This document shows, piece by piece, positions 1 to 44,750 of a DNA stretch of 44,750 nucleotides. The stretch is taken from positions 1-44,750 of the forward strand of contig CAYYWO010000008.1 in assembly GCA_964474885.1 (NCBI GenBank), read 5' to 3'. Positions within the stretch are counted from its first letter, which is position 1, and each line of letters opens with the position of its first letter. A program made the position numbers and the translations under genes. The stretch comes from Candidatus Hadarchaeota archaeon. Lineage in GTDB: Archaea > Hadarchaeota > Hadarchaeia > Hadarchaeales > JAWBSP01. The notes below the pieces were generated by a model. The model ran no database searches, was not told where the DNA came from, and worked only from the letters and a program-made list of their open reading frames with translations.

Positions 1-1755
1 GGACATAGGTTGACAGAGGTTTCCAAGGGTAAGGTCATAGCTTTGGATCCGGACGATGCCCTAGAGTCCATCGTAATAGTTTGGAAGTCGAGGAGGGGGG
101 AGCTGGAACCCATAAGGATGCCTCAAAAGCCGAAGGACGTTTTGCTTCATACGCTGGTGGGTATGCTCGGTGAAAGAAGGGTGGTGGGCTTGCAGGAGGC
201 TTGGCAGCTTCTGAGGAGAGCGTATCAGTTCAGAGATCTCACGTTGGAGGAGCTAAGGGAAGTCTTGGACTTCGCGACGAGCCTGCAGCGCAGGCTCCTC
301 CGCCTGACGGATCATGAGTTCACACGACCTCTCTCCGCCCAATCTACTTTCTCCTACTACTACGACAACCTCTCCATGATACCTGAGCTCAAGCAATATC
401 TGGTTGTGGATGAGGAAACGAGTGAGCCGGTAGGGATACTGGATGAGTCTTTCGTCTCCCAGTACGGGGAACCGGGCGTGAAGTTCATTATGGCCAGTTC
501 ACCCTGGAGGATTGTGCAGATCTTCAAGGACAGGATCTATGTCAGGAGGGAAAAGGACCCGCTGGGCGCGGTTCCTACCTGGATAGGTGAGGAGATACCA
601 GTTCCTCTGGAGGTCGCTCAGGAAGTTGGGAGAATGAGGAGGAGGATAGAGGCGGGGGAGCCCTTGGAAAGGCTCGCTCGCGAGTACGGGGTCAGGCTAG
701 AGGTTCTGCGCAGGGCTACCGAGGAAATACGGGAGCAGATATCCCAAGGGCTACCAGTCCCGACCGATGAGAGGTTAACGCTGGAGAAGGTAGGTGAGTT
801 CTGCGTGCTGAACGCCTGTTTTGGTACCCTGACCAACAGGGCTTTGGGTAGGCTACTGGCCCACATGTTATCGGAGGCCTTGGGAGCGACGGTTTCGCTG
901 AGCGTGGATCCCTACAGGGTGGTCCTGAGATCCGAATTGCTTACGCTCGATTTGGTCAGGGAGATCCTCCTGCGCCGGCCAGTAAGGGAGCTCAGGCAGG
1001 CCGTCAGAGAAATGGTGGAACGCAGCCACTATTTTGCTTGGAGGCTCGTCCAAGTAGCCAAGAGAATGGGTGTGCTGGAGAAGAGGGCCGAGATCACGCC
1101 AGCCGTTGTCGAGAAGCTCCAAACGGGCTTGAGAGGGACGCCAGCCTTTGAGGAAACCTACAAGGAAGTGGTTCAGAAGGACCTCGATCTGGAGGGGGCG
1201 TTTGGGGTGATCGAGCGACTCAGGAAGGGGGAGCTTCGCTTGGTCAGTTTGGGGGAGAGGGAGAAGCCGACTCCTATTTCCTCTATCTATTGGAAACAGC
1301 CTGCATTCTACTTAGAGCCTGTTGCACCTAAGCGCATGCGGGCGCTAGTTCTGGCTTCTGCAAAGGTTAGGCTCATGAGCGAGGTCAGGAGTTTTGTCTG
1401 CTTGGATTGTCTAGCTGTGCGTGAAATGAAGATCTACCAGCTGAAAGAGTTGAGATGTCCAGTTTGTGGCTCCCAGAGGATCGGCATGACTGAGCTGCCC
1501 GAGCAAGAAGTCAGGGAGAAGCTTGAGTTGCACAAGAGGGGCAGAAGGGTCAGACTGTGGAGGGAGCTCCTCCAGACCTCGAAACTCTTGCAGAAATTCG
1601 GTACGAGAGCGGCGATCGCACTGGCCGGCAGGGGTCTCTCCCTCAAGGCAGCCGAGCGCGTGCTACTCAACACTAAGGGGACGGGCAACGAGTTCTTCGA
1701 AGCCATCCTGCAGGAGGAGAGGAAGGCGCTATTCAGGTCCTTTCTCAGGAGCTAA
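1..1755 (+). CDS. lhr: Lhr-family SF2 helicase, C-terminal part (5' end lies outside the window)
   Basis: Frame is open from base 1 (GHRL, the end of helicase motif VI). Contains YYYDNLSMIP, G.LDE.F, P.W.GE, NACFGT.TN and a C-terminal CxxC..CPxC Zn finger, typical of archaeal Lhr. Confidence 0.9.
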   Translation, partial: GHRLTEVSKGKVIALDPDDALESIVIVWKSRRGELEPIRMPQKPKDVLLHTLVGMLGERRVVGLQEAWQLLRRAYQFRDLTLEELREVLDFATSLQRRLLRLTDHEFTRPLSAQSTFSYYYDNLSMIPELKQYLVVDEETSEPVGILDESFVSQYGEPGVKFIMASSPWRIVQIFKDRIYVRREKDPLGAVPTWIGEEIPVPLEVAQEVGRMRRRIEAGEPLERLAREYGVRLEVLRRATEEIREQISQGLPVPTDERLTLEKVGEFCVLNACFGTLTNRALGRLLAHMLSEALGATVSLSVDPYRVVLRSELLTLDLVREILLRRPVRELRQAVREMVERSHYFAWRLVQVAKRMGVLEKRAEITPAVVEKLQTGLRGTPAFEETYKEVVQKDLDLEGAFGVIERLRKGELRLVSLGEREKPTPISSIYWKQPAFYLEPVAPKRMRALVLASAKVRLMSEVRSFVCLDCLAVREMKIYQLKELRCPVCGSQRIGMTELPEQEVREKLELHKRGRRVRLWRELLQTSKLLQKFGTRAAIALAGRGLSLKAAERVLLNTKGTGNEFFEAILQEERKALFRSFLRS

Positions 1756-2291
1756 CTCTTACCCTTCCCGAGCAAGAGACCAAGAAGAGTCTTTTCATCC
1801 ACTTCGGCTCTCGTCCGCCAGCCTATGTAGAGCATACCTTCTTCGTCTTGGCTGAGGTACCCCCTTCTGATGAATTTTTCGATGGCTGGATCTATCCTGA
1901 ATTTCGGGAACTTCTCCTCCAGCACCTGCAGGATCTCCTTTAAGGGAGCCTTTCCCCCCCTGACCAGAAGCTGGGCTAGAATGGCAGCGAGCATCCCCAT
2001 CTCATCCACTCTCCAGCCGTAGGTTCTGGCAGTAGTTAGTGGGGGAGACTCCCTCAATGTCACGAAGAATCTGTCCGACTCTGCCTCTCCCCCCGACGAA
2101 ACACGTTTGATGGTAAGCCCGAATTTTTCAAGCTCGGTTTGGAGGGCCTCCAGGATCTGCTCGTAGTTCTTCCCCAGTGCATGTCTCAGCTCCCATGTTC
2201 TAGCACCTGGTTCCATGTGGTGCTTGAAGCAGAGTAGTTGGATCGCTCTAGCGAACTTCTCCCGGAGCTCGTCTTGTGTTTCTTCTGTCAT
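1752..2291 (-). CDS. KITE (tandem winged-helix) SMC accessory subunit, MAGE/Nse3-like
   Basis: 179 aa; last gene of the SMC-kleisin operon (ATGA overlap with the kleisin). Segments KFARAIQLLCFK, LEKFGLTIKRV, MGMLAAILAQLLVRGGKAP..EI..VL and FIRRGYL..YIGWRTRAEV parallel the MAGE homology domain. Confidence 0.75.
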   Translation of the reverse strand: MTEETQDELREKFARAIQLLCFKHHMEPGARTWELRHALGKNYEQILEALQTELEKFGLTIKRVSSGGEAESDRFFVTLRESPPLTTARTYGWRVDEMGMLAAILAQLLVRGGKAPLKEILQVLEEKFPKFRIDPAIEKFIRRGYLSQDEEGMLYIGWRTRAEVDEKTLLGLLLGKGKS

Positions 2292-3031
2292 TTTGTTATT
2301 GATATCACCATGGATTGGATTTCTCTCTTGCGCTGGGGCTCGTCCACAGCCTCTACCTCAATCCGCTCCTCTATGGGGTCTAGGTAGATCTTCGCCAGAC
2401 CGTAGGTGATAAGGAAGCTGAGCAGATAAGCCCTCTTCACACGCTCGGAGAAATTCTTCCCTTTGATGAACTTCCAGTAGTCCACCCTTCCCCTTTTCCT
2501 CAGTTCAAGCCAGAGGGAGTCCAGCATCTCATCGAAGCACTCGTGTATGAAGCCCATTTCCTCCAGCTCTTTTAGTCCTATCCTCCCAGGCTGGACCTCC
2601 ATTTTGGGTAGCTCCCTCAGTCTCTCCTGCAGGCTGGGCAAGAACTTCCAATATTCCAGCCCCTCTTTCAGCCCTAGGGGTGTCAGACACTCAAGCTCCA
2701 AGATCGGGTGCCAGGAGCGGACGAAGATCTGGGCAAGCTCCTCAGTCGAGAGCGCATGGATCTTGAGCATGACCAGCAGGGGGTCGAGATAGAGCAGAGA
2801 GGAGCGATGTTTGATCCATTCACCCTGCTGGCGGATGACTTCCGCTAGTCCTACCACTGCCTGCAAATCTAGGGCGAGCTCCTCGTGTCTGCGGAGCAGG
2901 GGCAGGAGTTCCCTGAGCTTGTCGAAAAGCTCCCCAACCCTCACATCGAAAGGGTTCAGGCCTTTTTTGCTGACGGACTCACAGAGGTCTATTATTCGGA
3001 GGAGGATGTCCCTCCGCTCAGTCGCTTTCAC
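2288..3031 (-). CDS. Kleisin (ScpA/Nse4-like) subunit
   Basis: N-terminal NPFDVRVGELFDKL resembles ScpA DPWDIDI; C-terminal winged-helix RAYLLSFLITYGLAKI. GTG start with GAGGTGA SD; overlaps the SMC stop. Confidence 0.75.
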   Translation of the reverse strand: MKATERRDILLRIIDLCESVSKKGLNPFDVRVGELFDKLRELLPLLRRHEELALDLQAVVGLAEVIRQQGEWIKHRSSLLYLDPLLVMLKIHALSTEELAQIFVRSWHPILELECLTPLGLKEGLEYWKFLPSLQERLRELPKMEVQPGRIGLKELEEMGFIHECFDEMLDSLWLELRKRGRVDYWKFIKGKNFSERVKRAYLLSFLITYGLAKIYLDPIEERIEVEAVDEPQRKREIQSMVISITK

Positions 3032-4886
3032 CGGTTCTCACCTCCGAAACACCTCCGATATTCTGGACGACGATGACGTTGGATACGCCCTCTAGCTCCC
3101 CCAACCATCCTGGGGTGATCAGGACATACTGGTAGTCCCCCTCCGCACACGTCTCGATTATTCCCCTCATTAGCTCCTCCCTGTTCCTCGGATCCAAGTG
3201 GGCCTCGAACTCATCCACGGCTCTGAAGGGAGACTTGATGTGGTGTTGCAGGGCCAGAAGGAAACACATGAGAGCGGCGGTCCGCTCACCTCCACTCTGC
3301 GTGTAGGCATCGAGGACGGTCGGAGGGGTGCCCCGGAAACCGACCAGTATCTCCAGGCCTGCGGCCTCCACATCCTCGGGATTGGACAGAACCAGATCAC
3401 CCTTTCCATCCACCCTGGAGAGCAAGCGGTCGTAGGCGGTTTTGACATCTTTCAGCAGCTTCTCGAGCTCATTTCTCCATCTCTGCTTCCTCACCTCTAG
3501 CTCCTGGAGTGCACGCTCACGGTTTCGAGCGGCCTCCTTTGCTTTTTCCTCGAGTTCCCTGAGCGTTTCCTGATAGCTGAAGTACATGCGCTCGGCATCC
3601 TCTGGTACATCCGCAAGGCTCATGAGCTGGGCATTGATCCATTTCATTTCGTCCAGAATTTCCATAGGTCTTCTTTTGACCGTTATTTTGGGTCCGACCC
3701 TCTCAGCCTGCAGCCTCAGCTCCTCCATTTCCTGGGTCACCCTCCTCAGATCCGACTGCAAGGAGGAGATCTCATCCTCCAGTAGCCCTCTCCTGAACTC
3801 CGAGATGGCGTATCTAACCTTGCAATCAACGTAGGACCCCCGGCATTTGCTCAGCCTCTCTTTTAGCCTGACTATCTCCGTTCTTCTTTCCTCTTTCTCC
3901 TCCTTCCCTTCAGCGAGCTCCTCTCTGATCCTCTGTAGTTCACCTCGCAGCTGGGGCACCTGCAGTCTCTCCAGTATTTTCATCTTTGCCTCAGCAGCAG
4001 CCGTTTTCCTCTCCGATAGAATCAGTTTTTGGTAGGCGGAATCCAAGTCGAACTCCAGCCGTTCTATCCTTTCCTTCAACTCGCTCTCCTCCTTCGAGAC
4101 CTTGGATAGGGTTCGTTGGAGTTCCCGAAGTTCCCTCTTCAGCCCTTCAATCCTCTCCTGGAGATCCCTGGCCTCCTCCTCTTTCCTGCAGAACTTGGAC
4201 CAAGCGTACTCTCTCTCCAGCCTGCTCTTCTGTTCTTGGAGCTCGCGCTTCTTCAGGAGCCGTCTGTATTCCTCTTCCCAGTGCCTGAGGGTCTCATGGG
4301 CCCGCTGAAGCATGGATTTCACAGCTTCTTCCTCGCTGAGGGTGTGAGCAAGCTTTTCTCGGGCTTCTAAGATTTTTTCTCTGTACCCCCTGAGTCCTAC
4401 AGCTTCCTCAACTAGTTTGAGCCTCTCGGAAGGATCCATGGCGCCAAAGAGATCTATCATGTTCTGGTGCATGATGATGAGCATGTTATCAGGGTTCAGG
4501 TGAAGGCGACTCAGGATGCGCTCGACCTCCCCCTTCAGGACCGTCCTGTTGTTTATCTCCTGCCAGTATGTTCCATCAGTCCGTAAATATCTCGAGATCA
4601 GAATCTGATCGGACTTTATCTCAGGGATAGGCCTGGAGCCGTTCCTAGGGGTGTTATCAAGAACTACAGTTACCCTCCCTATGTCTTCCCCTCTCCGCAC
4701 CAAATCCCCGAGTCTCCTTGAGCGTTCGGTGTAAGATTGGCCCAGAGCTACTGCGATGCCCAGTAGGATGGAAGATTTACCGGCTCCGTTCGGGCCGCAG
4801 ATGATATTCAGACCTGGCTTTAACGGTACTCTCGCGTACTTATAGCTCATGAAATTCTCTAGGATTATCTCCTTGATTACGGTCAT
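3018..4886 (-). CDS. Short SMC-family ATPase, SMC5/6-like (coalescin ClsN / archaea-specific SMC-related type), 622 aa
   Basis: LENFMSY, Walker A GPNGAGKS, Q-loop MHQN, long coiled coil, signature QSGGERT, Walker B/D-loop PFRAVDEFEAHLDP. Start taken as ATG 4886, 1 nt after the DUF72 stop. Confidence 0.9.
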   Translation of the reverse strand: MTVIKEIILENFMSYKYARVPLKPGLNIICGPNGAGKSSILLGIAVALGQSYTERSRRLGDLVRRGEDIGRVTVVLDNTPRNGSRPIPEIKSDQILISRYLRTDGTYWQEINNRTVLKGEVERILSRLHLNPDNMLIIMHQNMIDLFGAMDPSERLKLVEEAVGLRGYREKILEAREKLAHTLSEEEAVKSMLQRAHETLRHWEEEYRRLLKKRELQEQKSRLEREYAWSKFCRKEEEARDLQERIEGLKRELRELQRTLSKVSKEESELKERIERLEFDLDSAYQKLILSERKTAAAEAKMKILERLQVPQLRGELQRIREELAEGKEEKEERRTEIVRLKERLSKCRGSYVDCKVRYAISEFRRGLLEDEISSLQSDLRRVTQEMEELRLQAERVGPKITVKRRPMEILDEMKWINAQLMSLADVPEDAERMYFSYQETLRELEEKAKEAARNRERALQELEVRKQRWRNELEKLLKDVKTAYDRLLSRVDGKGDLVLSNPEDVEAAGLEILVGFRGTPPTVLDAYTQSGGERTAALMCFLLALQHHIKSPFRAVDEFEAHLDPRNREELMRGIIETCAEGDYQYVLITPGWLGELEGVSNVIVVQNIGGVSEVRTGESD

Positions 4887-4887
4887 C

Positions 4888-5637
4888 TTACCCCAGCATT
4901 TTTGTGAGCTTTTCGGCGTCCTGGTACATGTTATAATTGTTGAACATGCAGTAGACTTCTTTGTACCTCCCCTCAAATTCTTTGAGTTTCCTGCCCAACG
5001 TCCGTAGTTCGTCCTCCGAGTACTTGTAGTTGTAGTCGTATTCACGGGTTTTCAGCCCGTGCAGCCTGAAATAGATAATCGGATGTTCTGATAGGGGATC
5101 TCTCCTCATCGGGTCCACCACATGCACGAGTTCCAACTCATCGCAGAGCCCCCTGATCTGCTCAGGATGCTCGTTCCAATCTCCCCTGGGCTCCCAAGCT
5201 ATAGTAAGTTTCCCCCTATCGATCTTCTCGAAGAATTTCCGCATGTTTCTGATATTTTCCTTAGTACAGCTGAACTTTGGAGGGCACTGGATCACGCAGA
5301 TCCTGGCCCCGAGTATCTCACATATCTGTCTCGTCTTTTCCCAAGCTTCGAAGTTCTCGGGTGTGGGCTTAAGCAACCCGTATCTTTCCTTTTGGGCTCC
5401 CTCGACCTTGATTCCGCTCCTCTTCCAGGTGGGGCTGGACGGCGGGTGTGTTATGGCTTGAAAAGCTTTGCAGGTGAATTCAAAGTCAGTGGGGACTTCT
5501 TCCCTCCATCTCTGCGCAGTTTTTGGCATAGGTAACCTGTAAAAGGTTTGCTGGGACTCCACCACCGAGAACTTTTTCGAATAAGCACTCAAGCCCCCTT
5601 TGAAGAAGCCCCAGCCGCAGCAGCCTATCTTTATCAT
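4888..5637 (-). CDS. DUF72 (YecE-like) TIM-barrel protein
   Basis: IGCCGW, VE.QQTFY..P, F.FTCKA...ITH, QCPPKF, WEPRG.W, YFRLHG, Y.Y...EL and YCMFNN motifs. Confidence 0.9.
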   Translation of the reverse strand: MIKIGCCGWGFFKGGLSAYSKKFSVVESQQTFYRLPMPKTAQRWREEVPTDFEFTCKAFQAITHPPSSPTWKRSGIKVEGAQKERYGLLKPTPENFEAWEKTRQICEILGARICVIQCPPKFSCTKENIRNMRKFFEKIDRGKLTIAWEPRGDWNEHPEQIRGLCDELELVHVVDPMRRDPLSEHPIIYFRLHGLKTREYDYNYKYSEDELRTLGRKLKEFEGRYKEVYCMFNNYNMYQDAEKLTKMLG

Positions 5638-5643
5638 CCTAAA

Positions 5644-6561
5644 TTATCTGGACTCCTCCATTTTTCTGAGCCGATCCATGATGGCTCTCCCCAGTTCCCT
5701 TTCCGGCACAGGCTCGGCATAGATTATGTCCACTCCAGATCTCTCCAACCGCTGGATACAGGAGAAGAAGTTGGTAGCCGCCTCGCGCAAGTCCCCAGAG
5801 GGACTCAGGATTTCGATCCGAGCAGCGGGCACTTTTTTTCTGGGCGGAGTGAAGGCCAGGAACCCCACTTTCTTTCCAGTTGGAAACTCACCCCTGAAGA
5901 TCCTGACCGGAATCTTTAAGGAGTAATGCGATTCGGCTGGCTTCACCTCCACCTCCCCGATCGCCTTCTCGATCTCCTCGACTGGCAAACTGCCGGGCCT
6001 GAGCACGGTGGGTCGGGAGCTCAAATCCAGCACGGTCGATTCTATTCCGAGGGGGCATCTCCCACCGTCTATTATCATGTCTATCCTGTCACCCAGCTGC
6101 CGGGCTACTTCTTCCGCCGTGGTTGGGCTGAGCTGACCGAAGAGGTTGGCGCTGGGCACGACAAGGGGGACTCCGGCCCTCCTGATCAGCTCTAGGGAGA
6201 TGGGATGGGATGGCATCCGCACGGCAACTGTCTTCAACCCAGCCGTTACGATTTCAGGCACGATTGGACGTTTCGGGAGCACGAGCGTGAGTGGCCCGGG
6301 CCAGAATCTGGAGGCGAGGTTTTTTGCCATTTCGTTCACCACACACAGGCGATCCAGGTCTGCCCGATCCGCAATGTGAACTATCAGGGGTTCGAAGGAT
6401 GACCTCTTCTTAACCTCGAAAATCTTGGCTACCGCCGTCGGGTTCAGGGCATTGGTCCCTACACCATACACTGTCTCGGTGGGGAAGGCCACGAGTCCTC
6501 CCTTCCTCATCATTTCAGCGGCTTCGGAAAGCACCTCTTGGCTGGGCTTGACGATCCTCAT
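5644..6561 (-). CDS. sua5: Sua5 threonylcarbamoyl-AMP synthase (YrdC + SUA5 domains)
   Basis: VAFPTETVYG, PLIVH, FWPGPLT, VAVRMP, PSAN, GIESTV and C-terminal G.AIMDRL.K. Confidence 0.92.
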   Translation of the reverse strand: MRIVKPSQEVLSEAAEMMRKGGLVAFPTETVYGVGTNALNPTAVAKIFEVKKRSSFEPLIVHIADRADLDRLCVVNEMAKNLASRFWPGPLTLVLPKRPIVPEIVTAGLKTVAVRMPSHPISLELIRRAGVPLVVPSANLFGQLSPTTAEEVARQLGDRIDMIIDGGRCPLGIESTVLDLSSRPTVLRPGSLPVEEIEKAIGEVEVKPAESHYSLKIPVRIFRGEFPTGKKVGFLAFTPPRKKVPAARIEILSPSGDLREAATNFFSCIQRLERSGVDIIYAEPVPERELGRAIMDRLRKMEESR

Positions 6562-6573
6562 TAAGAAATTAGC

Positions 6574-7302
6574 TCACAGATTTTTCCAGAGTACGACCGA
6601 AGCGAACCCTAAAACAACCAAAGACAACCCGATCCTGAGCCAGGTAGGCTTGGTTTTCAGGGATACCAGACTGCCTATTCTCGCTCCGATGATAGATCCG
6701 ACGATGACACAGAAAGCGGGCAACCACAGGATGTCCCCACGTCCCCAGTAAATCAAGGTGGCAATGGCGGAGGAGAAGATCGTGCAAAAGAGGGAGTTGG
6801 CCACGGCTTGACGGACGTTCAGCCCCATCATCTGCAGAAAGACGGGGGAGAGGGAGCCTCCGGATCCGCCTCTCATCCCGATCAGGAGGTTGAGTAGGAA
6901 GGAGCCGATCAAGATGCCGGTTCTATGTGGGCGTCTCCTCGCATCTTTTGGTGCGATCCGGAGATAGCTACCGGCGACGGTCAGAACCGAAACGAGAAAA
7001 AAGAGGAGAGCGAGCGCTCTGCTGGAAAAGAGACCCACCAAGAAAGCTCCCAGGACGGAGCCAGGCACCCCTCCGGCTATGAGAAGTTTGGCCGTTGGCA
7101 TGTGCAGATTTTTGCGATGGCTGGCGGCACCCACGGAGGAGGAGAAGGGTATGGTAAGGAGATTAATGGCATATGCATTTATGAGCGGGAGTCCCGCCAG
7201 ATTCAGCAGTGGGGTGCGGATGGAACCCCCGCCGATGCCGAACATTCCACTTCCGAATCCTGCAAGCCCGCCAATCAGTACATAGAGCAGGTATTCATTC
7301 AT
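6574..7302 (-). CDS. TauE/SafE sulfite exporter family membrane protein
   Basis: GF.SGMFGIGGG and GMRGGSGG repeats with many hydrophobic helices. Start set at ATG 7302 after a GGGAGG SD. Confidence 0.85.
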   Translation of the reverse strand: MNEYLLYVLIGGLAGFGSGMFGIGGGSIRTPLLNLAGLPLINAYAINLLTIPFSSSVGAASHRKNLHMPTAKLLIAGGVPGSVLGAFLVGLFSSRALALLFFLVSVLTVAGSYLRIAPKDARRRPHRTGILIGSFLLNLLIGMRGGSGGSLSPVFLQMMGLNVRQAVANSLFCTIFSSAIATLIYWGRGDILWLPAFCVIVGSIIGARIGSLVSLKTKPTWLRIGLSLVVLGFASVVLWKNL

Positions 7303-7357
7303 CCTCCCACCCAAGCAATTTGTGTATCTGCACAAATTTATAGTAGTTTCATTGTTG

Positions 7358-7966
7358 ATGCTGTCCAGAGATGATGTACAAAAGTTCGTTAAGTTTTATG
7401 AGAGCGAACTGGGCAAGAAAATCTTGGGAGCCGAAGTTGAGTACCTGAGGAGAGAGCTATGGGGGAGGAGAAGGGTACTAGATGTTGGGTGTGGTGTGGG
7501 GGTCTTTGAGGAAATGCTCACCGAGTTCGAAATAGTAGGGGTAGACAAGTCGGAGTGGGCAATAGAAGAGGCCAGAAGGAGGTGCGACAAGGAGTTTGTT
7601 GTCGGAGAGGCCGAGCATCTACCCTTTCCCTCGGCGACATTCGATGCGGCTTTTGCCGTCACAGTCCTAGAGTTTCTAGACGACAGCCAGACAGCGATTA
7701 GAGAGGTTGCCAGGGTTCTGAAACCAAGAGGGAAGTTCATTGCAATGATGTTGAACCCAAGGTCCGAGTATTTCAAGCTTCACTCGAGGCCTGATTCTTA
7801 CTTCAGGAAGATAAAACATCTGCCTTTGGAGATTGAGAACCAGATTTCAGCATTCTTCCAGACCTCCAGCGAGTACTTTTTGGGTATTGGGAAAAAAGAG
7901 ATATTTGAAACGGAGGACCCAAATCTGGCAGCTCTTTATGTGGTGAAAGGGATAAAAGCCGTTTAA
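7358..7966 (+). CDS. Class I SAM-dependent methyltransferase
   Basis: VLDVGCGVG, GVD.S, AEHLPF...TFD and EVARVLKPRG motifs. Confidence 0.88.
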   Translation: MLSRDDVQKFVKFYESELGKKILGAEVEYLRRELWGRRRVLDVGCGVGVFEEMLTEFEIVGVDKSEWAIEEARRRCDKEFVVGEAEHLPFPSATFDAAFAVTVLEFLDDSQTAIREVARVLKPRGKFIAMMLNPRSEYFKLHSRPDSYFRKIKHLPLEIENQISAFFQTSSEYFLGIGKKEIFETEDPNLAALYVVKGIKAV

Positions 7967-8007
7967 TATCTGGTTCGGAGGGCGGTGAGCCGTGAAACTG
8001 CTCAGAT

Positions 8008-8292
8008 CTACTTTACGATAATCCTTCCTCTCTTAGGTACGCTGAGCTGGAGCTTGCCTCTGAAGATCCTGGTGAACCCGTCGATTATCTGTATCGTATC
8101 TCCCTCCGAGACCGTGTCTATTTGCTCCTCCCAAAGGGCCAGGGTTACGCTACCTGTCTCGTCCTCTAATGTCGCATTGGCTATCCGCTTCAGACCGAAA
8201 CGTGTGACGACTTCTTTCTGTTCTGAGATTTCCACGACCCTTCCCTCGATGTTTATGTTCCTCATGCCCGGTCGCAAATCGGAGATCTTCAT
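8008..8292 (-). CDS. Single OB-fold ssDNA-binding protein (SSB/RPA-like)
   Basis: MKISDLRPGM..INIEGRV..., A.LEDETG.V.L.LW and F.GKLQL motifs. Confidence 0.88.
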   Translation of the reverse strand: MKISDLRPGMRNINIEGRVVEISEQKEVVTRFGLKRIANATLEDETGSVTLALWEEQIDTVSEGDTIQIIDGFTRIFRGKLQLSVPKRGRIIVK

Positions 8293-8546
8293 GTTCTCTC
8301 GATCATCCCAGCGTTTGCGAGAGCCTCGATGATCTGCTCCACAACCCGCTGGACCATCTCAATCGCAAGCCCTGTAGCCTCAGCGAGTTCGCCAGCTATT
8401 TGCTCCATGGTGAGTTCCCCATTGCAACGGTCGAGAACGAAGAGGATCACCGGATCCACGCTGAAAAACTGTTTTCCATCGGTAAGTAACACATTCCCGC
8501 CCTCATCTTGCACAACCTTTACACCCTCTTTCTTTTGTGGTTTCAT
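8289..8546 (-). CDS. PqqD-like (RRE / winged-helix) small protein
   Basis: Three short strands followed by F.VDPV..FVLDRCNGE.TMEQIA.EL...V...IE.L..AGMI. Start at ATG 8546 after GAGGGA. Confidence 0.7.
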   Translation of the reverse strand: MKPQKKEGVKVVQDEGGNVLLTDGKQFFSVDPVILFVLDRCNGELTMEQIAGELAEATGLAIEMVQRVVEQIIEALANAGMIERT

Positions 8547-8557
8547 TCCCTCTTGCA

Positions 8558-8590
8558 AAACTACTCAGAACTTTCCGTTCCAAGTAGTTT
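8558..8590 (-). promoter_or_regulatory. 14-bp RNA hairpin with GGAAA loop in the leader of the PqqD-like gene
   Basis: Minus strand AAACUACUUGGAAC-GGAAA-GUUCUGAGUAGUUU pairs fully with two G-U pairs. A TATA-like TATTTAAG lies at 8611-8618. Confidence 0.55.
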
Positions 8591-8629
8591 GACAAACCTC
8601 GGATTGACCTCTTAAATACTTTTGCTCAG

Positions 8630-8716
8630 TGCGGGGGAGGGGATTTGAACCCCTGAAAGCCCTACGGCTACAGGATCTTAAGTCCTGCCCTTTTGGCCAG
8701 GCTCAGGCACCCCCGC
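8630..8716 (-). tRNA. tRNA-Leu (anticodon TAA), no intron, CCA not encoded
   Basis: GCGGGGG acceptor stem, anticodon arm CAGGA-CT TAA GA-TCCTG, long variable arm, T-loop GGTTCAAATCC, discriminator A. Confidence 0.97.
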
Positions 8717-9037
8717 TATCATTTATCTAAATTCTCACTGTTATTTTGCCCGCTACTCTAATTCCCGTTAAGGGGGGATCAGCTTTCCAACCTTCCTGGA
8801 CGGAGCAGTCTCGGTGGATGTTCTGAGTTACTTCTTTTCCTGAATGTCTGAAAAGGCCAGAGGTGCTCGAAGACTCTTCGGGCGCGGAGATTTTTGCATG
8901 CTCGCTAGGATCTAGCAAATTTGTGGCCGAAGATCGCAAAAGCTATTGTCGGAGCGTTGATTCGTAAATCTGCTCTAAAACAGAGATGTTCACAATCGCT
9001 GATGATAGTCTTTTTTAAAGGTTTAAAGTATTGATAC

Positions 9038-9397
9038 ATGGGTCAGGGGGCAACAGAATATTTGTTGATTCTCGCGGCAATCCTTGTTGTAGTTGCAGTG
9101 GCAGTATATTATGTCACAAAGGTACCCGGTGCACCGACCATTGTTGTTAAAGTATGGGTAAAGCCTGATAACACAGTGTGGATTAGAGGTGAGACAGGCT
9201 GCACTAAGACAAATTGGGTTTTCTATTATATGAAGGCGGGAGAAACAGCTTGGCATGGACCAGTAACGCATGACATCGGACCAGGGCAGTGGATTCAACT
9301 TCCAGATTTGACAGGTCAGGTTGCACCAGGTGACGTGGTTACTCTGAAGTGGGATACGATCGTTGAGAACTACATAGTCAACCGGTATACTGCCTAG
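9038..9397 (+). CDS. Class III signal peptide (type IV pilin-like) protein
   Basis: N-terminus G|QGATEYLLILAAILVVVAVAV with a +5 Glu, followed by a beta-rich domain. TTTAAA boxes at about 9014-9027. Confidence 0.8.
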   Translation: MGQGATEYLLILAAILVVVAVAVYYVTKVPGAPTIVVKVWVKPDNTVWIRGETGCTKTNWVFYYMKAGETAWHGPVTHDIGPGQWIQLPDLTGQVAPGDVVTLKWDTIVENYIVNRYTA

Positions 9398-9534
9398 CCA
9401 AGGTGGAACGAGGGAAGACTTGGAATCAAGATGACCAGTGGGGTGGAATATGCTCCGAGTTTATTCCGATGAAGCAGAAATCGAATTTTACTCAACCCCC
9501 AAGAATGTTATCTAGTTCCCATTCTAGATAGTTC

Positions 9535-9648
9535 ATGGGTAAGAGACCAAGGAAGTGGAAGAAGAAAGGCCGAATGCGGTGGAAATGGAGGAAAAAGCGG
9601 ATGCGAAGGAAACGGAGGCAATTGAAGCGCAGGGTGGGAGAGATCTAG
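9535..9648 (+). CDS. rpl41e: Ribosomal protein eL41 (eS32), 37 aa; below the ORF-track cutoff
   Basis: Translates to MGKRPRKWKKKGRMRWKWRKKRMRRKRRQLKRRVGEI, containing the eL41 core MRWKWRKKRMRR. Confidence 0.92.
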   Translation: MGKRPRKWKKKGRMRWKWRKKRMRRKRRQLKRRVGEI

Positions 9649-10541
9649 CGCAAGAGACAGAATTCCAGAACACTCTTTGCCGAGTGCAACCGGTTTTCAG
9701 CCTGCTGGAAGGCTAGACATCTTTCTGAGTAAGCTACATCGGCAGTGATTTCCTGACCGATTCTCCAAGGCTGGCAGTGAAGGACTACAGAATTTGTTTT
9801 GGTTTTCTCCAGCAGCTGGCGGTTTACTTGGTACTTCGGGTAGAACACCCTCATCCTTTGCTCGGCTTGGGTCTCCTGGCCCATGCTTACAAAAACATCG
9901 GTGTAGATGACATCACAGTCCAAAACGGCCTCTGAAGGTTCCCTGCGCACCTCCACCTTCCCTCCCATCTCTCTAGCCTTATCCAGTAGTGGGGGATCAT
10001 AACCTTCAGGGATGGAGAGGACAAGCTCCAACCCCAGCAGAGCACATGCCAAACACAGGGAATTGCAAACATTGTTCCCATCCCCGACCCAAGTTAACCT
10101 CAGACCTTCAAGTTTTCCGAAGTGTTGTTTCAAGGTAGCTAGATCAGCTATTACCTGGCAGGGGTGTTCCAGATCAGTTAGGGCATTTATTACTGGAACA
10201 CTTGAATGCTTTGCGAACTCTAGCAGCTCCGTGTGTTTGTACAATCTCATGATAACAGCGTGTACATACTTGGAAAGCACGCGAGCAGTATCGGCGATGG
10301 TCTCTCCTCTACCCAGCTGGAGCTCGCTCCAGCCGAGCGAAATGGGGTGCCCACCCAGTTCATTTATAGCAACCTCGAAGCTCACTCGAGTTCTTGTGGA
10401 AGGTTTTTGGAAAATCAGGGCGATGCATTTTTCTCTCAGCGCTTTCTCTCCCACTTTTCCCTCCTTGAAATCGATGGTGCGGTCAACTAACTGGCTTAAT
10501 TCCTGTGGGCTTAGATCAGCGATCGAGAGCAGGTGCCTCAT
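9645..10541 (-). CDS. argF: Ornithine carbamoyltransferase
   Basis: STRT, HPCQ, GDGNNV and YTDV.VSMG motifs; in an operon with argB and argD. Confidence 0.95.
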   Translation of the reverse strand: MRHLLSIADLSPQELSQLVDRTIDFKEGKVGEKALREKCIALIFQKPSTRTRVSFEVAINELGGHPISLGWSELQLGRGETIADTARVLSKYVHAVIMRLYKHTELLEFAKHSSVPVINALTDLEHPCQVIADLATLKQHFGKLEGLRLTWVGDGNNVCNSLCLACALLGLELVLSIPEGYDPPLLDKAREMGGKVEVRREPSEAVLDCDVIYTDVFVSMGQETQAEQRMRVFYPKYQVNRQLLEKTKTNSVVLHCQPWRIGQEITADVAYSERCLAFQQAENRLHSAKSVLEFCLLR

Positions 10542-11725
10542 CGTACTCCCTTAAGGACTTCCTCTAGGGTTGAAGTTAATCCGTTGATGTGTTTTTCCTC
10601 AATTATGAGAGGGGGAACGAATCTGAGGACGTTTCCCCTAGTACAGTTGATTAGATACCCCCTCTTGAAACATTCTTCAACGATCGTGGAAGCCGTCTTG
10701 TCATCCCAGATCTCGACACCTAGAAGCAACCCCATCCCCCTCACGTCCTTGATTATACTGGGAAATCTCTCCGCCAGCTCTTGTAGTCTTTTTTTGAAGA
10801 AGGCGCCCATTTTCCCAGCCCTCTGAGGTAGTCGCATACGTTCGACGGTCTTGATAACCTCAGTAGCTACCGAGCAGACGAATGGGTTTCCGCCGAAAGT
10901 GGAGGCGTGATCTCCAGGACTAAAGGAATCCATGACCTTCTTTTTGGCACCGAGGCAACCAATGGGGAACCCGCCTGCTAAGCCTTTTGCAATTGTGATC
11001 TCATCGGGGTCGACATTCCAGTGCTGGCATGCGAACCACTTTCCAGTTCTCCCCATTCCCGTTTGGATTTCATCCAGTATTAGCAGAACACCATACTCCT
11101 CACACATCTTCCTTACAGTGGGAAGAAAGTCTTCAGAAGGAACATTGACTCCCCCCTCTGCTTGGATGGGCTCCATGATCACAGCAGTCGCACCTTTCTT
11201 CAGCTTCTTCTCCAGTGAGTCGGGGTCATTGAATTTGGCGAACTGGATTTTTTTGACTAGGAGATCCCGGAAGGGTCCTCGGTAAGAGGGGTTCCAGGTA
11301 ACGGAGAGGGAAGCAGCGGTCCGACCGTGGAAGGAACCCTGCATCGCTATTATTTTCCCCTTTCCGGAGTGTTTAACGGCCAGCTTCAATGCAGCTTCGA
11401 CGGCCTCGGTTCCAGAATTGCAGAAGAAGAACTTTTGTATCCCCCGCGGGCAGATCCTCGCTAGAAGCCGAGCCAGCTCAGCTTGCTCCTTAATGTAATA
11501 GAGATTAGAAACATGTACAAGCTTTTTCACCTGCCGGTTCACTGCTCGAATGACTGCAGGATGTGAATGCCCGAGGATGCAAACCGCGATACCTGCCACG
11601 AAATCTACATACCTCTTACCCTGCACATCCCAGAGGTACACCCCCTTTCCCCTTGAAAAAACGACAGGAGTCCTTCGGTAGGTTTTTGCTATGAATTTTG
11701 AGTATGATTCGAGCACATCACGCAT
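10538..11725 (-). CDS. argD: Acetylornithine aminotransferase
   Basis: NSGTEAVE, SFHGRT, EPIQAEGG, DEIQTG.GRTG, AKGLAGG and HASTFGGNP motifs. Confidence 0.93.
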   Translation of the reverse strand: MRDVLESYSKFIAKTYRRTPVVFSRGKGVYLWDVQGKRYVDFVAGIAVCILGHSHPAVIRAVNRQVKKLVHVSNLYYIKEQAELARLLARICPRGIQKFFFCNSGTEAVEAALKLAVKHSGKGKIIAMQGSFHGRTAASLSVTWNPSYRGPFRDLLVKKIQFAKFNDPDSLEKKLKKGATAVIMEPIQAEGGVNVPSEDFLPTVRKMCEEYGVLLILDEIQTGMGRTGKWFACQHWNVDPDEITIAKGLAGGFPIGCLGAKKKVMDSFSPGDHASTFGGNPFVCSVATEVIKTVERMRLPQRAGKMGAFFKKRLQELAERFPSIIKDVRGMGLLLGVEIWDDKTASTIVEECFKRGYLINCTRGNVLRFVPPLIIEEKHINGLTSTLEEVLKGVR

Positions 11726-12599
11726 CTTTGGTTATCATTGTGCCGACCCCCTTGTCCGTCAGCAGTTCAAGTAAGAGCACATGGGGTACATGCCCGCTCA
11801 CTATGTGCGCAGCCTCTACCCCCCCTTGGACAGCCCTGATGCAAGCCTCCAGTTTTGGTATCATACCTCCTTTGACGATCTTGTTCTGGATCAACCCGCT
11901 TACTTCGGAAATTGGTAGTTTGGATATAACTGAGGCGGGGTTGTTGACATCCCTCAACACCCCCGGGACATCTGTGACGAGGATGAGCTTTTTTGCTTTC
12001 AAGGCTTTCGCCAGCTCAGCGGCCAGTGGATCCGAATTTATGTTGAGAGGTCTTCCTTCTGCATCAACTCCGATGGGTGCGATTACAGGGATGTAGCCCG
12101 TATTCAAAAGGTAGTTGATCAAAGTCGCATTTACTTTCTCAACCTCACCGACGTATCCCAGGTCTATCTCGACCTCTTTTCCGTGCTGGTTCCTTCTTAA
12201 AGTCAGCTTTTTTGCTTGAATGAGGTTTCCATCCAAACCTGTCAGCCCAACGGCTTTCCCGCCAACCCCTGCTATAATGGATACTATTTGTTTATTCAGC
12301 TTCCCCGCCAGCTGTTCATGTAGAACTTCGAGCGTCTCTTCGTCCGTTACCCTAAGCCCTTCGATGAATTTCAGAGGCTTGCCTAGTTTTCTCAGCTCTC
12401 TGCTCAGCTCTTTCCCTCCACCATGAACGAGCACCGGTTTCATGCCCACATAGCTCAGCAGGACGACATCCTTGAGCATAGACTTGAGCAAGCGCTCGTG
12501 GTCGATGATTTCTCCCCCGATCTTTATCACCATGGTCTTTCCGTGAAAGCGTTGTATGTAGGGCAGTGCCTCAACCAAAAGCTTTGCTTTCTCCTCCAT
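11718..12599 (-). CDS. argB: Acetylglutamate kinase
   Basis: EALPYI, VIKIGG, VHGGG, GLRVTD, NIN.D and GGMIPK motifs. Confidence 0.95.
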   Translation of the reverse strand: MEEKAKLLVEALPYIQRFHGKTMVIKIGGEIIDHERLLKSMLKDVVLLSYVGMKPVLVHGGGKELSRELRKLGKPLKFIEGLRVTDEETLEVLHEQLAGKLNKQIVSIIAGVGGKAVGLTGLDGNLIQAKKLTLRRNQHGKEVEIDLGYVGEVEKVNATLINYLLNTGYIPVIAPIGVDAEGRPLNINSDPLAAELAKALKAKKLILVTDVPGVLRDVNNPASVISKLPISEVSGLIQNKIVKGGMIPKLEACIRAVQGGVEAAHIVSGHVPHVLLLELLTDKGVGTMITKDA

Positions 12600-12653
12600 G
12601 CTTTTCTGCTCTCCCCATTCTTTTTAGTTTTGCCCCCTGCACCGGATGGCTTG

Positions 12654-13334
12654 ATGATGCATCTAGTTCTGGCTGAGGCGGAGGTGGAGCTTGTACCAGC
12701 TAGCATTTCCTCGCACCCGGCAGTTCGGGCCCACGCCAGAAGGAGGGGGAAGAAGGCGACCGAGCAGCTCCTCGACTCGAGCTTCCATCATTCCGCCATG
12801 CGTAAGCTACCTGAGGCCGAGAGAAGGGGAAGGCCGGATATCCTGCACCAATGTTTGCTGCTGGCACTGGATTCGCCACTCAACAGGCAAGGGCTGCTCC
12901 GCGTCTATGTCCACACTCGAAATGATGAGGTAATACATGTAGATCCCTCCACCAGGATCCCGCGATCCTATCATCGCTTTGTCGGATTGATGGAGGATCT
13001 TTTCAAGCGTAAGAGCATCCCCCCCGAAAAGCCGTTGCTCCGCCTCGAAAAGAAAAACCTAGCGAAGCTCCTAGGCGATTTAAGCTCGGATAGAACAATC
13101 ATTTTCATTGAGGAGGGGCATCCTACCAAGTGGAGAGATCTATTCAAACAGGAGACAGTTACGGTAGTAGTTGGATGTTTCCCACATGGGGATTTTCACT
13201 TCAGCTGGCGGGAGCTAAACTGTGAACCTGTCTGCGTGGATCCGGAGCCATTGGATGCCAGCACTATAGTGGCTAGGGCGATCTATGCCTTTGAGGATTC
13301 AATAGGCTTGTGGGAGAAAAGGTTTGAAAGATGA
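12654..13334 (+). CDS. nep1: 16S rRNA pseudouridine N1-methyltransferase Nep1
   Basis: LLDSSFHH.AM, RRGRPDILH, R.PRSY.RF.GL and G.FPHGDF motifs. Start reassigned from the 12423 ORF call. Confidence 0.93.
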   Translation: MMHLVLAEAEVELVPASISSHPAVRAHARRRGKKATEQLLDSSFHHSAMRKLPEAERRGRPDILHQCLLLALDSPLNRQGLLRVYVHTRNDEVIHVDPSTRIPRSYHRFVGLMEDLFKRKSIPPEKPLLRLEKKNLAKLLGDLSSDRTIIFIEEGHPTKWRDLFKQETVTVVVGCFPHGDFHFSWRELNCEPVCVDPEPLDASTIVARAIYAFEDSIGLWEKRFER

Positions 13335-13618
13335 AAAAAATAGCGCTGGAGAGGGCGCAAATTCTGCTGAGGGAAGCGGAGCGAGTTTTTGATAGGGATA
13401 GAAAGCTGGCTGATAGATATGTTCAACTAGCTTGGCGTATCCTGACCCACTGTAAAGTCAGGCTACCACGTTCTCTCAAGTACACCTTCTGCAGGAGATG
13501 TCTAACCTTCTGGAAGCAGGGAGTTACGTGTCGGGTGAGGATCAAGAGAGGCATCAGGGTCATAACTTGTCTGAACTGTGGGAGAGTCTATCGGGTACCG
13601 TTCAAGGGGAAGGGATAA
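13331..13618 (+). CDS. rnp4: RNase P protein component 4 (Rpp21)
   Basis: IALER, A.RYV.LA and the FCRRC...TCLNCG Zn ribbon. Confidence 0.93.
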   Translation: MKKIALERAQILLREAERVFDRDRKLADRYVQLAWRILTHCKVRLPRSLKYTFCRRCLTFWKQGVTCRVRIKRGIRVITCLNCGRVYRVPFKGKG

Positions 13619-13650
13619 GTAGGTTTTGATAGTTCCTTACTAGAGGGAGT

Positions 13651-14079
13651 ATGACATCACCGGTTCTAGAGGTGCCGCCTGGACCGTTTCTTGAGAGGTT
13701 AAAAGAGAGATTGAAACAGTTCCCCGAATTAACCCCTCCGCCCTGGAGCTATTTTGTCAAAACGGGAGTTCACAGGGAGAGGAGGCCGGAGCAACCGGAC
13801 TGGTGGCATATGAGAGCGGCCTCGATTCTGAGACGCCTTTACTTGGATGGTCCAGTGGGAGTGTCTCGCCTGCGAACCTACTATGGTGGTAGGCAGAACA
13901 GAGGGCAGGCTCCCGAACACTTCAGGAAGGGAGGAGGAAAGATAATTAGAACCATCTTGCAGCAGTTGGAAAAGGCCGAGCTGGTGGAGAAGGTCGGCAA
14001 TAAGGGGAGAAGACCGACGAAAAAGGGAGTGGAGTTACTGTATGAGGTGGCAGCCGAAACCAGAAGGAGGAGAAAATGA
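13651..14079 (+). CDS. rps19e: 30S ribosomal protein eS19
   Basis: PPWSYFVKTG, P.QPDWW..RAASILR, YGG and G.IIR.ILQQLE motifs. Confidence 0.97.
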   Translation: MTSPVLEVPPGPFLERLKERLKQFPELTPPPWSYFVKTGVHRERRPEQPDWWHMRAASILRRLYLDGPVGVSRLRTYYGGRQNRGQAPEHFRKGGGKIIRTILQQLEKAELVEKVGNKGRRPTKKGVELLYEVAAETRRRRK

Positions 14080-14423
14080 GTGAAGAATACACTGACGAGG
14101 AGTTGGAAGAAATAAGGCAGAGAAAATTGCAGGAGCTTCAGGCTAGGTTGGAAGAACAGCGGAGGCAGGAGGAACTGAGGCAGAGATTGGAGGCGGAGAA
14201 GACAGCACTTCTTCGGCAGATCCTAACACCTGAGGCGAGGGCTAGGTTGACAAACATAAAGATGACGAGACCAGACATCGCTGAAAGATTAGAACTGCAG
14301 CTGATTCAGTTGGCCCAAGCGGGGAAGATAGTCAGACCCATAACCGACGAAGAGCTGAAAGAGGCTCTGGCCAGGATGTTTGCGAAGAAAAGGGAAACTA
14401 AGATAAGGATTCTACATGGCTAG
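14076..14423 (+). CDS. PDCD5-like dsDNA-binding protein
   Basis: ELEEIRQRKL.EL, ILTPEARARL and ITDEELK motifs; usual position after rps19e. Confidence 0.93.
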   Translation: MSEEYTDEELEEIRQRKLQELQARLEEQRRQEELRQRLEAEKTALLRQILTPEARARLTNIKMTRPDIAERLELQLIQLAQAGKIVRPITDEELKEALARMFAKKRETKIRILHG

Positions 14424-14571
14424 ATTTAAGCATCCAGCTAAGAAGAAGAGGCTGATCAGGGCCCACAAGCTCACCCGCCGGGCACCAGTTTGGGTGATAG
14501 TGAAAACGAGGGGGAGGATCAGAGGTAGCGTGAAACAACGGAGCTGGAGAACCCACCGTATTAAGCCATAA
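14416..14571 (+). CDS. rpl39e: 50S ribosomal protein eL39, 51 aa; below the ORF-track cutoff
   Basis: Translates to MARFKHPAKKKRLIRAHKLTRRAPVWVIVKTRGRIRGSVKQRSWRTHRIKP; TAATG overlap with rpl31e. Confidence 0.95.
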   Translation: MARFKHPAKKKRLIRAHKLTRRAPVWVIVKTRGRIRGSVKQRSWRTHRIKP

Positions 14572-14819
14572 TGCCGGAAGAGAGGATTTACACGGTTTCC
14601 TTGAGGGATCCCGAGTCTAGGCGGAAAAAAAGGACACCCAAGGCGATCAGGAGATTAAGGGAGTTCATCCAGAGGCACATGAAATCCCAATATGTCATCA
14701 TAATGCCAGAACTGAATGAGCGGGTCTGGGCTAGGGGCATCCAAAAACCTCCTCCTCGGGTCAGAGTCAGGGCAGTGAAAAGAGATGACGGTGTGGTGGA
14801 GGTATATCCCGCTGAATGA
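14571..14819 (+). CDS. rpl31e: 50S ribosomal protein eL31
   Basis: ERIYTV.LR, KR.PKAI, RHMK and LNE.VW.RGI..PP motifs. Confidence 0.96.
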   Translation: MPEERIYTVSLRDPESRRKKRTPKAIRRLREFIQRHMKSQYVIIMPELNERVWARGIQKPPPRVRVRAVKRDDGVVEVYPAE

Positions 14820-14822
14820 AAA

Positions 14823-15482
14823 ATGCCCATCCTGAAAACTCTTTTTGAGAATTCACCTTTTTTAGGTGTGCTCGGTTTTGTCACAGATAAATTCGCCTTG
14901 GTGCCCAACCTCAAGATAAAGAAGGAGCTGTTGGAGCAGGCATTGGAAGTGGAGATACATAGAGCGGAGGTTAATTCCTCCCCATTGTTGGGCATTTATT
15001 TGGCCGGCAACTCAACAGCCACCATTGCACCGTATCTGATGAGAGATGAGGAGGTCAGGAGGCTGAGCGAGATCGGGATACCGCTGCACAGGTTTAAAAC
15101 GAAACTAACGGCTTGGGGGAACCTCTTGTTGGTCAACGACTACGGGTGCATCGCCAGCCCCCTGCTCTCGGAGAAAGACATGGAGGAGGTTAGAAAAGCA
15201 CTGAACGTCCCGCTGAGGAAGGCGACCATAGCGGGGGAGGTTACGGTGGGTTCGCTGGCGGTCGCGACCAACAGGGGCGTGCTCGCACATCCCGGCTTAA
15301 CCAAAGAGGAAGCGAAGATCATCGAAGAGACGCTGGGTGTGCCCGTATCGGTTGGAACAGCATGCAGAGGAGTTGGGTATGTGGGACTCTGCATGCTCAG
15401 CAATTCAAAGGGCGTGCTGGTCGGTGATGGGACAACGGGTGCGGAGCTGGGGAGGATCGAAGCTGCCTTAGGCTTTGTATAA
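14823..15482 (+). CDS. eif6: Translation initiation factor aIF-6
   Basis: Pentein repeats, GNL.L.ND.G, VGS..VATNRG.L.HP and TTG.EL.RIE.ALG motifs. Confidence 0.95.
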   Translation: MPILKTLFENSPFLGVLGFVTDKFALVPNLKIKKELLEQALEVEIHRAEVNSSPLLGIYLAGNSTATIAPYLMRDEEVRRLSEIGIPLHRFKTKLTAWGNLLLVNDYGCIASPLLSEKDMEEVRKALNVPLRKATIAGEVTVGSLAVATNRGVLAHPGLTKEEAKIIEETLGVPVSVGTACRGVGYVGLCMLSNSKGVLVGDGTTGAELGRIEAALGFV

Positions 15483-16535
15483 CCTCAGCGGTTTACCCTT
15501 GACCCTCAGGATGGCTGGCCGCCTCAGTCCCCCCTCTACCTGAAAATCCGCACCGAGAAACCTCTTGGCGAGTTCGATGTTTGTGAGGGTGTGAAGTGTA
15601 AGCTCGCTGGAGCCTATTTCGGAAGGGCCCTCCGCCAGCGCCAAGTAAGGTATCAGCTGATCTGTCAGATGCCTGTCGATGGCCATCCCTGTTGAGAGCT
15701 CGTCGAGGAGCTGCTGAGCCGCTTCCTGTCCCACCCTCTCAGCGGGTTTCCCCTTTTCCCCCAGCGAACTGGAACCGATGATCCCAGATTCGCAATTAGC
15801 CCAAAGAACGATCCCGCTCCCAGGTGCGATGTGTGGGTCTTTTTCGGGCGGGTAAGTTTCCACCCTGATCCGAGAATCGAGTCCAGCTTGGAGCAGCCTC
15901 TTTTTGGCTTCTGTAGCCTGCCTCTCAGCTACGTGGTGGGGGAGGCGGACGCAGTGCGAGATCCCTGAGATCTCGAGAACCTCCCCCCGGTGAACGCAGG
16001 AAAGGGGGAGGAGTTCCTCGCAGGGCTCCAAGCGGGCAACGGCGATTGCGCCACCCTTCGGGTAGTGACCCCTGCGCAGACATCTGATTGAACACTTGTA
16101 ACCGATACGCTCGAGCAAACGGAAGGTGACATTTTTCAGATAATCGACGGGAGGGGCTAGGGGAGCATCAGTCGCGCCACCCTCGAACTCTATCTCAATG
16201 GGTTTGTCGCTAGCTAGAGAGGCTATCATGAGAGGCTGGAGGACCAAGGTTATGTTCCCAGCTGTTCTGATTTTCACCTTGTATCTTCCTCCTCTCACTT
16301 TTCCTGGATAAAACCTGATCTCGGTGGAGCCCAGCCAGTCCCCTTCCAGCCTCCCTTCGCACATCCTGGCCACGGCGCGGATACCTTCTAAGTGTTGCTC
16401 TCTGAGTCCAGGATTTCTTCTCTTCGCCCTGATGTTGTACACCCTCAGAGGCTCTCCCGTCAGAGCAGCGAAACCTACTGATATTCTAATAATGCTTCCT
16501 CCTCCCTCTAGCATGCTGCCGTCTATTTCGATCAT
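15468..16535 (-). CDS. rtcA: RNA 3'-terminal phosphate cyclase
   Basis: IDGS..EGGG, NIRA.R.NPGL..QH, RG.YPKGG, D.HL.DQL and T.HT.TN motifs. Confidence 0.95.
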   Translation of the reverse strand: MIEIDGSMLEGGGSIIRISVGFAALTGEPLRVYNIRAKRRNPGLREQHLEGIRAVARMCEGRLEGDWLGSTEIRFYPGKVRGGRYKVKIRTAGNITLVLQPLMIASLASDKPIEIEFEGGATDAPLAPPVDYLKNVTFRLLERIGYKCSIRCLRRGHYPKGGAIAVARLEPCEELLPLSCVHRGEVLEISGISHCVRLPHHVAERQATEAKKRLLQAGLDSRIRVETYPPEKDPHIAPGSGIVLWANCESGIIGSSSLGEKGKPAERVGQEAAQQLLDELSTGMAIDRHLTDQLIPYLALAEGPSEIGSSELTLHTLTNIELAKRFLGADFQVEGGLRRPAILRVKGKPLRLYKA

Positions 16536-16550
16536 CAGTAAAGAAAATGG

Positions 16551-16862
16551 ATGGAGGAAAAACTGCGGGAACTCCTCCGGAAGGTGCCCCCGGGGAGGGT
16601 GACCACCTACAAGGAGCTTTCGCTCGCGCTAGGCATGGAAAAAGGCTGGAGGGCTGTGGCGAAACTCCTGTCGAAAAACACCCGTCTTGTGGAGATCCCC
16701 TGCCACCGCGTAGTCTGTTCCGACGGCAGAATTGGGGGCTACAGATGGGGTGTCCGAAGAAAAATCGCCCTGTTAGAGCGGGAAGGTGTTAGGATTGAGG
16801 CAGGCCGTGTCGATTTGGGCAAGTACTTTTTCAGCCTGCGTCGGACTGGGAGACCTCCTTGA
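16551..16862 (+). CDS. ogt: O6-alkylguanine DNA alkyltransferase (C-terminal domain only)
   Basis: VP.G.VTTY, RAV, active-site PCHRV and GGY..G...K..LL..EG motifs. Confidence 0.9.
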   Translation: MEEKLRELLRKVPPGRVTTYKELSLALGMEKGWRAVAKLLSKNTRLVEIPCHRVVCSDGRIGGYRWGVRRKIALLEREGVRIEAGRVDLGKYFFSLRRTGRPP

Positions 16863-17376
16863 GTCTCTCTAAACCCTTGATTTGTTTTATGAACTCGGCC
16901 ACGGCTTTTGGAACTAAGTGTTCCCAAGGCTCCCCTTGGAGCATCCTGCGCCTTATTTCCCTCCCTTGATATTCCTTCCGGCTGTAAGGGGGGAAGGAGC
17001 GAACCTCGAACCCGGCCTCTTTGAAAAGCCTTGCCACGAGGGGGTTTCTGGTGTAAACGACCCTGAAAGGGGGCGAGAAGGAGAGGACGTGGGAGACCCA
17101 GAGAGCATTGTTGTTGATGTCTGGGATCGGAACGATCAGGATCTTCGACAGGTCCAAGCGCATCTCCGCCAGACTCTTTAAGAGCATGAGAACCCTCTCC
17201 CCGGCCGTGAAGGGATTGTCCACTGTATGGCTCTCCTGTGCACTTCCAATCCCTATCACGAGCTCCTCGTTCTCCCAGAGTATGTGCTTTACGACCTCCA
17301 TGTGACCGAGGTGAGGGGGCTGGAAGCGCCCTATGAGCAAAGCCCTCTTTTCTTCTGTCGGTATGAAGGGATTCAT
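16831..17376 (-). CDS. nadM: Nicotinamide-nucleotide adenylyltransferase
   Basis: GRFQP.HLGH, GSAQ.SH...NPFTAGER and IR..M..G..W..LVP motifs. Start 17376 forms an ATGA overlap with the upstream gene. Confidence 0.93.
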   Translation of the reverse strand: MNPFIPTEEKRALLIGRFQPPHLGHMEVVKHILWENEELVIGIGSAQESHTVDNPFTAGERVLMLLKSLAEMRLDLSKILIVPIPDINNNALWVSHVLSFSPPFRVVYTRNPLVARLFKEAGFEVRSFPPYSRKEYQGREIRRRMLQGEPWEHLVPKAVAEFIKQIKGLERLKEVSQSDAG

Positions 17377-17768
17377 TTCAACCCCCAGGAAATTACCTTT
17401 AACGGTTTTATCTTCAGCATGGGGGCCTCTCCTTCCTCCCATCTGTCCATCCGGGCCCACTTGAATCTCCTGAAGAAGAGTTCCGAAATACGTCTGAACT
17501 CCTGCCCTCCCTTCAGAACTTCGACTTCACCTTGGATGACCACAGCTTTGTGGCGTCCCGGACGGTACTCGTCCACAACTAACGCAACTCTAGGGTTTTC
17601 TAGGATGTTCCTGTACTTCTTTGTCCCGTAATCGGTTACGATGTAAATGTGCCTTCCTTCTAGGATGTAGCAAACAGGGACGACGTGAGGTGTGCCATCG
17701 CCCGAAACTGTGGCCAGCCTGCAAACCTCATGTTCTTTAAGGAACTCGCTTTCTTCCTTTCCGAGCAT
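17373..17768 (-). CDS. Pyridoxamine 5'-phosphate oxidase-like split-barrel flavin/F420-binding protein
   Basis: RLATV..DG.PHVVPV, K.RNI..NPRVALVVD and SWGL motifs. Confidence 0.88.
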   Translation of the reverse strand: MLGKEESEFLKEHEVCRLATVSGDGTPHVVPVCYILEGRHIYIVTDYGTKKYRNILENPRVALVVDEYRPGRHKAVVIQGEVEVLKGGQEFRRISELFFRRFKWARMDRWEEGEAPMLKIKPLKVISWGLK

Positions 17769-17808
17769 CGGAAGTTATTCGTTTCCGTTTTAATCCTGTA
17801 GCAAGGGA

Positions 17809-17871
17809 ACACCAGATGTCGGGAGCTTGTCTATTACTATGGTAACAGACAGCGCCCAACACGGTCGGTGT
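17809..17871 (-). other. 63-nt imperfect RNA hairpin between thpR and the PPOX-like gene
   Basis: Stacked stems ACACC/GGUGU, GUGUUGGG/CCCGACAU, GC/GC and UGUCUGUUAC/GUAAUAGACA with a CAUA loop. Three G-U pairs form only on the minus strand. Confidence 0.6.
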
Positions 17872-17876
17872 ATTGG

Positions 17877-18440
17877 TTAATTCCCGCCTAGTGGTAGCTC
17901 CTTCAATATGTTGTAAATTGGCCCCTTGCTCGTCAGCGTGCTCTTCATGAGAGCGATCGATTTCACCTCCGCCGAGCCGAAGGAGAGCTCTTGAAGACTT
18001 CTGATGGCTTGTGCGAGTTCCCCCCTTCTCATTATTGCTTTCACTCTCCCTATTGTCACGTGAGGCACATACTCCCTCTCTTTGCTGAATCCCAGTCCGG
18101 CCAGTTTTGAATCGATCCTAGCCATGAGTTGCCTGATCTCGTTGCTACCCTTGTCTATCCCTATCCAGAGGACCCTAATGTAGTTCAAGTTGGGGAAGGC
18201 CCCCGCACCCTTCAGCTCCATGACAAAGGGTTCTTGGGCCGAGGAAACTTCCATCAGGGTTTCTTCTATTCGGTTCAGTTTGTGGTCATCCACCTCCCCG
18301 AGGAATTTCAACGTCACGTGCAGGTTCTCCCTCTCGACGGGCTTCCATGTAACCAGCGGACTCAATCTTTCTTGGACGGATTGCAACCTACTCTTTATGT
18401 CCTCAGGCAAATTTATCGCCACGAAGCACCTCATCTTCAC
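17877..18440 (-). CDS. thpR: RNA 2',3'-cyclic phosphodiesterase (2H family)
   Basis: MRCFVA, two HxT motifs (HVTLKFLG and PHVTIGR), G.FP...RVLW and S.L...GP.Y. Confidence 0.95.
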   Translation of the reverse strand: MKMRCFVAINLPEDIKSRLQSVQERLSPLVTWKPVERENLHVTLKFLGEVDDHKLNRIEETLMEVSSAQEPFVMELKGAGAFPNLNYIRVLWIGIDKGSNEIRQLMARIDSKLAGLGFSKEREYVPHVTIGRVKAIMRRGELAQAIRSLQELSFGSAEVKSIALMKSTLTSKGPIYNILKELPLGGN

Positions 18441-18503
18441 ATGTTTTCCCCGTCAAAAACGCTTGTTAGCACTTTAAGAGCGAGTTACAGCCCCATTCAG
18501 GAG

Positions 18504-19226
18504 ATGGTGGTGATTGATATCTGCGCTCTTGCCGGATCGGAGAGCTTCTCGGCGGCAAAAAAGGTGAGCCATCCTCCTTTCTACATACCATCCTCGACGT
18601 ACAGCTGGCTGGCGAGGGAGAAGGCCATTTCAGTCAGGAACACAGTGATCTCGTCCAGCTTCGTGGGAGCGTTGATCAGGAAGTGCGAGGTAGTCGCCGT
18701 TTACCTCCCAGAGATCTTGGATGAGGTCTCGAGGAAGCTCATGTTCTGCGTGGACCGGGAAGTCCCTCTGACGGACTGGCGCCAGCTGATGCTGGCGGGG
18801 CATCTGGGTTGTCCGCTTCTCACCCTCGATCCCGCCTTTAAAGACCAGCTTGTGAAGTCTCGCGGCAAGCCCCTGTGGAGCATCGAGATCCAACCCTGCT
18901 CATTTTTGATCAGGGAGATTCAACTGGTATATCGCCAGCTTGTGAAAGAGATCGGGGAGATGGTTTACAGAAGTCTGTCCGAGGGCACCGTAGAAGGGGA
19001 TATGGAACAGTTCAAGGAGGAAAGGGGAGAGAACATCAGGGCACTGGAACGCTCTCTGCGCAGCGTGGGGAACGGAGGAATTGAAAGCCTAAGGGTGGAC
19101 TTTCTGTGCATTGATATGCACGAAATCATGGAGGAATTTTTAAATTACAGGCTCTATCCGAAAGCCGTGATCCGCGAGCTCTGCAAAAAGACCCTGAGCT
19201 GCTTGGTGACTCTACCAGTCCATTAG
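18504..19226 (+). CDS. Hypothetical protein with a degenerate PIN-like N-terminal domain, 240 aa
   Basis: VVID.CAL at the start and LTD...L.LA..LG.PLLTLD, a PIN-like pattern; AGGAG just before ATG 18504. Confidence 0.5.
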   Translation: MVVIDICALAGSESFSAAKKVSHPPFYIPSSTYSWLAREKAISVRNTVISSSFVGALIRKCEVVAVYLPEILDEVSRKLMFCVDREVPLTDWRQLMLAGHLGCPLLTLDPAFKDQLVKSRGKPLWSIEIQPCSFLIREIQLVYRQLVKEIGEMVYRSLSEGTVEGDMEQFKEERGENIRALERSLRSVGNGGIESLRVDFLCIDMHEIMEEFLNYRLYPKAVIRELCKKTLSCLVTLPVH

Positions 19227-20699
19227 TGTGATAGCGTCCATTACGGTCTGCTTTTGCTTGGACTCGAACTCCCTGGCAGCATCCTCAAAGGTCTTCCCCC
19301 TCTTAGGGGGATGCTCAGGCGTTTTTATTCTGACGAAGATGGGGAAATTCACAGCCTCTCCAACGATTAGTGCCTCGCCCGTGGGGAGGGAAGAGATAGC
19401 ATCCGCAACGTGGGATGTTATGGCCTCTGAGGAGCGCTTTAGGTGGTCTAAGTCATAGGGGTTGGTTATTCGCAGGATGATGTTGGTTCCCGCCTGTGAG
19501 AGCACGGTGGTGCACAAGCGTTTGGGCCTTTGGCTGATCACGACGAGTGATGCCGAAAATTTCCGTCCCTCTCTCGCGAGAGTCTCGATGGTCCTCCGGG
19601 ATATGGCGGATTCTTCCGGGGCGAACTGATGAGCCTCTTCTAGGAAAAAGACGAAAGGAGGGATCCTGTTCTGCTTCCTCAGATTAAAGAGTCTTTGCAG
19701 AGCATAAGCCACCAAAATTTGTTTTTTTCTCAAATTGGTTACAGGCTCCAGGTCCAAGACCACGAGCGAGCCGGGGAAGAGGGAGTTCTCGAGGGCTGGA
19801 TCATCGAAGGGAGCGAAGAGTTCCATAGATTGAAGATCTGAGAGCCAGGCCAGGAGCGGGAGCTTCACGTTGCTGTGGATGTCTGAATTCTCAACGGCCC
19901 AGATCAGCTCCTCAATCCCGTAAACTCCCTCTTCCCTCCTCCTCAGCTCCGTGATGACCCTGTGCAGTTCTCTCGCTTGCACCTCTGACATTTCGGGGAC
20001 GAATTCTCGGAAGTGGTAGGCGCTCAGGTTGGGAACACCTATCTTCATCTTGTCTCCCCTCACTACGGTGACACTCTCTGAGAATTCCGGGATCTCGGCT
20101 AGGTCCCTGTATTCTCCGTGGACATCCACCACGATAGCCGCGGGGCGCCCGCAGCCCTGTTTTCTCTTGAGGAGTTGTTCAATTATAGTTCGGGCACAGT
20201 AGCTTTTTCCAGCTCCGGATTGGGCCAGGATTGCCACGTGTTTCTGGAACAGTCTGGTGAGATCGAGTTTAACAGGTACCCCATGGTGCTTGAGCTGTCC
20301 GATTTCGATACCGTTGGGGTTGAAGCCGAGGAACTCGCACAGGGCCTCCCCGTCCATCTTGTAGACGGGCTGGCCCGGGGAGGGGGGATAGCAGACCCTG
20401 TCGAGGGAATCCCCGTTTTGGACCCCCAAAATCTGTACCTTGGCAACGAGGCACTCCCACTGAGTTGTTGGGTAAATGGTCTGCATCTTCTGGCTGTAAA
20501 CTTTGACAGCCTCGACATGCTCGAAGTAACGGTTCGTCTTCAGGAGGTTCACTATCATACCTATGACCTTACCTTCCTCCGTTTGAAGGTGTACAAATTG
20601 CCCCTGCTTTACAGAACTTCCTTCCCCTGTGATCACGAAAGAGAAGCTGGACTGGGTGGGGGACTCCTCATCACAAATGACATTTCCCAAGACGGTCAT
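19212..20699 (-). CDS. herA: HerA DNA translocase (HAS barrel + ATPase)
   Basis: HAS-like N-terminus, H.AILAQSGAGKS, D.HGEY, LEEAH, REGRKF and SQRP motifs. Confidence 0.92.
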   Translation of the reverse strand: MTVLGNVICDEESPTQSSFSFVITGEGSSVKQGQFVHLQTEEGKVIGMIVNLLKTNRYFEHVEAVKVYSQKMQTIYPTTQWECLVAKVQILGVQNGDSLDRVCYPPSPGQPVYKMDGEALCEFLGFNPNGIEIGQLKHHGVPVKLDLTRLFQKHVAILAQSGAGKSYCARTIIEQLLKRKQGCGRPAAIVVDVHGEYRDLAEIPEFSESVTVVRGDKMKIGVPNLSAYHFREFVPEMSEVQARELHRVITELRRREEGVYGIEELIWAVENSDIHSNVKLPLLAWLSDLQSMELFAPFDDPALENSLFPGSLVVLDLEPVTNLRKKQILVAYALQRLFNLRKQNRIPPFVFFLEEAHQFAPEESAISRRTIETLAREGRKFSASLVVISQRPKRLCTTVLSQAGTNIILRITNPYDLDHLKRSSEAITSHVADAISSLPTGEALIVGEAVNFPIFVRIKTPEHPPKRGKTFEDAAREFESKQKQTVMDAITLMDW

Positions 20700-20700
20700 G

Positions 20701-21774
20701 CTAGAACGGCCTCTTGTCCCTCCTCAAATCGATCAGGCTACCTAGTCCGACTTGGTGTAGCAGATCCTGTTTGACGAGCTGGAGCTCCTCCCTCGATAGG
20801 TGTGCACACATGTCGGCGACGACGAGGGGGGCGGGAACCGCATACTCAGGGTGGTGGGCGGAGATAGCGAAAATCACCTCTGCAATCTTATCTGCGGCTC
20901 CCGTCCCCCCCAGATATTCGATCCTGAGTGGGCGGTCGTTGGGAACAGTTTTTATATAGAAGGAGAAAAGGGGTAGCTCGTCCGAGCACCGGAATACGCA
21001 GCTTCTCTCCCCCGGCAACAAAAGGCAGTCCAGCAGGACGGTGTCCCTGAGATGCCTGACGAACTCCCGTAGTTCCTGGGGTAGCTTGATGTTGACATCC
21101 GAGAGGATTTCCAGCAGGGTTCGGATGAAGTGGTTACTCCTACAATCCTTAACTACCCCCACTAGGTTTACCCCCCTTTCCTCGCAAACAGTGTACAGCT
21201 CCCTGTACCGGCGCAGCAGGATCGAGATCTTGTTCTCCAAATAGCCGAAGGGCCTGGGGAGGTATCTGGGCTGGATCGACCCGTCCAGCAGCAGGTAGTC
21301 AGGTCCGTACTTCTCAACGATCTCGAGTGCTAGATTGATCTCTATCAGCATCCGCTCGATTGATAGCAGGGATTCGGATTCAAAGGAGTCTAAGGGTTCG
21401 GTGGAATAAAGTAGCTTCGCTGAGGGGAGTGGGCTGGGATAGTATTCCACATCCTCCAAGTAGGTGTGCCCGTTGTAGTTGTAGATGACTCCCACCCCCT
21501 TGATCATCATCAGGTCGAGGGAGTGGAGGGATTCGCTTAGGAACCCGCTGTCAACGGCGGCCACTTTGGCCTCAATTTTCTCCAGCTTGTTAACGGGGTG
21601 AACCAGAGGGGGCTCGATGAGCTTGGGTGAAGGAAGAGCCCTGTGTTTTAGGTGAGATATTAGGGAAGCCACGAGTCTCCTCTTCTCGTCGGTCTCCCTT
21701 ATCTTCAAGATGAGTTCCTCGAAGACCTGCTCAAAATCTCTATCCCCGCCCACCACGAACTCTCTAGTACTCAT
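20701..21774 (-). CDS. nurA: NurA nuclease
   Basis: AAVDSG, LLLDGS, VGVVK, P.RIE and P.PL..AD..A motifs; directly upstream of herA. Confidence 0.9.
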   Translation of the reverse strand: MSTREFVVGGDRDFEQVFEELILKIRETDEKRRLVASLISHLKHRALPSPKLIEPPLVHPVNKLEKIEAKVAAVDSGFLSESLHSLDLMMIKGVGVIYNYNGHTYLEDVEYYPSPLPSAKLLYSTEPLDSFESESLLSIERMLIEINLALEIVEKYGPDYLLLDGSIQPRYLPRPFGYLENKISILLRRYRELYTVCEERGVNLVGVVKDCRSNHFIRTLLEILSDVNIKLPQELREFVRHLRDTVLLDCLLLPGERSCVFRCSDELPLFSFYIKTVPNDRPLRIEYLGGTGAADKIAEVIFAISAHHPEYAVPAPLVVADMCAHLSREELQLVKQDLLHQVGLGSLIDLRRDKRPF

Positions 21775-21837
21775 CTTACCAACTCTCGACGGTAGTAGCC
21801 AAAAAAGGAGAGAGAGTTCACTGGAAGTAAAAGTTAA

Positions 21838-22980
21838 CTAGGGCAGGTAACCTGCCTTGAACAGGTATTCGGCAGCCAAGACCGCCCCTCTTGCGGCCCC
21901 CAGCTCCGTGTTATGCGAGAGTACGGTGTACTGAAAACCGTTTGGGAAAACTTCATGCCTCTCGAGGCCGCCTATGCAAACAACCATCCCGCGTTCACGC
22001 ATGGAGTCGAACCTAGGCTGTGGTCGGTCCCTCTCAGGCAGGAAGAGAATGGGCTTGAGTGGTGCGGTTGGGAGACGCATTCGCTGAGGCTCCCCCTCAA
22101 ACCTCTCCCAAGTCCTCTTCAGATCTTCCAAGGTTGCCTCTTCTCTCGTCTGGATGAAAACGGACTCTGTGTGACCCTCCAGGACAGGGACTCTGTTACA
22201 CTTGCAGGTTATCTTGAAGTCAGCTGGGATTATCCTCCCATTCTCGTACCGCCCCAGCAGCCTCACGGTTTCCCTTTTGACTTTCTCCTCCTCCCCCTTT
22301 ATGTACGGGATCACGTTTCCCTCAAAAGTCGAGGACTGGTAGTCTTGGGTAGGCTTTGGAAGGGAAGATCCCTCCCTCCTCCTCTGCTCGGCCCATTTCT
22401 GAACGGCCTCGTACCCCGCACCTGAGACCGCCTGCATGGATGCCATGATGACCCTTTCCAGCCCATACGAGTCGTAGATTGGCTTGAGGGAGATCGCGAG
22501 GCCTATAGTGGTGCAGTTCGGCTGAGGGACGACAAAGCCCTTCCACCCGCGGTTTTTCCTCTGGATCTCGATTATAGGAGCGTGGTGCTCGTTCACCGAG
22601 GGTAGGTAGGTGAAGCTGTCGTCGAAGTACCGGTAGGCGGAGGCCGTGCTCACGACAGGTTTCCCCTTGGCTATCCGGCCCTCTATTTCCAGTGCAACCT
22701 CTGAGGGGAGGGCGGAGAAGAAGAAGTTCACCCCGGATTTCTCCGCCTCTCTCAGTTCCCTAACCGTGATCTCCTGGATCCCCTCCGCGGGAAGTTCATG
22801 CTGGTACCACCTAGTCTGCGCCGCCCCAATCCCCACAGCCTCCCGGTACTTTTTCCCGGCTGACCGGGCAGAGGCATAGAGCTCAACCAGTTCGAACCAG
22901 GGGTGCTCCTGGAGGCAGAGGACAAACCTCTGTCCTACCTCTCCCGTGGCCCCGAGCAGCCCGACTTTCAATTTTTCCAT
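21838..22980 (-). CDS. asd: Aspartate-semialdehyde dehydrogenase (archaeal type)
   Basis: GATG.VGQ, PNCTT, QAVSGAG, CNRVPV.EGH and HN...GAA motifs. Confidence 0.95.
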   Translation of the reverse strand: MEKLKVGLLGATGEVGQRFVLCLQEHPWFELVELYASARSAGKKYREAVGIGAAQTRWYQHELPAEGIQEITVRELREAEKSGVNFFFSALPSEVALEIEGRIAKGKPVVSTASAYRYFDDSFTYLPSVNEHHAPIIEIQRKNRGWKGFVVPQPNCTTIGLAISLKPIYDSYGLERVIMASMQAVSGAGYEAVQKWAEQRRREGSSLPKPTQDYQSSTFEGNVIPYIKGEEEKVKRETVRLLGRYENGRIIPADFKITCKCNRVPVLEGHTESVFIQTREEATLEDLKRTWERFEGEPQRMRLPTAPLKPILFLPERDRPQPRFDSMRERGMVVCIGGLERHEVFPNGFQYTVLSHNTELGAARGAVLAAEYLFKAGYLP

Positions 22981-23036
22981 GTGAGGTTTAGGCTCTGGGC
23001 TATAAATCCCACGGTTTTAATTTGCCCAAGGAAAAG

Positions 23037-23165
23037 ATGATGCCCCGGAGAAAGTACGGAAGGATGATCAAACCCCTTCCTCCTCCCCCGCCCCCCGAGA
23101 AGTGTAAGTTTTGCAAACGTTGGGGGCAAGCCAAGTGTCCGATTCACGGTCAACAGGCGGCATGA
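23037..23165 (+). CDS. 42-aa microprotein with hexaproline run and CxxC-x7-CxxH motif
   Basis: Translates to MMPRRKYGRMIKPLPPPPPPEKCKFCKRWGQAKCPIHGQQAA. Its stop overlaps the next ATG (ATGA); TATAAA at 23001 and TTTTAA at 23015 lie upstream. Confidence 0.6.
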   Translation: MMPRRKYGRMIKPLPPPPPPEKCKFCKRWGQAKCPIHGQQAA

Positions 23166-23539
23166 ACTGGTTCCTCCCAACCTTTGCGGGGCACTGCTCA
23201 TGGGGCGCACCTTTCTACAAGAAGGCGACGGAAAGGGTGGGCAGGATCTCCCTCGAGAAGTTCCTTCAGGACCCCAAGGGCTCATCTATACCACTGGTCT
23301 TCAACTGGCCGTTCGTGATAGGCGCCTTGTGTGGTGTAGGGGGCTGGATCCTCTGAGTAACCGGCCTCGCGAGGTTGGAGGCGATGATAGCGGGACCCCT
23401 CTTGGCGGCGATGTACATAACCAACCTCCTTGTAGCGAGGCTGTACCTGGGCGAGGTCCTCACGAGCAAGGAGTGGCTCGGCCTGATTCTGATAATAGCT
23501 GGAGTGGTCTCCTTGGGCGTGGCGGGAGGTGCAGGATGA
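23162..23539 (+). pseudogene. Small DMT/EamA-type transporter subunit 1 with an in-frame TGA at 23354-23356
   Basis: The frame continues past the TGA as VTGLARLEAMIAGPLLAAMYITNLLVARLYLGEVLTSKEWLGLILIIAGV, the DMT LGE......G...I..GV motif, and ends in an ATGA overlap. Confidence 0.75.
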
Positions 23540-23936
23540 CATCCTTCTGGGAGAGGTTTAAGCGGGGCGAGCTGCGGGGCCTGGCCGTTGCCGTAGCCTT
23601 ACTTTCAGGTGTGTTCGGGGGTCTTGCCCCACCCTCCAGAAGTTGGGGATGCCGGCCTCCTTCAATCCGGCTACGGGGACTGACTGGAGCCTAGTTCTCT
23701 CGAATCCCATCTTCGTGTTGGGGGCGGCCTTAGGGGTGGCATCCGTCCTTATCCTGATCATAGCCTTCTCCTATGGGAAAGCTTCGGTGCTCTTCCCCCT
23801 CTCGGGTGGCACGGGCTACGTCACAACGCTTATCTCGGCGAACCTCCTGCTGGGTGAGAGTCTGACTTGGGGAAAGCTGGTAGCCGTCTGTGTGATAATC
23901 GCTGGCGTGTCCCTGCTTAGCAGGGTGGCAGCCTAG
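23536..23936 (+). pseudogene. Small DMT/EamA-type transporter subunit 2, frameshifted in the C-run at about 23627-23630
   Basis: MTSFW...LLSGVFGGLA joins PTLQKLGMPASF...GKASVLFPL...LLGESLTWGKL..IIAGV if one C is added. Confidence 0.75.
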
Positions 23937-24688
23937 AATATCTCTAGGGTACTCAGTATCTGTCCCGGTTTCCCCTTGTCCTTCAGTAGCCTGATCACCC
24001 TGAAGAGACCATGGGCGAATGCCTCCCTCCCTTGGGCGCGATGGACTATCTCCAGCCTCTCCCCGGGCCCGGCAAAAATGATCATGTGATCCCCAACTAT
24101 CTCACCAGCCCTTATGGAGTGTACCTGCGGTTTCCTCCCGGTTTTCCGCTGAATTATCTCCGCCATTTTGAGGGCAGTGCCGCTGGGGGCGTCTTTCTTC
24201 TTCGCGTGGTGCGCCTCCACTATCTCGATGTCATAATCCTTCAGGAGGGGGGAGAATTCCTCCAGCAGTTTGAAGGTCATGTTAACTCCATACGCCATGT
24301 TGGGTGAGATAACGGCCCTCACACCCGAGGCTCGGACGGCATGTTTGATTTCCTCCAGCTGCTCCGGCTTGAACCCCGTCGTTCCAACCACTACATCGAT
24401 GTGGTGCTTGCAGGCCTGCTTGACGTTTTCAACCGCTGCCTCCGCAACCGTGAAGTCTACCAGTACCTCTGGTTTTGTTTGGTCAAGGATGTAACCCAAT
24501 TTGTCGGCACCTTGGACTTGAACGCCCAGCTGCCCAATACCCGCGAGCTCCCCCATGTCCTTTCCTTCAAAAGGGGTACCTGGTGCATCGATTGCTGCAA
24601 CGAGCTTTAAGTCGCCCTGCTTCTGCATCTCCCTCACAATGGTTTTTCCCATTCGTCCGCAGGCACCGCACAGTGCGACACGGATCAT
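23933..24688 (-). CDS. dapB: 4-hydroxy-tetrahydrodipicolinate reductase
   Basis: GACGRMG, DFT, VVGTTG, E.HH..K.DAPSGTA and R.G.IVG.H motifs. Start reassigned to MIRV at 24688. Confidence 0.95.
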   Translation of the reverse strand: MIRVALCGACGRMGKTIVREMQKQGDLKLVAAIDAPGTPFEGKDMGELAGIGQLGVQVQGADKLGYILDQTKPEVLVDFTVAEAAVENVKQACKHHIDVVVGTTGFKPEQLEEIKHAVRASGVRAVISPNMAYGVNMTFKLLEEFSPLLKDYDIEIVEAHHAKKKDAPSGTALKMAEIIQRKTGRKPQVHSIRAGEIVGDHMIIFAGPGERLEIVHRAQGREAFAHGLFRVIRLLKDKGKPGQILSTLEIF

Positions 24689-24730
24689 CCTAACTTCGTA
24701 ATGGGCTTTAATGAAGTTCAAATCTTTAGA

Positions 24731-25537
24731 ATGAAGTTGGGCCTCTCGAGCCTCCTCTTCCTCTGCGACAAGCTGGGAAAGGCGGTTGCAACGGCTGCGA
24801 ACTTGGGGTACGAGGCGATCGAGATAGTCTATGACGTCCCGCACTTCATGCCGAGGGAGAAGCCGGAGGTTAGGGAGTTGAGGAAGGCCATCAAGGATCA
24901 CGGCCTAGCAGTGAGTGTTCACTCTAGTTTTTGGGATCTGAACGCTTCGAGCTTCTATCCCGAGGTATACAAATTGACCTTGAAGAGGATCAAGGAGAGT
25001 GCAAGGTTTTGTGAGGGGCTGGATTGCGAGGTTTTGGTGGTTCACTCCGGCAAGTGTCCAGCACCGGACTCAAGGGAAATCATGGACAAGTCTAAGATGA
25101 TTTACGAAAAGTTTCTCCGCGAGCTCTCCGAATACTGCAGGGGGAGGGGTGTCAGGATCGGACTGGAAAACGGCGGTTCAAAGGACAGTTTGTTCTCCCT
25201 GCTTCCGCACCTCTCCAAGCTGACACGCCGTTACGGGATGGGAATCACCCTAGATCTAGGTCATGTGTGTTTGAGATACGGGAAGGACAACATCGACAAA
25301 ATCCTGCGCGAGCTGAGGAGGATCAAAGACCAAGTTTTGCATGTGCATATCCATGATAATCACTGGCAGAGGGACGAGCATTTGGTACCGGGGGACGGTG
25401 CTCTGCCCCTGAGGGAAATGTTGGACGCGATAGCACCTTATTCGGGCATGCTCATCGCGGAACTCTGGAATCCGCAGGCCCCCCTGAAGACGGCAAAGCT
25501 AGCCCTCCGGCAGCTCAAGCTCATGGCTCAAAGGTAG
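24731..25537 (+). CDS. Sugar phosphate isomerase/epimerase (xylose-isomerase-like TIM barrel)
   Basis: SVH, VVHSG, GLEN, LD.GH, HVHIHDN...D.HL.PG.G and a C-terminal Glu. Confidence 0.88.
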   Translation: MKLGLSSLLFLCDKLGKAVATAANLGYEAIEIVYDVPHFMPREKPEVRELRKAIKDHGLAVSVHSSFWDLNASSFYPEVYKLTLKRIKESARFCEGLDCEVLVVHSGKCPAPDSREIMDKSKMIYEKFLRELSEYCRGRGVRIGLENGGSKDSLFSLLPHLSKLTRRYGMGITLDLGHVCLRYGKDNIDKILRELRRIKDQVLHVHIHDNHWQRDEHLVPGDGALPLREMLDAIAPYSGMLIAELWNPQAPLKTAKLALRQLKLMAQR

Positions 25538-27083
25538 CCCGGACGCTCGTGAAAAAAGGACCGCGGATGTCTATCCTTTTCCGGTTGGAGGTCACATAGA
25601 ATTGCAGCGGCTCGTCGAAACTCAGATTGATGTCGCTTGGGAGCTTCACGTTTTTAACCTTGATTTCGACTGAAGGTTCACCCGCCAAGCATGCTTCCTC
25701 TATCTTGCGTGCAGCCAGTAGGGCGAAGGCCCGCATGTAGGTTAGCCCGGTAGGCACGCCTCTCTTCCTCACCTCGCCGAATTCCTCCCAGGGAGGGAGG
25801 CCGATTATGTTTCCTTCACATACGTAGATCTCGTTGAATCCGGCCGGTCCCACGAGCTTCCTGCCGCTTTCTGACTCAAAAATCTCCACGGTTGTTTTCC
25901 TGCCAGCCATCTCTCCCTTCCAAACCTGGAAGCAACACGGGCTCGGCTCGTCTTTTCTCTCCCTTGCCACTTTCTCGATTTCCTGTGCGATGACCTTCCC
26001 CTCAGGGGTTAACGGCTGTAGCTCTGGATGGATCATCTTGGCGAGTTCTTTGTCGTCAAAGGAGGGCTGGCGGTAGAGATAGGGATAGCAGAGGGCGCGG
26101 ATGTCATCCTCACCAGTTTCGATCATGGCCAGCCTTTCCAATCCGATGCCTACGTTGAACACCGGGTAGGGGATGTCGTACTGGGCCAGGGCAATTGGAC
26201 TGTACATCCCCCCATCTCCCACTTCTATGGGCTCCTGAGTTTTTGGGTGACGGACGAAGACCTCAAACTCGGTCCCGGGGGCATAGTATCTGGAAGTTGC
26301 ACGCTTGAACTCGAAGTGGATTTGTGGGTACCCCATCCGCCGCAGGAAGTCACGGGTTATGTCCATCCCTTCTTTCAAGCCAATGTCCTCAGCCATTATC
26401 ACAAGCGAGGCTGTCCATGATTCGTAAAGGTGGGTAGAATCCAGTCTTTGCTCTCGCCGGAACTTGGGGCCGATCGAGAAGAGTTGGAGGGGAAGCGGTT
26501 CTCTCTTCATCATCTCACGGAGGACAGTGAACCAGCCAGCAGTGGTGTGCGAGCGGAGGGTCATATCTGTGGTCTTCGGTTGGAGTCTTCTGAACTCATC
26601 GAAAAGGGAGAGCACCCGGCCCGCCTCGTGTTCGCTCAGTCTGAGCTCCCTCACCAGCGTTTCTGTCAAATCGTCTGGGGAGACCTCACCCAACTTGTAG
26701 CGTCGAAAGATGTTCTGCAGTTTCTCGACATCCAGCTGAGGGGAGATTTCTCGGAGCTTTCTCTTCTTCTCCTCGCTGATGCCAATATCGGGTCTTTCGA
26801 GTACCGATAGGAAGAAAACCCTGTCCAAAATGACCGGTGCCTGGGGTCCGTACTGCTTGTAGACCTCAAATTTGTGGACTAGCATGGGGACCAGGGTTTC
26901 CGAAAAGCCCATCTCCAAAAAAGTTTTTCTAGCCCTCTCGATGAGCTTCCAAAGCGGGTGTTCTTTCCTTTTCTGGGTAACTCTGAAGCCACCCTCTTGA
27001 GTTATCAACTTGGAGCCCTCCTGCCAGGCCTCCTCGAAACTTTCCTCCGCTTTCTTTTTCAGCTCCTTAGGGTTGAACTTCAT
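25521..27083 (-). CDS. sepS: O-phosphoserine--tRNA(Cys) ligase (SepRS)
   Basis: KQYGP....ILDR.F.L, RPDIG, TLRSH.T.GWF, FRREQ..D..HL, S.YY.P..E.EV, YSP.AL..Y.I.YPV.N.G.G.ERLAMI and ID.RGP.F motifs. Confidence 0.96.
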   Translation of the reverse strand: MKFNPKELKKKAEESFEEAWQEGSKLITQEGGFRVTQKRKEHPLWKLIERARKTFLEMGFSETLVPMLVHKFEVYKQYGPQAPVILDRVFFLSVLERPDIGISEEKKRKLREISPQLDVEKLQNIFRRYKLGEVSPDDLTETLVRELRLSEHEAGRVLSLFDEFRRLQPKTTDMTLRSHTTAGWFTVLREMMKREPLPLQLFSIGPKFRREQRLDSTHLYESWTASLVIMAEDIGLKEGMDITRDFLRRMGYPQIHFEFKRATSRYYAPGTEFEVFVRHPKTQEPIEVGDGGMYSPIALAQYDIPYPVFNVGIGLERLAMIETGEDDIRALCYPYLYRQPSFDDKELAKMIHPELQPLTPEGKVIAQEIEKVARERKDEPSPCCFQVWKGEMAGRKTTVEIFESESGRKLVGPAGFNEIYVCEGNIIGLPPWEEFGEVRKRGVPTGLTYMRAFALLAARKIEEACLAGEPSVEIKVKNVKLPSDINLSFDEPLQFYVTSNRKRIDIRGPFFTSVRATFEP

Positions 27084-27634
27084 CCTTTAACCTTAGCAAG
27101 GGTGAGATCTCTGCGACTCTCCTCCAAGACCCTTCTCAACACGTCCCTCTTGTGTCTGAGCCCAGGTATGATGCTGTTCGGGTGATCGAAGTTCGAGAGG
27201 AACTGGAATATCTCTTCCATTCTGGCCAGCATTTCTTCTGCATGCTCGACTTTCTGTTTCCTAAGGCTGTCAAGCAAAAGTCTCCTGAGTTCCCCCGTTA
27301 GATCAGCGAGCGCGTTGAGGTAGGCCTCATAGCATACCCCCACCTGTTCAGGTTCCGGGATGTCTTTGCCCTCCAATATCTGGTGCAACATCAAAAACTC
27401 GGCATATTCTTGTTGGGCCACCATGAGCACGCTCGGTGTGGAGTGGGGTGAGCTCTTCTCCAGTTCGTCCAGCTCTTTCTTTATGCGCTGGAGAAGCTTA
27501 CTTGGGGAGCGGCCCCGGTGGAGCATCTCTATCCCCTTCGAGCAAAGCCGCACTATTTTCCTCGATAAATCCTGTGCTCTTCTGAGTTTTCTCTCTCTTT
27601 CGTCGAAGTACCTTCGAATTTTGGTGGCGTTCAT
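27080..27634 (-). CDS. Translin/Trax (C3PO)-family protein
   Basis: LSR.IVR.C...I..LH, AQQEYAE, YL..LAD..GELRR and LR.K.D..R motifs. Confidence 0.88.
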   Translation of the reverse strand: MNATKIRRYFDERERKLRRAQDLSRKIVRLCSKGIEMLHRGRSPSKLLQRIKKELDELEKSSPHSTPSVLMVAQQEYAEFLMLHQILEGKDIPEPEQVGVCYEAYLNALADLTGELRRLLLDSLRKQKVEHAEEMLARMEEIFQFLSNFDHPNSIIPGLRHKRDVLRRVLEESRRDLTLAKVKG

Positions 27635-28053
27635 CCGCTTACTTCTTTCGTTGGTCTTAGAATATTGGTTTTGTGGTAGCGGAATTTGTGAATCATCCCC
27701 TTTTTCTCCAAGTTATTCACGATGGCGCTGAGCTTGGCTTTCGACATATCGACAATCCGGCGCAGATCGTCCTGCCGAACTTCCTTCCGAACGAGTATCT
27801 CCCTCAAGACCTTTTGCTCATCTTCGTTGAGCGAGAGCATAACAACCCTGAGCGTTCTTTCTCTCGCATAGTGTTTGAAGAGGAAGAAAAGAGTGATAGT
27901 CAATCCTCCCACCACTCCGACCATCATGAAGGTGCTGACAATTATCGTTGAGATGTCAATTCCATGAGGACTTACCCAGTACAGCAAACAACCAAAGGAA
28001 ATCTCCACGACTAGGATGAGAACAACAATCGCCACGGCTTCAAGAATTCTCAT
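27631..28053 (-). CDS. Membrane-anchored winged-helix transcriptional regulator
   Basis: Two N-terminal TM helices followed by L.EDEQKVL, Q.DL...SKAKLS.IV..LE.KG.I.K and TN. Confidence 0.82.
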   Translation of the reverse strand: MRILEAVAIVVLILVVEISFGCLLYWVSPHGIDISTIIVSTFMMVGVVGGLTITLFFLFKHYARERTLRVVMLSLNEDEQKVLREILVRKEVRQDDLRRIVDMSKAKLSAIVNNLEKKGMIHKFRYHKTNILRPTKEVSG

Positions 28054-28125
28054 CTCTCATTAGACGGAGGCAGTTTTAACGAGTCCTAAAAAGGGTTTTT
28101 GAACGGATTTGGGGTCAAATCTTCC

Positions 28126-29832
28126 TTATTTTTTCATCAAAACAACTCTGCTCTCAGTAGACTGATCCACTATCTTGTATCCGCAGTGCCGTGAGATTTC
28201 CTGTGCAAACTCCAGCACATCATTGTGCGACGGCATGTTCGTCATCTGCAAGCGATTTCTGGAGAAGCCCACATGCATGTAAGCCTTCGCTTCCACGAAG
28301 TCCGGATTGCTCTTTTCAATCAAGTCTGCATAAAGCTGGGGCTTACACATGTTGAATTCCTTTACAAGAGTAAGCCTGATAACTTTCCGGCAGGAGAAAC
28401 TGTTCAGTAGCTCCAATGATCGCAAGAGTCTGCTCCATCCATCTGGAAGCAGCGGCCTGCATAATTTTCTATAGATTTCCTCCTCCGGTGCGGCTACCGT
28501 TATGTACAGCTGAGTGGGCTCCTCTGAAAGGGCCTGTAGCTTTTCGGGAAAAGTACCGTTGCTTACGACGAACGTGGTGAAGTTTCTCCTTTTGAACTCC
28601 GTGAGGAGCTCCGACAGACGATCATACATGGTTGGCTCTCCAGCTAGGCTTATTGCAGCATGCTTGGGATCTTGTGACTCCTGCCAGCGCTTAGGATCGA
28701 CCTTTGGGTTACCTTTGAAACCGCTCAAGAGTTCCCTCTGTGCCTGAATACTCCTCTCGATTATCTCGACCGGGTCGTCTGGAGGTAATGTCTCCCTGCA
28801 AGTAGCCTCGACCATCCTCCAGCAAAAGAGGCACCGCTGTGAGCAATTGAATAGGGAGGGTGTCATCTGCAGGCACCTCCAGGATGAGATCCCGTAGAAT
28901 TTCGACTTGTAACAGGAGGTGCCCCCTAGCAGGCTGTTTTTGGTCCAGTGGCAAATCTTCACGGCCGAATTCGTTCCGACGATTCTATACCCCTGCTTCA
29001 GGTACCCCTCCACATATTCGGGTCGCACGGGCATGGGAGTTATCGAAAAGGAGCTGAGGGGCTTGGCGCGGATTTCGCTAGCTAAGTTCCCGAGATTCTT
29101 TGCAAGCTCCAGCAAGCCAGCGCTACCGATATAGGCTAGTTTATCACCGGGCTGGGCATCGCCAAACGTCCTCAGAAATCGTGCGGCAAACCTGACGGTC
29201 TTGAATTCGACAAGCAAGCTTTGACCGAGGGGGAAACTGACTATGCGCTGGGGGATGTTTGTTACAAGATTACCGAATCGGTCGATGTGCAAAATTGAGC
29301 CAGTAATTCTTCGACCAGTCAGCTCGGCTTGAGGTATTTCCAGTTTGGTGTAACCAGTTTTGGGTCCCACTAAACTAATCTCTATTCCCTTGCTCAACCA
29401 TGCAGCTACCGGGGCCAGTATGTCCCTCCCGTGAAAGGTCGGTGAGATTTCTTGCCGCAAAAACTCGGGGTTCTTGATTTCTCTAACTTCTTCAACACCA
29501 TAGACCTCAGCAACTAAGGTGAGCAAGCCATTGTCTGGTGCCACGAAGCAAAGCCGATTCTTGGTTTGCATGACCACGCACTTCCGCTGGGTTCCTACTC
29601 CAGGATCCACGACAGCCAGAAAGATCGTGCCTGCGGGGAAGGTCATGGAGGCGTTCAGCAGAACAAAAGCCCCTTCTAAAATGTCTCCGCCCCTTATTTC
29701 GTGCGAAATATCGACTATCCGTGCTTCAGGATTGATCGAAAGAATGACCCCTTTAACGGCTCCTACATAGTAGTCCCGTTCACCGAAATCCGTCAGCAGT
29801 GCGATTGTGCGCCTATTTCTTTCTGCGCTCAA
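28126..29832 (-). CDS. taw1: Fusion: DUF62 SAM hydroxide adenosyltransferase + 4-demethylwyosine synthase Taw1/TYW1
   Basis: N-half LLTDFG, VVDPGVG, APDNG, TFHGRD, IDRFGN. C-half CHW, CYK..FYG..S.RC, CxxxCxxC, H.AISL.GEP, KAYM.VG.SR. No stop between the halves. Confidence 0.92.
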   Translation of the reverse strand: MSAERNRRTIALLTDFGERDYYVGAVKGVILSINPEARIVDISHEIRGGDILEGAFVLLNASMTFPAGTIFLAVVDPGVGTQRKCVVMQTKNRLCFVAPDNGLLTLVAEVYGVEEVREIKNPEFLRQEISPTFHGRDILAPVAAWLSKGIEISLVGPKTGYTKLEIPQAELTGRRITGSILHIDRFGNLVTNIPQRIVSFPLGQSLLVEFKTVRFAARFLRTFGDAQPGDKLAYIGSAGLLELAKNLGNLASEIRAKPLSSFSITPMPVRPEYVEGYLKQGYRIVGTNSAVKICHWTKNSLLGGTSCYKSKFYGISSWRCLQMTPSLFNCSQRCLFCWRMVEATCRETLPPDDPVEIIERSIQAQRELLSGFKGNPKVDPKRWQESQDPKHAAISLAGEPTMYDRLSELLTEFKRRNFTTFVVSNGTFPEKLQALSEEPTQLYITVAAPEEEIYRKLCRPLLPDGWSRLLRSLELLNSFSCRKVIRLTLVKEFNMCKPQLYADLIEKSNPDFVEAKAYMHVGFSRNRLQMTNMPSHNDVLEFAQEISRHCGYKIVDQSTESRVVLMKK

Positions 29833-31360
29833 ACCACTGGTTTATACCATTTATCATGGCTTGGACACTGGCGAGGACAACGTCCTCCGACACGCCCCTG
29901 GCCAAGTAAAGATCCCCGTTTTCATCCCTGAGCTTTATGGTCACATCCGCGAGGGCGTCACTGCCCCCGGTTATGGCATCCAAGTGAAACTCAACGAGTT
30001 CCAGCCTTGAGACCTCGCTTATGATGCTGGCGATGGCTTTCAGGGCAGCATCTACTGGACCCACTCCTGTTGCAGAGCCAACCTTCGGCTCACTGTTGAT
30101 AGATAGCTTGACTGTAGCGGTGGGGGTCACCTTGTTTCCTGTGGTAACGGTTACCTCGCTGAGCTCCACAGCCTTCTTCTCCTTGGGCAGGCTACCGACC
30201 GTGGCCTCGGCTATCGCCTTCAGGTCCACAAGGGTTACTGTCTTTCCCTTGTCCCCGAGCTCCTTGACCTTCCTTGTGATCTCCGCTAGCTGAGCGGGTG
30301 TGACTTTGATCCCCAATTCCTCTAGCTGCCTCTCAACTGAGTGTATACCAGTGTGTTTTCCCAGCACGAGTCTCCGATGGGCACCGACGAGTTCGGGGGA
30401 AAGGGGTTCATAGGTTCCAGGGAACTGAAGCACCCCGTGGACATGTATCCCCGACTCGTGGGCGAAGGCGTTATCACCCACTATCGGCTTGTGGGGTTGG
30501 ACGGGTATCCGCGTCAGCCTCCTAACGAGGTCGGAGGTTTCCACCAGCATCTCGGTTCTGACCCTAGGCCTGATGTTGTAAAAAGCCCTGAGCCCCATAA
30601 CCACTTCCTCGAGGGCGGCATTCCCCGCCCTCTCCCCAAGTCCGTTGACCGTCACGTGAACCTGTTCCGCCCCGGCCTCCACACCAGCTAGGGAGTTCGC
30701 TACCGCCATTCCCAAGTCGTTATGGCAGTGGACACTGATGGGGATTTTGAGGTGTTTTTTGAGCTCGCTTATAAGCCAAAACATCGCCCTAGGGGTCATG
30801 ACACCCACGGTGTCGGGGACGTTTATTATGTCCGCCCCCGCCCTCTCGGCGGCTAGGTAAACCTCCCGCAGGAAGGAGAAGTCCGTCCTCGTCGCATCCT
30901 CCGCGGAGAATTCTACTTTCACTCCACGGGATTTGGTGTACTCTACCCACTTCATAGCGGTTTCGAGCACCTGCTCTCTAGTCATCCTGAGCTTGTGCCT
31001 GAGGTGAATGTCCGAGGTAGCTATGAAAACGTGAACACGGTCGACACCACAATCTATTGCGGTGTCGATGTCCTCCTGCCTGCATCTCGCAAGTCCGCAT
31101 ATTTCTGCCTCCAAACCTTGTTTTGCGATTGCGGTCACCGCTTCCTTCTCCCCCTGTGAGGCTATGGGGAATCCTGCCTCGATAACGTCAACTCCCAGCT
31201 TGTCCAATTGTTTGGCAATAGTGAGTTTCTGTTGAGGGGTTAGCGAAACGCCTGGAGTCTGTTCACCGTCTCTGAGAGTGGTGTCGAAAATCCTAACCTC
31301 CCTTGGTAGACGCAATTGGCTCTCTACCCTCTTGATGTAGTCTCCGACGGCGATTTCCAT
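29813..31360 (-). CDS. leuA: 2-isopropylmalate synthase (archaeal LeuA type)
   Basis: DTTLRDGEQ, EAGFP, H.HND.G, GERAGN and a C-terminal regulatory domain with G.GPVDA. N-terminal extension is typical of archaeal LeuA; paralog assignment is inference. Confidence 0.8.
   Translation of the reverse strand: MEIAVGDYIKRVESQLRLPREVRIFDTTLRDGEQTPGVSLTPQQKLTIAKQLDKLGVDVIEAGFPIASQGEKEAVTAIAKQGLEAEICGLARCRQEDIDTAIDCGVDRVHVFIATSDIHLRHKLRMTREQVLETAMKWVEYTKSRGVKVEFSAEDATRTDFSFLREVYLAAERAGADIINVPDTVGVMTPRAMFWLISELKKHLKIPISVHCHNDLGMAVANSLAGVEAGAEQVHVTVNGLGERAGNAALEEVVMGLRAFYNIRPRVRTEMLVETSDLVRRLTRIPVQPHKPIVGDNAFAHESGIHVHGVLQFPGTYEPLSPELVGAHRRLVLGKHTGIHSVERQLEELGIKVTPAQLAEITRKVKELGDKGKTVTLVDLKAIAEATVGSLPKEKKAVELSEVTVTTGNKVTPTATVKLSINSEPKVGSATGVGPVDAALKAIASIISEVSRLELVEFHLDAITGGSDALADVTIKLRDENGDLYLARGVSEDVVLASVQAMINGINQWFERRKK
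30435..30505. repeat. Left arm of a perfect 71-bp inverted repeat (inside leuA)
   Basis: Its reverse complement is identical to 32205-32275. Confidence 0.95.
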
Positions 31361-31379
31361 CAACAAAGGGAAATCCGGG

Positions 31380-31387
31380 TTTAATTA
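31380..31387. promoter_or_regulatory. Candidate shared bidirectional TATA box for leuA and cimA
   Basis: TTTAATTA begins 27 nt before the cimA ATG; its complement TAATTAAA begins 27 nt before the leuA ATG. Confidence 0.5.
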
Positions 31388-31406
31388 CAGCCGATGAGTG
31401 GTTTAA

Positions 31407-32876
31407 ATGAAGCTCAAAATATTGGACTCGACATTAAGGGACGGGGAGCAGACGCCCGGCGTGGCCTTCACACCAGAGCAGAAACTCGAGATAGCGAAAG
31501 CCCTAGACGAACTCGGTGTGGACATAATAGAGGCTGGTTCACCCGCTACCTCGGAAGGAGAGAGAAAGGCAATCAGGATGATTTCGGGCGAGGGGCTGAA
31601 TGCCGAAATTTGCGCCTTCTGTCGATGCCTCAGGCAGGATGTTGATCTGGCTCTCCAGTGCGAGGTGAACTCAATTCACTTGGTCATCCCGACCTCTGAC
31701 GTACATCTTCGAGCAAGACTTCAGAAGACGCGGGAGCAAGCGAAGGAGATGGCATTAGAAGCCTTGGATTATGCCCTCAAACACGGACTGGTGGTGGAAT
31801 TCTCAGCCGAGGACGCAACGAGATCTGATAGGAGGTTTTTGTTCGAGCTTCTCAAGGAAGGCTTGAAAGCGGGTGCACACCGCGTCTGCATATGTGATAC
31901 AGTCGGGGTGCTCACTCCCCAGAAGTGTTATGACCTCTTCTCGGCCGCCACAAAAGAATTAAGAGCACCGATAGCTGCACACTGTCATAATGACTTCGGG
32001 ATGGCAACCGCCAACACCCTTGCCGCCATCCGCGCTGGAGCCTCCGAGGCTCATGTGACGATAAATGGCCTGGGGGAGAGAGCGGGGAACGCGTCTTTAG
32101 AGGAGGTGGTACTAGCACTTGAGGAGCTAGAGGGTGTAAGGACTGGGATAAATCTGGACAAGATATATCAAGTTTCCAAACTCGTCGAAAAATACTCCAA
32201 AGTTCCCGTCCAACCCCACAAGCCGATAGTGGGTGATAACGCCTTCGCCCACGAGTCGGGGATACATGTCCACGGCATTCTAGCAGATCCATCGACTTAC
32301 GAGCCTTTCCGGCCCGAGACCGTCGGCAGAGAGAGGAAACTCATATTCGGCAAACATACAGGTTCACATGCCGTCGAGGAGCAGTTGCTCAGGTGGGGCA
32401 TGAAGCCCTCCAAGGATCAAGTAAAAAGGATACTTTCTGAGCTGAAGAAGCTAGGTGACTTGGGTAAAGTAGTGACCGATTCTGAACTCAGGGCTATTGC
32501 TGCCGAGGTAATGGGGCACCCCTTGCCGGAAGCTGTCAAACTAGAAGAGCTAACAGTGGTAACCGGGAACAAGATTACTCCCACAGCTTCTGCTCGATTG
32601 AAATTCAAGGAAAGGGAGCTGGTTTCATCTGGGGTAGGAGTAGGGCCAGTTGATGCAGCCATGAATGCTATAGGGAGGGTCTTAGAGGAAGTAACAAATA
32701 TCCAGCTACTCGAGTATCACGTCGATGCCATCTCAGGTGGAACGGATGCCGTTGTTGATGTGATTGTAAAACTAACTGATGGCAAACGCATTGTGACCGC
32801 GAGAGGTGTCAGCGGGGATATTATAATGGCAAGTGTTAGAGCTTTATTGGACGGTGTGAACACTCTCCTCAGTTGA
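31407..32876 (+). CDS. cimA: (R)-citramalate synthase (archaeal CimA type)
   Basis: D.TLRDGEQ, EAGS..TS.GE, LNAEIC.F.R, HLV.PTS and a C-terminal regulatory domain. Paralog assignment is inference. Confidence 0.8.
   Translation: MKLKILDSTLRDGEQTPGVAFTPEQKLEIAKALDELGVDIIEAGSPATSEGERKAIRMISGEGLNAEICAFCRCLRQDVDLALQCEVNSIHLVIPTSDVHLRARLQKTREQAKEMALEALDYALKHGLVVEFSAEDATRSDRRFLFELLKEGLKAGAHRVCICDTVGVLTPQKCYDLFSAATKELRAPIAAHCHNDFGMATANTLAAIRAGASEAHVTINGLGERAGNASLEEVVLALEELEGVRTGINLDKIYQVSKLVEKYSKVPVQPHKPIVGDNAFAHESGIHVHGILADPSTYEPFRPETVGRERKLIFGKHTGSHAVEEQLLRWGMKPSKDQVKRILSELKKLGDLGKVVTDSELRAIAAEVMGHPLPEAVKLEELTVVTGNKITPTASARLKFKERELVSSGVGVGPVDAAMNAIGRVLEEVTNIQLLEYHVDAISGGTDAVVDVIVKLTDGKRIVTARGVSGDIIMASVRALLDGVNTLLS
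32205..32275. repeat. Right arm of the perfect 71-bp inverted repeat (inside cimA)
   Basis: cccgtccaaccccacaagccgatagtgggtgataacgccttcgcccacgagtcggggatacatgtccacgg. Confidence 0.95.
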
Positions 32877-33151
32877 TGGAGGAATCGAAGATTAGACTAC
32901 CAAAGGAGGGAGAGGTTCTTGGCGTGGTGGAACAGATGCTAGGTTTTGATAGACTCAGTGTGAGATGCAAAGATGGTCATGTTAGGGTTTGTCGCATCCC
33001 GGGCCGCTTAAAAAAACGTATGTGGATGAGCGAGGGAGATGTAGTGCTCGTCAAACCATGGATAGTTCAGTCTGACGAAAAGGGGGACATAGTCACCGTT
33101 TATAGTAAGGCAGAAGTTGAAATACTCAGGAAAATGAAGTTGCTGGAGTAA
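32876..33151 (+). CDS. eif1a: Translation initiation factor aIF-1A
   Basis: RLP..GEV.GVV..MLG, C.DG..R.CRIPG...KR.W..EGD.V.V.PW and KGDI motifs. Confidence 0.96.
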   Translation: MEESKIRLPKEGEVLGVVEQMLGFDRLSVRCKDGHVRVCRIPGRLKKRMWMSEGDVVLVKPWIVQSDEKGDIVTVYSKAEVEILRKMKLLE

Positions 33152-33153
33152 AA

Positions 33154-33909
33154 TTGGCTGACCTACCTTGGTTCAAGGGGAAGAGGAAGTTTGAGAGAAT
33201 CGAAAAAGATGCCGACCGGTACAAGATTTTGGATAGGGTTTTTGACCAGTCGACTCTGTTAACGGTTTATGACTTGATAAAAAAAGGAGTGATTGAGAAG
33301 TTTCAAGGAATTGTGAGCGCGGGAAAAGAAGCAGATATCTTCAGTGCTCTGAGTCCTGAGGGTTCGTATCTCGCGGTCAAGATATACAGGATTGCGACCA
33401 CGGATTTCAAGCGAAAATTCGAGTACATTTCTACTGATCCTAGATTCCATAAGGTAAGGAGAAGTAGAAAAGCGGTTGTTTATGCTTGGGTCTCCCGTGA
33501 ATTCAAGAATTTGGTCAGAGCCCAGGAAGCTGGAGTTTCGGCTCCCCAGCCTATATCCTTTGCCAACAACGTCCTTGTGATGGAATTCATCGGAGAGGGT
33601 GGGATCCCTTATCCTAGGATGGTTGATTCAGCTCCCCCCGAGCCCGACACAGCCTTTAGACAGATCATCGAAAATGTGAAAAAACTGTACAGAGTTGGCA
33701 GACTAGTCCATGCCGACCTGAGTGAGTACAACATCTTGGTGACCCCTGATCCCGTACTAATAGATTTCTCGATGGCCACAGATATCAGCAACCCGGTAGC
33801 CAGAGATCTCTTGGTTCGAGATCTATCGAAGATCCTGAATTATTTTAGGAAGTTTGAGGTGGATCTGCCTTCCTTGGAGGATTTGTTTCGGGAAGTGACC
33901 CAAGACTAA
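33154..33909 (+). CDS. rio1: RIO1 atypical serine kinase
   Basis: GKEA, AVKIY, W..REF.NL and LVHADLSEYN..IDF motifs; conserved eif1a-rio1-dim2 order. Confidence 0.95.
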   Translation: MADLPWFKGKRKFERIEKDADRYKILDRVFDQSTLLTVYDLIKKGVIEKFQGIVSAGKEADIFSALSPEGSYLAVKIYRIATTDFKRKFEYISTDPRFHKVRRSRKAVVYAWVSREFKNLVRAQEAGVSAPQPISFANNVLVMEFIGEGGIPYPRMVDSAPPEPDTAFRQIIENVKKLYRVGRLVHADLSEYNILVTPDPVLIDFSMATDISNPVARDLLVRDLSKILNYFRKFEVDLPSLEDLFREVTQD

Positions 33910-33932
33910 AACCAAACACCCATAAGTAAATA

Positions 33933-34508
33933 GTGGCTGAGACACGACTGCTCATTCCTAAGGACAGGATTGGTGTCGTTATCGGAAAGGGGGGAGAAGT
34001 AAAACACCAAATCGAGGAAAAGCTAGGGGTCAAGGTAGAAATCGACAGCCGAGAGGGGGAAATCTTGATCAGGGGATCCGACCAGAACCCCCTCTCGGTG
34101 CTCAGGGCCAAGGAGATCTTCCTCGCCATGGGGAGAGGTTTCAGTCCCGAGAGGGCTTTTCGTTTGCTGGATGAGTCCCAGTACCTGCAGGTTCTGAACT
34201 TGACTGATTACGTTTCCGAGAATGCACTCCAAAGGATTCGAGGAAGGCTCATCGGGCAAAGAGGCAAGACGAGAAGGGCTATAGAAGAGAGTTTAAACGT
34301 GTATGTCTCGATTTACGGAAAAACCGTCTCGATCATAGGGGATCCTCAGGCTGTGAAGATGGCTACCCAAGCGGTTGAGATGCTTGTGAGAGGTGCTCAG
34401 CATTCCACCGTCTACAAGTTTCTTGATAAGGCCAGGAAGGAGCTCAAAGAAATGTCAAAGCTCCAAGCTCTTGGAAAGTCTCCGGTAGATTTTCCTCAAC
34501 AAAGTTAG
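33933..34508 (+). CDS. KH-domain rRNA processing protein (Dim2/Pno1)
   Basis: IPKDRIGV.IGK.G, A.GRGFSPE.A, GR.IG..G.TR and G..H..VY motifs. Confidence 0.93.
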   Translation: MAETRLLIPKDRIGVVIGKGGEVKHQIEEKLGVKVEIDSREGEILIRGSDQNPLSVLRAKEIFLAMGRGFSPERAFRLLDESQYLQVLNLTDYVSENALQRIRGRLIGQRGKTRRAIEESLNVYVSIYGKTVSIIGDPQAVKMATQAVEMLVRGAQHSTVYKFLDKARKELKEMSKLQALGKSPVDFPQQS

Positions 34509-34967
34509 ATCCTCTAAACAGTGCTCTTTGATCCAATCGGCTGCTCTCTTGTCCCCCCTCCTCGCCTGTTTTATCAGCGCGGACATGTCAGCTCCCTGGA
34601 ATGGCACACGTCTCCTGTACCCGAAGAATTTGGCTACATGCTCGAGACTGTACCTCGAGAGTAAAAGGTTCTTCCTGCACCACTCACACAGATCCAAGTG
34701 CCTTATTTGACGGAGAGACCTCAGGCTGACGTTTAGGAGTGAGGCCCTGGCCATGAGGAAGGGTAAGTCAAACCCGGATCCAAACCAAGTCACCAGCAGA
34801 TCAACTTCTTCCAGCTGCCTTGCCAACCACTGCAGAGCGGATTTCTCCTGTTCCTTGGTTAGACACAATCGGATCTCGGGTCGTCTCAACCAAATCCCAA
34901 CCGCAACAACTCCACCCTCATCAGCCTTCTGTCCTTCGGTTTCTATGTCCAAGTAGGCAGGCATCAC
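34455..34967 (-). CDS. YprB-like RNase H-fold (DEDD) exonuclease
   Basis: YLDIET.G, VTW.G..FDLPFL, HLDL, SLE.VA and HC.ED motifs. Confidence 0.85.
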   Translation of the reverse strand: MMPAYLDIETEGQKADEGGVVAVGIWLRRPEIRLCLTKEQEKSALQWLARQLEEVDLLVTWFGSGFDLPFLMARASLLNVSLRSLRQIRHLDLCEWCRKNLLLSRYSLEHVAKFFGYRRRVPFQGADMSALIKQARRGDKRAADWIKEHCLEDLTLLRKIYRRLSKSLEL

Positions 34968-35374
34968 TCCCCCATAACCAGGATGAAAACACGTCTGGTT
35001 CTGGGACCGTCTTCTTCTATGAGCAAGAAGTTCTGCCAGGTACCGCGGATGATCCTTCCATTTGCTATTGGGAGAACCCTGCAGGAGCCAACGATAGCGG
35101 ATTTCAGATGAGCGTGGGCATTGTCATCGATCCTGTCGTGTAGGTACCCTCCTCGACTCGGGATCAGCTCCTCCAGCTTGTTAAGCAAGTCCCGTTTCAC
35201 ACCTTCTTCGCTCTCGTTCAGAACGAGGGAGGCGGTTGCGTGAGGCAGCTGAACCACGAGTATACCATTTTTGATTCCTGACTCCTCGACAGCCTCCGCG
35301 ATTTCATATGTTATATCGAGTATTTCCTGTCTCCGCTTTGTTTGAACGGTTATTTCTTTCGTCCAGATCTTCAT
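34964..35374 (-). CDS. yjbQ: YjbQ/UPF0047 family protein
   Basis: DIT, H.TA....NE, Y.HD..DDNAHAHLK and GTWQ.....E.DGPR.R motifs. Confidence 0.93.
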   Translation of the reverse strand: MKIWTKEITVQTKRRQEILDITYEIAEAVEESGIKNGILVVQLPHATASLVLNESEEGVKRDLLNKLEELIPSRGGYLHDRIDDNAHAHLKSAIVGSCRVLPIANGRIIRGTWQNFLLIEEDGPRTRRVFILVMGE

Positions 35375-35379
35375 GCCTC

Positions 35380-36215
35380 CTCTCTTCTGAGGGATCTGAG
35401 TACAAAATCCTTATCCTTGAAGTATTCTTGCGTTAAAGCAGCAATGGCACCATAAATTCCTGCTTTCTCTCCCAGCTGTGAAATGACGATCTTGGGCATA
35501 AGGTTGACAATATTCCTCTAGGAGTTCCTTTGGGGGCTTGAGGACAAGTTCTCCTGCCCCAAGCAACTATATCTCCGCCGGAATGATTAGTTCAGAATGT
35601 TAAGCATTGATTACATTCCGGGTTCGATCACATTGTAGGATTCACTTCACTTAGAATCTCCATCGCCTTCGGCTCGCCTCCTCTCGTTCTCCCGGTCAAT
35701 TCCTCTGCCGAACATGCTACCCTCTCACCCTAGCTAGTTGTTCCATCCTCGGCCCTGAGCAATATGCTTCCAGTGCCCCCTTTCCGAGCTGCAGACATTC
35801 TTTTCTGGGATTTACAACGAAGTGTCCCACTTCGTGCGCATTGCCAAAAATAAGCCTCCAATTTATGTAAACGCCGGCTCCTATCTCCACTCTTATGCTT
35901 ATGTAAACCATGTTTGAACCCTTTTCCAGCGCCAAATTCAGTTCTCCTATGGTGTAGCCATACAGTTGTTCAGAGGCACACTGGCGTGCCCAACTGTTTT
36001 TGGAGAAATTTGACAACTGGCACGCATTGGAAGGGTAAGTGGCATGGGTTATGAGCTCCCCTCTTACCATATCCTAGGGGACCGAAAGAGACGACGCATA
36101 TTGCCTCAGGCTCCTCCGCTTTGGTTCCGCTTTCACGGCTTCAGTTTGACCCGTTTGTGCTCTTTGACCTGATGGTTCTTTCCCCTAGGTCGAGCCCAGA
36201 TATATTATCTTGCCT
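35380..36215 (-). pseudogene. Decayed ROK-family sugar kinase/repressor
   Basis: Fragments in different frames: GLDLGERTIR (about 36165-36200), NMVYISI..EIGAG..HEVGH..GALEAYCSG (35717-35960), NVINA* and PKIVISQLGEKAGIYGA (about 35440-35500). Boundaries approximate. Confidence 0.8.
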
Positions 36216-36246
36216 TTCGTTATAGTAAAAAACGGCGAACGCTTTG

Positions 36247-37098
36247 ATGCTCATCGACCCGCGCCTGAGAGCTTTGAGCTTGATTGAAAGAGAACCTGTT
36301 GTTACCTCCCATGAAACGAGAATAGGGGAGCTTGTGGGATTGATGGTCGAAAACGGGATAAGGAGGGTTCCTGTCGTCTCGAGACATGGAGATATGGTTG
36401 GCATAGTCATCTCGAGAGACGTCTTGGACTATATCGCTGGCTCGAGGTCTAACATCTGGATTTTGGAGCAGGGGCGGGATTTCGCCCGCGCATTATCTGC
36501 TGTCCCTGTTGGGAGGATCATGTCTAGGCACGTTGTGTTCATCCCCCACACGGCATCGGTCAAGGAAGCCATCGAAACCCTCCTCAGAACGGGAGTGGGT
36601 GGATTGCCCCTAGTGAAGGAAAGGAGGGTGGTTGGCATAGTAGAGGAAAGAGATTTTGCACAACTGATTCCACGCAAAACGGGGATCCCAGTTGAATATC
36701 ACATGAGCAGACATGTCGTCACAGCTAATCCGAGTATGAGTTATCTTGATCTCTGCAGGTTCATGGTAACCACGGGGATACGGAGAATGCCCGTGATGAT
36801 GGCAGGTGAACTACGGGGCATCGTCACGTCTATGGATCTTTTGAAAGTCCTGAACCTAGAGCGGGTGCGTGAGTTAATCCTGCGGGGGTTGGCAGACGAG
36901 ATTTTCCGCATGGAGGCGAGGAGCTTCATGACCAGAAATGTGGTTACAATTCAGCATGATGAAGATATGGGAAAGGCCGCTGAACTCATGGTAGAAGAGG
37001 AAATAACCGGTTTGCCCGTTATACGAAAGGAAAAGCTGGTAGGGATCATAACAGCCCATGACCTGCTCAAGTGGCTTTTCTATAATCTCAGGAGATGA
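36247..37098 (+). CDS. Tetra-CBS domain protein
   Basis: Four CBS repeats (IRRVPVV..GIV, GGLPLV..GIV, IRRMPV..GIVT, LPVI..GIIT). Confidence 0.9.
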   Translation: MLIDPRLRALSLIEREPVVTSHETRIGELVGLMVENGIRRVPVVSRHGDMVGIVISRDVLDYIAGSRSNIWILEQGRDFARALSAVPVGRIMSRHVVFIPHTASVKEAIETLLRTGVGGLPLVKERRVVGIVEERDFAQLIPRKTGIPVEYHMSRHVVTANPSMSYLDLCRFMVTTGIRRMPVMMAGELRGIVTSMDLLKVLNLERVRELILRGLADEIFRMEARSFMTRNVVTIQHDEDMGKAAELMVEEEITGLPVIRKEKLVGIITAHDLLKWLFYNLRR

Positions 37099-37778
37099 CC
37101 AAGCCTAAGGACTCAAAAGTATGGATTGTTATCCCGGCTTATAATGAGGAAGCAACCATAGGGAGGGTCATAGATTCCTTGAAGGCCGAAGGATGGAAAA
37201 ATATATTGGTGGTCAATGATGGCTCGACGGATAGAACAGCTAGGATAGCAAGGGAAAGGGGTGCCTGTGTAGTTTCTCATCCAAAGAATGTAGGTCTAGG
37301 AGGAGCACTGCGCACGGGTTTATCTGAGGTTTATCATCGGGGAGCAGATGTGGCTGTGACTTTTGATGCAGACGGTCAGCACCACCCAAAAGATGTGAAA
37401 AAGCTCGTTCGAGTTCTCAGTTCTGGAAATTACGATTTAGTCATTGGGCTAAGAAAATCCATTGGGATACCTCTTCATAAGAGGTTCGGAAATTTTTTTC
37501 TGAATCTTGCAACATTCCTTCTCACTGGGGTTTACACAGATTCCCAATCTGGTAGCAGAGCTTTTTCTCGAAAGGCACTGGAAAAAATCCAGCTGAAGTC
37601 GAAAGGATATGAGGTTTCGTCCGAGATTCTTCTCAGAGCCTCACGTAACCGTCTTCGGATAGGCTCCGTCCCGGTGGTTTGTTATTATCCCCCCCATGCC
37701 AAAGCTAAGGGAACGACAATTCTGAGCGGGATAAAGATTTTTCTTTCGCTTGTCGCTTTCAGGTTAGCATCAGTTTGA
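37095..37778 (+). CDS. GT2 glycosyltransferase (DPM1-like)
   Basis: VIPAYNEE, VNDGS.D, N.G.G.A, FDADGQH and DSQSG.R motifs. Confidence 0.92.
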   Translation: MTKPKDSKVWIVIPAYNEEATIGRVIDSLKAEGWKNILVVNDGSTDRTARIARERGACVVSHPKNVGLGGALRTGLSEVYHRGADVAVTFDADGQHHPKDVKKLVRVLSSGNYDLVIGLRKSIGIPLHKRFGNFFLNLATFLLTGVYTDSQSGSRAFSRKALEKIQLKSKGYEVSSEILLRASRNRLRIGSVPVVCYYPPHAKAKGTTILSGIKIFLSLVAFRLASV

Positions 37779-37784
37779 GAGGCA

Positions 37785-38405
37785 TTAACCAGCAAATGCC
37801 TGTAGTATCAAAAATCCTCCCCATCCGATGAAAAACACACCACAGAGGACTAGCAGGCTTCTGTAAAGCCGTGTGGTCAGAAAGTTCCTACCTCTCGCGC
37901 AGAGAAAGGAAACCGAGCAGAACCAAGTTATGTCGGAGAGAACGTGCCCGAGCAACCAGTAGAAAATACCAAGGACGGATCCCAAATTGTAGGCTAAGAG
38001 CAAATTTGAAAATCCCACTCCCACCCACCAGATCGGAACCGAGGGGTTCAGTACGCTGCTGAGGAGCACACCGCTCACGAAGGGATTGAAGGGTAAGATA
38101 TTAGCCCCTTCCAAACTTTCTCTGCGTGCTCTGATCGTTTGAGCACCTAAGAAGATTAGCATACCTCCTCCCAAAAGGAACATGCCAGTTTGAAGGCTTT
38201 CGCTCTTTAAAATTGCATGGAATCCCAAAGCAAAGAGAAAGAGGTATATCGCCTCAGCGCTCAGGTGCCCTCCAACGGCGAGCGGACCCACCTTGGCTCC
38301 ATTTCTGAGAGATGAAGTTGAGATGTACACCAGCATTGGGCCTGGAATCAAAGCTCCTGAGAGCCCGATCACGAACCCCAGCCAAACGAGATCAATTGGG
38401 TTCAT
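37785..38405 (-). CDS. LysE-family amino acid exporter
   Basis: GLSGAL.PGP, G..GH, NP....WW..G and GH...D..W motifs; six TM helices. Confidence 0.88.
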   Translation of the reverse strand: MNPIDLVWLGFVIGLSGALIPGPMLVYISTSSLRNGAKVGPLAVGGHLSAEAIYLFLFALGFHAILKSESLQTGMFLLGGGMLIFLGAQTIRARRESLEGANILPFNPFVSGVLLSSVLNPSVPIWWVGVGFSNLLLAYNLGSVLGIFYWLLGHVLSDITWFCSVSFLCARGRNFLTTRLYRSLLVLCGVFFIGWGGFLILQAFAG

Positions 38406-38441
38406 CGTTCAAAATTGAGCAGTAAAGTATAAAAGTGGGGA

Positions 38442-39821
38442 ATGAACCTGGTAGGGATGAAGATACTGCTCGATGAGAACGAGATTCCAAAATATTGGTA
38501 TAACATCCAAGCGGACTTGCCTTCGCCTCTAGATCCTCCCCTGAATCCAGCGACGGGAGAACCCATAAGTCCGAAAGATCTTGAGCCAGTCTTTCCAAAA
38601 TCGCTCATCGAGCAGGAGGTCAGCACCGAGCGGTGGATCCCGATTCCAGAGGAGGTGAGAGAAGTCTACCGGATCTGGAGGCCCACACCTCTCTATCGGG
38701 CAGAGAGGTTGGAAAGAGTACTCAAGACGCCCGCGAAAATTTACTACAAGTGGGAAGGAGTGAGCCCACCCGGGAGCCATAAACCCAACACTGCTGTGGC
38801 CCAGGCGTACTTCAATCGTGAGGAGGGGATCGAAAGGCTGACCACGGAAACGGGTGCCGGGCAGTGGGGAAGTGCCCTGGCTTTTGCTACCATGCTGTTT
38901 GAGATGCAATGCACGATTTATATGGTTAAGGCCAGCTATGAGCAAAAACCCTATCGGAGGATTCTCATGGAGATTTGGGGGGCCGAATGCATACCTAGCC
39001 CGAGTGATCGAACCCAGTTTGGAAAGAAGGTGTTAGCCGAGGATCCGAACTGTCCTGGTTCCCTCGGCATAGCGATTTCGGAAGCAATCGAAGATGCGGT
39101 CACTCATGCCAATACTAAATACAGTCTCGGAAGTGTTCTGAATCACGTTCTTCTGCACCAGACGGTAGTGGGGCTCGAGGCGAAAGCACAGTTGCAGAAG
39201 ATCGATGAATACCCAGATATTGTTATAGGCTGTGTTGGAGGGGGAAGCAATTTTGCTGGTCTAAGCTTTCCTTTTGTGGCTGATAAGCTCACGGGAAAAA
39301 AACCGCATCTTAGGATTTTATCTTGTGAGCCGAAGGCTTGTCCTACCCTGACGAAAGGGATCTACACCTATGACTACGGTGATACGGCAAAAATGACACC
39401 TCTCTTAAAAATGTACACACTCGGGCATTCTTTCATCCCGCCTCCCATTCATGCAGGGGGCCTGAGATATCATGGTGATGCACCGCTTCTCTGTAAGCTG
39501 ACTAAAGAAGGATACGCTGAGGCAGTGGCTTACCATCAGAATGAGGTATTTCACGCGGCTAGGATTTTTGCCAAAGCTGAGGGCTTTGTTGTTGCTCCCG
39601 AGACGGCACACGCAGTTAAGGCGGTAATAGATGAGGCACTGAAATGCCGGGAAACTGGAGAGGAAAAGGTGATATTATTTAACAACTCCGGTCATGGTTT
39701 GTTGGACTTAGCAGCTTGGGATGCTTTCTTACGGAGAAAGTTGTTAGACTACGAGCTTCCCGATGAGGCTATAAGAAAGGCGATGGAGAAAATACCTAAA
39801 GTGATACCAAAATTGAAATAA
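38442..39821 (+). CDS. trpB2: TrpB2 (tryptophan synthase beta chain type 2)
   Basis: [43 protein letters not shown] and HAGGLRYHG motifs. Start may be 38457. Confidence 0.95.
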
Positions 39822-40051
39822 TGGTCGTTGCGTTCGTTTTGGTTCAGTCTGAAATTGGTACGGTTGAACTATTGGTCCAAGAAATAAGGAAGCTTGAGGA
39901 GGTGGTGGAGGCTTATATGGTAGCTGGTCCCTATGACATAATAGTCAAGATTCAGGCGCAAAAGTTCGAAGAGGTTGCTAAGACGGTGACGGAAAAACTT
40001 CACAAGCTGGCAGGAGTGAAAACAACGTTAACACTCTTCTGTTTCGGTTGA
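39821..40051 (+). CDS. Stand-alone Lrp/AsnC ligand-binding (RAM) domain
   Basis: AFVLV, V.EAY.V.GPYDII.K and GV..T.TL motifs; no HTH. Confidence 0.9.
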   Translation: MVVAFVLVQSEIGTVELLVQEIRKLEEVVEAYMVAGPYDIIVKIQAQKFEEVAKTVTEKLHKLAGVKTTLTLFCFG

Positions 40052-40052
40052 G

Positions 40053-40430
40053 ATGCCCGTAGCTTTTGTTCTCGTGGATGTTGAGCTTGGGAGGTTAACT
40101 GAGGTTCTTGAAAAACTTTTGGAGGTAGAGGAGGTCGTGGAGGCATATTCGGTCGCGGGGCCGTACTCTATTTTGGCGAAGATTGAGGCGAGTTCTTTTG
40201 ATGAACTCGCACGGATAGTACCTGGAAAAATTCACAAGATCTCCGGCATAGCAAAGACCTTGACCTTGGTGGCTTTTGGTACTGCTAGAGCATTCCGTGT
40301 GGATGCGTGTGAGGAGGCCCAGGAACTTGCTCAACAGGGAAAACTCGACGAACTTTATAGTCTCTGCAGATCTTGTAAACAACTCAAGTTTTGCGCCTTT
40401 GGAACGAGGGTGGTAACTTTCGGTTTCTAA
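40053..40430 (+). CDS. Lrp/AsnC RAM domain with a C-terminal four-Cys tail
   Basis: RAM motifs as in the preceding gene, followed by C-x18-C-x2-C-x5-C. Confidence 0.85.
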   Translation: MPVAFVLVDVELGRLTEVLEKLLEVEEVVEAYSVAGPYSILAKIEASSFDELARIVPGKIHKISGIAKTLTLVAFGTARAFRVDACEEAQELAQQGKLDELYSLCRSCKQLKFCAFGTRVVTFGF

Positions 40431-40609
40431 CTCCTACCGAGAAGACGGGCTAAGAGGCTCCTCTTTTTCGCGGTCTTTTTCCTTAAATAGTTGTACACTG
40501 TCATTGTGCTGACCCCTAATTGCGCAGCAATTTTTTGATAAGTCAAACCTTTCTTCCTTAGTTTTTTCATTTTCTCGATCATTTGTTTGGTCACAATTTT
40601 TTTCGGCAT
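40427..40609 (-). CDS. Small basic helix-turn-helix protein
   Basis: LRKKGLTYQKIAAQLGVSTMTVYNYL. Confidence 0.8.
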   Translation of the reverse strand: MPKKIVTKQMIEKMKKLRKKGLTYQKIAAQLGVSTMTVYNYLRKKTAKKRSLLARLLGRS

Positions 40610-40629
40610 AAATCCCTTTTTTTCTTTTC

Positions 40630-41298
40630 TTAAATCCTCTTGAGTTCTTCGATGCTTAGTGCGTCAAGCTCTTCTGGTTGTACCTGAATGAGGCGATTCA
40701 ATTCGTGCTCAACCACTTCTTCTAGTCTAAGTCTTGTCCAGAGTAGATCCAGTTTTGTTACATCTCCTCTGGTTTTTGGAGAAGGAGATACGGCCAAACA
40801 TCCACCTGCATGCTTCTCCTGCCACAAACCTACCTCACGTGCGATGTGCTCGATCTCGATTTTGTTCAAACCCAGTAGCGGCCTGAAGATGGGATATTGT
40901 AGCCCCTTTGAAAGAATTACGAGGTTATGGAGTGTTTGGCTGGCCTTTTGACCGATGGAGTCGCCGGTTACCACACCAAAAGCGCCCACTTTTTGGCAGA
41001 GTTTAGAAGCGACGAAAAGCATGCCTCTTTTGCAGAGTAAGCACCGATAATTTTTAGGGGCCTTCTCGACGATGAGTTCTAGCACTCTTCCCCAAGGATA
41101 AAAGAAAATCTTCTCGATTTTAACTTTTCTTGAGAACTCTTTCAAGGCCTCAACAGTGTTGTATAGGTTCTCCTTCCTTACAAAGGGAAAACAGCAGAAG
41201 TGGAGGGGGAGTATTCTGAACTTTTTCGACATCAGGTAACAAGCAACAGGAGAGTCGATCCCTCCGGAAAATAATCCGATTACCTTCTTTTCTGTCAT
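40630..41298 (-). CDS. ThiI-like PP-loop sulfurtransferase lacking the NFLD/THUMP domains, 222 aa
   Basis: SGGIDS, CLLCKR.M, TGDSIGQKASQT..NL, RPL.G..K.EI and a C-terminal C...P..P.T. Confidence 0.85.
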   Translation of the reverse strand: MTEKKVIGLFSGGIDSPVACYLMSKKFRILPLHFCCFPFVRKENLYNTVEALKEFSRKVKIEKIFFYPWGRVLELIVEKAPKNYRCLLCKRGMLFVASKLCQKVGAFGVVTGDSIGQKASQTLHNLVILSKGLQYPIFRPLLGLNKIEIEHIAREVGLWQEKHAGGCLAVSPSPKTRGDVTKLDLLWTRLRLEEVVEHELNRLIQVQPEELDALSIEELKRI

Positions 41299-41327
41299 CA
41301 ACTTTATACTAACAATTCCAGTTAGGT

Positions 41328-41996
41328 ATGCACAAATTTGGCTGGCTTGCAAGAGCGAGAGAGAGGAGGCTGCTGGAGTTGTGCCAACAGCACATGGAAG
41401 AAGTGGTGAGGACGGTTCAATTTATGAAAGAGTCTTACGAGGTTTTTGCAGAAAAGAAGCAAAAAGAGGTAGCCGAGCTTTACAGGAAGGTTTTTGCTTC
41501 AGAAAGAAAGGCCGATGAACTGAAGCGCAAGATATTGGAAGAGCTCTCTGCGAGGATCTTCCACCCGATTGACAGGGATGAGCTTGTGCGCTTGGTGATG
41601 ACTTCAGACGAGATCGCAGCTAATGCTAAAGCTGCTACGGGCAAGCTGAGATATATCCGACCCCAGAGGATTTGCCGAGAGCTTAGGGAGATTTTGAGGG
41701 AATTTGCAGCAAAGGACTTGGAGGCTGCCACAAAGTTATTACAAGCAATACGTACCCTCCCTTCGAACCCGAAGCAGGCGCTGGAACTCTCTTATGAGGT
41801 CGAAGACAAGGAGGAGGAAATAGATGAGTATAGACATGAAAAACTGTTTCCAAAGCTGATGCAGTGGCATCGCGCGATCAAAGACACAGGTCTCTCATTT
41901 CTTCTGGAAAAAATATTCGAGAACTTGGAAATGGTCGCAGATCTTTGCGAGGATGCCAGTGATATTCTGAGGTGCATAGCTGTGTCGGGCAAGTAA
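41328..41996 (+). CDS. DUF47 (PhoU-like) protein
   Basis: E..ADELKR, F.PIDR.EL..L....D.IA, E..E...D and E.VAD.CEDA.D motifs. Confidence 0.9.
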   Translation: MHKFGWLARARERRLLELCQQHMEEVVRTVQFMKESYEVFAEKKQKEVAELYRKVFASERKADELKRKILEELSARIFHPIDRDELVRLVMTSDEIAANAKAATGKLRYIRPQRICRELREILREFAAKDLEAATKLLQAIRTLPSNPKQALELSYEVEDKEEEIDEYRHEKLFPKLMQWHRAIKDTGLSFLLEKIFENLEMVADLCEDASDILRCIAVSGK

Positions 41997-41997
41997 C

Positions 41998-43164
41998 CTA
42001 CATGACCCCGTATTTCTTAGCAATTTCTTGAAAAACCTCTGCCACTCTTTTTACTTCCCCCCACTCAAGTCCGTAGACACTCAATTTGAAGTGCTTGCTT
42101 CTGCCAGGCAAAATTCCAACGACCCCTCTTTCTTTGAGTTCATGGTATAGGAAGTAACCCCTTTCCTTAACCCTTTTAGATACCTGCTCGAACCCCTTAG
42201 ACTCCATATGGATCAGATGATGTTGTTTCGGTTTTACACCCAGTTGTATCGTTCCCTGTATTTCTTCAAGCTTGTTTACTAAGTATCTCGTCTTCTCGAG
42301 TTCACTCTCCCAACTTTTCACACGTTCCATGACATACGGAAACGAGGCCATAAGAGTGACCAGAGGGAGGCCAAGGACCGGGCATCCCATCACAGCCAGT
42401 TCCTTCTTGGGGAAAGACGAGGATCTCCTAAGAACCTTAGCTGCGTATTCTCTTCTCATTGCAAGTATTCCAATGGGGCCACTCGCCGCCCAAGACTTAT
42501 GCCCGCTGCTAACTAGCAGATCCACGCCCAATTCTTTGCAGTCAACGGGCATTACACCAGCTGTGTAAGCGGCATTCAGAACGAAGGGTATGTCTTCTTC
42601 CCTACATATCTTAGAGACCTTTTTAACATCACCCAGATTTCCGTAGGTAGGGTCTGCATGGGTGAGTAAAACCAAGGCGGGAGGTTTTCTGTAAGTCCTC
42701 TTTATTTCCTCTATTCTCCGCTGGTATTCCTCCAGCTTGAGTTCGAAGCTCGGATAGCCAGAGTGTTCGACTTGAACGACTTTTAAACCTGCAGCTTCAG
42801 CAGCTAGAAAGGTTGAATAGTGAGCCAGCCCGTCCACCACTATGACGTCACCAGGTTCTGCAAGAGTTTTAAAGATGATATATTTAGCCTCCCTGCATCT
42901 TGTGACGACCCTGCCCACATCAGTGCCCAAGAAACTTGCAAGATCCTCCAAGAATTCTAAGACAGGAGGTCTTTTGAGCTCATACAAAGATCCTGTGCAC
43001 CAGTCACAGAGGGAATACCCGTCGGCAAATTCATCCAAAATTTTTCTGGCTTCAGGGCTTAGTATCCCTCCCCGTTGGATAGGGTTCAGATTTATAAACC
43101 TCTTCTCTTCTCTCCGTAATTGGTTTATCCGTTTTTTCCAAGTTTCTATCAGGTCTTTTCTCAT
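41998..43164 (-). CDS. pscS: Sep-tRNA:Cys-tRNA synthase (SepCysS)
   Basis: IN.NPIQRGG.L, GYS.CD.C, AHYS, H.D..YGN, LN.AY..G, PLP-lysine SGHKS and KE...MGC motifs. Start 43164 forms a TAATG overlap. Confidence 0.95.
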   Translation of the reverse strand: MRKDLIETWKKRINQLRREEKRFINLNPIQRGGILSPEARKILDEFADGYSLCDWCTGSLYELKRPPVLEFLEDLASFLGTDVGRVVTRCREAKYIIFKTLAEPGDVIVVDGLAHYSTFLAAEAAGLKVVQVEHSGYPSFELKLEEYQRRIEEIKRTYRKPPALVLLTHADPTYGNLGDVKKVSKICREEDIPFVLNAAYTAGVMPVDCKELGVDLLVSSGHKSWAASGPIGILAMRREYAAKVLRRSSSFPKKELAVMGCPVLGLPLVTLMASFPYVMERVKSWESELEKTRYLVNKLEEIQGTIQLGVKPKQHHLIHMESKGFEQVSKRVKERGYFLYHELKERGVVGILPGRSKHFKLSVYGLEWGEVKRVAEVFQEIAKKYGVM

Positions 43165-43583
43165 TACTCTAGTTTCGTCAGACTGAGTGCTCTCATGGGA
43201 CAGGCTTCCGTGCAAAGTTTACAATAAACGCACCTGTTTTCATCAAGCATTACCTCCCATTCTTTCGAGAATTTCAGGGCTCTCGTCGGACAGACTGAAA
43301 TACACGCCCCACAGTCTATACATCTTTCCCTGTCCAAACTTATAGTTTGTCTCAGAATCTTGGCTTCAACACCCATCGATCTAAACCGGTTGAGAATGCC
43401 CTCCACTTGTTCTGGACTCGCTTCCACCGAGATTATGATCTCACCACCTTGGCTGTTTATCTTTGCATGAAGAACGTTGAGTAGCAAGCCGGTCTCCTTT
43501 ATGACCGTTGCTAGGATAGGTTCTCCCGCTTTTTCCGCATTGTAACTAAGGAGGATCTTTTGGGTTATCTTCTCCGACCCCAT
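43164..43583 (-). CDS. NIL domain + 2x[4Fe-4S] ferredoxin (partner of the homocysteine sulfurtransferase)
   Basis: EPI....NVL.A NIL domain followed by CIDCGAC..VCP and CVYC.LC...CP. Confidence 0.92.
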   Translation of the reverse strand: MGSEKITQKILLSYNAEKAGEPILATVIKETGLLLNVLHAKINSQGGEIIISVEASPEQVEGILNRFRSMGVEAKILRQTISLDRERCIDCGACISVCPTRALKFSKEWEVMLDENRCVYCKLCTEACPMRALSLTKLE

Positions 43584-44750
43584 AGTCTAGAAATATCGTC
43601 GGTTGTAACTATTCCGACCAGCTCACCTTTTTTGTTCAAGACTGGTGCACCGGAAATCCCGTGCTGTTCTAGTCTCTTGGCGACGATGTCCACGGGCTCA
43701 TCTTCGCGTGCCACCACCACTTCCCTCGTCATGATCTCTGCAAGCGTACGCTTACCAAGACCTATCGAGGTAGCGAGATCCCAAGAAGTGACGATTCCAA
43801 CTAGTTTGCCTTTTTCAACAATCGGGAGATGGTCGATTGAGTGTTTCTTTATGAGTTCAGACGCTTTTACCAGAGAATCCTGTGGGCGGGCAGTTATGAG
43901 TTTTTTAGTCATGACGTCCCTGACTTTTGGGATGATTTGGATTTCCTTCATGGATTTGAAAACACCCGTTTGAGGTAGTCGTTCCACAGGCTCTGAAAGG
44001 AGAAACTCGCCCTCTTCGATCCACTTCTTGAGGATGTCAGCAATCTTCCTTGACATCTTTAGGCTACTCAGTGGTGAAGTCGGGACCTCTTTTCCATTTA
44101 TCTCCACTTTTCCCGAAAACAGCTCAGCGTACGAAACCTTCCTCAACACAGGTCTCTCCCTCTTGGGCACGCCGTAGTCAAGCAAATCAATGAAGATTTC
44201 CTGGTTGGATTTTCCCGCATTGGAGGCCATCCGCTCATCTAAAATGGGTATGGGGATGCCGATGCCCACAAAGAGAGTACACCCGTAACCGCTCATGGTG
44301 GCCCCCCTTATGAACTCGGGGCTCATCTGCTTCAGATCCCCTTTGACCATGAGTGTTCCCCTGCCTCTCTGCGGATCATGCTGGGTTCCCGCCCCGATAA
44401 CATAGCCTGTTCCTCCTCCAATGAAGATCCGGGTTCCGATGCCGATGGTTCTATACTCTGGATCCCTCGTTAGGGGATTGAGGCAGCCTGAGCCGGCAAA
44501 ATTCACGTTGCCGAAGTTCGGAAGAAGCATTCCCATGTAAGTATGGAGGGTCTGGTCAGAGGAATTTGTAGCCGCCACGTAAGTCTGGTAACAGTTTCTC
44601 GGATTGCATAGGATAGCCTGATTCAAATCCTCTAATGTAAACAGAGTTCTTATTTCCCTCCTAGGGTAACAATCCGTCCCATACGCTCTCCCGATGAGTT
44701 CTATCTCAAGACCCCGGACGAGATCCTCGATCACATGTCCTCCACCATAT
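43565..44750 (-). CDS. L-aspartate semialdehyde sulfurtransferase (DUF39 + 2 CBS), 5' end outside the window
   Basis: YGGGHVIEDL, YGTDCYP, NPRN.YQ, TYMG.L.P, IGIGTRIF.GG and GTQH motifs, then a CBS pair. Frame is open to the window end. Confidence 0.93.
   Translation of the reverse strand, partial: YGGGHVIEDLVRGLEIELIGRAYGTDCYPRREIRTLFTLEDLNQAILCNPRNCYQTYVAATNSSDQTLHTYMGMLLPNFGNVNFAGSGCLNPLTRDPEYRTIGIGTRIFIGGGTGYVIGAGTQHDPQRGRGTLMVKGDLKQMSPEFIRGATMSGYGCTLFVGIGIPIPILDERMASNAGKSNQEIFIDLLDYGVPKRERPVLRKVSYAELFSGKVEINGKEVPTSPLSSLKMSRKIADILKKWIEEGEFLLSEPVERLPQTGVFKSMKEIQIIPKVRDVMTKKLITARPQDSLVKASELIKKHSIDHLPIVEKGKLVGIVTSWDLATSIGLGKRTLAEIMTREVVVAREDEPVDIVAKRLEQHGISGAPVLNKKGELVGIVTTDDISRLWGRRR

Follow-up and report, generated by a model that had tools for sequence, protein, structure and literature searches.

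A probable archaeal SMC5/6-related operon encoding a half-length, hinge-less SMC

The window analysed here, a stretch of 44,750 nucleotides, carries near its start three minus-strand genes encoding an SMC ATPase, a kleisin and a KITE protein (Table 1). Their open reading frames overlap by 14 bp (SMC and kleisin, by ORF coordinates) and by 4 bp (kleisin and KITE, ATGA), and the compact cluster described in the first-pass annotation is real and was correctly read. A site resembling a ribosome-binding site, GGAGGTGA, lies 5' of the kleisin GTG. For the SMC gene, we rejected a longer open frame from 5045 as an upstream extension across the DUF72 gene, since homologues begin at 4886. Among 43 related loci in which 1.6 kb or more of sequence follows the SMC gene, 31 again show the order SMC-kleisin-KITE; in the other 12 it was not found. 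The stop of the KITE gene shares 4 bp with that of the Lhr helicase gene; of 35 loci that have 1.5 kb or more of downstream sequence, 17 carry Lhr downstream of KITE and 18 lack it, these loci being kin and not independent. On the other side, the DUF72 gene, which occurs in 2 of 59 related loci, is probably co-transcribed with the SMC operon. An upstream gene of 234 aa gave no Pfam match of note and only weak leads in the Atlas.

Table 1. Genes at the locus, parts of the SMC protein and predicted contact patches.
Feature	Position	Strand	SMC residues	Remarks
Lhr helicase gene, 3' part	1..1755	+		convergent; truncated by contig start; recurrent neighbour, outside operon
KITE gene	1752..2291	-		ATG start, 179 aa
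Kleisin gene	2288..3031	-		GTG start, 247 aa
SMC ATPase gene	3018..4886	-		ATG start, 622 aa; SMC5/6-related
DUF72 gene	4888..5637	-		ends 1 base before SMC start; local neighbour only
SMC N-lobe			~1-165	with Walker A
SMC helix			166-308
SMC turn			309-310	two residues
SMC helix			311-397
SMC joint			398-430
SMC helix			431-491
SMC C-lobe				with signature, Walker B and D-loop
Upper patch, predicted arm dimer contact	3972..4034	-	285-305	model only
Lower patch, predicted arm dimer contact	3792..3842	-	349-365	model only

We are highly confident that these genes encode an archaeal SMC5/6-related complex. The head motif quoted in the first-pass annotation is present in the 622-aa SMC as LDAYTQSGGERTAALMCFLLALQ...SPFRAVDEFEAHLDPRN, beyond chance expectation, and the ATPase motifs are intact and conserved. 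Among PDB sequences, yeast Smc5 matches best (E 4e-37), ahead of archaeal Smc (8e-25) and Rad50 (2e-7). In a head tree of 48 rows, chosen from a 78-row set, SMC5, SMC6 and an archaeal group containing our sequence are split from everything else (SH-aLRT 98.1 / UFBoot 97), and canonical Smc forms a separate clade (99.3/100); SMC1-4, MukB, JetC, RecN and Sph are in none of the trees. This tree, of the kind suggested earlier as a check, groups the ATPase with SMC5 and SMC6, not with canonical Smc or Rad50, and together with the PDB match it upholds the claim that the head is closer to the former pair. A canonical Smc identity was rejected on this tree, and a Rad50 identity on its separate branch and its PDB E-value of only 2e-7; the Rad50-Mre11 pair of the genome lies elsewhere, on contig C1. 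Support for nodes within the archaeal group is weak, and L077, one of the Hadarchaeal sequences, stands apart from the rest of them. FastTree, run with 9 intended rows missing, drew two ASRPs into the group at the end of a very long branch (0.77), and both IQ-TREE runs placed them outside. Only the C-lobe favours the SMC5 profile over that of canonical Smc (117 versus 89); the N-lobe scores 113 bits with canonical Smc and 92 bits with SMC5, and a Foldseek search with the SMC model returned canonical Smc heads as top matches, Smc5/6 being fifth. Two members of the published 'SMC5/6-related' list, KXA99657.1 and RLI38935.1, sit in clusters of matches found here.

The two smaller proteins also have the folds first proposed for them. 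The kleisin combines an ScpA-like N-terminal helical part with an Nse4-like C-terminal winged helix. Its profile matches human EID3/NSE4B (1.5e-4) and yeast Nse4 (4.5e-3) ahead of the N-terminal (0.013) and C-terminal (0.22) parts of ScpA, a ranking that suggests a relationship to Nse4; in a single-sequence Pfam search, Nse4_C was reached under the cut-off (E 0.002). As the kleisin keeps both its N- and C-terminal SMC-binding parts, a bridge between two SMCs is implied. The KITE protein is a tandem winged helix of the Nse1/Nse3 (MAGE) type, its 179 aa holding winged helices only and no RING. Its model (pLDDT 84) matches Nse3 (MAGE-G1; 5e-7, TM 0.61), Nse1 (5.5e-6, TM 0.62), JetB (7.5e-5) and ScpB (2e-3) in Foldseek; its profile matches 7dg2_C (E 0.01), and its single-sequence Pfam match to MAGE (E 0.045) is under the cut-off. 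Together with the head tree, these matches support a counterpart of SMC5/6 made of one SMC, one kleisin and one KITE.

The kind of operon is itself not new, three-gene archaeal SMC5/6-related operons being already in print (Yoshinaga and Inagaki 2021, PMC8665677; van Hooff et al. 2025, bioRxiv 10.1101/2024.01.07.573240); the supplementary list of PMC8665677 contains four Hadesarchaea accessions and one from MSBL1. Our operon shares with these the head clade, the Nse4-related kleisin, the Nse1/3-like kite, the number of genes and the company of another, canonical operon elsewhere in the genome. Both studies treat their SMCs as hinge-dimerised, and their main text mentions no short or hinge-less members; half-length, hinge-less arms are what sets ours apart. 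Eukaryotic Smc5/6-Nse1/3/4 is alike in head motifs, joint, Nse4-type kleisin and MAGE-type KITE. However, it is built from SMC5/SMC6 and Nse1/Nse3 heterodimers, its SMCs have 1,010-1,200 aa rather than ~620 and carry a hinge, and its Nse1 has a RING. The genome studied here encodes one SMC of the SMC5/6-related type and one such KITE, with no second of either found, and an Nse2 zinc finger was not found in a search run without a positive control. Prokaryotic Smc-ScpAB likewise has one SMC, one kleisin and one KITE per operon but belongs to a separate head clade.

The host looks like a member of Hadarchaeales and not a methanogen. The named SMC homologues among the best 120 are from Hadarchaeales, Hadesarchaea or MSBL1, except for one labelled Hodarchaeaceae, and McrA was not found in the 92% complete genome although both methanogen controls were positive; the initial impression of a methanogen-related genome is not borne out. 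Van Hooff et al. (10.1101/2024.01.07.573240) ascribe euryarchaeal cases to potentially rare transfer, whereas we find the KITE in 52 of 65 Hadarchaeales genomes. It is also present in 147 of 301 sampled Thermoproteota, and the kleisin occurs in 24 of the order's 25 good genomes. The operon itself is single-copy, near-universal in the order and set amid housekeeping genes. Its composition is ordinary (GC 0.537 versus 0.523), without compositional sign of horizontal transfer into this genome.

A globular hinge and a CxxC motif were looked for in the 622-aa SMC, and neither was found. The AlphaFold2 model (pLDDT 88) shows a continuous hairpin in which two arms of ~143 residues each are joined by the two-residue turn; at 0.148 nm of helix per residue, each would measure ~21 nm. 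All 119 close homologues have 620-652 aa and lack a central CxxC, and when the C-lobe served as query for longer ones, only 4 matches came back, too few to be informative. The possibility that misassembly or a split gene conceals a hinge was rejected, since these 119 homologues are equal in length and no hinge occurs in 65 genomes. Across the wider family, length varies freely (548-685 aa), and the tip of the arm, the least conserved region of the SMC, takes the form of a hinge in Asgard members, of a CxxC hook in one Bathyarchaeia paralogue and of a bare turn in others. The missing hinge is the most unusual feature of this SMC and is absent from the first-pass annotation. ClsN/Sph (ASRP) and Rad50 also have ~600 aa and no globular hinge; they differ by their central CxxC hook and branch apart. 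A ClsN/ASRP identity was rejected on the absence of a zinc hook, the position outside in the IQ-TREE head trees and a score of 62 with NF045487 (cut-off 300). The sole printed precedent that we found for natural hinge loss is an SMC of marine Actinobacteria (PMC12153180), a bacterial protein whose description, an SMC head with a coiled coil but no hinge and no CxxC, matches ours.

How two such SMCs would meet was addressed by modelling the arms, without heads and with a custom alignment. The models suggest that the arms probably lie alongside each other over roughly their last 50 residues, a standing dimer contact in place of the hinge. The arm dimer scored 0.54, the best of 3 controls 0.00; of the solved homodimers, 20 of 30 attained the score mark, as did 1 of 23 single chains. 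Separate runs shared at least 93% of contacts at a pLDDT of at least 81. A resemblance to solved SMC rods may account for this score. In the 65 closest sequences, conservation is higher at contact positions (0.73) than elsewhere in the distal arm (0.57), a comparison not independent of the alignment given to the model. In 43 distant sequences, many of which lack residues 285-305, the values are 0.30 and 0.28 (p 0.28); the lower patch is still hydrophobic in shorter family members. One could instead imagine no standing dimer at all, monomeric hairpins pairing via ATP-engaged heads only and tethering DNA ends or junctions in the manner of Rad50 or RecN. The loss of both hinge and zinc hook, the poorly conserved tip and the Rad50-like CxxC tip of the Bathyarchaeia paralogue would fit, but the controlled model favours arm pairing and the two-part kleisin implies two bridged SMCs, and we consider this arrangement improbable.

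On these grounds, we would give about even odds to a role in genome maintenance, with the complex acting as an ATP-driven clamp that holds or marks DNA for repair. The complex would comprise two SMC copies, with arms dimerised side by side near their tips in place of a hinge, one kleisin bridging neck and cap, and two KITE copies on the kleisin. ATP would engage the heads, clamping duplex DNA between them and the kleisin-KITE part as in Smc5/6, so that the complex could hold or mark DNA at stalled forks, junctions or supercoils; Lhr helicase would be a plausible partner. Small arms and the lack of a hinge gate argue for holding or marking DNA rather than for large loop-extruding steps.

It is nevertheless possible, if tentative, that the complex is a miniature true loop extruder or translocase, organizing the chromosome beside an equally hinge-less Smc-ScpAB. 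The head with joint, the kleisin and the KITE are the three motor parts, all retained; Smc5/6 and Wadjet are reported to extrude loops (PMC11840125), and extrusion and hinge bypass to be independent activities (PMC12647877). Moreover, the separate smc-scpA-scpB locus whose presence had been raised as a question exists in this genome (G000:C9). Its canonical Smc has 706 aa and is hinge-less too. A hinge was found in 0 of 65 genomes of the order, one 915-codon canonical frame owing its length to an upstream extension and not to a hinge. ScpA and ScpB are kept in 9 of 9 loci taken from other genomes of the order, so losing the hinge does not seem to preclude a condensin role. Against extrusion, arms of ~21 nm enclose a small lumen compared with canonical arms of 49 nm (PMC5526789), arm length varies freely, and the condensin slot is already filled by the second complex. 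We can only tentatively propose that Hadarchaeales have two hinge-less SMC-kleisin-KITE machines, of condensin and SMC5/6 type, arisen by independent losses, the latter arm-dimerised and still a DNA motor.

Surveillance or defence against plasmids or viruses, in the manner of Wadjet or Lamassu, appears unlikely. Eukaryotic Smc5/6 counters viral DNA, the ATPase matches LmuB (E 5e-27) and JetC (3e-9) in PADLOC, and JetB is among the structural matches of the KITE. However, the kleisin, KITE and DUF72 proteins have no PADLOC match, JetD_C was not found in the genome with a positive control, and across 59 loci the operon has no recurrent effector as neighbour, so that the role in extrachromosomal-DNA surveillance first suggested finds little support and membership in Wadjet or Lamassu is rejected. 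The single copy, near-universal presence, housekeeping surroundings and ordinary GC also speak against defence.

A hinge is regarded as part of what defines SMC complexes, and recent work presents it as a single-strand gate (PMC12647877); whether it is necessary can be tested with a natural three-protein set that lacks it. This complex is small enough for purification and structure determination, has thermostable relatives, and could test whether clamping and loop extrusion need a hinge or long arms. It also provides a simple system in which to model what SMC5/6 originally did, called uncertain by van Hooff et al. (10.1101/2024.01.07.573240). That it occurs throughout the order Hadarchaeales is relevant to whether the SMC duplication predates TACK plus Asgard or spread through one ancient transfer. 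If Hadarchaeales do have two hinge-less machines and the SMC5/6-type one is a motor, the hinge would be a dispensable tip, exchangeable among hinge (in Asgard and eukaryotes), CxxC hook and bare turn, and the three-protein set a minimal natural SMC motor.

The three tightly overlapping minus-strand genes described by the first-pass annotation were recovered as open reading frames; the SMC and kleisin frames share 14 bases, and the kleisin and KITE frames four. The operon has an ordinary GC content, lies on contig C8 of a 1.18-Mb genome that is 92% complete, and is preceded upstream by DUF72 and Sua5 genes.

Open reading frames of the operon and its downstream neighbour (window coordinates)
Feature	Position	Strand	Remark
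SMC ATPase, 622 aa	4886-3018	minus	ORF
Kleisin, 247 aa	3031-2288	minus	ORF
KITE, 179 aa	2291-1752	minus	ORF
Lhr helicase	1-1755		downstream of operon; convergent, stop overlapping KITE stop

The genome had been described as methanogen-related. Among the best 120 ATPase homologues, those carrying names belong to Hadarchaeales, Hadesarchaea or MSBL1, with one exception labelled Hodarchaeaceae, and McrA was not found in this 92% complete genome; the description is thus unsupported. Elsewhere in the window, adjacent minus-strand genes at 19212-21774 resemble a HerA/NurA pair by their motifs, and are thus a candidate pair located apart from the Rad50-Mre11 locus on contig C1. A short plus-strand frame (9038-9397), in a stretch of lower GC, begins with a class III signal-peptide-like start and looks pilin-like by eye.

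In a sequence search of the PDB, the ATPase matched yeast Smc5 best (E = 4e-37), followed by human SMC5 (1e-28), with weaker matches to archaeal Smc (8e-25) and Rad50 (2e-7). With profiles built from our own sets, the C-lobe of the head scored 117 bits for SMC5, 89 for canonical Smc, 86 for SMC6, 32 for Rad50 and 17 for the ClsN/Sph family (ASRP). The N-lobe, however, scored higher with canonical Smc (113) than with SMC5 (92), a result that speaks against a straightforward reading. The head phylogeny (48 sequences, 354 columns, LG+F+G4) is an unrooted tree covering SMC5, SMC6, canonical Smc, Rad50, two ASRPs and the archaeal relatives, in which SMC5 and SMC6 were labelled from motifs and, for four sequences, also from source names. 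SMC5, SMC6 and an archaeal group including our protein were split from all other sequences (98.1/97), as the proposed SMC5/SMC6-like affinity would predict; canonical Smc formed its own clade (99.3/100), and Rad50 and two ASRPs also fell outside. An earlier FastTree run had placed the ASRPs inside the group, on a long branch (0.77).

Pfam matches of the two small proteins were weak on single sequences (Nse4_C, 0.002; MAGE, 0.045). A profile of 30 kleisin homologues retrieved human EID3 (1.5e-4) and then yeast Nse4 (4.5e-3), followed by the N-terminal (0.013) and C-terminal (0.22) parts of ScpA, each at the corresponding end. The KITE model (pLDDT 84) matched Nse3/MAGE-G1 (5e-7, TM 0.61) and Nse1 (5.5e-6, TM 0.62) ahead of JetB and ScpB. 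The proposed kleisin and KITE identities are supported by profile and model, and both proteins would be expected to bind the SMC protein.

The AlphaFold2 model of the ATPase (pLDDT 88, 23 sequences) consists, between the head lobes, of a helix (166-308), a two-residue turn, a second helix (311-397), a joint and a third helix (431-491). As modelled, this is an SMC5/6-type ATPase without a hinge, a point absent from the first-pass annotation. The 119 close homologues all fall between 620 and 652 aa in length, and none has a central CxxC. The best 95 matches of a wider profile search (50% representatives) comprised 39 fragments, which were left out, and 56 complete proteins, or 55 after removal of one eukaryotic SMC5. 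No hinge signal was present in 49 of these 55 (548-685 aa). The others are P0209 from Ca. Freyarchaeum (835 aa), with a hinge (PF06470, 4.6e-11) nearer to the SMC5 hinge profile; a 982-aa protein with a weak hinge match; a 928-aa protein with an insertion of unassigned type; and three proteins of 1,016-1,047 aa with CxxC at the tip, of which two belong to clusters labelled Bathyarchaeota. The Thorarchaeota protein P0236 (1,126 aa) also has an SMC5-like hinge. P0209, P0236, P0184 and P0196, each belonging to the family or close to it, retain either a hinge or a globular insertion at the centre. Because hinge-bearing forms branch deep, albeit at weak nodes, the sequences suggest that the hinge was lost rather than gained.

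Bathyarchaeia encode a long SMC5/6-related paralogue with a Rad50-like CxxC tip (1,016-1,067 aa; L040:1657-4860, P0150, P0161 and P0163). Neither kleisin nor KITE was found in its L040/L082 locus, in a Bathyarchaeia genome that has the short operon and, besides, a canonical Smc.

The first-pass annotation had also raised the question of a separate smc-scpA-scpB locus, and one lies on contig C9 of the genome that contains the window (6414-9682, minus strand; L006:4415-7683). Its Smc (706 aa) groups with canonical Smc in the head tree and likewise lacks a hinge. In a search that detected PF06470 in 10 of 14 controls, this domain was found in none of the 65 genomes of the order and was present in the only genome from another order (Smc of 1,140 aa). 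Of 63 canonical-type matches in the order, 49 have frames of 706-800 codons and 13 are shorter, probably at contig ends; one, of 915 codons, owes its extra length to an upstream extension and not to a hinge. Nine loci were taken from further genomes of the order; smc-scpA-scpB was present in each, and the expected hinge site was occupied by a short helical stretch. Judged by these lengths, even a very divergent hinge would not fit. Two canonical-type proteins grouping with TACK Smc, P0227 (907 aa) and P0266 (781 aa), have no Pfam hinge match and possibly represent a further loss. Another canonical Smc (1,305 aa; L080, G070:C5:70000-78000) carries a Cys-starting insertion after Walker A, intein-like by eye.

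How such proteins might pair was modelled with two copies of the arms (residues 166-491) and a 108-row alignment. The dimer received a score of 0.54, and none of three controls exceeded 0.00; the mark of the dimer was attained by 20 of 30 solved homodimers and by one of 23 single chains. Contacts agreed to at least 93% between runs, with pLDDT of at least 81. The predicted contact is symmetric and parallel, at residues 285-305 (upper patch) and 349-365 (lower patch), and the score could stem from a resemblance to SMC rods of solved structure. In the alignment that also fed the model, conservation at the contact positions exceeded that of the remaining distal arm in the 65 closest sequences (0.73 vs 0.57) and not in the 43 distant ones (0.30 vs 0.28); the latter frequently lack the upper patch, and their lower patch stays hydrophobic. 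That the protein acts instead as a monomeric tether seems improbable to us. We favour, at about even odds, a 2:1:2 ring of SMC, kleisin and KITE. Its engaged heads and kleisin-KITE would clamp DNA as in Smc5/6, by analogy with the family; predicted arm pairing would hold the ring together at the tips, and the clamp would act at stalled forks, junctions or supercoils. A small loop extruder is a more doubtful possibility. A role in defence is unlikely, as no defence partner was found, either in comparisons with defence models or in a search of the genome.

Of the phylum's 66 genomes, 52 have KITE, among them 24 of the 26 good ones; kleisin is present in 24 of the 25 good genomes from the order. 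The KITE profile matches 147 of 301 sampled Thermoproteota, and the SMC-kleisin-KITE order is kept in 31 of 43 loci. KITE was not found in the three genomes of one genus (G027, G028 and G029), nor kleisin in the one tested, and the complex was possibly lost there. Of the 35 loci that extend far enough, 17 have Lhr downstream, spread over Hadarchaeota and several groups of TACK archaea; it is a recurrent operon neighbour across distant lineages. An unannotated gene of about 234 aa, without a Pfam match and with weak Atlas leads (CENP-L, 0.84; RdgC, 0.79), occurs near SMC in 31 of 59 loci, usually upstream and in divergent orientation (e.g. L016:4214-4918), and elsewhere in the own genome (C7:3811-4524); its product could be an accessory factor.

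SMC5/6-related archaeal SMCs, with four Hadesarchaea listed, were defined previously (Yoshinaga and Inagaki, 2021; PMC8665677), and three-gene operons were described by van Hooff et al. (10.1101/2024.01.07.573240), who regard euryarchaeal cases as potentially rare transfers. The main texts of both mention the hinge in general SMC descriptions only. In a search of mostly open papers, we found no account of the hinge having been lost from this family or from Hadarchaeota; supplements may mention it. The operon is real and of an already known kind, in a variant build. Its gene set is ordinary; the surprise is that an entire order has an SMC system free of hinges, and this is directly testable.

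Follow-up and report, generated by a model that had tools for sequence, protein, structure and literature searches.

Why should a SAM hydrolase be joined to the front of a tRNA-modifying enzyme? The question is raised by a gene of Candidatus Hadarchaeota in which a DUF62 protein and the radical-SAM wyosine synthase Taw1 (TYW1) appear in one reading frame. The gene lies within what is here called the window, the whole stretch of 44,750 nucleotides that was analysed.

What DUF62 does in the cell is itself a matter of dispute. For other members of the family, stereoselective hydrolysis of (R,S)-SAM has been demonstrated (PMC12120602; bioRxiv 10.1101/2025.08.29.672840). One of these sources, which places the active sites between the protomers of a trimer, doubts that the true function of the family lies in such hydrolysis (PMC12120602). 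The other presents a view of damage control, backed by a Sulfolobus knock-out: heat drives the epimerisation of SAM, inhibition of some SAM enzymes by (R,S)-SAM has been reported, and knocking out the SAM hydrolase of S. acidocaldarius raised the share of (R,S)-SAM from 8% to 17% (bioRxiv 10.1101/2025.08.29.672840).

One reading frame for two enzymes

A preliminary description of the locus, made from the sequence alone, proposed a single ORF of 568 amino acids in which DUF62 is fused in frame to Taw1. The list of ORFs bears out the first point and supplies the strand (minus), absent from that description; Pfam and NCBIfam matches falling on the one ORF bear out the second (Table 1). The open frame reaches just three codons upstream of the TTG start (571 aa in total), and no other ATG, GTG or TTG occurs within codons 1-9. 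The start shares 20 nt with the 3' end of the upstream LeuA/CimA-like gene, which stands upstream of the fusion also in two related genomes, G001 (where the overlap is 4 nt) and G002. The frame runs without internal stops through the fusion in the window (571 aa), in G001 (566 aa) and in G002 (608 aa).

The internal methionine noted earlier at 29034 is M267 (codon 29034..29032), and neither a stop nor a frameshift precedes it in the window, G001 or G002. A conserved internal start for Taw1 at this residue was considered and rejected: methionine is found there in two of seven fused proteins, and valine, alanine or histidine in the others.

Table 1. Features of the fusion gene and its neighbours, in coordinates of the window
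Feature	Position	Strand	Residues, basis or remarks
Whole fusion ORF	28126..29832	minus	568 aa + TAA stop, TTG start
DUF62 N-terminal domain SAM_HAT_N	29368..29805	minus	residues 10-155, Pfam match
DUF62 C-terminal beta-barrel domain SAM_HAT_C	29059..29301	minus	residues 178-258, Pfam match
DUF62 triad codons	D76 29605-29607; R83 29584-29586; H134 29431-29433	minus	
Junction	29005..29058	minus	residues 259-276, includes M267 (29032-29034)
Taw1/TYW1 radical-SAM enzyme	28132..29004	minus	residues 277-567, TIGR03972
Auxiliary [4Fe-4S] ligands C294, C307, C320 and Schiff-base Lys K309	28873..28953	minus	alignment offsets
Radical-SAM cluster motif C330xxxC334xxC337	28822..28845	minus	invariant columns
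LeuA/CimA-like synthase (HMGL-like + LeuA_dimer), upstream neighbour	29813..31366	minus	
MarR/TrmB-like wHTH protein, downstream	27631-28053	minus	
Translin-like protein, downstream	27080-27634	minus	
SepRS, downstream	25521-27083	minus	

Both halves carry complete catalytic sets

The N-terminal half matches SAM_HAT_N with E 1.3e-54 (184.4 bits against a Pfam gathering score of 26.3) and SAM_HAT_C with E 5.6e-20 (71.9 bits against 25.5). The solved structure 2zbu matches this half at E 1.7e-59, or 3.3e-60 when the domain is the lone query. The DUF62 fold is confirmed by residues 9-266 of a structure model of the fusion, which align with residues 1-263 of 2zbu_A (Z 30.1, rmsd 1.4, 258 residues aligned). 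By alignment to the solved structure of PH0463, D76, R83 and H134 fall on D68, R75 and H127, which we take to be the numbering of the triad in that protein. The preliminary description had pointed to TFHGRD, with the histidine typical of hydrolases, and the motif is found at residues 132-137. It is intact, together with DPGVGT.RK, in nine of nine fused sequences; TDFG, PDNG, FGN..TN and GS.G.LE, also motifs of DUF62, are retained across all of them. A complete DUF62 SAM hydrolase, including the triad Asp76/Arg83/His134, occupies residues 9-266. Such a triad is described as specific to the hydrolytic DUF62 proteins, where it activates water, and as missing from the halogenases (PMC10491745). 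Scores against two (R)-SAM hydrolase equivalogs fell below the cut-offs (NF058624, 186.4 bits against 350; NF053629, 154.2 bits against 470), as did those of the other DUF62 fusions that were compared with these narrow NCBIfam models, so the stereoselectivity of the DUF62 half would be an extrapolation from the family.

The C-terminal half matches the TYW1 model TIGR03972 with 416.8 bits (cut-off 317.95), from residue 277 to 567 and over model positions 5-297 of 297, and two Pfam families above their cut-offs, Radical_SAM (residues 329-497, E 2.1e-12) and Wyosine_form (residues 507-567, E 1e-24). It is 52% identical to 2yx0 (E 2.8e-104), with which the modelled half aligns at Z 41.7 (rmsd 1.5, 298 residues); with 6djt, Z is 39.1. 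By offsets to the M. jannaschii structures 2z2u and 6djt, C294 (in CHW), C307 and K309 (in CYK, as C307-Y-K309) and C320 (in RC) map onto C26, C39, K41 and C52, and C330, C334 and C337 map onto C62, C66 and C69. The auxiliary cysteines, K309 and CxxxCxxC are the same in all 10 sequences of the alignment, and an adduct of K41 with pyruvate is named for the M. jannaschii enzyme (PMC7761594). From about residue 266 to 568, the protein is a complete Taw1/TYW1 that has both sets of Fe-S cysteines and the pyruvate-binding Lys309. The earlier claim that both catalytic sets look intact holds in full: the DUF62 triad, CxxxCxxC, the auxiliary cysteines and the lysine are all present.

The two folds meet with no spacer. 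In the structural alignment of the model, DUF62 extends to about residue 266, and the fold of Taw1 sets in at 263-268. Stand-alone DUF62 proteins stop 20-45 residues (mostly 29-34) past G236-S237, and stand-alone TYW1 proteins start, by alignment, at fusion residues 254-279. The model has a pLDDT of 96 and a pTM of 0.90, and was built on a 58-row alignment in which the final 20-45 residues (in most rows 29-34) of the stand-alone DUF62 proteins are out of place. A second model (P0004, from the seven fused rows only; pLDDT 71.5, pTM 0.49) was of too low a quality to count as a replicate, and the predicted orientation of the domains relative to each other is confident in one model only. Predicted docking of DUF62 1-262 against Taw1 268-568 gave a score of 0.00, which speaks neither for nor against binding.

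Reality and distribution of the fusion

Could the join be an artefact of assembly? The preliminary description had advised a check across 29030-29060, and contigs of two runs, X3 (28982-29140) and X4 (28975-29125), bridge the junction and cross position 29034 with 0 differences. (Contigs of run X1 cover the whole region, but X1 may be the source of the window DNA; a piece from X2 begins at 29007, too near the junction to count as bridging.) The fusion also occurs in three of three species (genomes) of the genus, G001 and G002 included. Among the best 150 of 1.84 billion representatives clustered at 50% identity, one spans both halves, with 851 bits; the next scores 335. An assembly chimera is rejected by the bridging contigs, the related genomes and this match to a protein cluster.

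Beyond the genus, the fusion was absent from all 58 other genomes of the order that were searched. Among the matches listed, 120 protein clusters at 90% identity, seven hold all four Pfam domains (P0003-P0008 are among the carriers) and 113 are single-domain TYW1. These counts agree with the earlier statement that Taw1 normally stands alone. The fused proteins group together as a single clade in both trees, that of TYW1 (SH-aLRT 95) and that of DUF62 (SH-aLRT 99). The fusion is genuine, inherited and of single origin, and it belongs to one genus-level clade of Hadarchaeales. It had been put forward as a Rosetta-stone clue to the function of DUF62; it does have such value, though a modest one, given that DUF62 is fused to TYW1 in this one clade only.

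Over 21 pairs of fused proteins, mean identity is 68% in the DUF62 halves and 72% in the TYW1 halves, a ratio of 0.95; the ratio for the stand-alone genes, over 21 genome pairs, is 0.91. By this measure, both fused halves are under constraint like that of stand-alone genes. The lineage of P0008 has an identity to P0003 of 61% in the DUF62 half versus 87% in the Taw1 half, and its DUF62 half lies on a long branch (0.64) of the DUF62 tree.

Gene order and the origin of the fusion

In 9 of 27 TYW1 loci of relatives, TYW1 is followed by a translin-like gene (L018, L019, L020, L022, L023, L024, L026, L027 and L035), and in 7 of the 9 by SepRS as well: TYW1, translin, SepRS is the ancestral gene order in the relatives. 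Among 16 loci with a stand-alone DUF62 gene, NMNAT lies downstream of it in 12, and thiC stands upstream in divergent orientation in 10. In the window genome, G000, thiC and NMNAT are located elsewhere, away from the fusion. Since the order TYW1-translin-SepRS was kept and thiC and NMNAT were left behind, it was presumably DUF62 that moved. The two genes are never adjacent in the 27 relatives that have both; in 26 they are on different contigs, and in G008 a distance of 98 kb separates them on one contig. No DUF62 was found in the 27 TYW1 loci of the relatives, nor any TYW1 in the 16 DUF62 loci. In several genomes of family f3, an apparent DUF62 remnant upstream of a stand-alone TYW1 was rejected as a chance extension: the matches began at query residue 234-242 and ran through stops, and the translation is the end of an unrelated gene (...GSGGGHAGAAS...), presumably DHH/DHHA1-like.

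A single DUF62 gene, then, may have left the thiC / DUF62-NMNAT neighbourhood and been inserted directly 5' of taw1. Loss of the DUF62 stop would have let the Taw1 fold, with its natural N-terminus, follow directly on the natural C-terminus of DUF62.

The host and its SAM enzymes

The genome is 1.18 Mb in size and 92% complete. It has one DUF62 and one TYW1, both in the fusion; a search of G000 found no second copy of either, three further matches to the TYW1 model being weak and far below its cut-off (22-28 bits). G001 and G002 have one DUF62 apiece. The genome gives 21 radical-SAM matches, Taw1 among them; the other 20 are unfused. As for the partners of Taw1 in the wyosine pathway (Trm5, which makes m1G37, Taw2/Taw22 and Taw3), there are two strong genes of the TRM5-TYW2 family (218 and 197 bits), and a profile search for TYW3 gave no match in the 92%-complete genome. 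DUF62 occurs in none of three genomes searched (93-95% complete) of the nearest sister genus, so its activity is dispensable in close kin.

The window DNA has been found in hydrothermal-vent metagenomes; among the sequencing runs listed as containing it, none is of RNA. The IVYWREL fraction of the host is 0.456, which by the regression that we assume to apply corresponds to about 92 C. The lineage, as judged from its sequences, looks hyperthermophilic.

Comparison with known enzymes and other fusions

Stand-alone DUF62 proteins, known as SAM hydroxide adenosyltransferases or (R)-S-adenosyl-L-methionine hydrolases (T. maritima, 2zbu; P. horikoshii PH0463, 1wu8/2wr8; M. jannaschii MJ1651, 2f4n/22uy) have the domains and the triad in common with the fusion, which differs in bearing a radical-SAM enzyme of 300 residues at the C-terminus of DUF62. 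Likewise, archaeal Taw1 proteins (P. horikoshii PH1705, 2yx0; M. jannaschii MJ0257, 2z2u/6djt) have in common with it the cluster motifs and the pyruvate-binding lysine, but are typically single domains of ~310-340 aa, whereas the N-terminus of Taw1 in the fusion continues from the DUF62 fold. Eukaryotic TYW1 also has an accessory domain at its N-terminus (P0259 and P0256: Flavodoxin_1 + Radical_SAM + Wyosine_form). There, however, the domain is an FMN-binding flavodoxin that supplies electrons (PMC7761594), whereas in the fusion it is a SAM hydrolase, with no Pfam match to Flavodoxin_1 at E up to 0.01.

DUF62 has also been joined to other proteins. In a sample of 95 clusters of long DUF62 proteins, which is word-indexed and biased toward the fusion as query, the commonest partner (68 of 95) is a YfcE-type phosphoesterase, not known to use SAM. 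Three clusters are DUF62-BioA (P0125, P0129 and P0192, colinear at 46% identity), one is DUF62-BioD (P0145) and one joins DUF62 to TRAM and an RlmD-type methyltransferase (P0196). Further partners without a link to SAM are PMT_2, acyl-CoA dehydrogenase, M50, VanX, LarC, PGM and KAS. In the BioA and RlmD fusions, as in ours, DUF62 is N-terminal and the partner consumes SAM. Those partners use SAM as a donor of amino or methyl groups, unlike the radical chemistry of TYW1, and they come from unrelated lineages, as independent events.

The stereoselectivity of DUF62 was reportedly described by Kornfuehrer et al. 2020 (ChemBioChem), a paper outside the coverage of the literature search. That search, by names of domains and enzymes, found no paper on a DUF62-TYW1 architecture, as the preliminary description had supposed; public databases label the fused proteins simply 'TYW1'. 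Nor did it find one on the fusions of DUF62 to BioA, BioD or RlmD.

What the fusion might do

On balance, the evidence tips slightly toward a genuine bifunctional enzyme, the product of a single fusion event. The N-terminal half would split (R,S)-SAM, the inactive sulfonium epimer, into adenosine and methionine by hydrolysis. With SAM, pyruvate and two Fe-S clusters, the C-terminal half would turn m1G37 of tRNA-Phe into 4-demethylwyosine. The fusion would probably assemble on the DUF62 trimer. The data show how the gene is built, its intact motifs and single origin, how well the two halves are conserved and their copy numbers; the two activities, the trimer and any advantage of fusion are what we infer. 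The cell has no SAM hydrolase other than the DUF62 half, which therefore most likely continues to keep the entire SAM pool clean in what would be a hyperthermophile. Its link to Taw1 might then lie in a shared need for clean SAM and in obligatory co-expression, rather than in the channelling of substrate.

The preliminary description saw in DUF62 a tethered proofreader that protects Taw1. The domain might then work for Taw1 alone, removing (R,S)-SAM at the adjacent radical-SAM site or passing clean SAM on to it, so that the fused enzyme outperforms its separate parts. Tethered proofreading is plausible, and its support is circumstantial: a junction without linker, in a model confident of the orientation (pTM 0.90); three unrelated architectures in which DUF62 precedes a SAM consumer (TYW1, BioA, RlmD-type); a host that looks hyperthermophilic; and the reported inhibition of some SAM enzymes by (R,S)-SAM (bioRxiv 10.1101/2025.08.29.672840). 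The sole DUF62 of a genome, however, cannot be reserved for Taw1. The 20 other radical-SAM matches are unfused, the fusion is limited to one genus, and among the long DUF62 proteins the usual partner (68 of 95) is a phosphoesterase. Turnover by DUF62 is slow, and SAM would cross nanometres far faster than that, so tethering without a channel should cause no local depletion and offers no obvious kinetic gain. Dedicated proofreading that improves on the separate enzymes therefore seems to us unlikely.

We are similarly doubtful that the fusion is a neutral accident, a rearrangement, in a small and streamlined genome, with a lost stop that left the halves independent and now persists because splitting them again would take several mutations. 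Such an accident would fit the single origin and narrow spread, a genome of 1.18 Mb with overlapping genes, the fact that DUF62 and TYW1 are never neighbours in relatives, and the fusion of DUF62 to a phosphoesterase and other enzymes without a link to SAM. It fits less well with halves that keep a constraint like that of stand-alone genes across a divergence to ~65% identity, or with the recurrence of SAM-consuming partners among DUF62 fusions. Moreover, the sister genus has lost DUF62, yet the fused copy is retained in three of three species, and the join, exact from end to end and confidently folded in the model, would be atypical of random read-through. That the DUF62 half no longer hydrolyses SAM and serves Taw1 as a trimerisation scaffold or as a regulatory module that binds SAM or adenosine would agree with the much faster divergence of that half in P0008 and with the missed (R)-SAM hydrolase cut-offs, but it is highly improbable, for the triad, described as specific to hydrolases (PMC10491745), and the other DUF62 motifs are kept in all fused sequences, and overall constraint equals that on stand-alone DUF62.

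If the fusion were merely neutral, it would still be a well-documented marker of one genus of Hadarchaeales. The SAM hydrolase is also a new accessory-domain solution for TYW1, alongside the flavodoxin of eukaryotes. Together with the parallel fusions of DUF62 to BioA and to an RNA methyltransferase, the gene provides a natural test object for the role of DUF62, and two activities can be assayed in one protein. A broader possibility, which we hold only tentatively and consider improbable at present, is that DUF62 acts as a coupled guardian of slow SAM consumers: docked rigidly on Taw1, the domain, in a trimer of fusions, would shield it from (R,S)-SAM or supply it with checked SAM. Were this so, the independent fusions DUF62-BioA and DUF62-RlmD would be instances of the same principle, and the disputed physiological role of the DUF62 family would be settled.

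The fusion and its two halves

The fusion of DUF62 to Taw1 is real. When the protein was searched against 61 genomes of the order, a single unbroken match was found in each of the three species of the genus (residues 1-568 in G000, the window's own genome, and 7-568 and 8-568 in G001 and G002), and none of the three has an internal stop. The sequence data across the junction agree: contigs from two other public sequencing runs, X3 (28982-29140) and X4 (28975-29125), bridge it with no differences. A contig from run X1 spans the entire stretch but may be its source, and the piece from X2 starts at 29007, too near the junction to count as bridging. Among the 120 relatives listed, all four domains occur in seven clusters of 90% identity, the window's own and P0003-P0008 (558-603 aa, 63-65% identical), one of which NCBI names Candidatus Hadarchaeales TYW1; the remaining 113 are single-domain TYW1.

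Features of the fusion gene and its surroundings (window coordinates, unless residues or a locus are given)
Feature	Position	Strand	Basis or remark
Fusion ORF, 568 aa, TTG start	28126..29832	-	ORF listing
SAM_HAT_N	residues 10-155		Pfam, above cut-off
SAM_HAT_C	residues 178-258		Pfam, above cut-off
Radical_SAM	residues 329-497		Pfam, above cut-off
Wyosine_form	residues 507-567		Pfam, above cut-off
TIGR03972 (NCBIfam TYW1 equivalog)	residues 277-567		416.8 bits, cut-off 317.95
Codon of M267	29034..29032	-	internal Met
Start overlap with LeuA/CimA-like gene	29813-29832		20 nt (first 20 of the fusion), TTG
Same overlap in G001	L007:1492-1495		4 nt, GTG
Inserted wHTH gene	27631-28053		between Taw1 and translin-like gene
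NMN adenylyltransferase gene	16831-17460		about 11 kb from the fusion

Taken singly, both halves are typical of their families. Every motif named in the preliminary description was found in the ORF, as was the internal Met that it placed near the join. By alignment offsets to solved structures, D76, R83 and H134 align with the Asp-Arg-His triad of PH0463. The triad is described in a review as strictly conserved in hydrolytic DUF62 proteins and specific to them (PMC10491745). Two NCBIfam equivalogs for (R)-SAM hydrolase match at full length, below their high cut-offs (186 vs 350 and 154 vs 470 bits). In the second half, again by alignment offsets, C294, C307, K309 and C320 align with C26, C39, K41 and C52 of the M. 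jannaschii enzyme, and C330, C334 and C337 with its C62, C66 and C69; K41 is reported to be the lysine that forms the pyruvate adduct (PMC7761594).

In the AlphaFold2 model one fold follows directly on the other, with no linker between them. The model (mean pLDDT 96, pTM 0.90) was built on a 58-row alignment in which DUF62 tails were misplaced, and it has no low-confidence segment at the junction; a second, from the seven fused sequences alone, was poor (pTM 0.49). A whole DUF62 chain (2zbu, residues 1-263) superimposes on model residues 9-266 (Z 30.1), and whole Taw1 chains on residues 263/266-568 (2yx0 13-325, Z 41.7; 6djt 0-302, Z 39.1). Sequence alignment agrees, stand-alone DUF62 proteins ending 20-45 residues (most 29-34) past G236-S237 and stand-alone TYW1 proteins beginning at fusion residues 254-279.

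Distribution and origin

The fusion is narrowly distributed, confined to one small clade. It is absent from all 58 other genomes of the order. TYW1 matches as a stand-alone gene in 55 of these and DUF62 in 29; where both occur, in 27 genomes, the two lie on different contigs or, in G008, 98 kb apart; DUF62 is absent from the 27 TYW1 loci of relatives, and TYW1 from 16 DUF62 loci. Among the matches listed in a HMMER search of 1.84 billion 50%-identity representatives, only P0004 (851 bits) spans both halves, the next match scoring 335 bits over one half only. In both trees the nine fused rows group together as a single clade, placed sister to family f2 in that of the TYW1 half (SH-aLRT 95) and supported at SH-aLRT 99 in that of the DUF62 half; this, with the narrow spread, points to a single origin. 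The TYW1 closest to the fused clade is that of the sister genus g2 of f2 (G003, G007, G010); DUF62 was found in 0/3 of these genomes (93-95% completeness), so the hydrolase is dispensable in close kin. In G011 (C1:636651-637537) the TYW1 match falls into two pieces that overlap but are read in different frames, one covering query residues 279-450 (open frame 216 aa) and the other 428-568 (148 aa); the gene is possibly frameshifted or split.

In relatives, a translin-like gene follows TYW1 in 9/27 loci, SepRS being visible as well in seven of the nine. SepRS suggests an indirect Cys-tRNA route. The order TYW1, translin-like gene, SepRS is kept across families (L018-L027, L035; 25521-28053 in the window), and the window retains it with one gene inserted, whose product combines a hydrophobic N-terminal stretch with a MarR/TrmB-like wHTH. 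Stand-alone DUF62 (L036-L051) is followed directly, on the same strand, by an archaeal NMN adenylyltransferase gene in 12/16 loci and has thiC divergently upstream in ten (e.g., L040:3504-6502); SAM synthetase lies directly upstream in one (G017, L044). The window's genome carries thiC on a separate contig. Since TYW1 has kept its neighbours while those of DUF62 lie elsewhere, DUF62 is the gene that relocated, arriving directly 5' of taw1 and downstream of the LeuA/CimA-like gene common to all three species. Beyond the TTG the frame stays open for just three extra codons (571 aa), with no other usual start among codons 1-9. The overlapping start suggests that translation of the two genes is coupled in this compact genome of 1.18 Mb.

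Probable function of the fused hydrolase

Both halves appear to be maintained. The family motifs are all intact in the nine fused sequences, and over 21 fused pairs the DUF62 halves share a mean identity of 68% and the TYW1 halves one of 72% (ratio 0.95), compared with 62% and 68% (0.91) for stand-alone genes over 21 genome pairs; by this measure DUF62 has not been relaxed since fusion. One lineage is discordant: P0008 and P0003 are 61% identical in DUF62 and 87% in Taw1, and P0008 sits on a long branch (0.64) in the DUF62 tree, which could reflect accelerated evolution or recombination. Two Trm5/TYW2-family methyltransferases, potential wyosine partners, are present in the 92%-complete genome, and TYW3 was not found there.

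Judged from sequence, the protein is best read as a bifunctional enzyme whose hydrolase half would still serve the whole SAM pool. All runs with the window's DNA are vent or sediment metagenomes, and the vent origin, together with an IVYWREL fraction of 0.456 over 36 window ORFs, indicates that the host is probably a hyperthermophile; on the IVYWREL regression, 0.456 corresponds to about 92 C. Heat speeds sulfonium epimerisation, and deletion of the SAM hydrolase in S. acidocaldarius is reported to raise the proportion of (R,S)-SAM from 8% to 17% (bioRxiv 10.1101/2025.08.29.672840).

The preliminary description went further, proposing DUF62 as a local proofreader for Taw1, and this we consider unlikely. 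The partners of DUF62 do favour a SAM-related link: among the 95 long DUF62-containing clusters listed, seven are fused to TYW1, three to BioA, one to BioD and one to TRAM plus an RlmD-type methyltransferase; TYW1, BioA and RlmD consume SAM, DUF62 is N-terminal in each fusion, and in relatives DUF62 adjoins thiC (Pfam "Radical SAM ThiC family") and, once, SAM synthetase. Against a role specific to Taw1, 68 of the 95 have a YfcE-type phosphoesterase as partner, and several of the remaining partners lack any SAM link. The fused hydrolase is, moreover, the cell's only one (the fusion is the genome's only DUF62 and only TYW1; G001 and G002 have one DUF62 each), the genome has 20 further radical-SAM matches, none of them fused, and the sister genus does without DUF62. 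Finally, a tether that forms no channel could not, we infer, locally deplete a freely diffusing metabolite.

As to the other architectures themselves, the DUF62-BioA proteins (P0125, P0129, P0192; 705-719 aa) are colinear at 46% identity and score 530-553 bits against TIGR00508 (cut-off 405), BioA being the SAM-dependent 8-amino-7-oxononanoate transaminase. The BioD and RlmD-type fusions are P0145 and P0196, and no literature was found on any of the three kinds. The commonest long architecture, about 520 aa, has the metallophosphoesterase N-terminal to DUF62 (P0128 and clusters within P0130-P0205), with Chloroflexota, Anaerolineae and Elusimicrobia among the source names. P0277 (660 aa) joins DUF62 to a C-terminal N_BRCA1_IG (Ig-like) domain.

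The DUF62-Taw1 combination is not described in the literature searched, one key paper lying outside that search. The closest parallel in design is eukaryotic TYW1, whose own N-terminal accessory domain is a flavodoxin (PMC7761594). The relevance of the fusion is bounded, as it occupies one small clade and functional coupling of DUF62 to Taw1 is hypothetical. The role of DUF62 is described as disputed (PMC12120602), and the fusion offers a clean natural construct with which to test it.
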